NCBI GenBank assembly: GCA_003971905.1
Contig: RSEE01000062.1
Span: 248,001 to 312,000, forward strand
Length of the DNA stretch: 64,000 nucleotides
Direction: 5' to 3'
DNA from: Moniliella sp. 'wahieum'
Taxonomy: Eukaryota
Below are positions 1 to 64,000 of this stretch, one piece after another; positions within the stretch are counted from its first letter, which is position 1, and every line of letters starts with the position of its first letter. Both the position numbers and the translations under genes were made by a program. A model generated the notes under the pieces. That model was given only the letters and a program-made list of their open reading frames with translations, ran no database searches and was not told where the DNA came from.

Positions 1-670
1 AATGAGGGCGAGGGCAGCGTGGCGGCAGAGCATCACGCCGTGGTTCTTGTCGCTGAGGAGGGTGCGTGTGCGGGGCAGGAAATGGTCAATAAGGTCGGGC
101 ACCTTACGCACCACACGGAGCGCACAGAGCAGCCTTGCGGCGCAGGTAGGCGTTGCTCGAGCCGAGCAGCGTCTCGATCTCGTGGCTGAGGTCGCGCGAC
201 ATTTCTTCGGACGCAATGTCGCCGAAGGTGCAGAGGGCAAGGCCAACGATGTACATGTTGCTGTGGTTGAGGTCATTCTTGAGGCCGTTGGTGAGCAGCG
301 TCAGCACCTCGGTGCTCTCGTCGAGCAGGAGCATGATGCCGAGGTAGCCGAGGCGCTTGTCGGCAAAGCGCGGGGAGGCGACGAGCTTCAGACACTCGAT
401 CTGGCCAAAGTGGGCGGGGTAGCCGAGCATGTAGATGTAGAGGAGCTTGGCGATGTTGTTGTGGCGGGCAAACGAGTCCTCGTCGCGGAAGGCGGCGCGG
501 ATGGCGGCGCTTTCCTTCTGGATGAGGCTGCGCTCGTCGGCGAGCGTCTTGCAGGCGCGGATGGCCTTGATGAGCGCCTTGAGGTTGTAGAGGCCGGCGC
601 TGGCGAGCAGGCCGCCGAGGCGGGGGTCGAGCGCAGCGACCTGCTGCTGCCGCGCAAAGAAGGTCGACAT
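1..670 (-). CDS. APL4: AP-1 adaptor complex gamma subunit (gamma-adaptin), 5' part; runs off the window
   Basis: ATG at 670 ([10 protein letters not shown]). Contains [65 protein letters not shown] and [17 protein letters not shown]. After a 1-bp frameshift near 120 it continues [14 protein letters not shown]...LLSDKNHGV. Confidence 0.95.
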
Positions 671-920
671 GCGGAGCGGTGGGGGCGACGGAGGCGATGG
701 GGATGGTGGGGACGACGGCGGCGATGGCGACGGCGTGGAGGCCACGACGGCGCGGGTGGAGCAGCCCAGCCGCCGCCGCACCGCTGAGCTCACCGGTCGC
801 CCGCCCGGCGCGCTTCCGCCCGGCGCCCATTCCGCCCGCGCGCTTCCGCCTGCTTCCGCCCCTTCCGCCCGGCCCGTCGAGGGTTACGTCGAGCGCCGAG
901 CGCATCCATCCGTCGCCGCC

Positions 921-3792
921 ATGCCCAGCGACGCGCCCACCATGCCCTCCGACGCGCCCGGCGACGACAAGTACGGCTACCGCCCCGCCCGCGGGTGGCC
1001 GCGGCGTGGCGGCCGCGGCGGCCGCTCGGCTGGTCGCGCGACGACCCCGCCGCCCGCGACGCCGCCTGGCTCGCGCGCTTCCGCCGCATCGTCCTCAACC
1101 TCGGCGAGCCCGCCGACTTTCATGCGGCGAGCGAGATGTACGCCATCGCCGCCGAGCTCGTCGATGGCACTGCCGCTGCCTCCTCCAAGGCCACGCCCAC
1201 CATCACCAAGGCCTTCCTCGCCGCCGTCACCGAGCAGCCCCACAAGCATCCGCTCCTCCTCGCCCTCCTCTGCGTGCTTGCCTACACCCCCCCCGCGCCG
1301 CGCCGCCCGCTCGAGAGAGGGCCTGGGTGTGCCCCCGCCGGACCTTGCCCCCGACCAGACCGCTGTGGATTTGAAGGAGGCCATTATCGATGCCATGCTT
1401 CGCGCCTTCCGCTCGTTCTTGGACCAACGCTTCTGGCGCTCGGTCCGTCTCCAGGTTCGCTTCTTTGCCCTTATGGCCGGCGTCGGCCTTTTGGACCGTG
1501 CCTCGCTTCTTTCTTTGCTGGCCGCGTTTGCTGCCGTGCTCGGTGAACCGGCGGTTACCGCTGCACGCGGTGATTGGGCCGCCGAAGTCATTATCGAGGC
1601 GTTACTCTTTGCCGGGCCTTACCTCGCTTTCTCGCGCCCTTCTGGCTTACCCGACGACGCCAACGCCGACGAAACTGAGTCGCACCCCGCCCATGGCAGT
1701 GGCGCTGCAGACTTGGATCCCCTTGTCGACGCCGTGACTGCATATGATCAGGCGCGGCGTGTGTCGCAGGAACTGGTTGTGCCTTTTTCCGAGGACGCGG
1801 ACGTGCCCCATCTAGTGACCGAATCGTTTGGGTCCAAAGTGCATGCGCTCACCACGATGCGCACCCTCCGCTTCCCCCATCTTCCGTTCCTCCCGCATCT
1901 CGCCGCCTCGTTCCGCCCGATACGGCATCTCGGTTGCAACAAGCCGCCACCTCGGCCATTGCCGCTCAGGTACCGAGACGCTTATCCCGCCCGAATCGGA
2001 TGAGTTGCGTTATTGTCGGATCCGTTGGAGGACTTGCAGGTGGAACCGCCGGCTGCGCGTGCTGCAACCGACCCCGCCGCCCGTGCAGAACAGGTGGCCC
2101 GTTCGGGGCGCGGGCCCTACGGGGACAAGATGGTTTTGCTGCGTTGGATGGGCGGTTCAACCCCAAACCCGGGCTCGGTCGCCTCGGTGGTGCTGCGCAG
2201 TGTGGTGGAAGACCTGGTGGACCTGTACGAACCGAATCGACGAGAAGCTGCACGGGTGCTCACTCAGCTCCCACATTGGTTCCCACAGGGCGTCTTTGGT
2301 GGCCGCACCGACCCTGAGCAGGGCTGACCCCACTGCTATACGACGTACCGAGGTGGACGCTGAGGCAGTCTGGGGTGTGCCACGTACATCCGACGTGTCC
2401 CCACTGATCTTGGAGGACTTGTTGGTGGAAAGCTTCCTGTCTATGGCGATGCTCTTGCCGCGTCCGCCCTACCCCGTGCTGTACTATGCCACCCTCTTGC
2501 GTGAGGTGGTGAGTCTGCTCCGGCCACGGTCGCCCCTGCAATTGGTAAGACGCTACGCCGTCTGTACTTGGCCTTCGGCACGGGTGCTGTGGAACCCGAG
2601 TTGCTGCTTCGCACTACGTCTTGGTTCAGTGTGCACTTGAGCAACTTTAACTACGGCTGGGCGTGGGGGGAGTGGGTGGGCGCGATGGACGAGCCGGTAG
2701 GAGAGCCGCGGAGGACGCTCGTCACGGATTTGGTGCAGGAAATGGTACGGCTGGCGTACTACGACCGGATCAAGGCCCTTCTCCCCCCTGCTCTGGCGGC
2801 AGGAGCACTTCCGCCCCACGACCAGCGGGTGTGTTTGACTATGCGCCGCCCGATCAGGGTGGCGATCCCAGCAAGGCTGCCCTGGTCGTCCCGGCAAATC
2901 GGGTGCTGGCTGCGCTGCGTTCCAAGGCGTCATCCGAGGAGGTCCAAGCCATGCTGGCCCGTCTCAGCAGCTCCCTCCTCGCACTGCCCGGGGACGAACT
3001 GGAAGTCGAGCCCGACTTTCTCGCTGCATCGACCGATGAGGTAACAGGAGAGCGCACCCTTCGCCCTCTCGGTGGTGCTACCTCAGCCGATGAGGCGAAC
3101 CGACAAATTGGCGAGCTGGCACTTTCCTGTCTGCTGCTTCTGGGCTCGCGCTCCTTCTCCCACCTGCTGAACGTTGTGGAGCGGTACCATCCACTGCTGC
3201 GCGCACTTAGCGAAACAGAGGAGATGCGTGTTACGCTCCTTGCGGCCGCGCTGCGCTTCTGGCGGGAACACGACGAGTGGGGAACCATTGTGGTGGACAA
3301 GTTGCTGCAGTATAGGATTGTGGAGCCCAACGACGTGCTCACCTATCTATTTGCCGACTCAACTCGCACCTGGTCCCGCCCGCTGTGGGGGCAGCTGGCT
3401 ACACTGGCACTAGAGAAGGCTGCGGTGCGGGTGGCCCAGTTGCGCTCGCGTTCGGGCAACGAAGAGGACGAGCCGCGACGTGTGCAAGCGCTGGAGGCTG
3501 TCGAGCAGGAGCTGCGCCGCGTGTTGGTCTCGGTTGTCCAGGGCCTGGCACAAGGCCTGGACGCAAAGAAGGGAGTGGAGGCCGAGGCCGAAGCGAGGCG
3601 AGGCGGAAGAAAAAAGCGGCGAAGAGAAGGCGGAGGCTGCGGACTGGGAGCAGTACTGGCGCCTGGGCTGGTACAAACAGTTGCTTCGGACCTTCCATCG
3701 AGCTGCAGGCGCACTCTGAGACGGTACAAGCTCGTTGGGTGAAGGCTGGGGAAGCGGCTGCTGCTCCAGGCCTGCTTCCTTGGCACAGAGTA
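921..3792 (+). CDS. STO1: Nuclear cap-binding complex large subunit CBP80/Sto1 (MIF4G-like repeats), frameshifted; 3' end approximate
   Basis: Stitched frames: AVTEQPHK, FWRSVRLQVRFFALM, LVESFLSMAMLLPRPPYPVLYYATLL, WFSVHLSNFNYGWAWGEW, EMVRLAYYDRIK, GSRSFSHLLNVVERY, IVVDKLLQYRIVEP. All are CBP80-type motifs. Confidence 0.9.
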
Positions 3793-3852
3793 GCCCCAGG
3801 CAAAGCAACACAAAAAGTATGAGGGGAATCTAGTGGTATTCGAAAACACATT

Positions 3853-6800
3853 TTACTCAAACGCTACGTGGGAGTCGAGGGCGGTCCTGTTGGTTTGGAT
3901 GGAGAGGCGCAGGTCAGTACACATGCACAGAGCCGCGTTCCCAGAACGCAGGGCAGAGAACACCAAAGATAGCAGGAGGGGAGGCAGAGGAAACGTACAT
4001 CCAGCCTTCCAGTTCCGCGCGCGATGGTGCTTGGAAGAGCCACGAGTTGGCCGGCGTGTAGAGGGTAAACACATTCGACTTGCCCAACAGCACTCCGTGT
4101 GCCGCTCGTGCACCGCCCGTACCGTCGAAAGCCCAACGATCACATCTAGCCCGCCCGGCCCGCCATCGACCACGTGGTGCAGGAACAGGTACGGCCGCCG
4201 CAACACTGCAAATCGCGCCCGCACCGTCTCCTCCGTGGGCGACAGCACCCCCAACGCCCCTGCAAAGTAGCCCGATCCAGGCGGCACCCGCCGACCCACC
4301 GGAGCCATCGGCAAGTCTCCCCCGCCCACCATCGTGACCTGCACCACGCACCGCATCCGGCGCGTGGCGGGTGCGATTGTGGCCGATGAGGCTGCCGATA
4401 CTGACAACGACGACGGGGAAGAGGTGCCGTTTCCATTGGCTGTGGCTGCCGCCGCGGAGAGGGGCGGGGGCTGCAGCGACAGCCGCAGCGAGCCGCTTCC
4501 CAATGCTTTGCTCCGCCCCGCCACGCTCGGGGCAGCACCCCAGTGCAGCTCTGGCACGTCGGGTGGAGGCGTGTCCGGCAACGCGCCCATAGCGCGCTTC
4601 GCAGCTGCCGCGGCACTGCGCACTGCCGTAGCCTCGTGGGTAAACGCGACGGTGGCCCGGCGGCGAGCGACGAGCTGGCCCCAGTAGGCCACCACCTCTT
4701 CCTCCCGTGCCTGCGGGTCTAAGACGGGGGCAACGGGGGGGTGGATATGTGCTGGTCGGGGCTTGAGTGCATCGGTCACCAGCCACGCTCGGACGGCAGC
4801 AACCTCGGCGCGGCGGCGGGCGAGCGCATGAGCATCGTAGTACTCTCTCAGGAGCGATAGCGTCGTGGACGCCACTGTCCTGCCAGCGTCTCTTGTCCGC
4901 GCACATAGGTGTTGGCCGTGTCCACCCGCCAGAGCTCTTGGCGCTTGGTGGTCAACCCTGGCCGGACAACGAGCGAGAGGAGGAAAGTAGACCGACGCTC
5001 CTCGCTTGGCAGAGGCGGCGGCAGGAAGCGGCCGCGTAACTTGGACAGCAACGTCTTGGGGTCGCGCCGTTGAATCTGCACGGGTACATCCAGTTCGAGG
5101 ATCACACCATCCGGCGCACCGTAGCTTGCCATGCCCTCCATCTCGCTCGCTGGCACGTCTAGGCCCACCCGCACACGCAGGAGAGCCCGTGCCTCGCCAC
5201 TCACCGCCGTCAGTAGCGTTGACTCGTGCACGCTCGATCCCACCACGCCCAAGCTTGCAGCTCACTTGTCCCATCCTCCCGGAACGTCAAGCTCTGCTGG
5301 CCGGCGGCACTGGCAGCGATACAAATGCGTCAGATTGGCTTGCTTGTCCGTCTTGCTTTGGCCCGCCTTCGCTTGGAAGAGAAGCCATGTCGGCGCCAGC
5401 CTCGTGGGACGTGGTGACCCGCAACGCATCGTCCACCCGTCGCACGGCCGAGCTGAAGGGACGCAACCCGACCCAACCCAGTTGGCGGCCGCTCTCAGAG
5501 CGCAGGCGAAGTGTAATCTTGCGCTGCAGCCCCTGCCGCAGGAGAAACACATTCCCATCAAGAGAGGGGATGATGGTCTTGCGTGGGACAGCCATGCCCA
5601 CGCTCAACCGGGCGCGGGAGAAAAGAAGCTAGGATCCGTATGGGTAAATGGCCCGGGCACAACAGCCACGGGCTCATATCCCTGCTCCCCGACCTCGCAC
5701 AACTGCACACTCGCCACCACATCGTGGTGCTCCTCCAGCCGCATCTCCGTCTCGGGCTGCCGCGCCGAGGCGGCTGGGTCGGTGTCGGTGCCCGGCAGAG
5801 CGGGCGGGGGGTGAACGCCCACCCGTCCGGCTGGGGCGGAAGCAGCAGTCCGCCCTCCTGAGCAGGAGTGAGCACACGCTCCTCCTCCTCGCGCACACGG
5901 GGCTGCGGAGGCGGGCCAACGCAGTGCGCGACAGGTCGTACGCCTCGACTTGTTCCAGGTATTCAGGGGTGAGTTGGGCGTGCAGCTCAATCTCCAGCGG
6001 ATCTTCTCGCAGATGCGCCAGCACAGCCGGGTGAACGGGGGTGAATGTCTTGCGCAACCGCACTTCTTCCACTTGGCACGTGAGGTGAGCTCGACGGGCG
6101 TGCTTGCCGTGCACGCCGTCACAGTGGGACCGGTATCGGGAAGCCAGACGAGCGGAGCTCGTTGCAACCGCTGGGTTCTGTTCTGTGTTGGCCGCGCTCC
6201 AGGCTGGGCATGGCGGACCTGCAGGTGCACCGCAGCGTAGTGGTCCGTGTTGAACCCAGCCACTGGTCGACCACGAGAGAAAAGCTCAGTCTTGCCTCCT
6301 CTGTCCCCATTCCCGCCCCCGCCCCCGCATCAGCATCCGTACCCGTACTCCCCTTCGTTTCCTCCGTCGTCTCCATCTTTACCTTGCTCGGCAGACGGGG
6401 TGAGAGAAACGAAACGGAGCTGGGCACGGAGGTACCGCTGACCTGTTGCTCGTGCGGGTTGTACACTGGCACTCGCTCAAACGTGGCATGCTTCACTTGC
6501 TTCAAGACGGTCAGCAAGCTGACAAGCGCCCGCCGACATATGTGTACCCCCCCTTGTCCTCGTGGGGCAGAGAGAAAAACTTGAGCACACCCGGGTTGGC
6601 CGCTGTGGCAGCCAAAGCACGCATCTTGCTTACTCGGTCCTGGAGTTTGCTAAGGCTCCAGATGTGCACCTGGGTAGCATGGTAGTCCAACACCTTGACT
6701 CCGACACAGGGTTTGTCGGCCGCTGCCAACGCCGGGTCATCCATCTCCTCCAGGCCGTCCAATCCGGCGATCCGGGCGGATGGGGTACTTGCTCTCGCGC

Positions 6801-9561
6801 GCCGCATCAGGACCAACGACGGTGAACTGGTAAACGGTATGTTCACCAAGCTGGTGCGCTAGTACATTGGCCTGCTTAAGCAGTACGACGTTCTGCAGTA
6901 CCGCCTCGGCCATGCGGAAACCATGAGCAGCACGCCAACGCGCAAGGCACTTGCGCGCGACCGCACGCTCTCGAGGCGTCAAAGGCACGCCCCTGTTGCG
7001 CGGTATCAGTGGCATCTGTGCCTCGTACGCGCGCATCTTGGCCTTGAGCAGGCAGGCTTCGCGAGCCAATCCGATACCGAACCAGTACCGTCTGGCGTGG
7101 GACGCTTGCCCGTACCTCCTCGTCAGGCGTGCTGGTGCTCGCCACTGTGCCCAACCCCAGGCCAGGAACTGCATCCCAAGCATTGCCCCACTCCTCTTCC
7201 TCTGGCAATGGTGGTCGGACCGAGGGGTTGCGGGGCTGGATGTGCCCGACGGCGTGCCGAGCCGCTTGGACAGTGGGCCTTCTGCACATCGTCAAACAGT
7301 TTCTCCAGCTCCTCCTCTTGGAACTTTTCGAAAGAGATGTGTTCGCCTTTCAGTGCCGCCAGGGCTGCCTCCCGCCGCGCTGCCGTCCAGTCCCAGTCAC
7401 GATCGTCTACGTCGTCCGAGCTAGGAATATCACCCATGCAGGGGTACCGGTCCCGTCCGCACCCATCGGCCCCAGGGACGGGGAGCGGGGTCGGGGGAAG
7501 CTTGTGATGGAGCATCGGATGTGGCGGTCGGGGCCATGCCAGGTTGAGTAGTGGCGGACGGTCCAGCTTGGGATGTTCCAGCAGTAGAAGGGTGGATACT
7601 GTGGCGTCCACGCGCCCGTCGCCTCCTCGGGTGGTTGAAGCGAAACACGTGCGTGTCGCCCAAATCACACGGAAGCCCGAGTGAAGTCGACGTTTCTCTC
7701 CCCGGCCAGTTGGCGGCCATTGACCATTGTCAGGCTCGTCCAATGCCTCGATCGTCACCTTACCTGCGACGTTGGTAATGAGGCAGTGCCGGGGCAGATG
7801 CGGTACCGGAGAGACGAATGTGACCCCACTCATGCTCTTCGTTGGCCCAAGCCTGGTTCGGCTCCTCTTCTGCACGGCAGACAACAGTGGTGCCGAGCTT
7901 GATCTGGTAGATAAGGCACTCGGACATGAGTGGGTCCTCGTTGAGGTTGACTAGGTGGGGCAGGAAACGCGGCATGTGAACTCCAATGTTGGCCTTATCA
8001 ATGGTGATACCCATAGCTTCCAGGGCTTGTTCGCGTTCACGATGGATCTCTTCTGTACGTTGGATCTTTTGCTCCCAACTCTCTTGGAGAGACGATACGA
8101 GCTTCTCATTCTCCTCCATCTGCTCCTCCACTCGGCCTTGGTCACTGTCTTGACAACCCCAGAGGCTGTCTGGTAGTGAATGACTTGCTCCGACGGGGGC
8201 AGGACGGATCAAACGTATCGGCAAGCAGACCTGCCCCGTCCGCGCCAGCTGTCCCGCCACCACCACTGCGGCCATAGCGATACCTGCGCCAGCCTGCGCC
8301 CAACTTGACGCCAGGCGCAATGCCGGCGCGTTGGCGGAGCATTTCGAGTTCCTCCTTGAGTTGGCGAATAAGTTTGGCGTTTGGGTCTTCGTTTACCACG
8401 GCCTTGTTCTGGATCTTCTTGGCCTGGTCGGCATAGCGTAATGTACTCACGTCTCATCATAGTCCGCTGGGGAAATGGCGGCGATCATGGCAGTCTTGCT
8501 GTTACCGCCTAGAGAGTCCTTAAGCAGCCACGTCAGGATCGATCGCGTACGGCACGAAACTGTCCAGTCCTCCCTTCTTTTTGGGGCCCTTGGGCGCCTC
8601 GGACTTTTGACAGTGCGGCAATGACCTTTCCCAAAGTTGTGAGAGAACGATTGATGTTGGCGCCCTCCTTAAGTCGGGCACCTGTTGCACCCGTCGAGTT
8701 GGCCCGTTCCGACCCGGCAAGGTCAACGAGACTGTGATCCTGTTAGCCCGAATGCATGGCAATCAAGTGAAGAAAGAAGAGGGCAAAGGGGGCAGAGGGG
8801 GGGAGGGGGGGGAGGGGCACGTACCTGATCCGGCTCACTTTTTCGCTCTCTGTCTTTGAGTCGGGGTCCTTCCGTTTTTGGGTCAGGAGCAGTGTGATTA
8901 CAGCGTGGGAACGGGATGAGGTGGCATTCATGTTGGTGGCAGCAACGGTACGCGCCTTGTTGCCCTCGTCCATGAGGGACTCGATGCCGTCAAAGTCGCT
9001 AACGACGAGCTTGCTCAGTCTTCGACGTAGGGTCCATAGAGAGGGTGCTCGCGGACTTTGAGGTTGGACTTGTTTTTTGGGTTGAGCAGGTCGTGCACCT
9101 TTTCGTTGTAGATCTCAAATAGGACACCTCGACAGAGCACGTCAAGTTAGGGTCGGCGCTGTGGACAGCAATCTGGTCAAACAGATGCTGGCAGGTGAGT
9201 GGGATCAGACCTCGTTCTGCTGCGTAGCCCACCATCGAATGTGACTTGCCCGAGCCGGTCTGGCCATAGGCAAACACGCAGGTGTTGAATCCGGCAAACG
9301 CATGGTCGATCAGCTCCACGCCCATAAAGTCAAACACCTCCTGCTGTTGGGTGTTCTCGCCAAACATGCGGTCGAAGCTGAACGGTGCCGGCTTCTTTTT
9401 GGTCGCACGCGCATTCTCCTTGGTGTCTCCCTCGGTGGGAGGGTGAGGACGAGTTGATGGTCATCGACTACCTCCACCAGGTACGCCGCCCCGCGCGCCT
9501 TCTCCCGGCTGTTCATCGGCCGGCAGCGGACGACGACCTTGAGGTTCCCGGACTCTGACAT
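3853..9561 (-). CDS. Kinesin-3 family motor (Unc104/KIF1A/Kin3 type) with motor, FHA and C-terminal PH domains; introns 8732-8824 and 3887-3998; many frameshifts
   Basis: [21 protein letters not shown]-loop [11 protein letters not shown]; switch [21 protein letters not shown] after splicing; [53 protein letters not shown] (FHA entry); PH-like [10 protein letters not shown]...[16 protein letters not shown]...W. The last intron GTACGT...TACTGAC...AACAG gives the end [11 protein letters not shown]. Confidence 0.95.
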
Positions 9562-10498
9562 CGTGCCGGGCTCCAGGGGGAGAGGGGAGGGGACGGAAGG
9601 GGGATGTGGTGGTGGTAGTGGTGGTGGTGGTGGTGGTGGTGGTCGGGAGACGCAGACCTCGCCCCGCCCCACCCAGGTGGCGCAGGGGCAAGGCCGAGTA
9701 AGAACCTCAAGTACGGCCGGCCCCTCCATTTCACAATTCCGCCCGCGCGCGTGTGGCGCCGGATGGTCACCAACCATCTCTCGTGCTCCCCCATCTACCT
9801 CGCTGCAATCACAATTCCCCCTTCGAGTGCTCCATCCCGCAACCATGAATCATGAATCATTGCCCACCCCTCAATCCATGCCTCCCTCCTCGTCGCCTCG
9901 TTGCCCACCAACTTCCTCGGCCTTATCTGTCTTGGGCAGGGCAAAGAACGTCTGGCAGGGGGCGGGCGAGGCTTGGTCGTCCGGTTGCGCGCTGGAGAGA
10001 GAGCGAAGAGGAGCGTTGCCGGGTCAGCACAAGATAGTAGTACAACACGTTCCTCTTCCGTCCTCTCCAACGCAGTCGGGTCGTAGTGCTGCTCCCCTGC
10101 GTCCAGCCCTCATCGCGGACTAGTAATAGAGACCCACGGCTCCAAGCCCAGCGGAGGCGGGACCGTCCAGCGGGGGGCCGACGAAGATGGGCCAGGAGGG
10201 GGCTGTGTGGAACGGCGTCTACAGGGCGGAAGGGGGATGTGGATGCGGCAAGCGCCCTTTTCTGCGCCCATGCCAGGGACACCAACGGAGATGGCGATGG
10301 GGGGGGCGAGCAGTCAACCATCCTTCCAGTGGATGGGAATGCGAATGCGGTGGGAAGCCAAATGGGAAGGGACGCTCGGGACGCCGATTGCATTACATAA
10401 CCCAGTCTGCGGGGCCACATTGATCCGATCTGTGCGCCGTGGGACGCAAGAAGAACCTCCCAGGAGCCCAGCCCTCACTACCACCACCACCACCACCC

Positions 10499-11611
10499 AT
10501 GGCCAGCACCACCACCTCCGCCGCCCCCGCCCTCCCTCCGCTCAAGCACGATCTGCTTCTGCGTGCTGCGCGGGGAGCCTACGGAGCGTGCGCCCGTATG
10601 GGTGATGCGGCAAGCTGGCCGCTACCTTCCCGAATTCCGTGCGCTCCGCGTGGAGAATGACTTTTTCCACTGCTGCCGCACGCCGGAGCTAGCGAGCGAG
10701 TTGACGCTCCAGCCCATCCGGCGGTTCCAAGGTCTTCTCGATGCTGCCATCATCTTCTCGGACATTCTTGTTATTCCGCAAGCCATGGGGCTCGAAGTGG
10801 AGATGGTACCGGGCAAGGGACCTTCTTTCCCAGCGCCGCTCGTTGACCCTACCCATCTCAAGCGCCTTGTGCGCGATGTGGATGTGCGGGCCACGCTTGG
10901 GTACGTGTGGATGCGATCACGCTCACGCGCACCAAACTTGATGGCGCGGTGCCACTACTGGGCTTCTGGGTGCCATGGACGTTGATGGCCTACATGGTGC
11001 AAGGTGGTGGTTCGAAGGACTATGAGAAGGCCAAAGTGTGGCTTTGGGACTCGCCCGCGAGGCGGAAGAGCTCTTGTCGCGCATCACGACGGTTGCCATT
11101 GACTTTTTGGTGGCACAGGTGCGAGCGGGCGCGCAAGCTGTCCAGGTATTTGATTCTTGGGCGGGCGTCTTGAGTCCGACCGACTTTGCTCGTTGGAGTT
11201 TGCCCTACCTCACCCGGATTGCGCATGAGGTCAAGGCGCAGTTGGGGTCGGAGGCGGTACCTATGATTTTGTTTGCCAAGGGTGTTGGGGGCCATGCGCT
11301 TCCTGCGCTCGATGCGACCGATACGATGTGTTGGCGCTGGATTGGACCGTCACCCCCGCCACGGCACGCAAGCTTACCTCCAAAACCCTCCAGGGCAATA
11401 TGGATCCCAGTCTGTTGTACGCAGGCAAGGATGCGATCACCAAGGGCGTCCAAGCCATGATCGCCCGATCTCGGCGGCGCCGGCCCCGGCAAACATATTG
11501 CCAACTTGGGCCATGGCATCACCCGGTGTCGACCCCGAGCACCTCCGTCACTTTTTGCAGTGCGTGCACGACGTCAGTCGCGAAGTCTATCCCTCCCTGC
11601 CCCAGGCTTGA
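10499..11611 (+). CDS. HEM12: Uroporphyrinogen decarboxylase (frameshifted)
   Basis: [86 protein letters not shown]. Confidence 0.97.
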
Positions 11612-11802
11612 GCTACAGCGACGCTCATCTCCTGGCCAAATCCTTTTTTTCTGTACCTTCATCTGTCTACTGCTAGGAAATGGAAACGGCGAGATAGCCG
11701 ATGATATGCCTTGCAGAGCTCCATGGCTACTTATAGCCTACAGAGAAAGACACCTGCCAAGAAGGACACAGTACGCCTGCAGCAGCCCGTTAGCCACCTT
11801 TT

Positions 11803-11858
11803 GCCTTCTTGCCTTCTTGCCTTCTTGCCTTCTTGCCTTCTTGCCTTCTTGCCTTCTT
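11803..11858. repeat. Perfect octamer tandem repeat (GCCTTCTT)x7
   Basis: Read directly; lies between the convergent 3' ends of HEM12 and the glycogenin-like gene. Confidence 0.95.
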
Positions 11859-11912
11859 GCCCTCGTACCCGTTGCGCCAAGGCAACCACGAAGCGAATCA
11901 AAGTGATTGAGG

Positions 11913-14009
11913 CTAATGATTGTTCCCACGCGCTCCGCCCTCGCGTAGACTACACGGAGCGTGCGCGCCGCCGCCCCTCGGGGGGAACAGGACATGGCAC
12001 ACGCAGCCGCACTGCGCCACACATTCATGTTGGGCCACGACCCTAGCCCAAGCTTGGCTCTCCTGGGCGCGTACGCGCGTACGTCCCGCCGGGCGACCAA
12101 CTCGGTTCTCCCCTACCTCCTCCGCCTGCTCCGCCTGCTCCCGCACGATATCCCACGCATTGGCGTACCGGATGTACCGGGGCATCCCACCTCGCGTCCC
12201 TGGTTCTACCCCTCCCCCTCCGGGTGCAGCATGAGCATGCGCGTCACCCACGGGTCCTCGGTTGGGACCTCCCATTGGGGCTGGAATTGGAGATGGGGTT
12301 GCGGTTGCAGTTGGGGTAGATGTGGTCCCCGGTGCTGGTGCGGTTGGGGTTGGTTCGGCGGGGGGGTTGCGTTCCCACTGGGCTTCTGCCTCGGTCGCGT
12401 CCGCCCACTCGGGGGGGAAGACACGGGTAGGAGGTAGGGCATGGTGGGACCAGGGATGCTGTTCCTGGGCTGGGGGCTGGGCCTGTGGGGCATGTTGAGC
12501 CTGTGCAGGCACGTCGGGACCTGGTTGGTACTGGTACCCGTCGTGCCCGCTGTGCCCGTGGTGCGCATGATGGCCATGGTGGTCGGGCTGGGATAACCCT
12601 GTCCCGACCGACGGGGGAGGAGCGAGGTAAACGGCCCAACTAGGATCGTGGTGAGCCAACGTGCGCAAGATGGCCGGCTGACGCGCTTGATGCGCACGGT
12701 CCTCCTGTGCCAACCCAAGCAGAGTGTGGTGGTGCCAGACGTGGTCGGTACGGGGCGTAGACCATGCATTGGGGTAGTCCGGCACGGCAGGCACTGTGGG
12801 CGGAGCCAAAGGCGGAGATGGGACGTGCGTCGCGCCCGCCAGCCCCTCGGATGACCACGAGGTATACGTGTCTTGGGAAGGCGTGGGTGGGGGCGGGAAA
12901 TGCTGTGGAGCAAGGGAGGAGTTGGAAAGGAAAGGCGCAGGCGAAGGCGCAGGCGGGTGGTCGGTGTACGGAGCTTGGTCATGGTCTGTGTGGTGTACTC
13001 CCATCTCCTGGGGCGGGGCGTGGGATGGAGTAGGACAGGAAGGAGTGGAGGGAATAGAATGCGTCCAAGGAATCGCAGGCGCAGAAGGGGGAGGGACGAT
13101 GTTGGCTCAGGAACCGGTACGGTAGGCTCAATAGATGGTGCAGATGGAGGAGATGGTGCAGATGGCGGGGGAGCAGGGTGGGCCGGCCAGGAAGAGGCAG
13201 AGGGTGGTAGCTTGGTGGAGGAGGGGAAGGAGCTGCCTCCGCAGCGGCATAGGTCGCCCACCACGTCTCGGCCAAGTTGTCATCCGAGACGACCGCTGGG
13301 GCGGGCGGAAGGCCCGTCACCCGCGACGACAACATGGCCGGTGCGGGACGGTGCCAAGGCCGGAACGGGAGCGTGATAGCACGCACGCTCGACCGGAACT
13401 TGGTCCAGGCAGGCGCAAAGATGTACCCTCCCTTGGGCTGGACGTTGTACAGGTACGGAAGACGATGGAGGGGAGCGTGCTGAGCAGGCTGCTGGTATCG
13501 GTAGGCCCATGCTCTGCGGCAGCGAGGAGAGTATGGAAGGTGTCTAGGCCTGGGCGACGAGGAGTGAGGTAGCGTAGTGGTCTGGCCAGGTGGGATCAGG
13601 CGCCATCGCAGCGGCCGCAGGACCCAGGGGGTGGTGAGGAGTGGGCTCAGGTCGCCCAGGGGCAGAAGATGTGGGTCGAGGTATACGACTGGGGAACAGA
13701 AAGGCGGAAGAGGTGCAGCCACGTAAGGCTGTCGGCATCTCGGGCGCAAAAGGGGAGGGGATCGGAGAGATAGGGGGAAGGGAAAGGACGAGAGAGTGTG
13801 GCGAGACTGTTGCGACTCAGTGGCTCTACCCCGACCACCTGATCCACAGGGAGGCGACGGACCGCAGCTTGGACGTGAACAGGAAGCAGAGCGGGAGTGG
13901 TAAGGAGGAGGATGGGGGCATCGGGCGAGCGCTGGCGGAGGGCATAGACCAGAGCTTGCACCCCGGGCAGATCGGCCTCGGTGTGGAGGAGAGTGGCAAA
14001 GGTAGCCAT
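11913..14009 (-). CDS. Glycogenin-like GT8-fold protein with degenerate catalytic motifs and a long Pro/His-rich C-terminus; 3' end approximate
   Basis: MATFATLLHTEADLPGVQALVYALR, LTWLHLFRL, VVYLDPHLL, AMAPDPTWPD, RLPYLYNVQPKGGYIFAPAW, RPW and ETWWATY are collinear with glycogenin motifs (AFVTL..., TKLHCWSL, VFMDADTL, AAPDPGWPD, HLPFIYN...YSYLPAF, KPW, LWWNIF). C-terminal YPNAW and YANAWD motifs. Confidence 0.85.
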
Positions 14010-15438
14010 GGTGATGGTGGCGTGGCAGAGGAGGAGGAGAAAGCGATCGGAGGGAGGGTGAGAAGGGGTCAGATGCTGGCGAGATGGACCGACGCGACTG
14101 AGGTGAGGTTGGTCCTGCGATGGAGCAGGCGGGGAGGAGAGAAGGGAAGAAGCGCAAGCGGGGACAGGCTGACGTGTGTGGACAAAGGATACGGGTGGGG
14201 TGCGATGATGTCGATGATGTCGATGATACGTGTTGATTGAATACGGGTCCTCGAGCGCGCCGGTTGGGGCCGCCTGGTAGGGTGCAGCCGGCTGGGATAC
14301 ATATATACGCAGAGCGCCTGTCCGTGGTCCCACGGCAGGAGAGGGCCCAAGGTGGGTGGGTAGCCGGTACCCGGGTAACGCGTTAGCGGGACAACGGAAT
14401 CGGCGATAGATGTGTCGATCCACCCTCCATGTCCTCTAGCCTACTGTAGCCGTGTATCCTCGTGTACCCCACCGTGCTCCTTCTGGCTCGCAGCCACATG
14501 CCTCACCAGGCCACCCCGTGTGTTGCGCGGAATACTCAGACTGAGGACCAAGCAGGATATGTGAGCCAAGCGAGGATACCTGGACCCGATTGATAATGCC
14601 GATGAGGGAGCTCTCGCAGGCTGCCGGCTATCGACGACCGAGCATCCGTCACCTCGTCACTAGACGGTTTGACGTTTGATTCTCCTGCACGACGGTTCCT
14701 GGTGGGCTAAGCGATCAAGATGATTCAATGATCGATGAGAGACGATGCGGCGCGGAGCCACTATCCCCAAGGTAACCAGCTAAGCGCTAACCCCAGCTCA
14801 GCGAGGCTGGGCGGCTCAGAGAAGACTAACGCACAGGCCCTCAGCTTTTGCCCACCTGAATTTGACACTCGCGCCATGCCCCTTTCTTGCCACTGTCCAC
14901 TGCACTGGCCATTTTGCCACTCTAGCGCCCAGCCCGCATCCGCCTGTCCTGGGCCCAGCCCTGTCCCGCCTGGGAATCCATCCCTCCCCTCCCCCCCATC
15001 ATCGCGTGCTCTTCCATGGAGGGGGCACGGATGGCGTTGGGCTTTTGGGAAGCACAACATATGATGGGTACCTGAGCACTGTGTATACTGTGTTGAACTC
15101 ATCGATGACCGTTCGATGAACCGGCGGGAGGAGCCGAGGCCTGGGATGATCGATGATCGATCCCTGATCGAATCGGTTGAGAGGATCGTCGCTGGATTAA
15201 CATACTAACAGGAAAAGTGGGCCCTGTCAGAAGCCTACGCAGACGGCGGTGGGGAGGAGCGGAAAAAGACGCAGGACAGAGACAGGGCAGTGCGCACAGG
15301 CCACCCGAATCGAAACAACCAATGCGAATCCAAACCCAGAATGAAATTACGAAATAAACTGCCACGTGGAAGGCGCGCGTCGCGGCCACTGGATCGGCCA
15401 GCATGCCTGCATGCCTGCATGCTCCCCTCCCGCCGCCA

Positions 15439-15970
15439 ATGGACTGGCCCCGCCACGCGCTCCTCACCACCCTCATTGACCGCATCCCCGCGGCGGCCCA
15501 GTGGATGAACCGTGTCTCTTGCACCTTGCCCAGGCGGTGGACAGCGAGCTGCTGCCTGCGCTCGACCTCGTGGACCAAGGCCAAGGTACGAGGACCGTTC
15601 CCCGCGCTCGCGCTCGTGCCACGCCCGCTTGCCACGGCCTGACCCACTCTTTCCTCGTGCCCCCGCCCAGTGCGTCTACTTCCGCGGCCGTTCGAACCAC
15701 GTTCCGTCTTGACCACGACGGAAGCCAGGACGGGATCTGGGCTGGATCCTGATCTTGCCCCTCCTGCGGCCCAACAAGCCCAGGCGGGCGGATACCTCAC
15801 CTATCCTGCTCTGGGCCTCTGCCTTTGTCCCTACGCGGGACCTGCCCCGTTCTGCTGCCACCTGCTCGCCACGTACATTGCGCTACGCCTTGGCGTGGCC
15901 CAGGTCGAACCGAGTGCGGTTGCTCTGGCACGTGCGCTGGACGCGGTAGCGAAACACCCTGCGCCAGTAA
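15439..15970 (+). CDS. SWS1: SWIM zinc-finger protein Sws1/ZSWIM7 (Shu complex); intron 15586-15670; one frameshift near 15500; stop uncertain (15970, or 16203 in the raw frame)
   Basis: Spliced product reads LLPALDLVDQGQ|VRLLP...GYLTYPALGLCLCPYAGPAPFCCHLLATYIALRLG, matching ZSWIM7 ALDLVD...CxC...CxHLLA. Intron GTACGA...CCTGAC...CCAG is in the correct phase. Confidence 0.8.
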
Positions 15971-16691
15971 GAGGAGCGTGCTCTGCTTCGGATTCTAGGA
16001 CCGCCAACTGCCCCCGCGTCCTCGTCCAACACTGCGGGCGTTGGTCCTGCTCGTGCTGCTCCTGCGCCCGTGGCCGCGTCGCCCTTCCCTCCTCTTGCCA
16101 TCCGATCTCAGAAGAGGGGAAGGCCGATGAGGATGGATCGTGGCATGCCGTACCATGGGCTGTGCCCGCAGGGACTCCTATCTACAAGCACGAGCGCACC
16201 TGACAGTTGGGAAGAAGGGGGGAGAGAGACGGATAGACGGATGCGAAGAGCCACGTTCGCTCCGAACGGCGACTGCTGGGCGCGGGAGGCGAGACAGACA
16301 GCCGCAGTAATGAATTGAATCATTTACCCCGGCGGCCGAGGGGCGGCTGAGCGGTTGAAGACTGGATTTGAAATGTGAAATGGCAGCGGGCTGCCCCGTG
16401 CCGCGCGGCAGTCTCGCGACGCGCGCGGCCCGGCGACTTGAAATTTGAAGCGGCGCGCGGTCACACACTGCCTGTGCTGGGGCAGGAGCACACACTGGCG
16501 CCGTGCGCGGGGCGTGGCAGCGCGGCCTCGTGTTGGTTGGCCGCCGAGCGGCGGACGGCCTGCCTGGGCTAAGGTGCACTCGGCTGGCCTACGCAGAAGC
16601 TCCCACGTCACGCAGACGCCTTCGCCTGTCGTCGCCGACCCCATCCTCCCTTCCGCCCTTCCGCCCTTACGCCCCCCCCTCCTCCTCCACC

Positions 16692-18266
16692 ATGGGCCGC
16701 GAGATCATCACCTTCAGCGTCGGCCAGGCCGGCACCCAGGTCGGCACCGAGTTCTGGAAGAACATCACCGCCGAGCACGGCCTCGACTATGACGGCGCCT
16801 ACGTCGGCACCGACGACCGCCAGCTCGGCAAGGTCGACGTCTTCTTCAGCGAGTCGGCCGACAGCAACCGCTTCGTCCCCCGCAACATCACCGTCGACCT
16901 CGAGCCTGGCACCATCGACGTTGTCCGCAACGGCCCTCTTGCCAAGCTCTTCCGCCCCGACTCGCTCATCTTTGGCAGCTCGGGCGCCGGCAACAGCTTT
17001 GCCAAGGGCTACTACACCGAAGGTCTGTCTGTCTCCCGCCTGTGCACGCGCTCGCCTTCCCTTGCGCTCTGTGGCTGCTGACCCCCTCTTGTCTTCTGCC
17101 TTCAGGCGCCGAGCTCATCGACTCGATTATGGAAGTGGCTCGCAAGGAGGCTGAGAAGGCCGACGTCCTGCAAGGCTTCCAGCTGCTCCACTCCCTTGGT
17201 GGCGGCACTGGCTCGGGTCTGGGCACCAACCTGATCACCAAGCTCCGTGAGGAGTTCCCCGACCGCATTCTCACCTCTTGGTCCGTCCTGCCTAGCCCCA
17301 AGGTGAGCGAGGTGGTGGTGGAGCCGTACAATGCGACGCTTAGTTTCCATCAGCTGGTGGAGCACTCCGACATGACCTTCTGCTTGGACAATGAGGCACT
17401 GTTTGACATTTGCATGAAGACGCTTCGCATCAAGGACCCTACCTCGTCCGACTTGAACAAGGTCATTGCCAAGGCCATGTCGGGGTGTGTCGACGACACT
17501 TCGGTTCCCAGGCCAGCTCAACTCGGACCTGCGCAAGCTTGCGGTCAACATGGTTCCCTTCCCGCGTCTTCACTTCTTTACCGTTGGCTACGCTCCCCTT
17601 GTTTCGCTCGGATCCAAGGCCTACACCAACCTCAAGGTGGCTGAGTTGGTCCAACAGGGCCTTGCCCCGGTAACACCATGGCTGCCGTCGACGCTCGCTG
17701 TATGTCCCTCTTTTTTTCTTTGGAAATGACCTGTGGAGCAGATTGCTGACTAGGCGAATTGCTGTGCTTAAGTGGGCAAGTACCTTACTGTTGGTGCCAA
17801 CTTCCGTGGCAAGACAATCAAGAGCAAGGATGTGGAAGATGAGATGTTCCAGGCACAACAGAAGAGCAGTTCGGGCTTTGTCGACTGGATCCCGCAAAAC
17901 ATTACCACTTCCCTGTGTGATGTGCCGCCGGTTGACTCGCCGGTCAGTGCCACCTTTATTGGCAACACCACCTCGGTTCAGGAACTGTTCAAGCGGACGC
18001 AAGCCCAATTTTCCGCCATGTTCCGTCGCCGCGCTTTCCTTCACTGGTACACCAACGAAGGTATGGATGAGATGGAGTTTACCGAGGCCGAGTCCAACCT
18101 CATGGACCTTGTTTCCGAGTACCAGCAGTACCAAGAGGCCAGCATCGACGAAGACGAGCTCTTGGAGGATGGATACGAGGAGGAGTATGTTGAGGAAGAT
18201 GGGATGGCGCCGGCTGAGGATGCATACGAAGCGAATGGCTTTGAGGGCGAAGCGGAAGAAGAATAG
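16692..18266 (+). CDS. Highly divergent beta-tubulin paralog; introns 17023-17105 and 17700-17772
   Basis: [90 protein letters not shown], acidic tail. Both introns have a CTGAC branch point and restore frame. Confidence 0.95.
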
Positions 18267-19184
18267 TCCCGCTCGCTAGCTATGTACCCTCGCCTGGAAA
18301 TTCGCACCTTCGCTCTCTGTGAAGAAGAGTGCGCATGTGCCGTCAAAATCCCATTATCCCATTTCCTTCCCCTCTCGCCTGCTTCTGCCCCTCCTTCTAT
18401 CCTTTCTAGCCTGCCAGGCGGACTAAGCAAAGCCAAAGCATGCTCACTTCCGAAGTATGCCCTGGCCTTCAGTCCCCGGTTTGGCATTTCTTTCGTGTGC
18501 CCTCGGGCCCTCTAGCTTATGCTGTGACACGTCTGTTCCCTTCAACTTGTAATCCCATCCAACCAGACCGATGGCGGCTCTACCCCACCCCTCCGCGCAC
18601 CCGCTTCTTGCTTCCATAGCGTAGCACTAGGTCAGTATTGCTGGCTAGGTGTTGCACGGGTCGAGCCAAGGGCCACAAGCCAAATGCTAAAAGCCCAATG
18701 CCAAATCGAAAAATAGGTAGAGGCGGGAACCAGGACAGAAAACCATACACGCCTGCGGTACGAAGCACTTCGTAGAGGGTGTGCAACTACGCGAGCGATG
18801 TAGGCGAGCGATGCAACTGATGACATTCCGTGCCAGAGGTAGAGGTAGAGGTAGCAAGCAGGTCGGGAGGGCCACTGATTTGCGGATTGGGGTCAGTCCT
18901 GGGTCTGGCACCGAGGACGACAGGGCGGGATAGGGGACGTGGTACCCTCGAACCCGCGCCGAGGACTTGCTGGATGCTGGATAAACAAAAAGCTTGCATT
19001 AGGCACCTTGAAGCTTGAAGCTTGAAGCTTGGGGCAGGAGGTTGTATGACCAATGAATGATCTATGATCTCTTTCGTCGTCGTGGTATTAGCTAGCCCCT
19101 TGGGCCCTGAGCAGGAGCCTTGGGCATCGATACCGATCCACAGTTGAGCGGAGCGAAGGCGGCAAAATACCAACAAAAAGGTGG

Positions 19185-19285
19185 TGACGAGAGTGGGATT
19201 CGAACCCACGCCCCGGAGGACTGCGGTTTTGCGGATTCCAAAGTGTCCTTAAACACAGCGCGTTAGACCACTTCGCTATCTCGCC
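19185..19285 (-). tRNA. tRNA-Leu(UAA) with a 21-nt intron (19227-19247) and long variable arm
   Basis: Minus strand folds as acceptor GGCGAGA/TCTCGTC, D-loop AGTGGTCTAA, anticodon stem CTGTG/CGCAG, loop TT-TAA-G[intron]C, variable arm TCCTCCGGGGC, T-arm GTGGG-TTCGAAT-CCCAC. Followed by CCA and a T5 Pol III terminator. Confidence 0.93.
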
Positions 19286-19407
19286 TTGGGCAGGATGGAA
19301 TATTATCGCTCTAACATGTAAAGAGTAAGCAAAACAGGCTTCCCTGGAGCCCTAGTTCAAGTGAGAAACGGATAGACAACAGAAGATCAAGCCTATAAAT
19401 AGCCTAG

Positions 19408-19652
19408 TGTCATGGGACGAGCCCCGAAGTGGGACCTACTCCTGTAGTTCAGAGCAAACCCCTGGGATAGCCGATCGGAGCCACGCACGGTCTGTCCCGG
19501 TTCAGATCGTGGTCGAACGGAGGAGCGGGTGTAGTATAGAGGCTAAGGAAAGACCCTCTCTCTATAGTAGTTCGGGTGTTAGCTGTGCCTGCGTTTACCG
19601 GCCGCTGGCAGCTTAGACGCTCCCAGGATGGAGCAGCGTGCGCAGGTCAACA
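19408..19652. mobile_element. Candidate solo-LTR-like insertion upstream of the tRNA
   Basis: Starts TGTCA, ends CAACA, and is flanked by the direct repeat AGCCTAG (19401-19407 and 19653-19659). No coding evidence. Confidence 0.3.
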
Positions 19653-19886
19653 AGCCTAGCATTGCACCTACGGGGAGCCACCGACCGCCCTCCGTATAAC
19701 ATGGAGACTCAGTATATGTTCACCGTGGGGCATCCTATGTACACCACAAGCGCCACAGAAAAACTAGATATAGGCGTCATGATCAATGATATGGCATCAC
19801 ATACCGACACCTGCGGTGCCTTGAAGAAGAAGAAGAGGTATTTCTAGACATAAACAGAGCATTGAACCTAACCAACCAGCCGCACA

Positions 19887-22166
19887 TTACCCACCACCGC
19901 ATCCACCTCCTCCGCATCCTCCTCCTCCTCCGCCTCCGCAGCCAGAGTTATTGCCAACGTTTCCACACCCCCCGCACCCGTTCCGGACTGGCACGACGTA
20001 CCCGCCCACGGCGTTGGCGCACCCTCCTGCACCGCACGAGCCTGCGCCTACGACACCACCACATGTGCCCGCGACGCAGGCGCCGACGCTACCGGATCCC
20101 ATGGCCGCGCACGCCGGGTTGGATGGGTACATGCCCGAGTTGGAGCCGGGTGTGATGCATGGGTCAGGGTAGTAAGGAGCGTAGTAAGGCATGTAGATGG
20201 GGTAGATTCCCCATGCCAACGTGGTGGATTCCGTCGGTTCATACCGTGGACGTTGTTTCTCGTTCTTCTCGTTCGCAGGCGAGTGAGCAGGCCGCGTTTG
20301 TGCAGTCTCCGCTGGGCCGCGGCTGCCTTGGAAACGAGACGGCGGTAGCGCATGGTCTCTTTGGACGCTAGTTTGGGGTTGCCCTCGGTTGGCACGGCGT
20401 TGTGAGCGGACATGTGCGCGTTGCGGTGAGGAGTGTCGTGGTGGATGGTAGGATTGGCATGGAGGGCGTCGGAATTGGCTCGAGCGAGGGAGGCTGTAGA
20501 AGAGGCGAACCAGTAGGCCGGAGAAGCAGAGTTGGTATGGCCTTCACGTACAGCCTCGCAGTACCAGCAGGTGCACTGGGAGTAAGGCTGGCCATTGGTC
20601 AAGCTACTGTACCGTTTGGATGGTTCGAACGCATCGCTCAAGCGACCCGAGGCGACCTTATCATCATGGTTGATCATGCGGCCCATATTGAGCATCGTGT
20701 AGAATGGTAGCGTGCCGGTGCGAGCTGGTGTGTGTGCCATGCCAAGTCCACGTCCAAGTGGGTACGGCCATGTCCACAGGGTACTTTTTGATGATTGGAG
20801 AAAGATGAGTACTTGTCAATCGACCGGGTCATGGTCTGTTGCAGCGCGGCGAATGCAACCAATCAATCTCATCCATCTTGCGGATAATGTACCTTGACGC
20901 AGTACCGCGCCCACCAACTCGAGTCCAAACGGACACGAATTTTCCAGTAGCGCGACATCATCAACCGAATCCCCACGCGTCGGACCTTAGCCACGCGACG
21001 AATGACATTTTGACGGTTGCCTACTTGCCGCACCACGTCACGGTCGCTAAAGCCCTTTTGGATGACTTTGCACACGTCTTGGATGGTAGCGTGGGGATTG
21101 TGTTCAAGTCGAGCTTTTTGTCGAGCTGCACGTAGACCCCCTTTAGTAAAAAGTGGCTGCCATACGACTGGTGCATCCTGGACCTGAAGCCTTCGAAAAT
21201 AGGACGGCCATCAAACGAAAACATGGTGCCTGGCATGACGACCTTGCGCAGCTTGAGGTCCTGAAAATCCGCACGGAATTTGGCCACACGCAGGTCGTTG
21301 TGGGAGATGCGGTAAGAGCAGGCGGGGCAGGTAGTAAGCCAGTTGGAGTCGCTAAACCCCTTTTGCGCATCGAACCACGGCTTGGCCAAGGAGCCCAGTC
21401 GACCCGCTGTGACCCACGGCACTTCTTGCTCTCGCTTACAACGGGGACAGGCGATCACCTTGCCCTTTTTGTCTTCCTGGTTGCGCCAGGCGCGACCGGT
21501 GCGCGCTTGGAACTGCTCGGCGGCTTTGGCAGGCGGCATGTATCGAGCGAGTCGTTGATGCAATTGTCGATCAGGGCCCAGGGGAAGCCGTGTGTGCCAA
21601 ACCTGCATGCGATGCGTGCGGAGACAATCTTCGAGGTAGTTGATCGGGTTGAGGCAAATGCGTGCCCACCATCAACACATCCAGCGGCGGCAACTTGTCC
21701 GCCTGCCACAGCCGCCGGTCCGACAGATGCTTTGAATTGGCTATCACGTCCACGTACAAGCGTATAACAGAGTCGACGATATCGAGCGTGATCGCTGGTC
21801 CAGGCGAGCTAGGCAGACAGTCAAACCAAAACCGTTCGAACCGATCTGCCGCTCGTGCCACATACACCGCCAGCGCTTCTCCGTACCGCGCGAGCGCCTT
21901 GTTTCGATCGTCTTCCACTTCAAAGTCGGCCAGCACGTCCTCGTCCCACAGGCCAAACATGCCATCGGTATGGGCGATCGAGTCGCGCAAATCGGCAAAG
22001 ACAGCGAGCAGGCGTAAGTGGGCGACACACTCGTCTGGTGTGACGGTTTGAGTGGTATCGTCGTTCGAGATGAAGGGGAACGTGCGGGGTTCGGGCGCGT
22101 AGGCTGGGGGCTCACCACCGGGTCAGGGGCGGGCAATGGCTTGGACTCTTTCGTCTCAACCGACAT
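19887..22166 (-). CDS. Glycine-rich domain-containing protein (DUF1399/GRDP family), frameshifted
   Basis: LAVYVARAADRFERFW, LPPLDVLMV(W), CPRC and CPAC pairs, LDVDLAWHTHQLAPARY, INHDDKV, CTCWYCE, HMSAHNAV, and a C-terminal GACVAGTCGG...GCGGGGCGGG tail. Confidence 0.85.
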
Positions 22167-22613
22167 TGCCGCAGTACGGAGATGTAGACAGGATAGTTGT
22201 GGGGCTGAAGGTATTGAGGGGGGAGTTGCTCGCCAGTGATGACGATGAGGGTGGTGGGAGAGAGAAACGCGGGAAAGTGGAAACGGGCCCCGACTTTAAC
22301 CAGGTCTTTGTTTGGTGGTGTGCAGTTGTAGAGCTGTGAAGCGCGGTGGAGGACAAGGAGAGATGGCGAGGGTTAGAGCACAACAAGAGAAAGGGCTGCG
22401 GAGTAGTTCCGGTTCCCGATTATCGCTTATCGCTTTTTACAAATAGGGTACGGTGTGGTAGGCACGTCCGGAACGCCCTCGGGTTGCGGAGGGCGGCGCA
22501 AAAGGGAGCAGATACCTCTGATCCTATTACTATTCCAGGAACAAAAACTGCGAGTGCCAGTGTGCAACACATATGCCTGTTGCAGCTTCTCACTAGCTTC
22601 ACTCGACACATTG

Positions 22614-22963
22614 CCCACTTTTCCGCAGCCTCACTAATAGTAAAGTGAGGGCACTAAACCAACCGGCAAGCGGTAACCGGTAACCGGGGTAACCCGGAAC
22701 GCGTAACGCGTAACCTGTCACACTGCGTGAAGCCCCAGGGACTAGGGACTGTGAATGTGTGATCGATGATCTGTAACGAACGATGATCCTCATCGGTCAG
22801 TACGTGCAAACGTTCAACGTCAGTACTCAGTACCAGTGTCGATCCCCAACCTCAGGCTGGGTACCCACTTTTTCCGCAACAGGTGGACGCGCAACTCTCG
22901 CAGCCGAGATGGGATAATCGATAAGCGGTAACCGGTAACCGGTATAGGCTGGTCTAGGGCTGG
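22614..22963. promoter_or_regulatory. Duplicated cis-element module upstream of the DUF1399 gene
   Basis: CCCACTTTT(T)CCGCA at 22614 and 22864, each followed by the exact 20-mer AAGCGGTAACCGGTAACCGG (22668, 22923). Regulatory function is inference. Confidence 0.45.
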
Positions 22964-23345
22964 TGGAGTTCTAGCCGGTATGAGATCTGAGAAGTGGGAC
23001 GTGTGAGATTTGCGTGGCGCACTATACGCATTTTTGCGCGTTACGCGTTACGGATCGATGAAGCGTACGCTGCATGAGGAACTGGAGCGGAGCAGAGCGG
23101 AGCAGAGCGGAGCCACCATCCACTATACACACAAGGCGTGAACACAGAACTTGTTTTTGCTGCCGATGGTAGTAATTCAGCCTATACCTGGAATGGTGTG
23201 TGCCTTCGGCCTTATATTGCAGCTTTATGAGCGCGGAGCGAAGTCAAAAGCATTTACGTGAGGGACACACTACAAAACCACCGAGCAATAAGGGTAACGA
23301 ATGTGTCTGAATTGGATATTAGATCATAGCTGTGGAGCGGGGATC

Positions 23346-25181
23346 TCAAAGCGGGTTGGGCGCATCGATGTTGACCGACACGGCCTTAACCTGGACGTAG
23401 TTCTCCAGGGCGTAACTAGCGTTTTCACGACCAATGCCGGACGCTTTGTATCCGCCGAATGGTACTTGGGCCGAAAGCGCATTGTACGTGTTGACCCATA
23501 CCGAACCGGCCTGGAGCGCATGCGCCGTCTTGAGCGCCTTGGAAATGTCGCGCGAGAAGACCGGCCGCCAAACCGTACATGGAATCGTTGGCCTTGTGCA
23601 GCGCTCCTCATGGTCTTTGAATTTGTGCACGACCACACAGGGCCAAAGATTTCTTCGCGGCTGATCACCGAGTCTTCAGCGCAATCAGCAAAGATGGTGG
23701 GCTCGACGAACCATCCAAAAGGCTTGCCTTGGCCGTAGTACCTGTCGTCGGTCAACGCCTTGCCGCCGTGACGAGGGTGCCCTCGGTCTTGCCACCTCGA
23801 TAAAGTGCATGATACGGTCGTACTGTGCCTTGGAAATCTGCGGGCCGAGGTAAGTACCCTTTTCAAATGGGTCGCCGACCTTGAGGGATTCAAACTTGGC
23901 CTTCAAGCCAGCCAAGAAAGGTTCGTAGATTTTCGTGGACGTAAATCCGCGTGCCAGCGCAGCACGTTTGGCCCATGTTGAAGTTAACGCCCATGGTGCA
24001 CCACGACACGGCCTTTCCAAGTCAGCGTCGTCCAAGACGACCGAAGTGACTTGCCACCCAATTCGAGTGGACCTTCTTCAAGTTAGTGTTGGCCGCGGCC
24101 TTCATTACCACGCGTCCGACCCGCGTCGAACCCGTGAAGGAGATCTTGTCAATATCGTGGTGTTCGGCCATGGCGTTACCTGCGCCCGTGCCGAGGCCCG
24201 TGACGAGGTTTCACGACGCCCTTGGGGAAGCCCGCTTGGTCAATCAACTCAAACAGTTTCAATGCCGACAGGGGAGTGTTTTCCGCCGACTTGAGCACGA
24301 TCGTGTTGCCCGTAGCCAAGGCCGGGCCCAGCTTCCACGCGGTCAACATCAGAGGGTAATTCCACGGCACGATCGCGGCACACACGCCAATCGGTTCCAA
24401 GCGCGTGTACTGGAACAAATGCGGGTTTTCTCCTGACAAGACTTGGCCCGAATGTTTGTCGGCCCAGCCGGCAAAGTAGCGGATGGCCTCGAGCAGTTGC
24501 GCCACATCGAACGCCTTGGCAATCTCGACTGGTTTGCCATTGTCCAGCGTCGATCGCCGCCAGCTCATCGTAGTTGTCCTCGATCAGACGGGCGAGCTTG
24601 TTGAGCAGGACGGCACGCTGGGGTCCCGTGGTGTGCAGACCCCAGGTAGTCTTGAATGCGCGTCGGGCCGCCTGCACGCCAAGTCGACATCGTGTGCGTC
24701 GCCCTGGGAAATCTCGGCAATCTGCTCGGTCGTTGCGGGTTGAACACTTGCAGCGTTTCCCCCGTCATCGACGGCACCCACTCACCACTACCCCACACAC
24801 AAAAACAAAAGTACGACCCAGGTCAGCATCCTGCCCACGAGCGCGACAGCGCCCTAGAGTGAAAGCACAGCCATCAGCGAACGGGAGCAATAAACGTACT
24901 CAATGTACAGGCCGCCATTGAAGCTGCTGCGTTGCCCGTTGGGGAACTGGAGGTGAACTTGGGGCAGAGGGTTGGGGTTGAGTAGGCGCGGGTGGCCAGG
25001 GCAGGCGCCACGGCCGGCGCAACGGCAGCCGCAGGCGATGCGATAGCGGCGGCGCGGTGCAAGCCGCGAGCGACGAGGGCCGAGGAGCGAGGCAGGTGGC
25101 ACGCACGCTGGCGCGGACGACCGCCGGGGTGGGGGTGCGGAGGGAGGCACGGAGAGGCTGTTGGAGCACGGCGGAGCGCAT
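23346..25181 (-). CDS. Mitochondrial NAD(P)+ aldehyde dehydrogenase (ALDH1/2, Ald4/5-like); intron 24788-24899
   Basis: Arg/Ala/Ser-rich presequence (MRSAVLQQPLRASLR...), GGLYI|DGEWV, TLDNGKP, RYFAGWADK, EPIGVCAAIVPWNYPLM..WKLGPALATGNT, GQTCCAG catalytic Cys, EEIFGPV, PFGGYKASGIGRE. Confidence 0.96.
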
Positions 25182-26828
25182 GGGGGGGCTGGTGGGGGGG
25201 GGGATGGGAGGAGACGGGGGGGGGGAGAGCGGGGGGGGGGGGGTTATAAGTGTTCTGGGCAGGCTCCCGCACAAAGCTGCAAGCTGCAAAAAAAGCTGGG
25301 AGAAAGACAGACGGCAGCCGACGTGAGACTGGGCTGATGGGGCCGAGGCGGCGGCGAGGGCGATGGGAGCCGAGACAGGGGAGCAGCACACCAGCGCACC
25401 CGAAGAAGGCCGCACAGAAGCGGGGGTAAGGCCGCCGGTGGGCCGAGCGCTGGGTGGCTGTGGCGGGGTGGGTGATGCCGAGGAGGCGCAGGCAGAGCCT
25501 CGGCATCGGCCATGGAAGCCCAGCGCCTCCGACGATGCAAGAGCGCACGACACTCCCTCCGTCAACAAAAGCGAGCGCCGCCGCGGGACGGGACGAGTGG
25601 TGGGGCCTGCAACCAGCCCCCCTGAGCTTAACCGCACCGGGAGCCGCCGGGGGCCGCCGCTGCCCCCAACGGGCGCCGCCCCCGTGCCGCGCTGTGCCGC
25701 CCCCCGCGCCGCCGCATGGGGACGCAGCCGCACCCGTGGGCCCGCCCCCTGCCGCACACAACGACGTCATCGCGGCTAATCTCCACCGCGCGCGCTGCCC
25801 GCACACAGGCCCCGTGCCTTGGTGATCGCTCGGCGCGTCAGCGCTCAGCCGCTCCGCCTGCTTGCACAGAGTTTGCACGTGCATCCAACCACCGGTGCGG
25901 GCACGCTTATCCGCGCTCCCGGCGGGCAGACAACGCCGCCGGTGCGACACGGTCCGAGCGGGTATAGCCACACACTGGCGCTGTGCGTGGGCCCTGACAT
26001 GCGCAATGCAAAATGCTTGCCCACGATGAATGCATGATTGGGGAGCGAGGGGTGACACGGTGACGAAGGCGGGCGTGTGCCCAGCACCAGCACGCACCAG
26101 GCGGCGCAGCCCCCAGCCGCGGCTCCAGCTTCCAGCGCGGGGGGAGGGAGGCGTGAGATGTGAGATGCAGATGCGAGGCCGAGCGCAGCGACCCGGCAGG
26201 GGCGCTGTGTGCGCTGTGTGCGGTGGCTGGTGCCACGCGGCTCTGGCGCAGCGGGGGGCTTCCGCAGCCTCCGCCGGCAGCGACCCAGCCTCCCGCCGGC
26301 AGCAGCCCCAGTGTCCAGCCCCCACCAGCTGCAAGTTCCCTGCCACCGTCGTAGGCAATTCCATCATTCATCATTCGTATCGTTACTGCCATGCCCGACT
26401 TACGCGTTACGCGTTACGTAGCTTTCGTCCCCGGTCCCCTTTGGGGTCACATGTCACATATCCCATTATCACATTATGTCCACGATTCATGATTTACGAG
26501 CCCAGAACAGGAGGCAAAAAGACGCCGACAAACAACAGACTAGGGGCCGTGCCAGCTGCCAGCTGCCAGCCCCAAAAAGAGAACAAGATTCATTGGCAGG
26601 TTACGCGTTACGCATGAACATCATGCACAGTCTGTCGTTGTCACCGCCGTTGTCACTGTGGCTGTTGGTTGTCGCGGCTGGGTGTAGTTTCGCAGCACAG
26701 AGTGGAGCAGCCGTCCACGTCATGCACCTTGCGTCTTGCGTCTTGCCGCTCGCCTCTCGCAGTGCCCATCCCGCACATGCCATTTCGCATTTCGCATTTG
26801 GCATTTGGCATCTCACAGCTCGTCCGGG

Positions 26829-29800
26829 CTAGGGGCGCGGCTGTAGCAGACGGATCGCGGCGGGAGCGGGATGCCGGGGTAGAAGCTTGAGATCCAGCGT
26901 GGGACTCCAAGTCGGCAAAGTGATCATCAAAGTAATGTGCGGCGGTGGATCGTGGAGTGCGCGGGGTGCGGGGGAGAGTATCGACCTGAGCAGCGGCAAA
27001 GATGGAGAACGCCACGAGTCCCGTCCAGCCTTTGGTGGGACGCGCCCAACCCCTTGCCCGAGTCGCCATGGAAGAATTCATGGAAGAGGACCAAGTCGCG
27101 GCATGTGTAGTCCAAGAAGGGCACGCCGCCGTTCGCCGGTCGACGACCGGTAGGGTCACGCAAGAACAGCGAGATCAACGTTCTTGTAGTTCGCTCGCTA
27201 CTTCGCCTAGGGTCGCCATTTCCCCCGAGCCAGTCGGGAACTCGATGTGGAACGTGTCGCCGTAGTACTGGTAGAACCGCTGTAGACTCTCAATCAGGAG
27301 AAAGTTGACCGCCAACCAGATCGGTCCGCGCCAGTTGGAGTTACCGCCAAACATGCCCGAGTGCGAGTCGCCGGGCCAATAGCCAGCGGAGAACTCTTGT
27401 CCATCAATCGTCGTGGTAAAAGGGTGGTCTTGGTGGTACTTGACAAGGAACGAATGCCATAGTCCGATAGGAACTCCGACTCGTCCAACATGCGGCGCAG
27501 GATGTGTTCCAGTCGCTCGCGGTTGACCATGGCCAACAGACGACGGTCACCCTTACCGGCGGTGGACATGTTGGCAATGTTGCGTTGGGCCAGATCGCTG
27601 CGGTTGTCAAGGAACCACTGCATGCGCCGCGCAAAGGAGGGGAACCGTTTCAGGATAACAGGCTCAATCGTCAAGGTAGCATACAGTGGCATGAGCCCCA
27701 CCAGCGACCGCAGCGGGATAAGCTGCGACACCCCGTTTCCCCACGAGATGGCATCGTAGTAAAACTTATCCTCCTCTGACCACAGCGATACATCCTCCTC
27801 ATCGTCCGCGTTGCGGTACGTCATGGCGTCCGAGATGTAGATAAAGTGCTCAAAAACTTGCTGGCAATGTCTTCGTAGGTGGGATTGTGCTTGGCCAATT
27901 CGAGGCCATGCTGAGCATCGTAGTGCATAAAACGCCATCCATGCCGTCCCATCGGCTTGGCGCAGCTTGCCGCCGTTGGGCAGCGGCTCCGAACGATTAA
28001 AGGGTCCAATGTTGTCCAGACCAAGGAAGCCCCCCTCAAACACACCCGATCCCGATGCATCTTTGCGGTTCCTGCCAGGCAAATGTAGGTCAGCAACAAC
28101 ATCCTCTCGCTCGGTGGCTCGGGAGCCGATACAGCGGGGCAAGAGGGGAAGGGGGAGGCAGCTACGTACGTCCACCATGTAAAGTTGAGCAACAGTTTCT
28201 GGAACACACGTTCCAAGAAGGCCAAGTCCTCGTGCCCATGAAGTTTCCGCTCCAGCTTGAACACACGGAACGTAGCCCACGCGTGCACGGGCGGGTTGAC
28301 ATCAGAGAAGGACCATTCGTAAGCCGGCAAAGCTCCGTCGGGCTTCATGTACCATTCGCGAGTGAAGAGGTCGAGCTGTTTCTTGGCAAAGGCAGGATCG
28401 ATCATAGCGAGCGGAATGCAGTGGAATGCGGTGTCCCACACGGCAAAGAAAGGGTACTCCCACTTATCGGGCATGGAGAGGATGTCATGCGCATACAGGT
28501 GGCGCCACTCGCGGTTACGAACCGTTTGCGTTCAGGAGGAGGCGGTGGTTGGGCCGGATCGCCCTTGATCCATTCGCTCTGGATGAACTGGTAGAACTGC
28601 TTGTTCCACAACATGCCTGCCAACGCCTGCCGCATCACCTGTCGCATGTCGTCGCTTGCCGCGCCCATTTCGAGACGGGAGTAAAACTCGTCCGCTTCCG
28701 CACGACGGTCCTCCAAAACTTGATCAAATGCATCGTCGTCGTCGATGGTTGGGTCATCGGTAGGTGTCTTAGGCGTCAACTTGAGTCGCACCACCGCACA
28801 ACCGCCATTGGGGGGGACGGAATGGAAGACATAGTGTGCCCCCTTTGGTGCCAACGTTGGCTGGGTTGACATAGTCCCTCATCCGCTCCGTGGTTTGAAC
28901 AAAGTATTCCTCTTCTTCTTCGACTTCGACCATCTCCTCAAGAGACACATACTCTGTCACTTCATCGTACTCGGTCACTTCGTCCGCCTCAACCAACTCG
29001 GGGGGAAACTCTGAGGCGTGGAGGAGTCACCGTTTTGGTTCCGTCATCCTCACCCTCGTGAGCCGACGGTGGCACCGACTTGGGTTTGAGCACTGTGAAC
29101 GGCTTGGAGACTATCTTGGGCACGCGCTTTTTCACTGTGCGAGTGTGTCGCGTAGGCGCCGGCTTATCCTTGGCAAGGCGATGTTCAAAGATGATATGGT
29201 CGTGGAACGCATCTTTGGCGAACGTGTTGGCATTCGTCCCGCCATAGAGGCGCTCAAAGTTGGTCTCATTCTCCGTAAAGACTCAGGTACTACCTCCCCG
29301 TCCGAAACCAGCTCCACTTGGGTACTGCCACGCGCGACGGGCAAGCTCGGGGAAGGGGAGGTGGAGCAGTACAAAAAGTACCGTCCCAAATCATCGTGGT
29401 CCGCCTGGACGACGTAGTCATCGACAAGCTGCAACGAAGGCTTGGCTGACTTGCCCTCGTCCCAACTCCACGTGTTGCGGAATAAGAGTTGGGGCATCAA
29501 GTGCAAATCCGCCGGCTCGGAACTGCGATTGAAGGCAGAGATGCGGATGGAGGTCGCATTTTCCTCATCCTCGTCCTTGGCATATTCGATGATCACATCC
29601 CAGTACCGACCCTCATCAAAAATGTCCGTGTCGGTGATTTCAAACTCGTTCACGTCCCGGTTGCGGTTGGTGGATTCGCGAACAAGCTGCTCGTAGGGGT
29701 ACGGCGTTTGGGGATACTTGTAGATGTACTTTTGGTACGAGTGGGTCGGCGTGTTGTCAGCGTACCAGTACAGTTCTTTAACGTCTTCACCGTGGTTACC

Positions 29801-30730
29801 CTGCGGGTTGGGAATGCCAAACAAGCGTTCCTTCAAAATAGAGTCTTTTCCATTCCACAGGGCCAGGGAGAAGGCCAGACGACAATGACTGTCCGAGATA
29901 CCAGCCAGGCCATCTTCTCCCCAACGATAAGCCCGCGAGCGGGCCATCTCATGGGGAAAGTGAGACCAAGCATCGCCATTGGCCGAATAGTCTTCGCGCA
30001 CCGTTCCCTGTACAAGCAAGTGGGATGCCAGTCAATCTACAGCCCTGTGCAAAAGCAAGAGAACGACATCGCAGCCAAAGAGAGGAACGTACCCATTGAC
30101 GCTCACTCACGTACGGCCCCATCGCTTCCAGTACCGCTCCTTTCTTCCATCTTCGAGGAGCCGAGTGCTTTCCTTTGATGCCCAAGGCAAATCGGAAGGG
30201 AGGTAGGCCGAGGGGCGGCGCGCAGCGGCCGTGGCAGCGGCTGTGGCAGCTACCGTGGTAAAAGGATCAGTGTTGATCGTAGGTGCGCTCGGTGCAGCCC
30301 TGTCAAGGTAGTATCGGTCGGGATGGAGGAGATGGACGCGACCTCGTCCATGGTGGAGGGTTCGGCAACGTACTCAAAGTCGTGCGCACTGGCATCACGG
30401 GTGCGGCTTCCCCCGGTCGCGCTTTGGCTTTGGCTGCGGGAGCGGGCCGTGGGGGAGAGAGTAGCGTCGCGCTCGCGCTCGGCTAGAATGTGGTGGTCCT
30501 GTGTGTAGAAGGAGCCGCGCGGGGTGTGGGTGGGACGGCGGGACTGGAGGGCCTGGGAGTGGCGGCGGGCATGCTTGGTGCGGTGCTGGGGTAGCCGCTG
30601 GGGGTGGTGGGCATGAAGGCGTGGGGCGCGATGGCAGCCACGTCAGGGGGAGGGAGGTCGATGGCCAGGCCGCCCGGAGGGGAGGGGCGGGGCCAGAGGG
30701 GGTGGAGGGGGCAGCGGGGGGGCTGGCCAT
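26829..30730 (-). CDS. GH63-like / MGH1-like glycoside hydrolase (yeast YMR196W-type); introns 30008-30092 and ~28076-28169; 3' end approximate
   Basis: GPYVSERQW|GTVREDYSANGDAW, RSRAYRWGEDGLAG, GNHGEDVKELYWY, MPDKWEYPFFAVWDTAFH, EWYMKPDGALPAYEW...DVNPPVHAWA, FLGLDNIGPFNRS, QADGTAWM, GGNSNWRGPIW, FHEFFHGDSGKGLGASHQ. Confidence 0.92.
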
Positions 30731-31192
30731 GGAGGGTGGTGGTGGGGGGAGATGGCACGGGATGCCTCCCCCTCCCCCCACGTCTGCAATCCAGGCAACG
30801 CATGCTGCCCGTTCCACGGCCGACACGTGACTGGTCGCCGCACGGGGCCAGTGTTGGGACGAGGCCGGGCTGATCTGTGCGTCGCTGCATTGGACCAGCG
30901 GCTGGAGCACCGCACCAGGCAGCAGTCTGCGCTGCCGATGGTCGAGCCATCGCTCGATATCATCCATCATCCATCCTCCATCTCATCGGCCATCGGCCAT
31001 CCTCAATCGTTAGTCAACCACCAATCGGCCCGCCAGCCGGTCTGAGGCCCTGAGGTCTGATCGATCTGAATCTCACTCACTACGCAGTCTGAGTACTCAC
31101 TACTCCTCAGCCTCCGCGGGATCAATTTCTGCTGGGCCGAGGGGACCAGCCCATGCTTCGACCTAGTCCCACTACCGCACGCTCCGCACGGC

Positions 31193-32360
31193 TTACTCTG
31201 GTACCCCAAGCCACTGGCCGTCCAGCTGCACGACCCTATCCTGGGTCACAGCGAACGAGACCGGGTGGGTGGTGACGGAACCTTGCGCCCGTCGGTGCAC
31301 GCGCAGTGTTCCCTGAATCTGGGTTGGGCGTTTCGTGCCACGCTGCTCGCGTTGGGCCAGTGCAGCGGCTTCGTCCAGCTCGGCAGGCTTTAATTTGGTG
31401 CAGGCTGCTTGCGCGGCTGTCAGGCTCAGTTCCATCTGGACGGGCAAGGTGGAGAGCCAGAAGGAGGGCCAGGCACGGCTCGCTGTCAGCGGGTCTCGGT
31501 TGGTTAGGACAACACATGCCCCGCTCGCTTTGCGTATCCTCTCCAGCTCGGCAGTGATGGTGTGAGCCGTCTTGGTCGAGGCTGGGTCGCCAGGACAGGT
31601 AAGTTGGTCTACCACGAGCAAGTCTGGGGGTCGAGCAGAGCGTGCCACCAGGCGCGAAGCACGGATTGGGTTGGTCAGTCCAGTAGATGCAACAGGTTGG
31701 TTTGCCGGAGCAGATCCATCTAGCAGATCCATCTAGCCTCTCCATGTCAGCCGAACGAGAGATGAGGAACGTACCCAAGGTCTCGTCTGTAGAAACAACG
31801 CGCTGATGCAACTTTCTCAGTGCGGCTAGGAGGCCTACCGATCCACGTGGGCGGAGCAAATGAAGTCCACAGAGTGCCGCATCAGTTTGGAGGTTGAGCT
31901 GCTCGGCAGCTGTTCCATCTCCCGCAGCCTGCAGATGCACATGCACACGCGCCCGCGTCTCCTGCCACACGCGGCGAATGGGGAAGCGGGCAGACATATC
32001 CATCATCCAAACGTTTCTCGGTGCACCCATTGAGTTCGCACGAGGGGGTACCAAGACCTGAGCAAGCAGGTGCGCCACCAGAGCCGACTTGCCCGTGCCC
32101 GTCGGCCCAATGATGAGCGCCACCTGGCCCCGACTGAGAATGCTAGTATCTGGGTATGGACCAGGCGGGGTGGGCGCACAGTCAGTGGCTGTCAGAGCGA
32201 ACAGAAAGGAAATGAAAGGAAAGGAAAGGCTGCGCCGTCAGCGTCTGTCCAAAGCGGATGGAAGAGGATGATGCAGATGCACGTACGTCCACTTCATCCA
32301 GGATGCTGTGCAGGAACTGTGAGCCGGGGACAGAGTCAGCCACGGGACAGGGCGCCGCAT
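31193..32360 (-). CDS. RAD51 paralog, XRCC2/Rlp1-like RecA-fold ATPase; introns 32189-32286 and 31720-31774; start codon uncertain
   Basis: Walker A GPTGTGKS followed by LLAQVLVP, VWMMDMSARF, LHLLRPRGSVGLLAAL, Walker B LLVVDQLT, CVVLTN. Size and motif order fit XRCC2-like paralogs. Confidence 0.75.
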
Positions 32361-32766
32361 GGCCTGTTTCAAATACGCGACATGAGGCCTGGGGAGAGAG
32401 GGGGTCCTATATCATACCGCAGTGGCGCGTTCGTGCCCTATGTCGACCAAGCGCACAGATGACATCAAGGGGGGCAAGGCGAAGTTGGTGGCGGCAGTGT
32501 TGAACCACAGTGAACTATTTGCCTAATTGAAGTGCCCGTCGCTCACCGCGCTCACCCCCCAGGGGACTGACGCGATGCCGGGCGTGCCATAAGCCATGCT
32601 CTCGCGCTTGGAATCACCCTAATCCCAAACTTGACCGGTGATCAACACATCTCCAAATGCCCAAGTCAACCGCAACTAGATCCACGTTTACAAGTGCTGT
32701 AAATGGTAGACGGCCAGATGTCATTGGAAAAACACACGAGGAGACGATCGATGAGGTCGTGCCTTT

Positions 32767-35700
32767 TTACTGGCACTCAGGCCTCAGGAAAGACGTGCTG
32801 TCGACGCGGATCGCGATAGACGAAGATGCTGCCCTCCAACTCGGCTGGCAGACGGTGGTCCGCACTGGCATAGGCGCCTGGTGTGCCGAAAGGATCGACA
32901 CATCCGAGTTGGAGCCGGAACCGGTGGACAGGAATAAGTACAGTTGGGTAGGGTGTGAAGCGGACGCGCACCGTACCCGACTCCACAATTGGCTCAGAGT
33001 CAGGTACAGCGCATGCAGCCTGTGCCTCTTCGGGGTGCTCAGGATCAGCGAGGAAAAAGAAGACACTGACATAGGTTGGGTTTCGGGCTCGATAGAGGTC
33101 GTTTTCCTCTTGGTTGTTGCCTTGGGAACATTGCCCTCCTGATTGATCATGGCCAAGTACGACATGGGACATTTTTCAACGAGTTCTCTTCCACAAATTT
33201 GCTCCGGAACAGTAGACTTTCAAATTGATCAAAGGTGCGGCGTATAGCATGTATAGGTGCAAACGTGTGTCGGCTGCAAGCCTCGCCTCAACATGGCCCC
33301 ACAGAGACTTCGAACGCTCATCGCCCGTGTTGGAGATCAGGTTCCGCATTCCATCTGTTTCCAAAGGCTTGAATTGACGTTGGAGTTGGTACCCGACTGG
33401 CCTGGGAGGCACGCGTCGCATATTGTCCGCATCGCGGCCAAGTTTTGTTTCGTTCCTGCGCCAAGATAGCATGTCGACCACGAGGTCATGTTTTTTGATC
33501 AGCTGAATATGCCAGAAGGGAAGGGTCTCATTATTAATCTGTTCTCCATGTGCTCGTTGCTTCTTTCATGCGGAGTGGGCCAGTGGAGACAATGTGACCA
33601 ACGCATCGTATCTGGTCAACCAGATGGAGGAGAGTGTGTTGGGACATTCTGTTTACGATATGGTCAGCTCGGTCCGTAACGAGGAATCATCGCATAAGAG
33701 TACGTACGCCATTCTTTTGCAGAGTTCGCTGCGCTGCTCCCCCTCCGCATCGGTTACGAGAAGCCTCTCCAGCAGTTCGGCATAGGCCTTTTGCGTCTCT
33801 TGCAGCTCGCTGATGTCGGCCTCAGTAAGACCGCTTGCATCCATGACGATTGCAGAAACTTGCATAGGAGGCTCCATAGTTGCACACCATCAGGATGGAG
33901 GTATCGTCAGGCTGCAGCTCGCCAGATCGAACCAGCACTTGCTCGCCAACCAAGAAGGGTACTAGAATCCCTTGAACAGCTACGCGCGTTCCCACATTGT
34001 CGTGTCGTCGAAATTTGCTGCCAGGCTGCGGGGGGCAGCCTGACCAATGTCTGGCGGACAGAGCTTGTTGCTGGATTCGAGCACCATATACATCCGTTTC
34101 TTGGCCGATTCGGGAGTCGCAAAACACCAACATAGTCCCTTTCCGGGCTGTTCCTCCGAAATGCGGACGCAAGTAATCTGACCATGTCTCGAAACACGTC
34201 TTGACAGATCAGATGCATAGCCTCCACAGGGCTCGTTCCAAACTCATCATAGGCGTTGGCGAAGCAGCTCAAGGGAGGGACATAGTCGCCGTCTCTCATG
34301 TTAAAACGGAAGCCAGTACTCTCTTGTATGTCTTGGGCGCTGGCCGTGCGTTGACTAATCGGGCGGGACTGCAAATAATGCAGAAGAGCGGCCATATCCC
34401 CGTCGCGTCGTGTGAGAAGCTCGCCTCTTTCGTGGAATAGACTGGTCGCTCAGGACTCGCCGCAGTGAGGACACAGTTCAGACATCCAGCTCGGCCTCGG
34501 AAAAGGCTGAGGGGATTGATCAGGGCTGAGGTCTCCTGATCGCCAGTGAGAAAGATCAAGCTGGCCTTCCAGGTAAAGAACTCTTCTCGCGCCGCGCGTC
34601 GAACAGCTTGATTCCCTCTCGCTGTAGTCGCTCCAGATCCTTGAACACGGGCATCAGATAAGAGTCAATGTTTTGGGGGTACAGTGGTTGAAGGGACCTG
34701 GGATAATCCCCACTGTCCAACAATATCCCTCCTGGGCCCTAAACTCTGGAGGCAGGTTGTAGAGGGTTGCCTGATCATCCAGTATGGTTGCTTGCGGCCT
34801 GGGTTGAAATGGCCTGGATGAAATGGCCTGGTGTTGAAATGAGAGGCATGAATAGATAGCCCAATGAGTCCATAGCGAGGATCTTGAACAAGTTCGGGGA
34901 TCGTGGCACGCAACTTTCGATAAGGATCCACACCAATAATCTGCAATCCGTCGTTCAGCAGGCGGGGTCTGTTCCCATTCACGGAAAACCCGATCATGGT
35001 GGCATCATCTCTGCGTTCTTTTTGCTCATGAAAAAAGCTCTCATGATGCTTGGAATGGAGACGTAAACAGCTGAAGGATTGATCCGAAGATCAGCGTCTC
35101 GCGAGGGGGGAACGACCTGCCCGCAATCGCACTCAACCGGCTCGTTCGCAGGCCCGAGAAGCAACCCACACATTTTGGGACAAGACCTGATTTCGGCCGC
35201 TCGATATCCAGATTGTCGCACCGCCTTCCGCTCCGCGGCTATGATGCTGCCCGTCTCGTTCGAACCAGGGCCACCCTTTGTAAAAGCTGCCGAAAGGGCT
35301 CCCAAAACGTTGTGTCAGTTTGGCTGCCTATCATGCACATCCACGCATGGATGATGCCCCTGTCTTTCCACGTTGGAAGCTGGAGCCGAGCGAGCCGTCT
35401 TGTATGGTTAACTTCAGTCTCCACCTTTTTCCAGACCAAACCAGCCGCTGTCTTGACCATCAGGGCAAGTCCCGGTTGGACAAGATTCTTGAATGAATTC
35501 TTAGTGGCGTCTTGCATTTCCGCGAACCGAAGAGAAGCACCTCCTTGCAATTCTTCAGCCTCTTGACGCGCAATAAGCATCGGGGCCCAGAACAACGTGG
35601 GATCCGCCTGATCGCCATGCGCAGTTTCCACTCCATACAGTGTCAATGGCGGTATAGACATTGGGGTATTATTGCCCACAAGGTTATCAGGCTCCTCAAG

Positions 35701-36567
35701 CACATCGTCTGAAACATCGTCAAACCCATCCTCGTGCCCATATAGGGTGGCAATGGCATCCGCGAAGTTATCTTGAATTTGACGTTCAACATCCGTGTCG
35801 GTAAACGGTTCATCTTCCGTCTCGGTAAACTGTTCATCTTCCATCTCGGTAAACTGTTCATCTTCCGCCTCGACAAATCCTGTGTCTTGAAGTTGCTCCG
35901 CAGATTCGTTTTGGGCATCGAGGGTCGGTGGGGGAAGCTCAACCGGAGTAACGTGATCATCAACCAATTCATGGCGGATGAGAGGTGAATACGCGTTTCA
36001 TCCCCTCGAGAAGGCTCGGTATTCATACCTTGCTCCTCTCCAGGATGCTCATTCTCGACGTGAGGAAGAGGTGCATGGTCCTGAGGGCGATGAGAACTGG
36101 AGTGTCTCGGCGAGCAGCTCGACAGGTACATTTGGTGTGAACGTTGGTTCGGGCTCCCCATTCGATTCCAAAATGTGAAGATTGCGTCCCGAACGTCCCC
36201 GTGCTGCACATAGGGGGAATAGAGTAGTTTCCTGTAGGTCTGGCAGACGCTGGAATGTGGAACGTACGCTGCCTATTGGTAGGTTGCATCAATCTGCCAG
36301 GGGTGGTCGCCAAGAAGCCTCGAGCATCCGACGGAACAACGGGATACCTCGCAATGACAGAGCCCTTTGTAAGTGTGTGTCAGTGTAGAGCCGCGCGTGC
36401 ATGCTTGGGTCATGCACATCGCTCTCGTGATCGATTCCGTAGTACTCGAGGATGTGACGCCGGATGGTACTCCAGACATAGCGCGAACGTCCCTTACATG
36501 ACCTGCATGGGCAAGGCATGGCACCACGCTGGGCGAGGGCACCGGAATTCTGCGGCATAATGCTCAC
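32767..36567 (-). mobile_element. CACTA/EnSpm (CMC superfamily) DNA transposon transposase, fragmented into many frames
   Basis: N-terminal PCPCRSCK...TIRRHILEYYG; RSCPKMC...CDC; YVSIPSIMRAFF...AEMM; DPRYGLIGLS; TLYNLPPEFR; WGIIPGP; FLTGD...GCLNC; VEAMHL; HTLLHLVDQIRCVG...W..PHER. The region is visibly less GC-rich than flanking host genes. Confidence 0.85.
35795..35870. repeat. 24-bp in-frame tandem repeat in the transposase (ExEDEQFT)x3
   Basis: GGTAAAC(G/T)GTTCATCTTCC units read directly; protein EAEDEQFTEMEDEQFTETEDEPFT. Confidence 0.85.
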
Positions 36568-36977
36568 ATACTGTAGCGGGCGTGGGCGTGACGACGAGTT
36601 GGCAGGTCGAGATGGTGGTTAGCTAGCAACCCAGGGCGAGGTTAGTTCACGCGCCATCTAGCTTTGTGGTGCCATTTACGCCAAGGACTTACATAATGCA
36701 GTGTGGCCCCGGGTGGATTTAATAGAATCCGCGGGCGGAATTGTTACTGCGCCACAAGTGGAGGCAGGATCGCCGGTGCCGGTGACATGCCCACGCAACC
36801 TATAAGAACCCCGTCGGACGACTCAGCTCGATTGAGCTTCCCATGCATCACCACCGCCCCAGTTTGTTTGGATGCTTTAACGTTCAAGTTGAATGTTGAC
36901 TAGTGTTACGGGGCGCTCCGGTCATCTCCGGACGAAACTCCTGGTTCGAGAGGTGCATTTCCGCATCTCCATCTGGC

Positions 36978-37019
36978 CATCTATTTCTGTCCATATTTCT
37001 GTCCATCTATTTCTGTCCA
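36978..37019. repeat. Tandem repeat CAT(CT)ATTTCTGTC x3
   Basis: Read directly. Confidence 0.85.
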
Positions 37020-38324
37020 GCTGGGCCACCACGAGCCTCAGTTAACTTCCGACGGAGGAATGGGGGCAGGCACCCCCTGCAAAGAAACGCTAGCGTGCTG
37101 CATATAGCCTGAAGGTCGATGGACCACTAGACACTACTACCAAGGAAGCTCATGGGGAAACGAACGTTGACGGCTTTGGCCATGTTGAGGGGCAAGCGGA
37201 ATAGCAGCATCGAGCGGGAATAGCAGCATCGGTCGTACTGGTAGCACTGGTTTTTGCTGAGCTAGTGGGTCGTGCTTTTGGCCAAAGTCCCTTCAGCCCC
37301 TCGTCAGACCTGGGAGTTCCGCTGTTTCCCCTCCCTGTTTTCCTCTTTGTCCCGCAGCTTAGCCCCTGACGGCGACTCGCCGCTTGATGTTCCTCTGTAG
37401 GCATTGCTGGTTGCCACACCACCAGTGCGATTGCATCACCCTCGAGGACCATCAGGACTCCGGGTCTCATCAGTTTTGGGACCTCGTCTTACTCCCCTCT
37501 TTGGTGCCGTGCCGGGGGGGAGGAACGTGATGCGGGACGGGCATTCGGGGGCGGGGCGGGGACGATACGACATCCTGGTACGGGTGTGTGCTCTGCAGTG
37601 GCAATGCGGTATGGGCTACGATGTAGGGTATAGGATGCTAGCCGAATGGGTTTGGTGAAACGGATGTGCATTCTGTCCTTTTGAGAAAAAGGTGCCATGT
37701 CATGGTACGTCTGTGCTATGGACAAGCAGGCATCTTAAGTTTTGGCAAACCAGTTTGGCTTCGTCTCCCCGTCAATCTCGTCCTCACTTGCAAAGGGGAC
37801 AGTAGGTCTTATTCGTCCTGTCGCAAAATGCATGATGCATGAGTTTCATGGCTGTATCTTGGGTCTGTATTGTTTCCTTTTCTTGCTCGAGCTATGCGCC
37901 GCGCAAGGAAGAAAATGCATGGGAGGCCCTACGGAGGAAAAGCAAGAATGCAGTGCGCAGGCCAGGCAGTCGGCCCCGGGGGATTGAGGGGAATGGGCTC
38001 AGAAACGCTCAGCGCTTCATCCGAGTCGACGAATGGACGAATCAACGAATCGATGAATCGTATGGTGCGCCGAGGTTCCCAGATCAAGAATCGGGACAGG
38101 TCCAAGGTCCAATGCAGCAGAGGGGCAAGGAAGATGCATGCAAAGTGCGAAGGCGCGGAGGCCGTCGCAGGTCCGTGACAGAACAGGGTGGGTGGTTCGG
38201 ATGGGGTGGCAAGACAAGATCCTGGACTATGGAATGGCAAAATCCCATCTCCCATCTCCCATTTCAAAGGGAGAGAAGTAACGTAGCCACTTGGCCAAGC
38301 TCCAAGTGGTGCAAATCTCAAAGC

Positions 38325-38716
38325 TCAAATTTGTACGCGGCTGTAGCGCTTGTGGACACCGATTTGGCATGCGCAGAAGCCGAGGAAGCAGGCATAGATA
38401 AGTGCCACAGTGTAGCATGTGCGCGCGACCGCATGGCCATCTTTTGGGTCGGACGTGGATCCCATGAAGGCTGGGTCAGGAGGCAGCAGGCGCAGGTCAG
38501 CTGTGGATCCAGTGCAAACGCGAACGAGGTACGAGGTAGAGAGGTAAGAGGTAAGAGGTAAGAGGTAAACATGAGGGGGGGGGACTTACCTTCCCAGTCG
38601 TGGTCATACCCCCAACCAATGACGGCGAGGAAGACGACGCCAAATGAGCTGAGGACGGTGCAGCAGCTGGCGCTTCCAATGCCTACAACAGGACGCAGGC
38701 GCAGGGGCGACGACAT
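38325..38716 (-). CDS. V-ATPase Vo subunit f (RNASEK / yeast YPR170W-B homolog); intron 38471-38589
   Basis: Spliced: MSSPLRLRPVVGIGSASCCTVLSSFGVVFLAVIGWGYDHDWE|AFMGSTSDPKDGHAVARTCYTVALIYACFLGFCACQIGVHKRYSRVQI*. Two TM helices and the RPVV...CCTVLS.FGVV and F.GS..DP.DG.AVA signatures. Confidence 0.9.
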
Positions 38717-39374
38717 GGTAGGCTGGTGGGCCGGGAACGGAGGGGGAGGAGGAGGTGGTGGTGGTGGGTCTGAGGAGGGGGTTGGGGTCGACTCGGTGCA
38801 ATGCGCCTGGTTCACTACCACTCGAATGGACGGCGTGCAAGGGGTAGTTTGCAATGTGAAACAGGTGTAGATACATGCAATGTTCAATTCCGCACGTGGT
38901 ACCCAGCGCTAGCCAGTCGAACAAGTGGGGACGTCCGGGCTTAGCGCTTAGAGTTCGCTTAGCCTGAGCTGGCTTACCGCAGAGCGACGAACCATATGCT
39001 ACCGGGGCGCAGGACTGTAGGACTGTACAAACAGATCTGGCATCGTAGATCGCACAACCCCAGCGCTGGGGACAGCAGAGTGGTGGATGGCACCTCCTCT
39101 GGGTTGGCTCTGGCTTAGTAACTTCTCTGAACTGGGCTAACCCTAAGGTTGGCGTGGCCGCTGGGCTGGGCCGGCCCCCTTCGGCCGGTAGTTTGGCAAC
39201 GAACTTGAACGTTCAACCACGTAAGGCCAGGCAGGCTGGCAAGGTGCAGGGCAGGCACTAGGCGGAGGCGCGGCGTCGCTTGTCGGGCTGGGAGCGCCAG
39301 CGCACGCGTGCCTCCGCGTCAGCCCAGCGCATACACCCACACCACCACGCCGCTGCGCTCGCGCTCCCGACCCG

Positions 39375-39659
39375 TATAAAGCCCGTTGGCTCGTCTCGCC
39401 TTCTTTCTCCCTCTCTTCCTTCCAGCGTCGCCTCTCCCGCCCCCCCTCGTCCGCACAGCTCCCACCTCCCATTCCGTCTGGTACGTCGTCCATCTACTTG
39501 TCTCCGCCCCCTGCCTGCCCCCTGCCCGGGTCCCGGTTCCCGGTGCCCGTACGTCCCGGCGCGTTGCGGGGGATAGGTGCGCTATCCTACCTTGCCGTAC
39601 TGACCTGACCGCCCGGACGTGACCTGACCTATGTGACGCGTCGCTTGGGGCCTGGTCAG
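39375..39659 (+). promoter_or_regulatory. TATA box (39375-39380) and probable 5'-UTR intron (39481-39659) of the NHP6-like gene
   Basis: TATAAA, then GTACGT donor, several CTGAC branch candidates (39600-39630), and a CAG acceptor 7 nt before the ATG. Confidence 0.55.
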
Positions 39660-39666
39660 TTTCCCC

Positions 39667-40148
39667 ATGGCGCGTGCTACCAAAAAAACGGAGAAGAACG
39701 CGTCGAAGGGCGCATCTTCTTCCACGCGCAAGCCGGCGCAGCCCAAGAAAAAGCGAGCCAAGAAGGACCGAACCAAGCCCAAGCGTGCGTTGACTCCGTA
39801 CGTGCTCTTTTGCCAAGAGAGGCGCAACCAAGTAAAAGAGGACAACCCCGAGGCAGGCTTTGGTGTGTATTTTGTTTTTTCTCTTCTCTTTCCTGCTTGC
39901 CCGGAGGGATTCAGCGGCTGACTGTCTGTTACCTGTGGTTCTTTGGCACGCTCTGTGGGTGGGTAGGCGACATTGGTCGGATCCTCGGGCAGATGTGGAA
40001 GGAGATGGACGACGAGGCGAAGCAGCCGTTCAAGGAGCTGGCCGAGAAGGACAAGGAGCGTGCTGAGCACGAGATGATCGATTGGCGAGAAGCTCAAGCA
40101 CAGAAGGAAGAAGAAGAGGAAGAAGAGGAAGAAGAGGAGGAAGAATGA
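39667..40148 (+). CDS. NHP6: NHP6-like single HMG-box chromatin protein with acidic tail; intron 39863-39966
   Basis: KKDRTKPKRALTPYVLFCQERRNQVKEDNPEAGF|GDIGRILGQMWKEMDDEAKQPFKELAEKDKERA, then poly-Glu. Confidence 0.88.
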
Positions 40149-41155
40149 GGAGGTTCAGAGTGATGGGGCGTGTGGTTTTTTGTCTTTCTTTTTCTCTTTC
40201 TCTTTATCTTTTCTCTCCCACTATGCTACGGGGGCGTGGCGTTCGCCCCCCCTGTGACCTCTCGCGGCCGCAGCCCTCAGTAGGGCCGGCTTGCACGTCG
40301 TCTCCATGCAGCGCGGGCGTTGTATTTCCATGACCTTTCGTCTTGTCTGGTAAGCTTAGTCGCTATAGCCCCCGGAAAGGAGCAGGAGCTATGCGCGAGT
40401 GTAGAGTCTGGCCTGGTTGGTGCATACGACACAACAACGCCCGATCTATGGCTACCCAACCGCCTGGGAGTTGCACTTGACTCGGCTGTGAGGCTGTCGG
40501 GTAGGCTGAGGAGCAGAGCAAGCCAGTGCAGAGCCCGCGCAGGGCGAAGACAGGCCAAGACTTGGACCTCCGGGCGGCTCATGGACGGCGAACGCAGCGG
40601 GTGGATTGGTCGTACCGACTACTGGGATCTAGCCTGGTCGATGATGCATGATGGAATCGATGATCTGCGGCTCGGCTCGGGTGGCCGGGTGGCGCGTCAG
40701 CGGGCTCAGGCGCTCAGGCTCAGCGGTGCGCAGCGTGTATAGCCAGCGGGTAGCAGCTGGGCGGCGCCGTGGGAGCGCAGTAGCAGCGGCAGGGCGTCTG
40801 TGTGCGGGGGGCGGGCGCGCGCGCTGGTGTGGCCCTGGGCCATTCAATCTCCATTGCCTGCGGCTGCCTGTGGCGTCGAGCGGGCCAAGCAGAAGCACTG
40901 GGCGCTGGGCGCTGGACCAGCAAGGCAAGGCGAGGCTCCAGCGCCCAGCGCCCAGTGCCCAGTGCCCCGCACACGTACCCCTCCTTCCTCGCGTGCATTC
41001 CATCAGCGGACAATTTGCGGGCGAAGCAAGATCGTTGACACGTTGAGACGGTGAGACTACGGTGAGAATTGCCATCTGTTGAGAGATGTAAGCCAATGCG
41101 GATCGCGTCGCGGGAGCGTGCCTCTTGCCCACCACCTCCCGCCCCGTCTCCCACC

Positions 41156-41934
41156 ATGTCTGGCAAGATGATGATTTACAAGCTTGTCGTCCTCGGTGAC
41201 GGCGGCGTGGGCAAGACCGCCCTGACGATCCAGGTGCGTATAGTGTTCTGTTGTGCGCTAGAGACTCGGTGGGGCCGTGCTTGGCACTTGGTGATTGGTG
41301 ATTGGTACTTGGTACTTGGTACTTGACCCTATTCACCAGCTCGCTGGGTCCTTTTGTGGTACCCCCTTCCCCGCTTTCGCTTGCGCTCACACGTCCTCTT
41401 CTCTTTTTCTCCCTTGCATAGCTTTGTCTGAACCACTTGTCGAGACGTACGACCCAACCATCGAAGACTCGTACCGCAAGCAAACTGTGATTGACGATCA
41501 GTGTATGCTTGAGGTGCTGGACACGGCCGGGCAGGAAGAGTACACGCGGTGCGGGACCAATGGGTACGGGAGGGGGAAGGATTTTGTTAGTGTACTCGAT
41601 TGTGAGTCGGCCGACGTTTGAGCGGATTGAGCGGTTCAAGAACCAGATTACGCGCGTCAAGGATGATTCGAATGCGCCGACAATGTTGGTGGGCAACAAG
41701 TGCGACAAGGCCGAGGAACGGGAAGTTGCGATGGAGGAAGGGCAGGCGTTGGCCAGTCGGTTGGGATGCCAGTTTGTCGAAACGTCCGCCAAGACATGTG
41801 TGAATGTGGAGAAGGCGTACTTGAATGTCGTGCGCCTGATCCGCGAGCAACGGGGCGAGATTGTCAAGCAGTCCAAAAAGGGCAAGAAGAACCCATTCAA
41901 ATCGGACACCAAGACCAAATGTTTCCTTTTTTGA
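41156..41934 (+). CDS. RAS2: Ras GTPase, fungal Ras2 class; intron 41234-41421
   Basis: [60 protein letters not shown], polybasic tail and CaaX CFLF*. Confidence 0.93.
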
Positions 41935-43137
41935 GTCGCGGCTCCTTGCCCCACACAACCAGCGTTCAAGCTTCAAGCTTCAAGCTTCAAAGTGCCTTCC
42001 TTTTGCTCTCTGCACTCTCTAGACTGCCTCAGGCCTTGTCCTGGCCCATACCCTTCCCTCGTCACCTTTTGATTCCCCTGCCTTCTCTGGGACTTGCTCC
42101 CACACCCTCTCCTTTCTAATCGCCCCCCCCCCCTCTTACCTTCTTCCCTTGTGTGTCTCCGCTTTCTGTGGGCTACCCCTTTCTGTTGACGGGAGGCATG
42201 CTCGTGTGATTCTCCCCTGTCTAGTTCGGACGGGACCAGCGACCGATTCAGGTTGTGAAACCTAGGTCCCCTGCTATCAATTCTCTCCTCTCCTTCCTTT
42301 CTTTGGTGTTATTGTGCGCCAACGTCCCTATCCCCCTGTCGTAAATTGCTTCCTTCGCCCACCGAGATGAATCTGTTCTGCGTTCTGTCCACCATGGCCT
42401 CGATCGGACCATTGCATCGAAGGCAGGGCACGAGGAATGTAGAGGGGAACGGAGTGCGCTGGGAAGGGCGGTAACCAAAGCGCCGGAAGTGGGACGGTAC
42501 CTGCGCCGGGGAAGACCCTCTGTTACTACTGAGAACCTCATCCAAGCGCGCATGAGCATGACATGACAGACAATACCAAACCGAAGTGCCCAATCTCATT
42601 TTTGGCGCAGCCCAACCCCACGCACTGGGAACGGATCCAGACAGCAGCAACTCGGGTGTCCTCTTGGAGCCCGTCCGTACGGGGCATGCCCATCACGAGC
42701 CACTGGATGTGAGCCGGCCAGGGTGGCTGGGGGGTGTTGGACAGAAGACACGCGCCCATGCAGGAGGCGGGGGGTGCGCGGGGCTAGCTGGGTGCACGTG
42801 ACGCCACAGGCACTTGAACCAATGCCACCGGGCCACCCCCGAAGCTGAGCGCTGACAGCGCTGACAGCTGACAGGTGGCAGCTGACATGGGCGCCCCGTG
42901 GTCCGCCCCCCCGTGGATGCAGGGGGGCACTCTGTTACGTCATGGGAGGCAGCCTGCAGGGGCATGCAGGTCTTGGCCAGCGACGAGTCGACCACTCGTG
43001 ACAAGTGGCTAGTGGCTGCGGCGGCGAGTGCGAGTGATTCGTAACTACGACTAGTGACGTCCGCCACGCGCAGCTGCCCCCCGCAAGCGCAGCCACCGCA
43101 CGCCGTCTCGTCTTCTGCCGCCCTCTTCCATCCAGCA

Positions 43138-44762
43138 ATGCCCACCCTCACCACGGCCGAGAAGAACCGGGTCAAGGCAGCCGTGCCCGCCGAGAGCGCC
43201 AAGATCGTCATGGCTACCGTGGCGCGCGTGTACGCTGCTGTGCCCCGCGCCTCTTCTTCCTGGGCGTTCACAGGCTTGGAAGGCGTGCTGGCGTTTGTGC
43301 GCGACTATGACCGCTCCACCTTCTACCTCAAGCTCGTTGACCTCGGCTCCCGCGGCGTGCTGTGGGAGCAGGAGATGTATGAGGGCTTTGTGTACAATGT
43401 CGACCGCACCTTTTTCCATACGTTTGAGGGCGACGAGTGTTTTGTCGGCATCGCCTTTGCCGACGAGGCTGAGGCTGCCGTCCTAGCCAAAAGGATTGGC
43501 AACAAGCAAAAGTATGGTACGTTTGTTTCTCTCTTTCTCCTTCGCGTAGCGACTGCCCTGCTGATTCCTCCTCCCCTCCTTCAGCCAAGCCGAAAGCATC
43601 CGGTGGGAGTACGTTCAAGAAATTTTTCGGCCGCGGCGTTTCGGTCCCGCACGCCCATGGCACAGCGGGCCATCCTAGCATTTCCACCGCCATGCTCGAA
43701 GCGTTCGTGGTCCAGAGCGGCGGCTCCTCGGGCGGCGGTAACAGCGATTCTGCGCCCTCGTTGCTCACCAACCTGACGGGCGGACACAGTCGTACCAACT
43801 CGACCAACCACGAAAGTGGGGGAGGCAACGCGAAGGCGCGACTTGGCAACCCTTTGTTTCCCCATACCAGCCGCACCTACCACTCTGGCACCCATGGCTC
43901 TGTCTCTGCTCCGGCTTCTCCGCCCGCGCCGCGAGTACCGGCGGTGCAGTACCATACCCCGTCTTCTCCGCTTGCCTCGCCTGCGCCGCCGGCTGCGCCA
44001 ACCGTCTCGGCGCCACGCACCCCGAAGACTATGCCCCCTGCTGCTCCCGCTGCTGCTCCCAGAGCGCCGCCCCCACCTCCGCGCCTGCTGCCCCTGCACC
44101 CGCCACCACCCACCCGCTCCCCCGGCCGCAGCGCCAGCAGCGCCTTCTGCCCCTCGTCGTCTTCCCCCCTTGGGAGGGAGCAAGAAAGCGCCGCGCAGTG
44201 CGCCGGCTGCGCCTGCGCCTCCCCCACCGGGTCGAACGGCTGGTGGAGCGCGTCCTCCTGCACCGCCGCGCCCCCTCCGTCCCAACCAGCAGTGCACCAC
44301 CTGCACCGCCGCCACCGCCACCGCCACCGCCTCCTGCACCAATGGGGGCTGCTCCACGGCCTCCGCCGCCTCCCTCTGGTGGGGCGCCTCCTCCTCCCCC
44401 CCACCTCCTTCTGGTGGAGCGCCTCCGCCTCCGCCCCCCCCCTGCTGCCGGTGGGGGCAACGCGTTATCTGGTCTCCCAGCGCCGCAATGGACGCAGCGC
44501 GTTGTTGGCCAGTATCCAGGGCAAGTCGATTCGCGATCTCAAGAAGACGCCCGGACCGAATTCGAATTCGAATTCGACGAATTTGGGTGGGGTAGGGGGA
44601 GCTGCGGCTGGCGGGGCTGTGGGGCTGGGGGCGGGCTCAGCGGCTGGAGCAGCAGGCGACGAGTCCCCCGCCGGCTTGGCAGATGCCTTGTCCCAAGCCC
44701 TCAACCAACGTAAAGGCCAAATGGGCGATTCGGACGAGGAGGAGTCGGACGACGATTGGTAA
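43138..44762 (+). CDS. LAS17: Las17/WASP-family actin nucleation-promoting factor (WH1, Pro-rich, WH2-C-A); intron 43517-43584
   Basis: WH1 (TVARVYAA...WAFTGLEG...VLWEQEMYEGFVYNVDRTFFHTFEGDEC..G.AFADE), polyproline, WH2 RSALLASIQGKSIRDLKKT, LADALSQALNQRK, acidic end DSDEEESDDDW*. Confidence 0.92.
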
Positions 44763-45696
44763 TTGGCAACCTAACCCCCCTTCCCGTGCACGTGCTTGCT
44801 GGGTCTAGTGGGGTTGGCACAGGGGTCGGGGGGGGGGACGGGATGTCAGTGTATGTGTGATGGATGATGGGTGGCCAGCAGCCACCCTCCCTCTTTAGCT
44901 TGGCCCTGCTTGCCCCCCTACCCCCCCCCTTATCCGCCCCCTGGACGTGGCCGTGTAGACGCTTCTCTCTTCCTCTCCCCCAAACGACCTGGTACATCTT
45001 CCGGACGGATGATTTGTATCACTTGGACCACTTGGATCACGTTTCCGTTCACGTTTCCTGTTGAAACCCTGGTCCCCCTCACCTCAATTTTTGGGGCATG
45101 CACCTCATTTCCCTCCCCTTCCTTTCCCCCCCTCCCACCGCCCACCGTCCTTACTTGTACCTCCAGGATCAGCATCCAGCAGTCCCAACTCGTTGGAAAT
45201 CCAAGCAGGAGCGCGGAGGACGCGACATAGTCTGGGATGTTATAAACGAGCCCCAGGACCCACAATGAAGGTTGAGGTTGAGGTTGGGCGGTCCTGGTGT
45301 GGATGCGGGAGGAGGGCGGATGGTAGTTAGGCGTTGGATCGGCTGGACTGCTAAGATTAAGATCGCTAAAGCCAGGGTATATCTATCTGCAAGCTTTCCA
45401 CGCAAAGCCGGTGGCTGCTGCGCTGCAGCTGGAGGCGGATGCACATTGGGCCCATGCCTGCTCCACCGTGTCTGGGATGGCAAGGCGGAGCAGGCGCAAT
45501 GCGCCCTAGTGCCGAGTCCTCCCACCCAGCAGATCACTCTTGGCATGCGTGACAGTCCCATTCACCGTCCTTGTCACTGCCCCCCCGCCTCACTACTAGG
45601 ACGTAGTAACTAAGTACTAAGCTGCCGCCGCGCCATGGCGCGCCCAAGGCTCTGCTCCTGCTCCGCTCCTGTTCTGCTCTGCTCTGCTCCACCATC

Positions 45697-47321
45697 ATGT
45701 CGTTGTCGGACGCGCCACCCTTCCCGACCCCCGACGCCGATAGCAGTGACAGTCCGTCCGAGCTGCGGCACATCATTGCTGCTCTGCGCGTGCATGCTGC
45801 GTGGCAAGCGCGCGCACTGAGTGCCACCACGCTCGCGCACGACCATCTTGCCAACCGCGCAGCGGCCGAGGCGGACGATGAGGCGCTCGCTCTTGCTGCC
45901 CAGCACGACGGGCGGAACAGGCCGAGGTACTGGACCTGTTGCGTGCTCAGTTGGCGCGTGTGTGCGACGAGCGGGACGAGGCGGTGGTCCGGGCGGAACG
46001 CGAGGCGGGCACAGTGCGCGACTTGCGTCTGCGCTTGGCTGACTCGCTCCGGCTCAGTAGAAAGTTGCAACCCCCAGACCAACAGGGCACAACGACCACA
46101 TCTGCTTCCCAACCCACCACGCGGGTCAGTGCCAGTGCCATCTCCACCTCCACCTCGCCCGTTGCCACCCCTGGCAGCCGTACATCCCCCATCCAGTCCT
46201 CGTTGGACGATACGTCTACGTCGTCTCCTGTCGGTCTGGGCGCCGGCTCTGACACCGCGAACCACCCCAGCACTGCCAGCAGCGTGCGTGGACTCAGCAC
46301 TATTGCCTCCTCTCTTCCGTCCTCGGTCTGCTACACTTGGTAGCACCCCTTCCCGTCCCCCTAGTCTGGGCGTAGGCACATTTCCTATTCCGCGCCCTGG
46401 TCCTGTCGACGCGCACGAAGGAGAGGCGGCTCAGCGTCCGGCCCGTATGCTTGGCACAGGCGAAAGGGGCGAAAAGGTCGGGGTGAACGGGCTGCCTACC
46501 AGTGTACCCCCCATGTCCCCGGAACGACTGCAGGCCCAACTCGCCGCTCAACGTACCCAGCTCGACCGGCTGCGGAGCGAGTTGAACCAGACGCGGGACG
46601 CTGGACCAAGTCAAGGAAGCGCGGTGGGCCTCTGAAGTGTGTCTGAAAGCACTTAAGGAGTACATTGCTCTGTTGCCTCCCGATCCAGCGTCCAGCGGGT
46701 TGCGCCCTACTACCTCCCCGCCAGAGCAGGAAGTACACCCATGCGACGCGCTTGCACCTGCCTCCCTTACCTGTCGATTCCACTGCCTCGCTCGAGCCGG
46801 GGGACGAAGCCGTTCCGCCAGATCCCCCGGTTAGGTCTCTGCCCAAACGCCCGCCCCAACCCACCGAGTCTTGGTCGTTCAAACTGGGGTCGATGTGGCG
46901 ACGAGCCACTACCACCGTGCCGCATGACGGTGGGGGTGGGTCCACGTCCGCACCTGCCCGAGCTACCTCGACAGGACGCACGAGCGGGTTGCCGTCGCCC
47001 CCGCGGGCTAGGGGAGGCAGTACCGTCCGTTCTCTCGGTGCCAACCTAAGTTCTTTGGGCTTGACGCACGCCGCTGACCGAGCCAAGTCGTCTACCGCTC
47101 CACCTGTGGCCGAGGAAGACCAACACGCGCTCCCACACGGAGCGCCTTCGCTTGCTCCACCTCCCTACTTCGTTACCCAACCCACCCTGCCCCCCCGCTC
47201 GGCTGCTCGACCTGTCCGCCCCTCGAGTTTGGCTGAACGGGGGGAAGCGGCGGGGACGGGACAGCACGTCGGTCTGTCGTTGGATCTACGGACGATGCGG
47301 GGCGGTGAAGCAGGACCCTGA
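45697..47321 (+). CDS. Hypothetical coiled-coil / low-complexity protein (frameshifted)
   Basis: ATG in CATC-ATG context after a CT-rich leader. Helical segments ELRHIIAALR, LRAQLARVCDERDEAVVRAEREAGTVRDLRLRL, RLQAQLAAQRTQLDRLRSEL and VCLKALKEYIALL lie in successive frames. Confidence 0.5.
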
Positions 47322-47644
47322 ACCAGGTTCAAAGAGGAGAATGGCGGCGGTGCAAATGGCCAAACCACCTAGCTGCTTGGTTACCCGTTGGGACTTCCCT
47401 CTCGCCTCCCTTCGCGTGCAGATCGTATTCCCTCTACTGGGTCTGGCACGTATCAGTTCTGACCATCGGGCGCTTGAAGTCCCCGTGACTCGACCGCAGC
47501 CGGCCTCGCTTGTCCATTCGTTCTTCCCGGGGGTGATTAATGATTCCCGCCCCCCATGCCCCCAAATCTCTGCTCTGCATTGTTTCGTCTCTTGTGTGAG
47601 AATTCACACCATGCTCTAACCTCTCTTTGCTCCTCTCCTTGCTC

Positions 47645-47681
47645 CGCTCGTTGCTCTGCTCGTTGCTCTGCTCGTTGCTCC
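47645..47681. repeat. 12-bp tandem repeat (GCTCGTTGCTCT)x~3
   Basis: Read directly. Confidence 0.8.
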
Positions 47682-47831
47682 TTCTCTTGCCCTACTCCTT
47701 TCCCCTGGCTTGCCAAAAGGATCGCCTGCACCAGAGGTGGAGAACCCTCATACCCCGTCCGCTGTGCGGACAAACTCGTGATTCCACTCTTACGTTTACC
47801 CCAAACAATGAACTCGACCGTTTTTGCTCTG

Positions 47832-49690
47832 CTACGATTCGACAAAGGGAAATGGGGACTCCGATGGCATAGGAAAGTACATACAGTACAGCAGGCTCAG
47901 AGCATAAACGTGTACACACAACACCACTTTGGCAGTGTACCCGTAGCTCATTGTGCGCCCGCTCGTACTCGTTTCCACATGTTCATGTCTCCTCCACCTC
48001 GGAGGCCGAAAGGATTCGGCCCCCGAAACGTCGCTCTCAGTCCACGAGCCAGCATTCCGACCTCGGTTCCGTCCCAACGCACCTGGCAACGGCGCATGTA
48101 CGCGTACCATGGGCACTTCTGCTTCTGCCTCAGCATCTTGCTCTGAGTCTTGCTCTTGCTCTTGCTCTACCTCAGCATCCTCCCACCACTCTTCCTCCGA
48201 CACCGACAAGACCGAAGCAGCGGACGTGATGCTGGTGCCTGGGCTGCGGGAGCGAGAGGAGGCATGGGCAAGGGAGGCAGTGGTGAAGTGATCGGAGGAG
48301 CGGCGGAGGTGGTGCTTGGAGCACGACGACGACGAGCTCCGCCCCGTCGTGTAGGGGAGAAAGAATGGTGGGATCTGTGGTGCAGGTGGAGAGGAGTTCG
48401 TGTCGTTTGCACGGCAAGCGACGGTAGGGATGGGTGAGGAACGTGTACCGAACTTTATCTGGGTTGGAGGGGGATGGGGAGAAGTGGAAGTGGAAGTGGA
48501 TGGGTGGGCCTCCTCAGTTCCAGGCCGATCCCGATGGGTGGAAGGAACGGTAGCAGTAGGGAGGACGGGCAACTCGACAGAAAAAGAGCCACAGTCGTAC
48601 ACCCCGCCACGGCATGGACCAGCAGACGTCCAAATCGGTCAGGCACATGCCAGACCAAATACGAAGGGGTCTGGGCCAATTGGGTGTACCTCGAAGCCTC
48701 GTCTCGCTCTACACATAGTCCACCCAGGTCCCTCGACAGTTCCCCTGCCTGGGATGCAGGTGGGGCCGGGTGAATTGTCGCATCAGGGTCGTCGTCCGAA
48801 CTGGGAAGGGGCAGTTCGGCTGGTCGAGCGCGTCCGCGTGCATCGAGCAAATCGGCCCAGCGAGATATGCCCAAGGCCATTTGGATCACACCCATTTGGA
48901 GCGGACCATAGTCGTTCGCCTCCACCTTGGGCATCGCATGCAACTCCCTTCCTCCTCCTGACCCACGAGCGCGGTGGGTGTTGGGTGGGGTTGCCGTCCT
49001 GGTTGGGGCGGGGTCCAGGCACGTGCGGCTTGCGGATAGCGGCGCCAGATTTCCCTTGTTGGTGGCAAGTCGGACAATTGCAGTCCAATACTATGCAGGA
49101 CGGAGGTGGCCTTGCTCATAGCCATCGCCATGGGATGCTGGGGCCTGTCTCGCTTCCCCGCCGCCCGAGGCGTCGAGGGTAACCCTGACCCGGGATGATC
49201 GTGCAACAAGCGCATCACCGCCGGCGGCAGCGGGAGAGGGAACGTGGATTTCCATGAATTCATCCCTGCCAACCCAGCGCCACGCCGGTCCTCCTCCTCC
49301 TCCTCCCCTCGTCCATCCTCCAGCAACGCACCCAGCCCATGGCCCAGCAAGGCCACATTCAGGCCGCGCCGCTCTTTGCGCCGGCCCACATGATTCTTGC
49401 GCCGCTGCAACTCGAGTTCGCGCACGGTGACGCTCGTCGGCCAGGCGCGAGGCTGCCGAGGCCTGCAACGCGCTGGTGGGCGCACCATATGTGCGAGCCG
49501 GGGCCGGCGCAGGAGCAGCGCCCGGTTGCGAGGGAGGAGGCACCAGCGGCCGGGCATCGTGCTCGCCAAGAGAGTCAAAGTGCTCGTCGAGGCTGAGCGA
49601 ACCCACACCCAGACCCACGCCATCCGCATCGGCCGAGTCCCAGAGTTGGCGCGCACGGGAGCGGGCGGGGAGACTGGCCATGCTCGGCAC
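47832..49690 (-). CDS. R3H-domain RNA-binding protein with R3H-associated N-terminal region (R3HDM4-like)
   Basis: GRRKERRGLNVALL (R3H-assoc-like) and LVWHVPDRFGRLLVHAVARVYDCGSFS (R-x3-H core across a frameshift); Ser/acidic tail. Confidence 0.7.
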
Positions 49691-50391
49691 CAGGATCGGT
49701 TTGGTCGGTGGTGGCCAACAGCAATGGCGGCGATGAAAAGGAAAGGATCCAAGTGGAACTGAACTGTTCAGGTGAGGGATGCAAACCCTCCTCGAGTCAC
49801 CCTAGTCACTGGTCACCCTTGGTGACCCGGTGACAGAGCTTAAAGGCTGGGACAGGGAAACGCGACGCCTCATAAACCAACCCGTCCATCTTGCGTGTGT
49901 TACTTGGTAGCGCCACCCCTGTTGAATCGCCAGGATATCAGGACACTCTGATGCTCGCCATCCGGCCCCGTACCCGAGGTAGCGCGTGTGGACACGGATG
50001 AACGTGGTAGACATTGAGCGAGGAACCATTTCCATTGAGATTCAGTAGTCAAATCCTGCCAGTGCGCTGTGCCCTCCGTCCGCCCCCTCCCATCCTCTTC
50101 CTCCACAGTAGGTTCGTTGTGGATGTGGGTGTCGGGGATGGAGCACACGAGCTGGAGAATGGGCTTCCCCCACTGCCTCATGCAACGCACCAAAATGGAC
50201 CGGGGTGCGGGTGCAAGGCATGATGTGCTCCGGCGAGGACATGACACCGCACTTTTTGCACATGCGGCACGGAGTTGGTCTGCGCTCTGGGGCGCGCATC
50301 TATCCGAGACGTCCCACCCTATGGTGCCTCCCTCAGAGAGACACCTGTACGCTTGTGCTCACGCGTGGTTAGTCAGTGTATTGCCGAGCTG

Positions 50392-50456
50392 GCCTGCCCT
50401 CTGGTGCTGGCATGTATAGCCTGCCCTGGTGGCATGTAGCCTGCCCTCTGGTGCTT
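50392..50456. repeat. Degenerate tandem repeat GCCTGCCCT(CT)GGTG...GCATGTA x~3
   Basis: Read directly. Confidence 0.75.
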
Positions 50457-52272
50457 CCCTCAGAGCGGCAAGTCGACCTTCCGTCCATTAAGGGATTGTA
50501 CCCCAACTACCTGGGTGAACCTCCTAGCGGGCCCCACCCGTGACATCCAGCGTGGAACGGTGTGGATCGGTGGCTACGGTGGCACCGGCGACCCAGCTCA
50601 ACAGGCTGCGGCGAAGCCTCAGCAGACCGGGCCGTGAGCCCGGTGGTCTCCTAGTGAGGCGCATAGCGGTCGCCCCAGATCGGTTAGTTGGACGAGACGC
50701 AAAGAAAATTAGTGGTGTGATGCATGGAGCACAAATGTCTGGCCCATCGTTGGTCAACTGTGGCCAAGTATAGCGAAGACGCGGCAAACACATCCAAGGA
50801 GGCGGAACACCGGCGGAACACGGGGCCATCGCCTCGCACAAAGATACGATGCGAGGTTGTCTGCCCCTCTGACCGGCCACCATCGAGGTTGCATGAGCAG
50901 GTCCAGCGACATTGCCCTGCTTGAACTTCGAAAAGACCGATCGCACGGATGTCCTTGTGATCGTCAAGAACAGGTTTGATCTCACTGGCGTACTTGTTGA
51001 CACTTACCCCAGGGATAGCAGGGGATAGCCGGAATGACCATGACACCCTGGATGCCAGAATTAACAAGGTTTCCTATATCAACAGCGACATCAAGGCCAT
51101 GATGGATATTGATGAAATGTACACGGGGTCCGTGGTGTTGACCACACAGTCCCCCCAGACAAAAACCTTTGACTAGACGGAAGAGCAGCCGAAGCGGACG
51201 TTCTTGTTCAGAAGGATGGTAAAGGGGATCCCTCACTTCTCAGCCACTTACGCTAACTATGGGCCAGCGTCCGAGACGTGATATCTGCGATTTCAGCCCG
51301 TGGCGATCACTATGACCGCCTGCAGCTCGATGAGAAAACGGAGTTTTTGCTGTTCCCTATGAAATCAGGATGCACTTGTTGAGTATTGGAATGGATATTG
51401 TCTCATTTATATCCCCCGAGTGTGCTCTTCCATCAGTGCGAATCCCCGGGATCGATAGTGATTGACACAGCACACCATCGCCGAAAGGAAACAGCCCTTT
51501 TCTCATCGGTGTGTGTATCGATATCGTATGAAATACATTTTACCACAGGAACGTTTTGTCGGAACAGTTTCCATGAAGCGCTTATAATGTCCTGCCCCAT
51601 GAGACTGCCCCGGGACAGATAGCATCGGGTGTAGGTGAAATGTATGTGGAGATATTAGCCTGTTGTTACGTTCGACGTGCGCATGAGATGGAGCGAGCAG
51701 ACTGTTTAATCTCGATTTCGATTCCCTTCTTTCACCCTTCTATGTTTTGCCTATAGCCCCCTTTTTCCCAACGCCCGGGTGCGTTGAGAGAGGGGTTGTA
51801 TATATCATGTCGGGGAAATGAGAGGCAGATGAAAAGCGAACCCGCCGTTTGATGCGTTGGGACTTAGAGTGAACCGGATGGTGCTTCAAGCTTCACGGAT
51901 GTCCGTCGCTGCTGTTGTCTTCCCTCTTCCCTCTCACTGTTGGTTAGTTCCATACTATTGCCACCACGATCCTATTCAGCTTCTTATTGCTCTCGACCCC
52001 TTCGTCTCTGCCACTGATGGCCTTTCTCTGTCACGAACCGGAGTAGCTCTTCTCGTCATGTCGACTGCAAGGCCCTGATATCAATTGAAGCCAAAACCAT
52101 TTGCATCTGTTATGGAAAGGAGGGCGTGATGGTGAAACAGAAACGTGCAGTTGGTATTGTATAATACAGAATAGGGCGTAAGGGGCGCATATAGGGCGTA
52201 AGGGGCGCGATGAAAATGTGCACACGCAATGTAAGAGAGGAAATGAAAGACAGAGCGCAGGCGGGCCAGTGT

Positions 52273-53921
52273 TTACTTTTTGGGCTTGTCGCAAGCGAAA
52301 GGCCGGCCAGCCTCGTGGTTACGGTACACTTGCACGATGGACTCGGCCTCTCCGTACACACCCGCGCCGATAAGGAAGACACCACCGGCCATGATCAGTA
52401 AGGCGACGGTGAGAGTGACCATCTTCCGAGGCGAAGAGAATCCATTCTTCCAAGAAGAACGGATCCAGGCTACCCGTCCGTGGCGCTCGTCTTCCTTCGA
52501 GGAGAGGAGATAGAAGGCCGTCACGCCAGTAATGACAATACTGAACAGCGAGCCGACGGTCGCTCCGATCAATCCGAGGAGGTCATCAAAGATAGGAATC
52601 GCACAGGCGAGGACCCAGGCAAGGACAAGACAGCCAGTGTAGGAACCGATCCAGGCAGTCCAGTGGACAACTCCCGTGTTGGTCAGGTGGGGGGTACCGC
52701 GAAGCGCACGGACAAAGATCCACTTGGCACCAATGTGGGTGTAGATGATCACGGAAACAATCAAGCCAGGAAGAGCCATCGAGTAGCAGAGCTTACGGAA
52801 CACGAGCCCAGCCGATCCCAGCGCAGGGCTGGCAATGTACTGTCCGAGCTTAGCGTAAACGGCGCAGCCGACAAGACGTAGCAGATAATCACGAACCCCT
52901 GCCCAGCGATAACAGCCTTGGGGAAATCCCGCGGGTTTTTCATCTCAGCACCAATAGAGTAGAAGGTGACGTTGGCCAAGAGAGAAAAGACTTGGTTTGA
53001 CACTGCCGAAACAGCCACGTAGAATGGAACGTGGTTGACAACGTAGACTTCCTTGTGCACTGGGCCAGGGGGAGCGCTCGCGGGGCGATCACGCACCAAT
53101 ACGGCAATGGTGAGTACCATGATGGAGGTGAACACGCACGTCATGCCAGCCCAACCAGCATATGCGATTTTGTTCATCTCCCGGGCCCATGCACCGAGGA
53201 CCAACGCAGCGGCAGCAACGACACCCGAGTATCCCAGAGAGCAGATACCATGGCCGGCGGAGATGTTCTGCAGGGCGATAGATGCAGTAAGGATTCCAGA
53301 TCCAGCCGTGAGAACGACAAGGATCCAATATGCCACACCAAACAGGTCACGGCACACCTTGCCGCCCAGGATCTGGCCCAAGTCCGAGACAGTGTGGATA
53401 TGGGGATGGCGCTCACGCAGGCGGCCAATAAGAATGCCTCCGTATGTGGTGATGAATGAGAGAATTGCGAGGGAGATGAGGCCGGGAACGAAACCCAGCG
53501 AGGAGAAGGTCGAGGGGATTGACAGAACACCATACCAAACTGGAACTTGGCAATCAAGACAGCAGCTGAAGGCCTGGAAAATCGGAAAAGCAGTGCGCTG
53601 GGTTAGCCTCAGGCCTATGGGGGCTCAACCGCCCCCAATTTCACGGATGAAGTTTTGCACTGTGACAAGAGGGGGCGGGGGGCACACTTACCAGGACATG
53701 GTACGGAAGTTCACATTTCCGCCTTCGAACACGTCCTTCTCTTCCTCGTCAGAGGCCTCTTTGACGTCTTCCAAGGGCAAGGCATAGCTTGTGACCTCGA
53801 GGTCGCCCTTGGTGCTGGGGTCGTGATGCGTGGAAGGAGCTTGCCCCTTCTTCTCCGATTGGGAGTAGTCATCGCCCGAGGCGCTCGGTGGTGACGCAGA
53901 GATGACCGACTCCGAATGCAT
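52273..53921 (-). CDS. AAAP-family (Mtr-like) neutral amino acid permease; intron 53574-53691
   Basis: NVNFRTMS|WPSAAVLIAKFQFGMGVLSIPSTFSSLGFVPG, HPHIHTVSDLG, AEMKNPRDFPKA, YIASPALGSAG..FRKLCYSMALPGL, IPIFDDLLGLIG; many hydrophobic segments. Confidence 0.92.
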
Positions 53922-56528
53922 GGTGTAGAAGATGGAATGCGCTAGGAGGGGAGGGCGGAGTGGTGGTGGTGGTGGTGCTGAACGGAATGAACGAGCGGGA
54001 AGGCCTTAGGTTTTATGCAGAATCCGGACTTGATGGCTGGCTAGATTGCAAGACACGTCACGCGTCACAGAACTGCAAGAATTCTGTGGGTGTTCTGGGC
54101 GGGCCAAGGCGGCTCTACTACCACGCGAGCACGATGCATGATGCATGATGCATGACTCGTCACGCGTCACATATCACATGTCACAGAGTAGGGGCGAGTG
54201 ACGCGTGACGAGGGACTGGCCCTGCGCCTCCAGCCACTGGGGCGGGCATGCAGTATGCCGCACGGCACAAACCCAGTGCCTCGCCCGCGTCCAGGTCCTA
54301 TATCGCGCAGCTGCTCCTGTGGGGGCAAGGCAGGCAAGGCACTGGCAGGCACTGGCAAGGCACAGGCAAGGCCCAAGCGCGGCACAAGAGTTTGGGGCAT
54401 CCTCCCCAATCATCGATCATCCATAGCTAGTGAAGTGAAGCGGGGTTCTCAATGCGTGATGCATAGCCAGCAACGCCAAGCCGCACGCAGCCTATCAGCC
54501 ATCCGACTGCTCGCACTCAGCGCTCAGCCATCATAATCTTCGGTCTTCGGCATCGATCATCTGCACGGCACGGGGCAACAGTCACCCATCACCCGCCCAA
54601 AGTCTCAGCGAGAGGGGCTCAGTAGCCCGGTGATTAAGATTAACAACGATACACAGGACCACATCCGCCATCCAAATCGATGCGGGAAACGGGGGAGAGG
54701 CCGGTACAGCTGGTTGATGCAACAATTCCGATAAGCCTTCCAAGGGCTTCAAGCACCTCAAGCGGCATATAATGTCCGCACGATAATCGCCAGCCCAAAC
54801 CGTGAAGATTAGATAGATGTGCTTTGAGATGTGCCTTGTAATTTGATGCAAAGCCAGAGGCCCGATGCACCTGATGCTTGAGGCTTGATACATGATAAGA
54901 GGTTAGTGTGTTTACTGGCTGTGCCAGCGACTAACCGATTGTACGGGCAAACCCGGGGACAGCCAGCACACCAGAAACGGTGAACGACGAAGCCGTTGAC
55001 AGGGGCTCAACAACCGCTCATGCATCAAAGCTTCCTCTCTCTGTATAGCAAGCGACCGGACAGAGCTCTTCTGAGGTCATCTACATGTTTTCGATTCTTT
55101 ACCCACAAGAGGCAGCGATCAGCACAAAAGCAGGCACAAGCTCTTGGCGCTGATGCGCTGACGCTTTAGGCTTTGGCCTGCCTTGTAACTCCGATTGCTA
55201 CACGTATTATTCATAGGTCGATCGGTTGGGGAAAACAACGCCTTCAATATGCGGGGGCGAGCTCAAAACGCATAACGCACGTATGCCTCCCATGGATGTG
55301 CTCTCCTGGTGTTTCCGACCGCAACAGCCACCCCACTCTCAGACACGGTTAGTGACGGCATCTTCTCATACGTTGGCGTCTTCAAGATTGTGCTTGTGCA
55401 TGCGCCTCTCCTGTAACACTCCCGCGGCCGCACTCCACGAGTGATCGATGATATCCCTGTTACCGGTTACCCCAAACACGTCGCTATTGCCGACAATGGT
55501 GGAACACAGGTACCACATCAGCACAGAGATAATGAGGATGCAGTAGTCACATGTCACAAGATGCCTGCCTCCCCGGGTTCGATAGATTGGATCGACCTAC
55601 CTATTAGGGAAGAGGATGCTCTGCTGTGCGACTCTTTTGATGTTATCCCCTCATCACCGCTATACCCTGTGTTGTCTTCGAGTCCATCGGTCTCTTCGGC
55701 CCATTCCATTTATCGACCTCATCGCATCAACGTTCAACGTTCAACGTTCAACCATCGTCGCAAGTTATACAGATGTGCCTAGCGGGCTATTCAGGCACTT
55801 ACTAACAGGGGCGCCACGCGGGTTTATTCGGGTCATTTCGTCGTAAGAATTAGCTCTAGCGGACAAATGGCCCTCCAGCGGAGTATTTTGACTCATTATT
55901 AATCCTTGCTGCATCTCAGTCGGCAGAATAAAGCCACTATTAAGCCGAGGGCGGGTGTTCCTGGGTTGCGGCATACTTCAAACTTGGAGCTTAACCCGCC
56001 TCTTTTCAAAATGAGCCGCTGCACTAGGTGACGTGTGACGCGCTCAGCGCTCAGTGCTCAGGGCTGAGCCGCTGGGCTGCATGATCTATCTGATCGATGA
56101 TCGATGTCCATCGATCATAGGTCACCGGTCACATGCATCCATCGCTGACCGGGGGCAGGAAGGATTCGTATGTGTTGCGCACGGGGACACACTGCGGACT
56201 TATGAATGCCAGGGCCCTGGCTGGGGGCCAATCCTGCGAATGCACTAATGCCCTAAGGCCTAATGGTCCTTCTCCATCATATGCTTGCGCTAGGCGGTCC
56301 CGTTCCGCCTCTGTTCCGCTCCTTCCTGTTGCGCCTCTGAGCTGCCTTCCGCCTGATTGCATCCGCCACCACTCATCCCTGTTGCTCGCCTGCCACTGCC
56401 ACACCTCTGCTGTGTCTTCTCCATCATATGCTGCCGCTGCCTTCATCCCAGAGCGAACAACCTGAGCGAAAAACCAGTCACTAGTCAGCTACGTTCAGAC
56501 GTTCAGGCTTCAGGGGCACATCTTTTGA

Positions 56529-58519
56529 TCATGTTGTAACTACAAAGATACGGTGAAATATGAGTGGTGTCCGGGGGATGAGAGAATGTTGGCAATCGAC
56601 AGAGAGACGGACGCATAGGTCATGAAGCAACGTTTTCTCTTGGTTAAGCTTGAGGAGCATGGGCCCCCTCCATCTTTCCCTTCCGCCGGGGTGGGGCGGC
56701 GAAGACTTTTTACTTCCTCGCCGAGGGGTAGCGCCCTTTTTGGAAGTCGCAGTCCGCGCAGGCTTGGCCTCAGACGCTGGGAGGTTCAGGGAAGACAGAT
56801 TCCGGGAGACCGTCCAGGGTATAGTGAACGACCTTAGCCGCTCGCTTTTCCATTTCTTCTCCTCTTCAAACCGCTGGCGTAGCTCCGGGGTGACAATGTG
56901 AACCTGGCACCAGGATGCATCCACCATGGCCCAGGGCCCACCTGGGCGAGGTCCATTGCGATTCTCCACATATGCGTTGGGACCACTGGTCGTACCGGAT
57001 TCGAGATCTTCCTTCGGAGGAAGCAACCCTTGATATTTGACTTTCTGAAGCGGTTTGGGCTCCTTTGACTTTAGGGCCTCCTTTTTGTGACCAGTCGTCA
57101 TCTCCACGGCATCGCGATGGGCAGAGCGTCTAACAGAATCAACGAGCTGTTTGGTTTGTGGATCGTAGCCCTGAGTCAGGACGTCTCCTAGGACTGAATG
57201 ATCACCGCTTAGAGGCATGTTGCGATGCTTCGTCAACGCTGCCTCCAGACGCTGAAGCATGAGCTTGCGGGCGCGAGGACCCGAGGCCTGGTCCAAGCCC
57301 TTCCGGACAAGCCGTCGCCTCTCTTGATTCTGGGCTTCTTCACTCGTCGGGGTCCACTTGGATCTCAAGATTTTGCGAACAGCCATCTGCGACACGTGAA
57401 ACGCTTGTGACAAATGCTCCACATCAAACATTTCGGGATCAGCTTTGTTAAGCATACGCATCCCATCTTGCGTTGGCCGACTGAGCATTCTCGTTGGACG
57501 CCAAGCTTTGCCTGCTACCTCTTTGGCATCCTTCTCTCCGTCGTACATCTTGCCATCGCCCTTGAAATAGTGTCCCACTGGATTTTTAAACATGTTGTCC
57601 AGAGCATTGATCATGTCTCCTCGGTCCGTAGAGACGGGCGTGAGAGATTGGTTAAACTCCTCCGAGAAAGCCTGGGCGGTTTGAGGGGTGTAGTATGGCA
57701 AGCTGTGCGCAAACGCGTGTGAGTGAGTATCTAGAAGGTCAAGAACAAAGATGCAGAATTGAAATACGCACATATGGCCAACCTGTTGAGCCAAGGTGTG
57801 AAGGTCATTGTTGTCGGAGGAGGAACGAGTTTCGACAATGACCACCCAGTCTGTCTTTGTGGGCTTGCCAGACGAGAGAGAGGGCGTATGAATAAAGCGA
57901 ATGGAAGGGCGGGCGGCAGAGGAGGAAGCGGGAGAAGACGCCAAAGATGAGCCATTTGGAGGTGGGAGGGACAGGGGCGCACGAGATGAGAGGCCGGGCC
58001 AGAAAGTAGGATGTCGTACAAGTCCACCAGCTGGCTTGGGAGTACGTATTGCAACGCTTCGGTACCGGGTATGTCCATACCGCTCAAGATGGAAGGGCGG
58101 GGTACCTTATCGTACACGCTGCCATCGCGAAACTCAGAAGCAGCAACGGGCAGGATATCTTCGTTGGGAACGGGGGTGCCCTCCATGGCATCCTGGGTAA
58201 ACCAAGGCAGCTCGTCGGATACAGCCATCGCATCGGAGTGGTGTCGAAACCAGGCAGAGACTGCTCGGCGCTAGGTTCCACCACCAGCTCCTGGCCGGTG
58301 GGAGAAGATTCGATGAACCAGGGCAGCTCGTCGAGCGTCTGAGGGACAGGAGAGGACGAAGCATACTGAGTGCCGACCGAGCGGGGCGCACGCGAAGACC
58401 CAGGCGCAGCCGCGTGGGCAGAGACATGGATTGTGCGTGCCGCGGCCAGCATCCTCGATCCAGGGCTGAGGCGAGGGTGCAGCGCGCCAGCGGCGGGACA
58501 GCGAGCAAGACGCGGCCAT
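56529..58519 (-). CDS. Mitochondrial fusion protein: RsfS/Iojap (MALSU1/Atp25-N-like) domain interrupted by an Rrg9/neugrin domain; probable in-frame 69-nt intron 57703-57771; stop uncertain (56529-56650)
   Basis: Presequence-like MAASCSLSRRWRAAP; DELPWF x2; TDWVVIVETRSS...LHTLAQQV; WRPTRMLSRPTQDGMRMLNKADPEMFDVEHLSQAFHVSQMAVRKILRSKWTP; KYQGLL...WAMVDASWCQVHIVTPELRQRFEEEKKW. Confidence 0.8.
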
Positions 58520-58775
58520 GGTCAGGGCTGGGCGGGGTGGCGGCTGGGTAGGTAAAAGGTGGGCAGGCAGTGGGTAGGCAGGTGGATCTGGCGCTGTCTC
58601 TGCCGTCTTCCAAATTGGAACCGCCACAGCAAAAAAAAGGCAGCACCCACTTTCCTAGACGCCCAATCAGAGCGCCCCATTCCGCTCGATCAATTCCGCT
58701 CCTCCCTCATTCCGCCGGGGTGTGCGCAACCTTCTCGACCCACCGGCTGGTCTTCCTGTTCGCACGCCGCCCACC
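58520..58775. promoter_or_regulatory. Probable bidirectional promoter (256 bp) shared by the RsfS/Rrg9 fusion gene and RML2
   Basis: Divergent ATGs at 58519 (-) and 58776 (+); contains CCAAT at 58663 and an A8 tract. Confidence 0.6.
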
Positions 58776-60442
58776 ATGCGTTGTCTGGTGCGCCCGGTTG
58801 TCGGCCGTGTGTCGACCCTGAGCGCCAGTGTGGCCCATGCTCGTCGCGGGCTTGCCTCACTCGCGCCAGTTCCCGTCAGTGATCGCACCGACGACGGCGG
58901 GCGGCTTGAGATCCATGAGGCCTACCAGCCCTGGGGCCAGCTTCCCGATCCGCCCGTCATGCGCAACCATGCTCTGGTTGAGGCGCGCTTCAAGTGTTTC
59001 ATTCCGTTGCGTTCTCGTGTTCTGGCCGACGGTTCCCACCGTGTTGGAAAGCCTAACAAGACTCTTGTCGGTCTTGCCGACAACAAAATTTGGCCCTCGA
59101 GCCGCGAGTCTGGCACATACAACTTTGGTCACAAATTCCCGCTCCCGGGTCGAGCTCTGGTGCCTCGCGTGCGTCGTCTGGAGCGCAAGAGGATGATGCG
59201 TGCTGTTAAGGAAGCCAAGAAAGAGGCCCAACTGGCCTCTCGTCTGGGGCTCAAGACCCGGATCCAAACACCCTACGTTCGTGTCGATGGTGCTTTCAAG
59301 ACTTTCAAGCCCATCACGCCCGGTATTCGCCATACCCGTCTGCTGTACAACCCTTACCTCTTCCGTGGTGAGCCCGAATATGGCCTGACGGTTGCGCTGC
59401 GCAAGTCGGGTGGTCGTTCAGAAAATGGGCGGATCGCCACGCGTGGTATTGGTGGTGGCCACAAGCAACGTATTCGTCTCGTGGACTTTTCCCGTTGGGA
59501 GCCCGGTGTTCAGGACGTGCTTACCATCGAGTATGATCCTGGTCGTTCGTCCCACGTTGCACTGATTGAGAACCGGGAGACCAAGGTTCGTTCGTACATC
59601 GTTGCGGCCGATGGTCTTCGTGCTGGCGACACGGTTCGCTCTTACCGTCGCGACGGTGTTTCGACCTTCCGCAACCCCGAGATGGACAACACGCGTTTCA
59701 CTGAAGAGGAATTGCCAAGGCCCCGCTCGACCTGGGTATGTTCCGTATGCAGGCGTTGCGCCCGGGTAACTGTTTGCCTCTCTCGCTCATCCCTATCGGT
59801 ACCGAGATCCACAATGTGACCATTGCGGCCAAGGGCAAGGGTAAGCTCATTCGTTCTGCTGGTTCCTGCGGTCAGCTGGTGGGCTTTATGCACCGTAAAA
59901 CTGGTGCCCGCCCTGGCCCGCTCATGGGTGAGTTGACGGAGAAAGGTACGCCTATCCCGCGTCCCGAGCTGCTGCCTGGTAATGCGGAGGAGAACGCTCT
60001 CTTGCCCCGCGAGAAGCAACTGGAGAAGCTCTTGGGTGGTAAGGAAGCTGCCCTTGCTATGGCAGACAAGCCTACGGCCACCCACGCAGTCATTAAGATG
60101 CAGAGTGGTGAAGTGCGTATGGTGCCGGTCAATGGTGCGGCAACGATTGGCCGTGTGAGCAACACCAACTGGCAGCACCGCAAGCTGGGTAAGGCTGGTC
60201 GTGCCCGTTGGCTCGGCCGTCGTCCTAAGGTTCGTGGTGTGGCTATGAACCACTGTGACCACCCGAACGGTGGTGGCCGCGGTAAATCCAAGGGTAACCA
60301 CCAGTCCAAGGATCGGTGGGGCAACCTGGCCCGTGGTGGCCGTACTCGTCGCCCTACCGACCGGGGCGGTAACATTATGGTCCTTCGCCAGAGGCCACGC
60401 AAGGGCGGCCACCGTGGTAAGCCCAAGTACCTCAACGGCTAA
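58776..60442 (+). CDS. RML2: Mitochondrial ribosomal protein uL2m (one frameshift near 59720)
   Basis: Presequence MRCLVRPVVGRVSTLS; KTFKPITPGIRH, KSGGRSENGRIATRGIGGGHKQRIRLVDF, IEYDPGRSSHVAL, GNCLPL..IPIGTEIHNV, LGKAGRARWLGRRPKVRGVAMNHCDHPNGGGRGKSKG. Confidence 0.97.
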
Positions 60443-61240
60443 GGGTACAGCGCTGCGAGTGATTGGCTCCTGTGCAAGTGGTTGCGCAATGTCTATGTGT
60501 GCCACATGGAGCGTGATTCGTTTTTACTGGTAGTTGCTAGAGAAGTGGGGCATGGTCACTGAGGCTAAGACGCTAGCCAATCTTCCAAGAGGAGGAGCAA
60601 GGAATGAGAACGGCCGGATCAAGAGAGTGAGAGGGGCCAAAAGCCAATGCTACTACATATCAGTGTCGTTACAAGTTCGTGTTATGTGTTATGCCATGCT
60701 GGTGGTGCTGATGTGCGTGTGCCCAATGTTGGCGGCCATGGGCGGAAAGGACGCAGGAGGAGTAGTATTGCGGCGGTGGGAGGAGGTGGTTTGAAATGGC
60801 TGACGTAGCGGTGTGGGTTACTGCTGGCTGCTGGCTGCGCGGAGGCAACTGGGCACGGGAGGAGTGCTGCTTAGTTAAGCGGCAGCGCTGCGACCCACAC
60901 TGGCCACATGGGAGACGAGGGGCGGGCTAATAAAAGAGCCCAGCTCCTGGCCTGCCTGCTGCCTGCGCTGCCTGCGCTGCCTGCCCCCTGCCTCGCCCCA
61001 AGCCTCGCCTGCAGCAAGCCGGTCTTGGCTGTGCTCTCGACGGGTGGATGCGTTGCGTCGCCCCGCATCGCCCCCCGGTCGCCCCCTCTCTCCCTTGCTC
61101 AGCACGCCCTCGAGCAGCCCTCGTCCACCACACATCCACCCTTGCTGCCCACTGCCACCCACCCGTCCGCTGGGCTTGCCCCACCCCTCCTTCCCCCTGG
61201 CTAGATACCGTGCCTCTGCCGCACCCCTGTGTCGGCCGCC

Positions 61241-63510
61241 ATGTCTGCCGTTGCCTCTCCCCCCCCCTCGACCCCCCCGTCCCCCCACCCCCAGACCTTT
61301 CCTTCGAGCGCAACCCTGCCCTCTACCAGCCCGCCTTTGACATATACCGCCTCGTTGGTGACGACGAGCACACCTCCGGCGTAACTGGGATGGCGCTGCT
61401 GGCCGCGCACCCCGACCGCTCGCTGTCCTGCGCAACGGCACCATTACCCAGTCCAGCTGGCCCCTTCCCTCCCCCCTCCCGCGCTTGGACCCCGAGAACA
61501 GGCTGCCGCATCCATGCCCCCCAAGCAGCTCCAAGCTCGCTTCTTTCACCGCTCTCCTCATCCCCAGCCGCGATGAGGCCGACCACCTGCTCTACATTGA
61601 TGCCAAGGGCTTTGTTGTTCTTATGGTCATCTCGGTTGCTCCGGACACGGGGCTGCTCACCCCCTTACCCACCCCATCCATCGCATCTCTCTCTACTCCC
61701 CCCCAGCTCCCTAGTGCCGCTAGCCTAGGCGGCCACCTCTGGCTGGTCCACGACGGTGCTGAAGACAGTACCCTCAAGCTTCTCAAGGCTCATGAGGCGG
61801 AGACGAATGCCCTGGTCACGTATGAGCGCTGGCTCAGCTCGCCCGTAGCAGAATACCCAACTCCATCGTCCTTCTCCCGGTTTGGCAAGGTCGGATCTCT
61901 CCTCTCTGCCCGTTTTGCGGACTCGCGTCGGACTCAAGCTCTGATCCTGTTCCAGTCCACTTTTCCGCAAGCAAGGAATCTGCAGGATCGGCCCAGGCAG
62001 ACCGCGCTACCGCATTCAACGTTGCTCTGGTTCGTTTGCGCCTGCCCTCTCCCGACGAGCGCTACCTCAACGCCCGCTATGGTGAAGATTTCGAGGTCCT
62101 GTGGATTCTTCGCGGCACCGACCCAATTTACCAAGCGATCGAAATCCCTGGTCCGCTCGATGACCCGATTTCCTGGTACCTCCTCTCGGCTGGCAAATAT
62201 CAGCTGTACAAGGGTCCCAACCTCGACTCTTCCTCCCATTAGTCCAGTATCCCACATGGGTCTGGGAGCCGGCCCCACGACAGTGCGCTCTGCAAACCCA
62301 ATCGCAGCCTGCCTATACATGGGCTCAAACTTCCGAGATGGTGACTGTCGCCTTTTCCCTCCCGCTCAGCTTGAAGTCGGAGGACATTTCCATCCATTTT
62401 ACCGAACCCTCAGGCTTGTCGTTGTCGATCAGTACGTCAGCCGACGTGGGTCCACAAGTGGTACAATTTTCACCGGGGGGAAGCCCCGCGCTTCCTTGGG
62501 AGAACGTACTGGCCACCGAACTCCAGCAAGGCCGATATATCAACCAAAAGCTCTGGGCTCCCATCGATGCGGCGAAATGTAAGTGGGAATGGAAATCGTT
62601 TCATCGAAAGAAGGAGCCAGGCGAATTTGGTGTCTTGAAACTCTTTATCGCCAAGAAGAAGAAGGTACCGTTGGACACAGGTCTTTGCCGATCAGCCGAC
62701 GCGACAAGGCAGGTTGTCTGATGATGTTCTTGAAACCCTCAGCCCGTCCGATTTAGTGCGCGCACTCGAGGGACTGGAGAAGTACACATCGGACCAGGTG
62801 GACGAGGGACCCATGCTTGCACCCGGTATGATTCCGACTCAGACGACTTTACTTCACGACCCGCTCGAGGAGGAAGATGCGACGGTGGGGCGCTCTTTGC
62901 AAGTTACGAAGGTGACCCACTTTGCCCCTGCTATCCCCCCCTCTCTCTGGCAGCCCTGAAGAAACGATGCTGGCTCTGACAATTCCTGGCCGTACTTCCT
63001 TTCCCTTGCAAGGTGGAGAGAACGCATATACCGTGCCCAGATGTTTGACTATCAGCCAAGGGCTGGATGGTGCAGTGTTTGCTATGGGTCCGGACAACCC
63101 AAAGCATGTGGGCCATCTTCCTGGCCTGGCCTACGTGCTAGCTAGCAAGACGGATGCCCAATTGTTCTACACTACCCTTACTTCCCGGCCGCCAGCGGGC
63201 GAGGCAGCCAGTGCTACCGAAGGCGAGGCCCGAGCGGTCGCCTTGGCCTTCGTGTCTCCTCCACCCTCACCATTAGGCGGTACACGGAAAGCGGGAACAT
63301 TGTTCATGTACACCGCTCCGCCCACCACGGATGGGCAGCCTGGTTGTGTGGGTGAAAGCCGGGTGATGTCGCTGGGCCATGAAGATGCAGGCCAATTACT
63401 GGATGTGGTTGAGTTTGCTCCCAACTCAAGGTGGCTCTCAGGCCAAGCCATGTCGCGCACTGTTTTGCATGTCGGAAGAGCAACTGACTATCGTCCAAGG
63501 GTTGCTCTGA
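61241..63510 (+). CDS. NudC domain-containing protein 1 (NUDCD1/CML66-like, CS/p23 domain), frameshifted
   Basis: FERNPALYQPAFDIYRL (N-terminal motif); CS-domain VTVAFSLP...EDISIHF...KLWAPID...W; VLETLSPSDL..ALEGLEKYT; DGAVF...HVGHLPGLAYVLASK. Confidence 0.8.
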
Positions 63511-64000
63511 CTGCGGGTTAATGATTGACAAGGAACGCACACGCCTTGTATGCTATGTACCTTGGTTTGTGGCAATAACCAGATGTAAGCAGGAGGGCAA
63601 GCAATTGCGTTGTTGGCAGAGCCATTACATGTCAATTTTGGGAGTTAGGAGTCCAACCGTCGCAGAGCCCGGGGTTGAGGGACATAAGAGGTACAAGCTT
63701 GAGCATGCCAGCACAGCAGATGGCACACACTATACAAGTGCGGTCTGGAACGAGTCGGTGGGACCTGTAGAGGTGTACCCCCTGTTTCATGGTTGGACGG
63801 ACAGCCCCAGACGGGGAGAGGGTCCATCCAACATACCCACTATGGGGTTAGGGGAAACTAGAGTGCCAACATGACGCTTAGCGCAGACGGCTACAAAAAA
63901 AAAATGAGTTAGGTACATCGCATCTAACAAAGTTCGGACGGGGTACGCACCGAGCCTCACGCTCCGACTCGAGGAGAGCAAGGATGTCGTCAACCTTAAC

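Follow-up and report, generated by a model that had tools for sequence, protein, structure and literature searches.

Two families of mitoribosome assembly factors, RsfS/iojap/MALSU1 and neugrin/Rrg9, are the closest described relatives of the gene analyzed here. In S. aureus, contact with uL14 is reported to involve RsfS residues E70, W77, D81, and Y98 (PMC9503621). As described with the Neurospora structure (PMC7560712), fungal Atp25 is composed of an N-terminal Rsf/MALSU1-like part, which binds uL14m and blocks subunit joining, and a C-terminal M-domain; the same paper, citing Woellhaf 2016, presents Atp25 as a precursor that is cut into separate pieces. Human NGRN and MALSU1 are both reported to co-purify with the GTPBP10-bound mitochondrial large subunit (mtLSU; PMC6144781). 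Neugrin, mL58, and mS22/mS45 are said to share one three-helix domain, with Rrg9 described as their paralogue (PMC7947838). Our analysis of a 64-kb stretch of DNA (the window) indicates, with a probability of roughly 0.7, that a single nuclear gene codes for one mitochondrial protein with a neugrin/Rrg9 module lodged in the alpha2-beta3 loop of its RsfS/iojap/MALSU1-type domain. This gene would encode a mitochondrial RsfS-type protein carrying a neugrin/Rrg9-type three-helix RNA-binding module and a long charged helix as an insert, and its two RsfS halves, ~245 residues apart, would fold back to form one alpha/beta domain.

A single minus-strand frame (56850-57911) contains an RsfS-like N-half, a Neugrin/Rrg9 core, and an RsfS C-half, in that order and at the positions given in the original prediction (Table 1). 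The corresponding ORF extends from stop to stop over 56529..58106 (525 aa). The claim that the frame is uninterrupted holds for these three parts but not for the start codon, helix alpha1, and the C-terminal tail, which are in other frames; the main ORF contains no ATG upstream of the N-half, and its frame runs past the break at the conserved tail, ending only at 56529. The Arg/Ala-rich presequence is, from its composition, a putative mitochondrial targeting signal. A bacterial RsfS HMM searched against the six-frame translation of the whole window matched this ORF only (E=0.0035), in two stretches that are in the correct order (aa 85-95 and aa 388-423), and no other copy of the neugrin/Rrg9 gene was found elsewhere in the 64 kb. 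The predicted 69-nt in-frame intron is present: the ORF fragments of relatives P0029 and P0046 end at its position, its 23 residues are missing from annotated full-length relatives, and, among the 14 inspected proteins that have the neugrin module and C-half (other than P0002 and P0003), P0184-P0187 clearly start there, at the end of alpha2. A candidate intron at 58035-58105 was rejected, as relatives read straight through it. The nested gene and the gene for uL2m are arranged head to head, with start codons ~320 bp apart; the window contains no gene for uL14m.

Table 1. Features of the nested gene and its neighbor (positions in the window).
Feature	Position	Strand	Basis or remark
Probable start codon (58450-58452) and Arg/Ala-rich presequence MLAAARTIHVSAHAAAPGSSRAPRS	58350..58452	-	Frame A; P0029 residues 18-120 align to frame A
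DELPWF motif, two copies (58315-58332, frame A; 58199-58216, frame B)	58199..58332	-	Family consensus PWF(L)QD
RsfS helix alpha1, LPSQLVDLYDILLSGPASHLV	57980..58042	-	Frame B; family N-half HMM positions 1-25 match
RsfS N-half: beta1 RPSIRFIH, beta2 TDWVVIVETRSS (57819-57854), alpha2 DLHTLAQQVGH (57774-57806)	57774..57911	-	AlphaFold and family hhalign
69-nt in-frame, stop-free intron, GTGCGT...CTCAC...CACAG	57703..57771	-	End of alpha2, boundary of N-half and insert
Neugrin/Rrg9 module: three-helix core WRPTRMLSR...KWTP (57348-57503), then long charged helix (57216-57341)	57216..57503	-	Pfam PF06413, AlphaFold, ESM Atlas
RsfS C-half: beta3 VKYQGLL (57021-57041), loop, beta4-beta5-alpha3 GPWAMVDASWCQVHIVTPELRQRFEEEKKW (GPWAMVD...EEEKKW, 56850-56939)	56850..57041	-	hhalign, PDB profile, AlphaFold
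Conserved tail VVHYTLDGLPESVFPEPPSV, stop 56768-56770	56768..56856	-	After 1-nt frame break; matches P0002 and P0003 (..HHSLDGLPDSVLPP)
uL2m, mitochondrial ribosomal protein gene	58776..60442	+	Pfam Ribosomal_L2_N 77 bits, Ribosomal_L2_C 137 bits, in two different frames

Judged by sequence, the C-half is clearly RsfS. Comparison of the family C-half with 106 bacterial RsfS ORFs by hhalign gave 4.7e-15, and the window C-half alone gave E=9e-8. A family profile searched against the PDB matched an iojap-like protein (2id1, E=5e-10), RsfS (9q40, 2e-8), and MALSU1 (9hcg, 6e-4), and the AlphaFold model of the window C-half contains strands at 333-335, 368-372, and 376-381 and helices within 383-394. 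With Pfam RsfS (PF02410), 22 of 25 relatives scored above the cut-off, in every case over profile positions 47-98 and C-terminal to the neugrin match; the window itself scored below it (17.1 bits vs a cut-off of 21.6), with coverage of the C-half alone, and reached 13.2 bits with NCBIfam TIGR00090 (cut-off 56.9). A phmmer search of the PDB with the window protein returned nothing relevant, and a word-index search with the C-half among shorter proteins gave no candidate.

The N-half went unseen by HMMER, with nothing from Pfam on three N-terminal pieces, 0.5 bits in the PDB profile search, and no match in the NCBIfam scan. These results, together with the restriction of the Pfam/HMMER matches to profile positions 47-98, would be expected if only a C-terminal RsfS remnant had been fused to a neugrin protein and the N-terminal region were an unrelated, lineage-specific segment, with no nested fold. 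Alignment of the uncut family to RsfS with hhalign points the same way, as only the C-half serves as an anchor there and the N-part is put in the wrong place. By contrast, the family N-half compared separately with the 106 bacterial RsfS sequences aligned in the correct beta1-beta2-alpha2 register (P=4.2e-4, score 27.1), a score reached by none of 150 column shuffles (mean 12.1, sd 2.9, maximum 23.2) and not by the reversed alignment (14.5); the window N-half on its own scored 15.4, which is not significant. Joining the N-half to the C-half with the insert cut out, a test that had been proposed with the original prediction, raised the score from 80 to 103 and produced one colinear alignment over RsfS positions 44-130 (E=8.9e-17); a neugrin control in the same comparison gave 0.38. 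In addition, the bacterial RsfS HMM itself picks out TDWVVIVETRS in the N-half, at its positions 55-65.

Structure predictions also argue against a C-terminal remnant. AlphaFold models of P0006 and of the window ORF both follow the order a1-b1-b2-a2-[helical insert]-b3-b4-b5-a3, with 10-residue blocks of pLDDT >90 in both RsfS halves. In the window N-half, strands are predicted at 45-49 and 63-68 and a helix from 75 (pLDDT ~90), and the P0006 helix equivalent to alpha1 of the window spans residues 112-123. For P0006 residues 105-196, which ESM Atlas modeled independently, the nearest structural neighbors are bacterial RsfS clusters (TM 0.55 and 0.52). Foldseek comparison of both models with the PDB gave no match at E<=0.001, a weak result on which the remnant reading can also draw; RsfS/MALSU1 chains nonetheless head the list, at E 0.09-1, and the E-values are probably weak because the insert breaks the alignment. 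We regard the remnant reading as very unlikely; the predicted RsfS fold is complete (a1-b1-b2-a2-b3-b4-b5-a3), N-half included. The element order and the colinear alignment obtained without the insert both place the insert between helix alpha2 and strand beta3, the loop to which it had originally been assigned.

For the inserted module, Pfam Neugrin (PF06413) matched the window at 36 bits (cut-off 24) over aa 204-338, and AlphaFold places helices at 186-198, 205-212, 216-224, and 231-272, the first three forming the three-helix core, in agreement with the claim of a complete Rrg9/neugrin core. Given the domain shared by neugrin, mL58, and mS22/mS45 and the description of Rrg9 as a paralogue (PMC7947838), the module could instead be a structural ribosomal-protein domain of the mL58/mS22 type, and the protein a stable mitoribosome constituent or a repurposed RsfS fold. 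MRP-L20 does exceed its Pfam cut-off in 3 of 25 relatives, and both the PDB profile search and Foldseek match mS109, mS45, and mL58. Neugrin, however, exceeds its cut-off in 16 of the same 25 relatives, MRP-L20 reaches only 18.6 bits on the window, and the ESM Atlas clusters nearest to the module are Neugrin/Rrg9 (0.92), ahead of MRP-L20 (0.82). A domain that blocks subunit joining would also be hard to square with a permanent ribosomal protein. A ribosomal-protein domain is thus quite improbable, and a neugrin/Rrg9 module is the reading we retain.

Far from being peculiar to the window, the nested architecture is conserved as a family trait in smut-related fungi (Ustilaginomycotina). Our own HMMs for the N-half (N), neugrin module (G), and C-half (C) classified 191 collected proteins as N-G-C (54), G-C (16), N only (2), or G only (119), with constant order, and all 20 hits with an organism name come from genera that we place in Ustilaginomycotina (four species were checked in taxonomy). 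The ORF extends further in Ustilaginaceae, running into a mitochondrial AsnRS. We found no paper linking the RsfS and neugrin families and none in a literature search for UMAG_04607, so the suggestion that this fusion is undescribed stands for the literature searched; it does not stand for databases, since UniRef names the relatives Rrg9 and, in precomputed Pfam annotation, individual Ustilaginomycotina proteins already carry both PF06413 and PF02410. Standard domain searches detect just half of an interrupted domain, and as a result the nested proteins are entered under the name ‘Rrg9’ or, incorrectly, ‘asparagine-tRNA ligase’, leaving their RsfS nature under-described. Swiss-Prot is reported to contain an ATP25 entry from Ustilago maydis.

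Conservation extends, across the family but only in part in the window, to the residues equivalent to those that contact uL14. At the positions matching E70, W77, D81, and Y98, E is found in 50 of the 52 aligned family rows, W and D in all 52, and Y in 46; the window has Q, W, D, and F, with Q in place of E and F in place of Y. These two substitutions, and three frame breaks of a single base seen on comparison with close relatives, raise the question of whether the gene in the window is decaying into a pseudogene, with the breaks as real mutations. The breaks, inferred from reading frames, are at ~58183-58246 (between the two DELPWF copies), ~57974-57980 (leading from the alpha1 frame into the main frame), and ~56847-56856. 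Introns were ruled out as their cause, given that the breaks cost no residues; P0029 and P0046, for example, align through ~57974-57980 without loss. Similar breaks are present in the neighboring uL2m gene and in a nearby amino-acid transporter (Aa_trans) gene, where the Pfam profile continues across the break, and in each of four breaks inspected base by base (a set that excludes the one at ~58183-58246) a run of identical bases (GG or AAA) seems one base short. Because two neighboring genes carry such breaks too, those in the nested gene are most likely assembly indels. Moreover, all three frames are still open and conserved, and the window's substitutions appear to be clade traits, since the Tyr position is F in P0003 and L in P0002. 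Decay of the window copy is therefore unlikely.

The architecture suggests that two mitoribosome assembly factors may work side by side. The RsfS domain would bind uL14m on the intersubunit side of an immature mtLSU and would block small-subunit joining, like RsfS in bacteria, MALSU1 in humans, and Atp25 in Neurospora. The inserted neugrin module, a loop's length away, would contact large-subunit rRNA or a neighboring factor, and anti-association and rRNA maturation would thus be coupled on one particle. The nesting could, tentatively, be viewed as a natural tether, keeping Rrg9/neugrin no farther than a loop from the site where RsfS/MALSU1 binds uL14m. If so, the free-standing Rrg9 of yeast and NGRN of humans are predicted to act at the intersubunit face beside the Atp25 or MALSU1 module, on the same pre-large-subunit intermediate. 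Taken with Atp25 (RsfS plus M-domain) and the AsnRS run-on in Ustilaginaceae, this view would also mean that fungi repeatedly make mitochondrial RsfS only within a larger or interrupted precursor, perhaps keeping RsfS from silencing cytosolic ribosomes ahead of import. None of the structures among the PDB matches that we obtained gives the position of Rrg9/neugrin on the assembling mtLSU; a subphylum-wide fusion with neugrin inside the RsfS fold provides a concrete, testable position, adjoining uL14m, and Ustilago maydis (gene UMAG_04607) is a tractable organism in which to test it.

Alternatively, the protein could be a composite precursor whose pieces are cut apart once imported and act separately, in which case the fusion would say little about joint action. 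Atp25 is a precedent for such processing (PMC7560712, citing Woellhaf 2016), and the AsnRS extension of the Ustilaginaceae ORF is likely to be separated from the remainder. To free the nested insert, however, the RsfS domain itself would have to be split. Both boundaries of the insert lie inside one predicted fold, and we consider this alternative highly improbable.

Returning to the nested RsfS-neugrin protein, its RsfS part has the same secondary-structure order as bacterial RsfS, plant iojap, and human MALSU1 (PF02410). It shares the C-half motif (E)G...W.LVD.G..VVHVM....R..Y..E..W, its N-half is colinear with theirs once the insert is removed, and across the nested family the residues that contact uL14 are for the most part retained. 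It differs in that the alpha2-beta3 loop holds a domain-bearing segment (~245 residues in the window, ~155 in P0006), in having GW or SW for GD and then C before the VHV strand, and, for the window, in a Pfam score below the cut-off. Like Atp25 (as described in PMC7560712), it is a fungal mitochondrial RsfS-type protein within a larger polypeptide, and it would be expected to play the same part at uL14m on the pre-large subunit; the partner domain, however, is nested in the window protein and appended in Atp25. The M-domain of Atp25, an ATP9 mRNA stabilizer, appears to be absent, as had been suggested: Pfam at E<=10 found only Neugrin, MRP-L20, RsfS, and Raf1_N in the ORF. Neither the sequence matches nor the fold matches in the PDB included an Atp25 chain. 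The module belongs to the same small helical class as mL58 (MRP-L20) and the mS22/mS45 ‘A3T2’ domain (as defined in PMC7947838), with weak Pfam, PDB, and Foldseek matches to them, but these permanent ribosomal proteins score below Neugrin on it. The resemblance to yeast Rrg9 and mammalian NGRN (PF06413) is seen in a core above the Pfam cut-off, in the UniRef name, and in the ESM Atlas clusters. Whereas the ordinary Rrg9/neugrin form (119/191 collected proteins) has no RsfS parts and is free-standing, the nested module is flanked on both sides by RsfS halves.

The window has a G+C content of 0.53-0.68, and its DNA looks like that of a fungal nuclear genome. The original prediction placed a neugrin core inside a split RsfS domain within one uninterrupted frame, and its three parts were confirmed at the predicted positions, in the order N-half, neugrin block, C-half, in a minus-strand stop-to-stop ORF of 525 aa (58106 to 56529; the main frame). 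With the window protein as the only query, Pfam Neugrin (PF06413) scored 36 bits at aa 204-338 (cut-off 24), which bears out the neugrin/Rrg9 core; Pfam RsfS (PF02410) scored 17.1 bits against a cut-off of 21.6 (aa 345-419, profile positions 66-98 of 98), Pfam MRP-L20 18.6 bits and NCBIfam rsfS 13.2 against 56.9. In these family searches with the window protein alone, the neugrin core is firmly placed, the RsfS C-half is suggestive and the N-half goes undetected. When the entire window was translated in six frames and searched with an HMM of bacterial RsfS, the nested ORF was the only match (E=0.0035), in two stretches: HMM positions 55-65 aligned to TDWVVIVETRS and positions 94-129 to the C-half.

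Features of the nested gene (window coordinates) and of the model of P0006, a relative from Meira miltonrushii (residue numbers)
Feature	Position	Strand	Frame or source
ATG and presequence-like MLAAARTIH...	ATG at 58452	-	frame A
DELPWF motif, two copies	58315-58332 and 58199-58216	-	second copy in frame B
Helix alpha1 LPSQLVDLYDILLSGPASHLV	57980-58042	-	frame B
RPSIRFIH...TDWVVIVETRSS...DLHTLAQQVGH, RsfS N-half	57774-57911	-	main frame
69-nt in-frame stretch with intron signals GTGCGT...CTCAC...CACAG	57703-57771	-	
WRPTRMLSR...LSQAFHVSQMAVRKILRSKWTP, neugrin core	57348-57503	-	main frame
Long charged helix after neugrin core	57216-57341	-	
VKYQGLL, beta3 of RsfS C-half	57021-57041	-	main frame
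GPWAMVDASWCQVHIVTPELRQRFEEEKKW, RsfS C-half	56850-56939	-	main frame
Single-base frame breaks	~58183-58246, ~57974-57980, ~56847-56856	-	
P0006 N-half, predicted	a1 112-123, b1 147-151, b2 163-169, a2 174-189		AlphaFold2
P0006 insert helices, predicted	197-311		AlphaFold2
P0006 C-half, predicted	b3 345-347, b4 376-380, b5 384-389, a3 391-410		AlphaFold2

The assignment of the two halves was made at the level of the family. A degenerate motif scan for bacterial rsfS gave 120 loci and 106 ORFs of 95-190 aa, and Pfam RsfS was found in 30/30 ORFs tested. Against this set, hhalign aligned the family C-half at 4.7e-15 and the window C-half alone at 9e-8, in agreement with matches of the family profile in the PDB to iojap-like 2id1 (E=5e-10), RsfS 9q40 (2e-8), E. 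coli RsfS (2e-4) and MALSU1 (6e-4 to 6e-3); by these comparisons the C-half is RsfS, as predicted. For the N-half, the methods disagree. The family N-half aligned with bacterial RsfS (PI..IHA...W.DWIVVVQVRS..G.V.RVA.EVG..LK with DIv.iDl.gkss.aD.mVIASG.S.R.v.AlAd.v...lK) at a score of 27.1 (P=4.2e-4), a value reached by 0/150 column shuffles (mean 12.1, sd 2.9, max 23.2); the reversed alignment scored 14.5. In contrast, HMMER gave the family profile only 0.5 bits against 3ups, albeit in the right register, Pfam had no match on three N-terminal pieces, and the window N-half by itself was not significant against bacterial RsfS (hhalign score 15.4). Profile-profile comparison thus argues for an RsfS N-half in the family, which HMMER does not recognize. 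When the insert columns were cut out, the N- and C-halves formed a single colinear alignment with RsfS positions 44-130 (8.9e-17, score 103, versus 80 for the C-half alone), and the neugrin block used as a control gave 0.38. The junction precisely separates the alpha2 end (..lK..G) from the beta3 'vEG' motif (VrYEGL in the family), where the insertion had been predicted.

Structure prediction returned the same order of elements. The AlphaFold2 model of P0006 (411 aa; 54-row alignment) had a mean pLDDT of 74 and a pTM of 0.53, with ten-residue blocks of up to 90-97 in both halves; the window ORF, modeled with the intron read through and without alpha1, had a mean pLDDT of 69. In both, the predicted RsfS elements are interrupted by a helical insert. 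A Foldseek search of the PDB with either model had no match at E<=0.001; for P0006, ranks 1-11 were MALSU1, RsfS and iojap chains (E 0.09-0.32, not significant), a ranking consistent with a split RsfS domain, and mL58, mS109 and mS45 were also listed for the insert of both models. A separate P0006 model generated by the ESM Atlas, cut to residues 105-196, was closest in structure to clusters of bacterial RsfS (TM 0.55 over 67 residues, and 0.52), and ESM Atlas features of window aa 195-340 lay nearest to Neugrin/Rrg9 clusters (0.92), with MRP-L20 behind (0.82). The distinction between Neugrin/Rrg9 and MRP-L20 (mL58) is one of degree, since PMC7947838 describes a three-helix domain common to Neugrin/Rrg9, mL58 and mS22/mS45 and discusses Rrg9 as a paralogue.

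The architecture extends well beyond this contig. phmmer, run exhaustively against 1.84 billion representatives (E<=0.001), gave 1006 matches; among the best 150 of 1006, most have the neugrin core alone and the top group adds the C-half or N-half. Pfam Neugrin was above cut-off in 16/25 relatives tested and Pfam RsfS in 22/25, always at profile positions 47-98 and downstream of the neugrin match; the other three were two N-terminal fragments and P0031. With HMMs built from three column blocks of the family alignment, 191 stored proteins divided into 54 N-G-C (G being the neugrin block), 16 G-C, 2 N only and 119 G only, in constant order. We inspected the sequences of 14/16 G-C proteins (P0002 and P0003 aside), and we read the group as probable 3' exon fragments because P0184-P0187 clearly start at the alpha2 end ('...LKHTRPP'), which is the intron position. 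That position is common to P0004, P0029, P0046 and P0184-P0187 and falls exactly at the RsfS alpha2/insert boundary, where the intron may record the way in which the insertion originated. A profile search (E<=1e-5) found 55 proteins, 20 with an organism name (Meira, Acaromyces, Tilletiaria, Sympodiomycopsis, Exobasidium, Microstroma, Malassezia, Tilletia, Ustilago, Sporisorium, Pseudozyma, Mycosarcoma maydis (UMAG_04607), Melanopsichium, Moesziomyces, Kalmanozyma and Testicularia). All four species whose taxonomy was retrieved are Ustilaginomycotina, from two classes; the remaining genera are placed in Ustilaginomycotina as well. In this set, UniRef calls the non-fused proteins 'Required for respiratory growth protein 9'. 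The N-G-C architecture is conserved across a subphylum, and the domain insertion is real; it joins mitoribosome assembly factors of two families already known.

The main frame has no ATG upstream of the N-half, and the N-terminal ORFs of two close relatives (P0029 and P0046) place the true protein start further upstream. Their alignment runs from frame A through frame B (58246-57974) into the main frame from 57980, with zero residues lost at the junctions. A third break (~56850) follows ...KKWKSERL and leads into VVHYTLDGLPESVFPEPPSV (stop 56768-56770), a tail that matches P0002 and P0003. Similar single-base breaks separate the L2_N and L2_C domains of the neighbouring uL2m gene (~59712) and divide an Aa_trans transporter gene (~52870; Pfam profile 20-247 in one frame, 245-379 in the next). 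Judging from the frames, a homopolymer run looks one base short at each of the four breaks read base by base. The five breaks, spread over three genes and with no residues lost, point to probable uncorrected assembly indels rather than to pseudogene decay. Downstream of the presequence and ahead of the RsfS domain lies DELPWF, twice in the window clade (including P0029) and, for most members of the family, once in the form PWF(L)QD. The uL2m gene (start 58776, plus strand) lies head to head with the nested gene, their start codons ~320 bp apart, and the intervening region is a possible shared promoter of two mitoribosome genes.

The nested protein would be imported into mitochondria, where its RsfS domain may dock on uL14m and sterically block subunit joining, by analogy with Atp25-N, RsfS and MALSU1; Neurospora Atp25-N is described in PMC7560712 as sitting on uL14m and acting in this way. 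The S. aureus RsfS residues E70, W77, D81 and Y98, given as uL14 contacts in PMC9503621, are largely conserved at the equivalent positions of the family (E in 50/52 rows, W 52/52, D 52/52, Y 46/52), which in the window are Q, W, D and F. The inserted neugrin module could contact large-subunit rRNA. GTPBP10-bound large subunits purified from human cells contain both NGRN and MALSU1 (PMC6144781, Table 1), a result that is compatible with joint action and does not show proximity. The literature searched had no paper with neugrin and RsfS together and none with UMAG_04607; Rrg9 was absent from the 30 papers listed of the 55 that pair any two of Rrg9, RsfS, MALSU1, iojap, neugrin and C7orf30, and the three papers pairing Rrg9 with Atp25 are yeast screens. 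The fusion had been thought undescribed, but precomputed Pfam annotation already places PF06413 and PF02410 on the same proteins; the part that seems not to have been described is a complete RsfS domain split by the insert. We consider the nested fusion of moderate-to-good interest because it provides a testable position for Rrg9/neugrin.

The nested protein of Ustilaginaceae (Ustilago, Sporisorium, Pseudozyma, Mycosarcoma maydis UMAG_04607 and others) runs on into an OB-fold and a tRNA synthetase of class II that carries the annotation mitochondrial AsnRS, giving proteins of ~920-1180 aa (P0009, P0010, P0023, P0166-P0183). RsfS, neugrin and AsnRS appear to share one open frame, since unannotated contig ORFs of 972-1063 aa have the identical continuation. 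AsnRS was not found in the window. The 433-aa P0164 (Malassezia yamatoensis) is named 'asparagine--tRNA ligase', has only Neugrin and RsfS in the precomputed Pfam column and is N-G-C by our HMMs; the fused Ustilaginaceae models are the probable source of that name. The Ustilaginaceae RsfS-neugrin-AsnRS protein recalls Atp25, a composite precursor.
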